20,000 nucleotides of DNA from Vermamoeba vermiformis (GCA_045837725.1 JBEWZL010000069.1:106074-126073), one strand, 5' to 3'; shown: positions 1 to 20,000, numbered from the stretch's first letter. Notes: generated from the sequence alone by a model not told the origin. Made by a program: numbers and translations.

Positions 1-383
1 TCTGAAATCACGTCTGTCTCGAGATCTGGAACGAGAGCGATCACGTGGTGGCGGTGATCTCTCTCTCGAACGAGAGCGCGAGCGAGAACGTGAAGGCTCT
101 CTTCTATCGGCCTCTGGCGGTGCATTAAGATCGGTAATTTGATCAACGTCAGCCTGCATAGTAGGTATTAATATTGTCCTCGGAATAAAGAAGTAAGAAA
201 TCGCACGATGATCGTCCTCGTCTACATCCATCATTGATAAAATTTGCATATTTAATTACTAAATTTGCTGATTTTTATTGCCCTTAAGGCGAGTTTGAAT
301 GGTAATTAAATCTGCTCATCTTCGCAAGATTCGACGTTGAAAATAGCTTCACAAAATTCCATAAAAGATCATGATCGTACCAT
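1..383 (-). CDS. 5' portion of an RS-rich (SR-related, Tra2/U2AF-like) protein, truncated by window start
   Basis: Minus strand: ATG at 383-381 followed directly by donor GTACGA; intron 380-154 ends TGCAG; exon 153-1 reads ADVDQITDLNAPPEADRREPSRSRSRSRSRERSPPPRDRSRSRSRDRRDFR. No RRM is visible in the window, so family assignment is tentative. Confidence 0.7.
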
Positions 384-582
384 TATGTGTGGGTTACGTG
401 TGCAATGAAAGTTCAATAAAGACCAGCCCAAACGACCAGCAACAATTTTTTTATTTTGGGAAGGAATTTGTCGGAGGATCTGCGGGTTGGCAAGAAAATG
501 GCTCGCTGAATGAAATTAAAAACCATACTAGCTCTACATAAATAGCAACAAGCATTATAATATAATTCTCGCATCGTCAAAG
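384..582. promoter_or_regulatory. Putative bidirectional promoter between the RS-protein gene and the kinase gene
   Basis: 199 nt between divergent predicted start codons (383 on -, 583 on +). Confidence 0.45.
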
Positions 583-2647
<2,065 letters not shown>

Positions 2648-3523
2648 AACCATTTTAAATTTATGTATACGATACGAATTATGCCAATGTATTTATTTCC
2701 TCACCTTGTATAATGCAATTAATAATTAATAAATTGTAAGTACTCTTCACAACTTGCTTGCGGTCCGCAGTGGGCTCGTAAATCATCCCACGGTGAAGTA
2801 CTCCTCGATAATATTTATAGTACGTAAAATCCCGTTTATAGGGTCGCAAAGTTGTCATACAAAGCTCACACACTCGAGAAAGTTCGTGTAGTATCACGAA
2901 AAATTGAATTAGCTTCAAATTGATTTTAGCAATATAAATCAGCATCTCCTTCATTGAAAATATATTTGCATAATTCTCTATGGACCGTAAAATGCAAAGT
3001 GGTGCGAATTGAATTTTGAATCGAAGATCGAAAAACGCGCGTGCCCAAAAATTCGCCTCTATTTTTAAGTAAAGAAAGAAATATAGATGTACCGATGTAT
3101 GAAGGTCTCGGGCAAGGAAAAGGATTGGTCAGTTTTACGGAAGATAAAAGAAAATTTACGTTTTCTGATCAAAGAAAAAAGCGGAGAATAATGGAAGAAT
3201 TAATGCTAAACAAGCTAGTTCGTGAACTTACGTTATCGATGCAAATGAAAGTTCATTAGAGAGGTTCGAACATCAATTACTGGCCCGAAAGTGCTGTTCA
3301 AAGGCAGAGTTCGGCCGATTCGTGGTCGAAGCATCCAGAAGAGGCAAAGGCCTGGCACGCAAGGCCACGCGAGGAAAGGTCCATCAATAATTCCCTGAAT
3401 CTCTAAAAATAGAGAACAGCAGAATTTACATCAGTTTCCTAAGATTACAATGCGGTTGACCAAAGTTTGACGATCTGGCCATAAAAAGAAAATTTTTCGC
3501 GTTTTTCAATTTCATAACAATAA

Positions 3524-4474
<951 letters not shown>

Positions 4475-4639
4475 ATCTGTTCCAACGGATTTACTTGTAC
4501 ATTTAGCGCTTCATGAAGCGCGAATAAATGTCTGATTACTCATAATAATGTTTGTACGTTTTTGTCGTTAAATTAGAACTTACCCAACGGGTCAATTTCG
4601 TTTACTGATCCTTCGCATCTCTTTCGTGCAACTGTCGCC

Positions 4640-6596
4640 ATGTTAACAACCACAAAAGTCGTAAAAGCAGTTTCGACTGTGACTTCCAGGTCCCTAAGGA
4701 GCGTTCAAGCCTCTACTGGCGCTGCTTCTTTGTTCCACACACAGGCTGTCAGACGTGGATTGTCTCCTCAATCCCCTGAAGAATGTAATTACAACCGAGC
4801 AGAAAACGTCAAATAATTTTAATAATATTATTTTGCTTCGTGGTAACACGCGCTAAACATTTTTCAGCAATTACTATCGCTTCCTTGATTATTTAAAATT
4901 AGATCGAGGATAATTATTATTTGTGTGCGTCCAGAGAACTAATTTATTGCAGATATCAATACACATAGGACACCACTTCGTGTTAGAAAAGCACAATTCG
5001 CCTCGTTGATTAATGAATGGAATAACAAAAATAATACCGCAAAACAGAGTGGATTTGCAAGAGATTGGGTCATTAAAGGTAAGAAATAATACTACAAATC
5101 GCCACATATTTTTATGATTTATTTTGGCCGTTATACAATCGTTTTGCATAATTATTAATTAATTTATGTCGATCAGCCGCTGCTATTATTGAAAGACCAG
5201 AAATTATTGCTCCTGAAGACCCTGAGTGGTTGGTTAAATACAGACAATGGCGAGAAAAGTAAGTTATGCACATTATTGATAATACAGCATATTTAGCAGC
5301 GTGTCAACAACGAGTCAAATCAATCGAATGATCGTTATGGCGACAAGTTACAGTTGATAATTATTATACAAACCATGTACCACTCTAAAATATTAAGCGC
5401 CTGCTATAATTTTACCGCAACGGTTACAATTAGCTCGATATTAATAGACAGTTTCGAAAGCTGTAACACGATGACTGACACGTATAATTATTGACGCATA
5501 ATTGCTTTGTAGGTGGGAAGCGCCAATTAAACAACAAATGCCTGATATTAAGACACTCTTAGAAGACGAAGATAAAAAGGCTTCTGGTGTTTCCACTGCC
5601 ACTGGTGATAAAAAAGTAAGTGAACTTATTCGCGGAGGCTTCTTCGAGCACCGTGCATAGAGATCTTAATTCAGCCATTTAATACGGTATATTGAAATCG
5701 AGCAGCATTTGATTATTTGATTTCTTAATACGCGTGTGGTATTAACGTGGTACTTCAGGAAAAGAAAAAGAAGAAGGAAAAGAAGGGAGCCACTGAGACT
5801 GAAGATGAGGAAGCTAAGGCTAAGCGAGAAAGAGAGAGCAGAGCTGAGGAGTTGAGAAAGGCTAACGAGACTCAATCTGCTGAATTATTCGGTCCCAGAA
5901 TCACTGAAGCTGATAAAGCAAATGATCGCAAGTCGTTGTACCGCAAATTGGACAAGAAGTTGTTCTTGATCGTCAAGCGAAAGCGAGACCAACACACTTG
6001 GCAATTCCCTCAAGGCGATTGGGTCAAGGGTGAAATGATTCGTGAGGTATGTACACGCGACACGTCGGTGAAACAAACAAATTTTCTTTCTTGATCTTCT
6101 CTCAATATCTCCGACCATTGCTGGTGTGCAATGAGCATTATTAACCGTTGTTATGATAGTCTGGTCAACGCCAGTTCATCGAAAAGTTCTCCTCTGATTT
6201 GGACGTCTATTTCTCTGGAAACTGCCCTCAAGGCGTCTACGGCTACGAGTTCCCTCGTGATGTTCAAAAGAAAATGAATGCTTATGGAGCTAAGGTAGGC
6301 ACCTACTAGATGATGCACTGGTTGTTACTTGTTATATTGAATGGCAATCTATAATACGATCGATTATTTCCGTGGTTGGTACGCGGATCTGATATTTTTT
6401 TTAGGTCTTCTTTATGTATGGATATTATATCAAGGGCTCTCTTAAGATTATGGACGACAGCATCGTTGACTATTTGTGGGTTACTAAGGAAGAATTGGCT
6501 GAGTACTTGGATCCCGAGACCTACAAGTTCGTCTCTCAAATGTTGCCGGACACTTTCGTTGATCACACCGTACAAAAGGTCCATTACATTATTTAA
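4640..6596 (+). CDS. MRPL46: Mitochondrial ribosomal protein mL46 (Nudix-like fold), ~356 aa
   Basis: Exons 4640-4784, 4953-5078, 5177-5258, 5513-5615, 5759-6046, 6160-6294, 6405-6596. The N-terminus is S/T/R/K-rich and acid-free, like a mitochondrial presequence. Family motifs WVIKAAAIIERPEII, PRITEADKANDRKSLYRKLDKKLFLIVK, WQFPQG, GNCPQGVY, GAKVFFM, DYLWVTKEEL. Confidence 0.88.
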
Positions 6597-6771
6597 AATC
6601 AGTGCGAAAAACTTGAATATAAATGAAATAATAATCGAAAATAAAACGTGAATATTCAAAATGCTTGATCTCTGCGCGATCGCGTGACTTCACGCTTGGA
6701 TTGAACGTAATAACGTTATGTATAACTATACCATTTATAACACTATTTACATTAATTACAGGTGGTCAGAT

Positions 6772-7185
6772 CTATTGCTTCTGATCCTTTTGTTGTTGTT
6801 GTTGTTTGGCTCGTTCTTTAAGCTGATTCTCGTGTTTGACGCGCAATTGCTCCATAAAATTTTCCCATTTTTGTTTCATTTCATCATCTTGCGGTGCTGA
6901 GGCTGTAGCTTTAACGGCGTGTTCATCTGCGACAGATCTTGTTATTATTTTCAATTATTTTTAAAATTTGAAATCACCCCAAAAGACTCAGTAATTTAAT
7001 GCAAGTTGTCAGACATAGCTATTTTTGTCTTTGGAAAAATTATTGTCCACTAATTTTGCTTTCACGGATGTCAAGATCGCTCGTTAGTACTTACAGAAGC
7101 CAGACTTGATCATTACAAACTCCATTAATCCACCAAAAACGAACGATACAGCACATAGCTTTCCGATATACCTTGACATTGACAT
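6772..7185 (-). CDS. Small single-pass membrane protein, SMIM4/UQCC5 (UPF0640)-like, ~81 aa
   Basis: Exon 7185-7095 (MSMSRYIGKLCAVSFVFGGLMEFVMIKSGF; alternative ATG at 7179), GTAAGT intron ending GCAG, exon 6926-6772 (YEHAVKATASAPQDDEMKQKWENFMEQLRVKHENQLKERAKQQQQKDQKQ). FVFGGLMEFVMIK..FY resembles the SMIM4 FFVLGGTMEWIMIK...FY motif as recalled from memory. Confidence 0.7.
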
Positions 7186-7308
7186 CGTGCGTGGTGTTCT
7201 GATCAAAATTGTTTGTGAGATCCGAATTTACTACCTAACTTTCTTACAACCCGGAGCAAATTAAAACAATAATTTATTTATATAAGTTCAACAGCGTATT
7301 TATAATTA

Positions 7309-9327
7309 TTAAACATCTTTCTTGTCGTCCATGGGGATCTCGCGGCTCAACTTTAAGCTACCAGCACAACGCTACAAAGCAACATTAGTAATTGATCTAC
7401 ACGGATCATATCTTGCATTGAGTTTACCTTGCTCAAGCCGTGCGCGAAGGCGTGTTGCTTATTCTTGGTGAATCGAATGTTAGGGCGCAAGTACTTCAAG
7501 TAACCGTCCCATGGCACGTTAGCCAAACCAGCTTTGCGTGCAATCATAGACTAAGAACGTCAAACCAAGTTAATAAATGCTTATTAGGCGGCAGCGAAGT
7601 AGTGCTGATATGCATGTGATGAATTACAGAACATTTTGGATAAATAAAAGTTTGTCAAAAAAGTGGATGTGGCACGTACCTTAACACGCTCAGAAAATTG
7701 TTCAGGAGTCTCATTAGGTTGTTTCGTTTGAGGCTCCAAGAACCAGACGTCGCATACAACAGCCCAGCTCGTCATCAATTTAAACAAGTGTTGCCAAATA
7801 GTTTGAATACGACTGTTCCAGAACGCATCCACGAACAACTTACTAAACAGAAAAAACCATTAGAGGAGTGCTTGGCGTGCTTAATCGAATGGGCACTTAC
7901 TTGTACTTGATGGCAACGGGGTAGACTGTAGCACCCAACTCGAAAGCACCCTTCTTGAACATAATTACATATTCGTTATTTACACAGACTCCTTCAGGGA
8001 AGATCAACAAAGGGTTGTTGTTCGGGTTGTTAATATGTTCCTTAATACTAAATAAAGACACTTAATTAGCACGAGAGTTTCAATTGCAACTAGCGATATT
8101 TTCACTTACGTTCTAGCGACCTTTTCACGGTCCTTAGCTTCGTTACGTTGGAACCAAATGCCTCCCAAGCAGCCCAACACGCGGTCTTGAATCAAGCCTA
8201 TAAAGTTCGTTAGTAAAAGTGAGTTCGTTAGTGCGATCTGAGACGGTTGGATCGTACCCATCATGCCGGGGTGTTTTTGACCGACCACTGCAAAGCTCAT
8301 GTACTGCGACAAGACAACGACGTCAATGACTGAGCTGTGATTGGCCACAAAGACTTGATTGGCGTGGCGGTGCGGACGAGTGCCGTGAATTTTGATGACA
8401 CCGCTCCATGACAGAACGAATACTGAGGCCAAGAATCGAATCAACATACGCTGCAAATATTGCCATATTAGGAAAAATGTTGGTAGTATATATTTTTTGT
8501 GATGGTGGCTTACTTGATAGTGCTCACGTGCTTTCTTGTTGGCGCCAAAGATAAAAGAGACGAGCACGAAGCCAAGCAAAAATGCAATCCAACCAGTGAT
8601 CAAGGCAAATAGTCTAATATAAATGTTAATACGAGGTCATTGAGTGCGTAACTTTTTGTGGGAAGTAAGGCAGATTTGAGTTTGAAAAGTTGTACGAACC
8701 TTAAGGGGAACAAAACACCGTATCTGAACACTACACCCAATAAATATGCTGGCAATAAATACGCATTCCAATTCCATTTTTCTACGTCGTGGCTGGCAAA
8801 GCATTTTGTAAATTGATCCTATTTATGGAAAATTAGTCAGAAATTCGTAATCTATCGAGCTAACGAAAGATATTGTACAAAAATATTATTAACGTACCTC
8901 GACCAACGTTTGCATGCCGCCGTTAATGAATTGCATGCCATCTGACAAATTGAAGCTGCACAAAATTAATTGTAAATATTTTTGTAAATTAATTTTGATG
9001 TTTCGCATGCAGCGCTATCAATTAATAATATTATATTAATTCTTACATTGTTCCTTTGCGAGTTTCTTTAGCCAAATACGCGTCGATCACCTTTTGGTCA
9101 TTTTCTTTTTGCAAAGCATCAACCTCCTTTTGCGAGGGCTGATAAATGGATAAAATATCCGCTCTATAATTTAAAAATTATTAATTAATCTTTTCTGCTG
9201 AGCGTATCATAATTAATTTATTCCACTGATCCGAAAGTACTATCAGGCAACGACTAATGAATAAAACGTAATAATCCTGGCATGGATATATTAATTAATA
9301 AACATACTCGTCGTTAGGGCCGCTCAT
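7309..9327 (-). CDS. Glycerol-3-phosphate acyltransferase, ER type (plant GPAT9 / animal GPAT3-4-like), ~396 aa
   Basis: 11 exons: 9327-9308, 9163-9047, 8955-8898, 8818-8700, 8613-8514, 8450-8258, 8197-8110, 8047-7901, 7842-7680, 7550-7428, 7371-7309. Motifs DQFTKCF...WNWNAYL...RYGVLFPLR, VANHSSVID (HxxxxD), GQKHPG, LIFPEGVCVNN, MFKKGAFEL, DAFWNS, VPWDGYLKY; the protein ends in the KKxx ER-retrieval signal KKDV. Confidence 0.93.
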
Positions 9328-9671
9328 GTGTTGATCTTGTGCGGAAAATTTTCAATGTGCAAGAAATGGAGCTGGACCATTTCCCTGCTAAAGCTTTCCA
9401 AGCGTTGCGGGCACTAGTTGATACGCTTACATTATTTGAGCAGTTCTATTGCGTTCAATTTCGTTTAATGCTATTTAAGTTCCGGATCTGCGTCATTCTG
9501 GATGTAGGCCTTTCTGCAGTGCAATATTCCCCAAACGGCATTTTACATGCAGTAAGGAGAATGGTAATATCAGACTGTTGAGTGAGTTCGTTTGTATCTA
9601 TATTTAGAGCGAAATCTTATTGATGGTGATTTAGCGGTTTATTTATTTTATCAAACAGCAGATTGGAGAAG
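9328..9671. promoter_or_regulatory. Putative bidirectional promoter between the two acyltransferase genes
   Basis: Only 344 nt separate the divergent predicted start codons (9327 on -, 9672 on +). No specific site identified. Confidence 0.55.
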
Positions 9672-12329
9672 ATGAACACGCCACAGTCTGCCTTAGAGTT
9701 CAATCCCTTCTTGAACTTGTCGAGGAGGTACCGTAGAGGACGGATTCGCAAAGTCTTTTCAGGCTTAAAGGTATTAATATGATTAACGCTACCTCTTAAT
9801 AGTATTATATAATTATTTCTTATTATCTTCGAAGTTAGAAAATTTAATTGGGCAGGTCTTTGTCAAACTCACTAAAATTCAATTTAAATTAAAATTTGTC
9901 CAGTAATTTTTTTAATTTGCAAATTGAGAGATAATAATCGAGTCCCTCTGAATTTTATCATTGCTCGCAGAAGATATTATTTTTGCAAATTAAATTTCTC
10001 TACCCGCATCCTTTTCAGAGGAGTTAATTTGCTCACAAGGCGAAATGTACACTATTTTATAACTTTCCTTTTATTGCACAATATTTATTTCAGTTGATTC
10101 TAATTTTTATTTGATTTGGATCAGACCGCCATCGCCTCACTTACAATCGTTCCTGTTCGTGGTATCATCACGCTACTGATTGGTGGCTGGATATTTGCGA
10201 CATGCAAGCTGGCTACATTAGGATTACCTCGAAATCACGATCCAAATAAGCAACCTCTGGCTAAGTAAGTGACCTTAAACCAGGATCCAACAATTCATGA
10301 AAATTCAATTTACTTTTTATCCTTTCGGATTTAGTTAATTAAGATATTATGCATAGATGGCGCTTTAGAATCATGAAGATGTCTCGCTTCTTAATGAGGA
10401 CGTTGCTGTTCACCTGGGGATTTTACTGGATCCGATCTAAAGGCAAACCTGTTGGTGGACCACGAGCACCAATTGTTATTGCAAACCATAATAGTATATT
10501 GGATGCTCTATTATTATACTCCACATATGCACCTTGCTTGTAAGTTTCATGCTTAGCTTAACGACTTTTCAGAGATGCACCCCGGATCGAATCTGCACAT
10601 TTTTCTTGTTTGCCTTCGTTATGGCAATACAATACTAATCCTTTTTAGTGTTGCCAAAAAAGAGCTCGAGAAGTTACCGCTCGTCGGAGGAATCTTACGT
10701 GCGACTCAAGCCGTGTTAGTGGACCGACATTCAAAGACGTCACGCGAGGCACGTGCATCACGATCGGAATTCAATTCTTTAATGTGCTAAACAACCTGTC
10801 TATTATAGGAGACTATGGAGGCTATTGCTCGTCGAGGCCACTTTGCAGCCGCGGGAGAAGGTCCTCAAGTGGCCCTCTTTCCTGAAGGCACGACCACGAA
10901 CGGCACGTACTTGCTCAACTTCAAGGTCGGTGCTTTCAAGCCTGGTTTGCCCGTGCAGCCCGTGCACTTGAACTACTATGACCCGTTGTTCAGCTGGACT
11001 GTCGGTAAGTCATCCATTCTCATAGGTACCAATAATACGGTGTCATTAACATGTCACGTAGATAACACGCTGTGGCGCTCGTTGTTCAAGATTTGGGCCA
11101 ACTTTAAGAACTCTGTTGAAGTAGTCTACATGGAGCCTTACGTACGTCGTCTTAAGCTTTTACAAAAATAGAAACGTCTAACTATTATTTACCACCCGAT
11201 AGGTGCCGAATGAGGAAGAGAAAAAAGACGCACAACTGTACGTGAATGATTTATAATTGTCGTCGAAAGTGAATCTAATAGTCCTGTTTGTAGGTACGCA
11301 GACAACGTGCGAAGGAAGATGGCGGATCAGATCGGCTTGCCAATCACGAACCATTCCGTAGAAGACGCCTTCTTGCTCATGGCTGTACGTTAACAATAAT
11401 AACATATTCATCATGTGAACGCGAGTGTGAGCTAACAGAATTGACTTGCAGGCTCAAAGCTTACACGTGCCAAATCAAGCGATCAACGTGCAATACACCG
11501 AGCTCAAAAAACTTTACAATCTCAGCGTTGACGAGATTAAGAACATCCTCAAGTACGTCCTGATAGCTCTAGATAATGTAATCATATCACGCTAATAGTG
11601 TTTTTATAGGGTCTTTGCTACGATGGACAAAGATCACTCGGGCACGCTCGACGCCACGGAGTTCGCTCAAGCACTCAACTTGCCCTTCACTCAAGAGGTC
11701 TACGATCTCTTCCACTTGTTCGATCAAGACGAGTCCGGCACGATAGGTACATATACATATATAATATATTAATATGATGATTTGTCGACTCACGGATCTT
11801 GTTAGATTTCAAGGAGTTCGTGCTTGGCCTGTCAATTTTGAACAGCAAGAAGGAGCTGGAAAGTGACACTGTCAAGTACTGCTTTACAGTCTTCGATGAG
11901 GTAAGAGCGTTAAATAGCACGTGGAGCTATTTCAGTGAAATGTGAGTACTGACAATTACTTAATTTGGAATAGAACAATGACGGCGTAATTTCTCGCGAA
12001 GAATTCAGAAAAATCATGTGCAAATTGTTCTTGAATATTAGACAAGATGATATTAACACTTTATTCTCTAAAATCGATTCCGACAAAGACGGATTCATTC
12101 GTTACGGTAAGTCAAACCACATCCACCAATTTTTTTTATGGTTTACTAATGCTTGGTTTAAGATGATTGGGCTAAGTTCGCTAAAGAAGAGCCTGGCTAT
12201 ATTTTCATCGCCAGCGATATTTTGCAAAAGTTCAAGCCCGAACAAGCTGGTCCTGTGGCTCAAACTATCAGCGGTGCACCTGAAGCTGAAAAAGCAATGT
12301 CGTACACTAAATTGAACAAATCTGTTTAA
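9672..12329 (+). CDS. Lysophospholipid acyltransferase with C-terminal EF-hands (LPCAT1/2 / LPEAT2-like), ~518 aa
   Basis: 13 exons: 9672-9770, 10125-10264, 10357-10539, 10649-10748, 10809-11004, 11062-11141, 11203-11237, 11294-11384, 11452-11552, 11610-11746, 11806-11900, 11974-12106, 12163-12329. Motifs NPFLN, IANHNSILD, VLVDR, LFPEGTTTNG, FKVGAFKPGLPVQPV; EF loops DKDHSGTLDATE, DQDESGTIDFKE, DENNDGVISREE, DSDKDGFIRYDD. Confidence 0.92.
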
Positions 12330-12396
12330 TACAATAATATTAACGTATACTAATATCAATATGTATCATTTGTTTATAAATTAAAACTATCGTTCG

Positions 12397-15300
12397 TTAC
12401 AACTTCATGTTCGGATCCGCTTCTTCGCTTCTCCAAGACAAATAATCTCTGACATAAGTTGTGGTATCGTCACGATCCGATAATACGAGATATCGTGCGT
12501 TTGCCATTTTTGGAATGTGTTCAGTGGGTTGAAGCCACTCGATTTTGCGTGATGGCAAGTGCCACGATGAAACGATTGGTGCATTTTGTGTGTGAATGAA
12601 TAGCCGTTCGTTTGAGCACGGAACATTCTGCAAATCATTCATGAATGAGTTATTCAATAAATATTATAAGTACGAAATGTTATGTTTTACCTCGTAATTT
12701 ATGTAGTTGGGGCGAAGCACATATTTGACAATTTCTGTTTCAGATCCGGTTCGCAAGTCAACAAATCCAACTGCTGTCGTGAGACCACAATATCGACGTC
12801 CTCGCAAGTAATCAGGTGCATACCCCAATATAAGCATTGTATTCTCATCGACTATCTTGGTGTATCTGATAGTCAACGTATCAGAAGAATTGGATGATTT
12901 TTGCGGCACCCAAATATCTTTCATTGTTCGCAAATCTGTGACCGTATAATGATTGCGTGCAGAAGTACTAGAAACAGTGACAATAGTATTGTTGAACGGA
13001 TTAAATGTTGCAATCTCATTTTCTTTGGTATGCAATTCTGCCGTGACTATTTCTTGCTCAATGTTGTAGACGCAGCTCACTAAAAAATAATTAGTATTCT
13101 ATGTGATAGCATTATATTGAAAAAATTGTAAATAATTGTTATGGGAAGTTTTTTTTTTGACACGTGTCAACGGTAATTTTTCACGTGTCATTCGTTGCAA
13201 CAAATATCTAACCACGAAGCTCTCAGAAAACATTTATATTTCTAAGGCAGTTTGACACGTGTCAAAAACTGGTTTGTGAAGTACGTACCGGTCGGGCAAA
13301 AAATCGAGGTAGCGTCTATCGAAGTAATTCCTGCCAAATCTTTTACTCTGCCACGAATGGCAAGATTTTTTAGCACTGGAGATTCAGTTTCGCTCAAAAT
13401 TGTAAATATATGCATCAAGTTCTCGTTCCGTCTTGCGAGCAGCACTTTTGGCACTCGCGCTGCTTCATTATTAGTGTCTTTCAATAATGTGATAAATGAC
13501 CGATGTGTTGTTGTGTTCGAAATGTCTGAAAGTTGTTGACTGTGACAGTTCCAATAAGAGACGTGTGTCGTATTGTAATTGGAGTCAAGGTCTTTCAAAA
13601 TCAACCAATCATCGTTCAGCAAGAATGGCTTGCCTTTCAATTCTGCAACGTTGGAGTACTTGTTTTGTTGCCAGCTCGAGTTCAACCTGTAAAAAAACAA
13701 TGTTAATACTGCTTCAAAAAGTGACACGTGTCGTCGTCGCAAATCTGCGTGCGAAAGAAAATCAAAAGGACTGTCAACTTTCAAAAGAACATCGCATAAC
13801 CCAAACAAGTATTGATTCGCTAAAATTGTCCTGCGATTAGGCCAGGACGCTATTAAGTGTCAAAGTGTCACTTTTTAACGATTTTTTATGACACGTGTCA
13901 TTGTAAAAAAAGTTTGATCTTAAGTGTCAAAATCGGTCGTAAAGATAAGCAATGAAGTTATGACACGTGTCATTATCAAATGATTGATCTTTTTGTCACT
14001 TACTTCAATAGTCGCTGAACTCTCGTTCGATAAGGCAGTGTCACATCTTCAACGTGATTGAAGTACTTGACATGATAATGACGCCAAAGTTGCTCGTCTT
14101 GATTGAACAACGTTGTTTTGAATTCTTCGTCCAATGTCTTCGAGCAGCTGTATAACCTCGTCAAGTCATGTGGAGCAAGATGCATTGCAATTTCTTTGTA
14201 TAGATCTTTCGGTAAATCGAACAGACTGTGACTTCCATTTATGGTAATATTTGCAGATTCCGACAATTCTTCTTGCTTTTTTGGTTTATCGATACAACGA
14301 AACAGCTCCCTAAAATCGTCGCGGTCGATCATTTTCTGCAAATGTTGACGAATGGCTTGTGCGTTGTGAGGCTGACAGTGCTGCAAAAGATAAAAGAATA
14401 GCATTGTATATGTCATATTCTGCACCGAAAAACTCCAATGTTCAATGAATTTTTGCCACGCTGTGTTGGTGGTCTCGTCTTGTTCGACGATCATTTTAAG
14501 AGCGGCAAGAAATTCTACGGGATAAGTGTTCGACGGTCCTAAGTACTTTGAAAGATACGTAATCGCAGGAATTTCTCCCGCCTGGTTCCTAGAAAAAACC
14601 CCGGCATTAAATTTAAAAAAAATCAGAAAAAGTTTAGTACTAATACTGTAAACAAAAGATCGCTTTCCGGGCGATAGTATAAAAATTAACGTGTCTTTTT
14701 AAGCGAAATTTCATCGTTTAAATTTGTACGGGTTGAACTTACGATTGCGAGGCAGCAGCAATGAGTTTTTGAACGTCCGTTGCATGTTTCTTCATCGCTT
14801 TCCAAATACGCTCAAAATCGACCACTCGAACACGTGCATGTCTTGTAGCGTAGTGTAGTATATTATTGCCGCTAGAATCTTGTTCTAAAAAAAAAGTCGT
14901 TAGATCAGATCGGATCCACCAAATTTTTTTTTGTGGTGGTTATTCTTACCTAAGAACCAATCAGGATATCTTTGCAAGTATTCTTCGAATTCCGTAGATT
15001 CCTTTAAATGGTGAAATACTTGCGAGCCCAGAACTATTTGTTTCTTCGTGTAATTGTTGTCTTTGAGCCAGTTCAGCATTCGCATCTTGTCTTTGAATTT
15101 CATATTCGATTGCATAATAGCTAGGCCTAATTCTTTTTCTGGAAAAAAACGAGTTAAACACAATCCATTGTCGTAAGATAGTAGACTAAAAAAAGGTACT
15201 AAGAATTTCAATAATTGCGTTAATAAATAGAAAATGTCAGAGACCTCGGTTATTTGACACGTGTCAAAGATCTTAATTTTTTCACGTCACATAAAAAATA

Positions 15301-16078
15301 TTAGTGCAACGTCGGGAAATAATTTAACGTCAAAAAGTTGAAGGTGTCAAATATCGCTTGTTCTAACAAGGATAAGCGATTATATAATAAGGTTTTCTTA
15401 AATTAATAAAATTGATAAATTTACCGTCCGTGCAAACAGCGCCAAGGGTGAAAGCAGCCTTTAGGTACTTCGGTTTGTGCGCCAGGGTTAGCAAGGGAAA
15501 ATCGTCTCTATCGATCAAAGGTGTCGCGTATTTAAGTCGCTTTATAATATTTCCTGAAGATAAACTTGGTGCGGAGGCAAGATCTGGCAAAAATTTTAGT
15601 TTGGAAGATCCGCAGCGGATTTGCCCATACCGAATAGTTTCAACCATGTAAACTCTTCATAAGGTAAGTCGGTATTAATGCTTGATTTAATAAGCAATTT
15701 AACGGCCATTTCATGCAGACCAAGCCGCACAGCCTGCAACGAATCCGTAAGTCAAAAATTAAAGAACTTACTTTACGACTTACTACGCTAATTAAATCTT
15801 CTTCGTCTTCATTTTTTCTTATTATAGCACGAATTAATAAGCGTTCTTGAGCAGACAACAAAGCAGTGAAGGTTTCGACATCTGACGTTGTAATTGCGTC
15901 TTTTAAAGCCTAATTTTTATTCATTAATTTCTAAACATATATATTTATCGTACAATAGTTATTGTATAACTTAAGCGTTTTGTATCGGTGTTATGCAATT
16001 AATTTATTTTCAGATTATCGAATTTCGGAACGGATTCGAGTCTTTAAGAACGCTACGTACCACTCTATTGCCTTCCAT
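12397..16078 (-). CDS. Ankyrin-like repeat / F-box / beta-rich C-terminal domain protein, copy A, ~779 aa
   Basis: 10 exons: 16078-16061, 15909-15784, 15733-15631, 15583-15425, 15138-14950, 14884-14743, 14588-14004, 13686-13289, 13079-12691, 12627-12397. All introns are GT-AG and the frame stays open (2340 nt). Ankyrin-like segments AVRLGLHEMAVKLL, QDSSGNNILHYAT, NQAGEIP; F-box SLFDLPKDLYKEIAMHLAPHDLTRLYSCSKTL...LWRHY; FBXW-type linker YRTRVQRLLKLNSSWQQNKY. Copy B has identical intron positions and phases. Confidence 0.8.
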
Positions 16079-19077
16079 TACTTGCTTAATCTGATTTATA
16101 CGTGCAATCAAAAATAAGTGTCATTCAAAAACTGTTCTACTTGTGCCTTACTCACAGTGGGACGGGACACGAAGTGGTGCGTTCTTTGACAATTCTCAAA
16201 AGTGATTCGTAAAGACCAAATCTACGAATCGTCATTTATTTGTTTATAAATTAAAACTATCGTTCGTTACAACTTCAAGTTCAGATCCGCTTCTTCGCTT
16301 CCCCAAGACAAATAATCTCTGACATAAGTTGTGGTATCGTCACGATCTGATAATACGAGATATCGTGCATTTGCCATTTTTGGAATGTGTTCAGTGGGTT
16401 GAAGCCACTCGATTTTGCGTGACGGCAAGTGCCACGATGAAACGATTGGTGCGTTTTGTGTGTGAATGAATAGCCGTTCGTTTGAGCACGGAACATTCTG
16501 CAAATCATTCATGAATGAGTTATTCAATAATATATAATATGTTTTAAGTCTTACCGCGTAGGTGTTAGTGAACACGTGTTTGACTCTGTTTGTTTCGGAT
16601 CCAGTTCGCAAGTCAACAAAACTACAAGCAGATGCATAAGTATATCGACGTGCCAACATATGATTGCGACACTGTCCCATAATAAACAGCGTATGCTCAT
16701 CGACTATCTTAGTGAAAGTGATCGTCATTGGGTGTAATGTCTTTCGTGGCACTTTAACGGTGTTGTTTGTGCGAATATCTGTAATCGCATAGTAATCGTT
16801 GCCATATGAAGAAACGGTGACAAAAGTTTTGTTGAACGGATTGTATATAGTTCTACTGTCGAAGTCGAATTTGGGCAGTTGTGCGGTCACTGTTTCGTAT
16901 TCTATGTTGAATACACATCCAGCTTAAAATAGCGTTAGAGTAAGACATGATATTGTCCCAGTAAAATAGTGAAAATTTGAAAGAATTAGTGAAGGAGGAT
17001 TGTTGACACGTGTCAAAGTGTCAATTTTTTCACACAGCTACGTACCGTACGGAAAAAATATCTGATTTTCGGTGATCGAAACAATGTCCTCAAAGACTCT
17101 TAAAGATCTGTAATTATCATCAGGAACATTTTTCAACGGAGCCGATTCTTTCTCGCTTAGAATCTTCAAGAAGAAATTTTGAAGACTTTTGTATTCGCTA
17201 ACGAGCACTTTCGGAGCACTAGCTGATTCAGTCGTGTCTTTCAATATTGTGCAAAATTTGTGGACTGAAGATGTAACTGAAATATTTGCAAAGCTTTGAG
17301 TATGACAGTTCCAATAAGCGACTGGTGTCGTATTGTATGACGTATAATACTCATTCGCAAGGTGGTTGCTCATAATAATCCAATTGTCGTTGATCAGTTG
17401 CGGCTTGCCTTTCATTTCTGCAACGGCGGAATATTTATTCTTCCGCCAGCTGGAGTTTAGCCTGAAAAATAAAACGTTAATAATAGGCAAAAACAAGAAT
17501 TCAGAAGTTGACAGGTGTGCTGTCAATTTTAAGTGTCAAACTCAACAACGAATTTATGACACGTGTCATTGTAAAAAAATCGATCTTAAGTGTCAAAATG
17601 TCCTGCTCAACAATGAAGTTATGACACGTGTCATTATCAAAAAATTGATCGTTTTGTCGCTTACTTCAATAGTCGCTGCACTCTTGTTCGATAAGGCAGT
17701 GTCACATCTTCAACGTGTTTGAAGTACTTGACGTGATAATGACGCCAAAATTGCTCGTCTTGATTGAATAAGATTGTTTTAAATTCTTCGTGCAATGTCT
17801 TTGAGCAGCTGTATAACCTCGTCAAGTCATGCGGAGTGAGTTGAATAATAATTTCTTCGAATAATTCTTTCGGTAAATCGAACAGGATTGTATGATGACT
17901 ATCACTTCCATTTATGGTTATATTCGCTGATTCCGACAATTCTTCTTCCTTCTTTGGTTTGTCAATGACGTGAAACAATTGATGCAAGTCATCGCATTCA
18001 AATAATCTCTGCAAAACTCGTCTGAGGTGCTGAGTATTGTGCGGCTGACCGTGCTGCAAAAGATAACAATACAACATGCCATACTTCAAATTCTGCGTGT
18101 CATAACTCATGTGATGTTCAGTATACGTCATCCACGCTTGATTGATTTCGTCTTGTTCGACGATAATTTTGAGCGCGTTAAGGAATTCTACGGGAGTGGA
18201 CGAATTACCCAAGTACTTTGAAAGATAGGCAATGGCTGGTACTACTCCCGATGAGTTCCTATAAACAAGTCATTAATTATCGAACAATGAAACAACGACG
18301 AAAGTAGAGTGATTCGTGTAGGCTTTAAAGCGCCACCGGACTTGATTTTGGCGATATCGCCAAAAAAAGGAGATAAACAGATAATTGTAAAATTCGATCG
18401 GACTTAACCGACAATTTTGTTATAGTAATCACGTGCCTGGTTTCGATTGAAATTTACGGCTCATTATTGAGGTAAAACGTAATAATTTTTCACGGTAAAC
18501 TTTACCTTTGCAACGCAGCAGTGATAAGTTTTTGTTTGTCAGGGCAAATTTTCTTCAATATGGACCAAGTTCGATTAAATGAAGAGACGCGTACCTTGTC
18601 ATGTCTCGTAATTTCGTGCAGGATATTGTTGTGCGTTAACGGATCTTTTTCTACGAATAAAATTTTTAGATCTGATCTCGGATCTCGAGAGCTCAACGGT
18701 AAATTTTATTCGTACCTAAGATCCAATCACCATCAGGATAACTTTTCAAGTATTCTTCGAATTCTGGAGATTGTATAATGAAGCGCCGTACTTCAGAAGT
18801 AGGTACGATTTGGTGCGTCACGTAATTGTTGTCTTTGAGCCATTGCAAAAGTTTGATTTTGTCTTTGAATTGCAAGCAAGATGTCATAATGGCCGAGCCT
18901 AAGGCACTCGCTATATAAAAAAAAAAATACGGTTAGTTAAACTGAGGATAGTTTCAGTTTTTGACACGTGTCATTTGAAAAAACCAACAAAGCGATCTAT
19001 ATTAACTAATTTAGGCGTCGAAGCAGCGATTTTTTTTCCGTGAAATGATTTTCAAACACGCCGTTTGGCACGTGTCA
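13158..19077. repeat. Dispersed 12-bp palindrome TGACACGTGTCA in introns of the F-box paralogs
   Basis: Perfect copies start at 13158, 13253, 13889, 13961, 15255, 17004, 17557, 17622, 18962. Near-perfect copies at ~13179, 13722, 19066. Several extend to 14-16 bp (TTTGACACGTGTCAAA at 13251 and 15253). Confidence 0.95.
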
Positions 19078-19833
19078 TAATGCTGATCGTAATTTAAACT
19101 TTTGGCGGTTTCGGTGACAAGCAGTATTAAGGTATTTCATCAATTGCTTTAATAACCTCGGTAATTTAGTCCTATTAATAAAATTGATAAATTTACCGTC
19201 CGTGCAAACAGCGCCAAGGGCGAAAGCAGCTTTGAGGTACTTCGGTTTGTGTGCCAGGGTTGTCAACGGGAAATTGTCTTTAGAGATCAGCGGCGCAGCA
19301 TATTTTAATCGTTCAATAATTTGGGTTGAGGAAGCATGTGGTGCGGAGACAAGATCTGGCAGGAATTTTAGTTTGGAAGATCCGCAGCGGATTTGCCCGT
19401 ACCGAACAGTTTTAGCCATGTTATCTTCTCAAATGGTATTTTTGCATCCTCATAAGTCATAACAAGCAATTTAATGGCCAGCTCTTGTCGACCAAGATGA
19501 ACGGCCTGAATTTTCAAATCCGCTTTTAGCACGAGTAGGGAAAGCTTGTAAGACTTACGTAGCTTATCAAGTCTTCATTTTGATTTTTTAATAGGTCTCG
19601 CAATGAGAGGCTATCCATTGAAGAAATTAGACGGGCAAAGACTTCGACATCTGCCTTCGAAATTGCGTCCTTCAATGCCTGTAAAATAATTGGTAAAAAA
19701 TGTTGTTCATTAATTATAATTATTTAGCACTAAAAGAGCTCGCTCATCTTCCGAGCTAGATTTTAATTTTACATTCCGATGCATTTCCCAACGGATCGTG
19801 CCCACCTACCCCGAATTTATCGTCCTTCTCCAT
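16267..19833 (-). CDS. Ankyrin-like repeat / F-box / beta-rich C-terminal domain protein, copy B (tandem paralog), ~784 aa
   Basis: 10 exons: 19833-19810, 19678-19559, 19505-19403, 19355-19197, 18910-18716, 18650-18506, 18258-17665, 17461-17046, 16922-16555, 16497-16267 (2355 nt, frame open). F-box LFDLPKELFEEIIIQLTPHDLTRLYSCSKTL; exon-by-exon homology to copy A. Confidence 0.8.
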
Positions 19834-20000
19834 TAGAATTTAATCTGAGTGCGTGCGTTTGTTGTGGGCTTCATTGTAAGAAAAAGCGAGAACTGGCAAA
19901 ATTCGGAAGCAGCACGGGGATGGTACCAGAAGAGCAGTAACATTAATTTCATGTTGGAAATGTGGAAGAAATTTATCCAAATCAGATCTACAAGTCAGCG

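Follow-up and report, generated by a model that had tools for sequence, protein, structure and literature searches.

The two tandemly paralogous genes within the analysed window (the entire 20,000-nucleotide stretch of Vermamoeba vermiformis DNA) carry, in the same three introns of each, repeated copies of a 12-nt palindrome, TGACACGTGTCA. These copies are genuine, exceed what chance would give, lie in introns and surpass their flanks in conservation. Our preferred reading, a tentative one based on the sequence, is that these palindromes are clustered sites at which a dimeric DNA-binding protein would bind, and that local duplication has spread them. The observation itself is solid; its most likely meanings are ordinary.

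Nine exact copies of TGACACGTGTCA are present in the window (Table 1), as compared to a mean of 0.00 over 200 dinucleotide shuffles. Two additional copies differ at one position (13722, TGACACGTGTCG; 19066, TGGCACGTGTCA), giving 11 copies at one mismatch or fewer against 0.04 expected, and one more differs at two positions (13179, TTTCACGTGTCA). All 12 are located within positions 13158–19077. This recount bears out the nine perfect and three near-perfect copies listed in a preliminary description of the same DNA (the latter having one, one and two mismatches), as well as its statement that the first 13 kb contains no perfect copy: the first exact copy is that at 13158, with none upstream of it, and three two-mismatch matches in the first 13 kb (at 1620, 5476 and 11461) are near the 0.75 that chance would give. 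Likewise, no exact copy falls in the remaining 12.3 kb of the window, with its kinase, polyubiquitin, acyltransferase and EF-hand genes and their own non-coding DNA. Half of the 18 palindromic 12-mers in the window (nine) correspond to TGACACGTGTCA, and the runner-up has two copies. The CACGTG core, with CG as its central dinucleotide, is present in all 12 copies. Inverted TGACA and TGTCA halves separated by a 2-bp spacer are found in 9/9 exact copies, while the imperfect copies at 13179, 13722 and 19066 each keep one intact half only; the motif logic initially proposed (a CACGTG core inside inverted TGACA/TGTCA halves) therefore holds.

Table 1. Positions of the host genes, palindromes and half-units in the window (A and B denote the two gene copies; X5 is described in the text).
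Feature	Position	Strand	Remarks
Copy A gene	12397–16078	-	10 exons, 779 aa, intact ORF; nine X5 spliced joints; all introns GT-AG, single terminal stop
Copy A exons E1–E5	16061–16078, 15784–15909, 15631–15733, 15425–15583, 14950–15138	-	
Copy A exons E6–E10	14743–14884, 14004–14588, 13289–13686, 12691–13079, 12397–12627	-	
Copy B gene	16267–19833	-	10 exons, 784 aa, intact ORF; top-scoring model with GT-AG introns, from homology to A
Copy B introns i9–i5	16498–16554, 16923–17045, 17462–17664, 18259–18505, 18651–18715	-	
Copy B introns i4–i1	18911–19196, 19356–19402, 19506–19558, 19679–19809	-	
Exact palindrome	13158–13169		Intron 8 of A; within 14-mer TTGACACGTGTCAA; first half of doublet with 13179–13190
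Degenerate copy, 2 mismatches	13179–13190		Intron 8 of A
Exact palindrome	13253–13264		Intron 8 of A; 24 nt from 5' splice site
One-mismatch copy	13722–13733		Intron 7 of A
Two tandem units, ~72 nt each	13853–13989	+	Intron 7 of A; half-units 13855, 13863, 13922
Exact palindrome, ATGACACGTGTCAT type	13889–13900		Intron 7 of A; positional homologue 17557
Exact palindrome, ATGACACGTGTCAT type	13961–13972		Intron 7 of A; 31 nt from 5' splice site; homologue 17622
Exact palindrome, TTGACACGTGTCAA type	15255–15266		Intron 4 of A; degenerate second half near 15281
Isolated half-unit AAGTGTCA	16116–16123	+	~40 nt upstream of copy A start codon; sole motif-family member outside introns
Exact palindrome	17004–17015		Intron 8 of B; 30 nt from 5' splice site, 81 nt from 3' end; half-unit directly after (17016)
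Two tandem units, ~65 nt each	17528–17650	+	Intron 7 of B; half-units 17531, 17588
Exact palindrome	17557–17568		Intron 7 of B
Exact palindrome	17622–17633		Intron 7 of B; 31 nt from 5' splice site
Exact palindrome	18962–18973		Intron 4 of B
One-mismatch copy	19066–19077		Intron 4 of B

The tandem paralogy of copies A and B was shown by blastn, and both were modelled permitting only GT-AG introns. All nine introns of copy A are defined by GT..AG minus-strand joints in spliced contigs from a related RNA run (X5) that are missing from a DNA run of the same organism (X1); for copy B, at least two X5 joints support introns 2 and 8. Because the X5 spliced contigs remove all nine copy A introns, every motif copy is intronic, and the joints and gene models together confirm the placement originally described, in introns 4, 7 and 8 of both genes (all 12 copies) and in no exon. 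The motif is restricted to the longer introns, and in four of the six motif-bearing introns a copy is positioned 24–31 nt downstream of the 5' splice site. One X1 contig has an A at 13733, with which the copy at 13722 would be exact.

The label 'F-box/ankyrin' that had been attached to these genes corresponds to sub-threshold matches only. In an exon-by-exon Pfam scan, the F-box family matched exon 7 of A at E=0.13 (12.7 bits, cut-off 20.5), and Ank_4 (E=0.025) and Ank_3 (E=0.057) matched exon 6, both under their cut-offs. A full-length relative (P0008) gave no Pfam match at E<=1, and a profile built from seven family sequences found no F-box chain in the PDB, so that the F-box is unconfirmed by either search. 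A structural model (pLDDT 50.7) has three short helices at the F-box-like motif, and the language-model neighbours belong to Ank/F-box clusters (score <=0.83; a lead only). Representative relatives of the family number only three among 1.84 billion proteins, and RNA reads exist from paralogs with common conserved exon patches.

The repeated unit exceeds 12 nt, since two 14-nt palindromes are each found in four copies. Half-units (AAGTGTCA) occur seven times, at 13855, 13863, 13922, 16116, 17016, 17531 and 17588 (0.90 expected), and all are on the plus strand (7 versus 0), several of them being homologous pairs. The half-sites noticed earlier near the palindromes were thus found again, with one corrected by a single position (13855 rather than 13856) and one, at 16116, that had been missed. 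Each of the ~72-nt units in intron 7 of A consists of TTAAGTGTCAAA, ~20 nt and then the ATGACACGTGTCAT palindrome. The half-units retain GTGTCA and lose the CACGTG core, which fits a factor that would read TGTCA-type halves and also be able to bind a single half. Their presence on one strand is not required by a symmetric enhancer, and in that respect speaks against binding sites.

Comparison of the two paralogs indicated both retention and displacement of the motif. Where intron 7 can be aligned, identity reaches 24/24 positions in the two cores, 21/24 in the half-units and 81/112 in the remaining columns; by our own arithmetic, 24 straight matches at 72% identity have a chance of ~4e-4. This conserved block lies inside a likely gene-conversion tract, so part of its conservation may reflect recent copying and not selection. 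Intron 4 is 286 nt long in both genes and 43–48% identical (60-column windows), and its cores are located at different offsets (116 in A versus 51 and 155 in B), the pattern that binding-site turnover would leave. Intron 8 is about 42–55% identical, yet an exact core is retained in both copies at 24–30 nt from the 5' splice site and 78–81 nt from the 3' end. The earlier statement that introns 4 and 8 are largely unalignable but keep the motif is therefore correct. Intron 8 of A corresponds to that of B plus ~86 nt located between two palindrome copies. The flanks of non-homologous copies agree at best at 16/30 positions, equal to the 99th percentile of a null from random intron pairs; being no more alike than such pairs, they indicate that the site itself, and not a longer element, is what the copies have in common.

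The window site, judged by its letters, resembles published sites of the TGIF, Iroquois and E(spl)/Hey proteins, as these are given in excerpts of the respective papers. The canonical TGIF1 site, TGACAGCTGTCA, is bound by a homeodomain dimer (excerpt of PMC6158717) and agrees with the window core at 10/12 positions, the central two differing. Both comprise inverted TGACA/TGTCA halves with a two-base gap and A/T flanks, and isolated halves are present as well, in keeping with homeodomain sites; unlike the excerpted TGIF1 site, which is centred on GC, the window site is centred on CG, and its copies are letter-perfect and multiplied within introns. The Irx (Iroquois) motif, ACAnnTGT (excerpt of PMC4726432), is matched by ACACGTGT inside the 10 copies holding GACACGTGTC, but the conserved unit in the window spans 12–14 nt against 8 nt for the motif as excerpted, and the half-units do not fit it. 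The class B E-box optimum of the E(spl)/Hey bHLH proteins, tggCACGTGcca (excerpt of PMC1950541), also agrees at 10/12 positions, both being 12-nt palindromes that have CACGTG at the core and TG..CA as their outer letters. In place of its tgg...cca flanks, 11 of the 12 copies have TGA/TCA-type flanks, with A/T and not G/C next to the core, and only the left half of the 19066 copy is TGG, an exact match; in addition, the isolated half-units do not contain the CACGTG that an obligate bHLH dimer site would need.

If the palindromes are binding sites, they would represent a homotypic cluster on which a sequence-specific protein would bind as a dimer on TGACA/TGTCA-type halves, with the isolated AAGTGTCA units serving as single-half sites. 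Since very little spacer DNA separates these tightly packed genes, the sites would be accommodated in the longer introns, with one immediately upstream of copy A. As a set, they would constitute a regulatory module (activating or silencing) of a lineage-specific gene family. The set of copies would have been reshaped by tandem duplication of 65–72-nt units, by gene conversion between the paralogs and by loss or gain between direct copies, and the same units elsewhere would be part of additional family members or of different target genes. The enhancer initially suggested remains a candidate, to which the sequence logic, the match to published sites and the intron 7 cores that exceed their flanks in conservation all point. 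A set of nine letter-perfect 12-mers shows greater uniformity than most sets of transcription factor sites do, which is more suggestive of recent copying and argues against binding sites. Were they such sites, the palindromes would provide an immediately usable cis-regulatory word for a rapidly diverging and otherwise orphan family of genes from an aquatic eukaryote, and a compact case of site conservation beside site turnover in saturated introns.

Units of the same kind are found outside the window. X1 contigs have 20–33-nt motif units in common with it and differ in their flanks, indicating that the units are also present at other loci. Among the contigs listed, some match only 13158–13190 (three diverge before and four after) and some only 13247–13266 (two diverge before and two after), in both cases continuing with unlike sequence and having low-agreement loose ends; the 56 nt between these two segments are not common to other X1 contigs in that list. 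Some contigs continue past the doublet with AAGTGTCAAA. The summed depth is raised in three motif bins (1339, 1434 and 1089, versus about 450–900 in neighbouring bins), and one X5 contig matches 19035–19073 only. Indel variants adjoin motif copies at three places (17541 to 17608, 19051 to 19136 and 16119 to 16203): an X1 contig is without one ~65-nt unit of intron 7 of B at the first of these joints, and an X1 contig has positions 19052–19135 swapped for 25 letters containing TGACACGTGTC. Motif units with unlike flanks and adjoining indels are what a dispersed or unstable repeat would be expected to produce, and count against binding sites.

Such observations raise the chief rival possibility, which we regard as rather doubtful, of a neutral small dispersed repeat with no gene function, consisting either of remnants or sub-terminal repeats of MITE-like non-autonomous DNA transposons or of a self-propagating short palindromic unit. 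The partial contig matches, the raised depth and the adjoining indels are consistent with it, as are the confinement of the motif to longer introns, the strand bias of the half-units (which is like that of sub-terminal repeats) and the excess length of intron 8 of A, which falls between palindrome copies forming a 17-nt perfect inverted pair (13154–13170 and 13252–13268, 81 nt apart). Any two palindrome copies form an inverted pair, however, so that this pair alone is not diagnostic of a MITE, and the other X1 loci could simply be further paralogs. The flanks of non-homologous copies are unalike beyond A/T runs; no element longer than ~33 nt is visible, and no longer consensus, combined terminal inverted repeat and target-site duplication, or flank similarity was found around the window copies. 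With no definable element ends, no target-site duplication was seen either. The sequence between the two intron 8 copies is not repeated among the listed contigs, and neither these contigs nor the window flanks contain the many copies with a common interior and ends that define a MITE. The cores are perfectly retained where flanks have diverged, and the large remainder of the window is free of exact copies.

Unrelated AT-rich contigs from metagenomes carry the same doublet within MITE-like elements of ~650–750 bp, where it is located in the long inverted ends (51/120 loci among the matches listed, six with both ends). The order within these elements (L011, L012, L021, L051, L070 and L096) is a T-run, TGACACGTGTCA, ~13 nt, CACGTGTCA and AAGTGA, an architecture close to that of window positions 13149–13190 and of the X1 contigs that continue with AAGTGTCAAA. 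The metagenome elements differ in having ~100-nt inverted ends and a conserved interior over their 650–750 bp, whereas only 12–33-nt units are in common in the window; they come from unrelated organisms, and blastn and tblastn gave no match between the window and any of the 120 listed loci. The repeat-element option of the preliminary description is supported in part, by the short units with unlike flanks and the rise in depth, and disfavored with respect to any larger element. A mobile micro-repeat, if that is what the palindromes are, would show how introns of duplicated genes grow.

A role at the RNA level, in which the copies, being self-complementary, would base-pair inside one pre-mRNA intron or across introns and affect splicing (for example through exon 8 skipping, back-splicing or a shorter effective intron length), appears unlikely. 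Any two copies are complementary, and in the predicted folds 13158 is paired with 13253 (17 bp) and 13889 with 13961; the recurrent spacing from the 5' splice site and the one-stranded half-units would also suit such a role. Intron 7 of A folds better than its shuffles (z -3.2, 1/100 as good), with a weak effect of the same kind in intron 8 of A (z -1.8, 11/200 as good), but any palindrome lowers folding energy, and these scores are thus not independent evidence. For intron 4 of B, despite its two copies, the fold does not improve on shuffles (z 0.0), and only one copy each is present in intron 4 of A and in intron 8 of B. The X5 contigs contain only normal exon 7-8-9 joints, and an Rfam search matched no family.

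That the palindromes are recombination or gene-conversion signals allowing exchange of variable exons among family members is highly improbable, and only this reading would truly surprise. The paralogs are mosaics, with 97–98% identity in exon 10 and the 3' flank, 82–93% near the F-box-like part of exon 7, and 43–73% and 47–65% nucleotide identity in exons 8 and 9; one tract edge fades inside the motif-bearing part of intron 7, and the indels adjoining motif copies could be read in the same way. Only one of eight high-identity tract boundaries falls in a motif-bearing segment (intron 7; two sequences compared), so that the recombination-signal option of the preliminary description is poorly supported. 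The sharpest boundary (98% to 55%) lies at ~12650 in intron 9, and neither it nor any of the boundaries at 15402, about 15500, 15562 and 15661 has a motif copy. The motif-bearing introns 7 and 8 had been thought to bracket a variable exon, but exon 9 varies as much as exon 8 does and intron 9 is motif-free, so the motif does not flank the variable block (exons 8 and 9 jointly) on both sides; no variable exon adjoins the intron 4 copies. The only X1 joint that connects A and B away from a motif copy (12568 to 17296) has a shorter side of just 23 letters, which is not enough to be reliable. There is similarly a very slim chance that the palindromes are intronic anchors for exchange, gain or loss of the segments encoding the hypervariable C-terminal, putatively substrate-binding exons and, taken jointly with this, that they serve a germline or somatic diversification device of a lineage-specific F-box-like family, in which the 12–14-nt palindrome would be read by a dedicated, possibly transposase-derived protein. 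The mosaic paralogs, the three motif-adjoining indels and the difference in intron 8 length between palindrome copies are compatible with such anchors.

The palindrome TGACACGTGTCA occurs in nine exact copies in the 20-kb window, all within 13158–18973, and none of 200 dinucleotide shuffles of the window contained even one. Allowing one mismatch adds the copies at 13722 and 19066, and allowing two adds that at 13179, confirming the nine perfect and three near-perfect copies of the preliminary description and, with the first exact copy at 13158, the lack of a perfect copy in the first 13 kb. The two-mismatch matches found in those 13 kb (1620, 5476 and 11461) are scattered and roughly at chance level (0.75). 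TGACACGTGTCA accounts for nine of the 18 palindromic 12-mers of the window, where the runner-up has two copies, and is the sole 12-nt palindrome repeated many times there. The repeat unit extends beyond 12 nt: the 14-mer TTGACACGTGTCAA has four copies, in introns 4 and 8, and the 14-mer ATGACACGTGTCAT has four, in intron 7, while seven motif copies carry A or T at two further positions on each side, often with T- or A-runs beyond. Half-sites near the palindromes were also recovered, as seven single-half units AAGTGTCA (0.9 expected), all on the + strand; four of the seven are the 12-mer TTAAGTGTCAAA, and these half-units retain GTGTCA and not CACGTG. The intronic palindrome family is real, beyond statistical doubt.

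In this eukaryotic window, the motif copies lie within a pair of tandem paralogs on the minus strand, copy A (12368–16100) and copy B (16238–19900). Contigs from RNA run X5 omit nine segments with minus-strand GT..AG ends, and the corresponding joints are not in DNA run X1; these segments are therefore introns of copy A, and their removal leaves an intact 779-codon ORF. In copy B, two further listed X5 joints back introns 2 and 8, and the best homology-guided GT-AG model of this gene has 784 codons. All 12 motif copies are intronic and fall in introns 4, 7 and 8 of copies A and B, with none in exons, as originally described. The motif-bearing introns are among the longer ones (the remaining copy A introns span 47–154 nt); the exception to this pattern is copy B intron 6, which has 247 nt and no motif copy. 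One half-unit, at 16116, lies ~40 nt upstream of the copy A start codon. The rest of the window holds genes for a protein kinase, a four-repeat polyubiquitin, two acyltransferase-like proteins and an EF-hand protein, and the exact motif was found in none of them. The polyubiquitin gene (3524–4474) consists of four 228-nt repeats that are 83–85% identical in DNA sequence.

Identity tracts between copies A and B, motif-bearing introns, and metagenome loci from the doublet-pattern scan
Feature	Position or locus	Value
A/B tract, exon 10 and 3' flank	12368 to ~12640	97–98% identity
A/B tract, exons 8 and 9		43–73% identity
A/B tract, 5' part of intron 7 to F-box-like end of exon 7	13937–14196	82–93% identity
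A/B tract	15402–15461	97% identity
A/B tract, around intron 3		85–88% identity
Copy A, intron 4		286 nt
Copy A, intron 7		317 nt
Copy A, intron 8		209 nt
Copy B, intron 4		286 nt
Copy B, intron 7		203 nt
Copy B, intron 8		123 nt
MITE-like metagenome loci	L011 2330–3130; L012 6800–7600; L021, L051, L070, L096, L037	
High-GC doublet metagenome loci	L003, L031, L039, L055, L062, L071, L088, L090, L107, L108, L115	

Roughly the last 150 nt of intron 7, beside the 5' splice site, can be aligned between the two copies and comprise two tandem units, each consisting of TTAAGTGTCAAA, ~20 nt and a 14-nt palindrome; since this layout is common to both introns, it is older than the last homogenization of the genes. 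Within the block, the palindrome cores are identical at 24 of 24 columns, the half-units at 21 of 24, and the other columns at 81 of 112. Introns 4 and 8 are, as had been noted, mostly unalignable and yet motif-bearing (43–48% identity for intron 4 despite its equal length in both copies, and ~42–55% for intron 8 outside the motif). Intron 8 of copy B has a single palindrome, with spacings of 30 nt to the 5' splice site and 81 nt to the opposite end; that of copy A has two, 95 nt apart, and the outer spacings are 24 nt on the 5' splice-site side and 78 nt on the opposite side. Either copy A thus corresponds to copy B plus the segment between two palindromes, or copy B has lost that segment. 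The motif offsets in intron 4 (116 in copy A; 51 and 155 in copy B) are not homologous positions. The 23 nt that follow the 5' splice site of this intron (15139–15424 and 18911–19196) are identical between the copies (15402–15424, 19174–19196). A longer element common to the motif copies was ruled out by an anchored flank comparison, in which the flanks of non-homologous copies resembled each other no more than intron pairs drawn at random do; the highest-scoring pair matched at 16 of 30 positions, the 99th percentile of this null. In four of the six motif-bearing introns, namely introns 7 and 8 of copies A and B alike, a palindrome (13253, 13961, 17004 and 17622) follows the 5' splice site at a distance of 24–31 nt.

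The likeliest meanings of the motif are ordinary ones, a binding-site cluster or a micro-repeat. We tentatively prefer the first, in which the copies would form a homotypic cluster of putative sites for a dimeric DNA-binding protein. Such clusters would be expected to show letter-perfect cores amid decayed intron sequence, shifts of position and number between paralogs, no common sequence other than the site with flanking A/T, and single-half versions alongside palindromes, all of which are seen here. Retention of GTGTCA with loss of CACGTG in the half-units points to the TGACA/TGTCA halves, rather than the E-box core, as the recognized element. Comparable sites appear in excerpts of earlier reports: the TGIF1 homeodomain dimer site TGACAGCTGTCA (PMC6158717), which is a center-swapped form of TGACACGTGTCA, the Irx motif ACAnnTGT (PMC4726432) and the E(spl)/Hey optimum site tggCACGTGcca (PMC1950541). 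None matches the motif exactly, and the likeness we would claim is one of geometry, not of membership. Open-access literature yielded no description of TGACACGTGTCA in introns; the exact sequence occurred, judging by titles, in Ebola virus works only, and the 10-mer GACACGTGTC, again by title, in works on plant drought and promoter motifs, bacterial repressors and unrelated subjects. A combined open-access query for a palindromic motif, introns, gene conversion and paralogs returned only work on Paramecium that, judging by its abstract, is irrelevant.

The second meaning, a neutral dispersed micro-repeat or transposon remnant, is possible though doubtful, and would account for the uniformity of the copies, their strand bias, their presence at other loci and the associated indels. 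Perfect-match contigs from X1, which is possibly the source sample of the window, span several motif copies (e.g. 16994–17242 and 18946–19203). Other X1 contigs match only 13158–13190 (three diverging before this segment and four after) or only 13247–13266 (two before and two after), with loose ends in poor mutual agreement (0.57–0.65), and one X5 contig matches 19035–19073 only. Motif units of 20–38 nt are thus present at other loci, which may be further family members. In summed depth, three of the motif-bearing bins are elevated and the remaining three are not. Raw RNA runs X16 and X18 contributed eight and seven reads, all partial and from paralogs, which are expressed and have common conserved patches in exons 4 and 10. 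The indel variants in X1 contigs adjoin motif copies: one lacks a tandem unit of copy B intron 7 (joint 17541 to 17608), another has 19052–19135 swapped for 25 letters with the motif retained, and a third, upstream of copy A, is missing the 83 nt at 16120–16202, a gap that opens inside the half-unit at 16116–16123. This gap closes just past a degenerate 16-mer, TTTGACAATTCTCAAA, at 16185–16200. A further variant, A at 13733, would turn the copy at 13722 exact. The earlier suggestion of a small-repeat remnant is supported in part, by the short units at other loci, but within the window no common element longer than ~33 nt was found, nor any TSD or resemblance between flanks.

A striking parallel to such a repeat comes from unrelated AT-rich metagenome contigs. 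A metagenome scan with the doublet pattern (two motif copies close together, as at 13158 and 13179) returned at least 120 loci; among those listed, none had a blastn or tblastn match to the window. They comprise MITE-like elements on AT-rich contigs, contigs of high GC and bacterial appearance, and various tandem arrays. The MITE-like elements, of two families and with hosts unrelated to the window, make up 51 of the at least 120 loci listed (six with both ends), are ~650–750 bp long and carry the doublet in their long inverted ends. High-GC contigs (0.70–0.77) have a common doublet, TTGACACGTGTCAAAC, ~12 nt and TTTACACGTGTCAA, which resembles a conserved operator-type site of bacteria.

A role of the motif copies in RNA pairing is improbable, with mixed support from the three introns folded (z-scores of −3.2, −1.8 and 0.0). 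Weakest of the readings, and very unlikely, is the proposed recombination or conversion signal, since the motif lies at just one of eight A/B identity-tract boundaries, and the variable block, described earlier as exon 8 bracketed by introns 7 and 8, is exons 8 and 9, with a far-side border (intron 9) that has no copy.

By alignment, copies A and B are mosaics. Exon 10 and its 3' flank look like a recent gene-conversion tract ending within intron 9 (12368–12640 against 16238–16510, at 97–98%, with neighboring exons 8 and 9 at only 43–73%). Intron 9 of each gene ends, on its 3' side, with another 14-nt palindrome, TCATTCATGAATGA (12635–12648 and 16505–16518), which coincides exactly with the drop in A/B identity from 97–98% to ~55%.

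The label 'F-box/ankyrin' was not confirmed, with Pfam E-values of 0.13 for F-box and 0.025–0.057 for Ank, none of these matches reaching its cut-off. P0008, a relative of 647 aa, matched nothing in Pfam or the PDB, and a seven-sequence family profile found no F-box chain in the PDB. The AlphaFold model of the exon-7 domain (pLDDT 50.7) is too poor for a fold search to be meaningful, and language-model neighbors, which are Ank/F-box clusters with scores of at most 0.83, are a lead only. A HMMER search found just three representative relatives among 1.84 billion proteins, their clusters taking in the full-length P0008 as well as P0002/P0006-type proteins encoded by long JGI contigs; the family is nearly orphan. 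A word-indexed search with exon 7, directed at longer proteins, found no match, no relatives of P0008 were found in viral and prokaryotic genome contigs, and there was no Rfam match anywhere in the window at E ≤ 1.

RNA runs labeled with the window organism have almost no reads on copies A and B, and among the runs listed as containing this DNA there was no RNA run. X1 also contains a second version, ~5% different, of 12631–12952 and of other parts of 12300–20000, at a depth (433) roughly double that of the perfect-match contigs (211–247), and the spliced X5 contigs bear the same 16 differences as this version.
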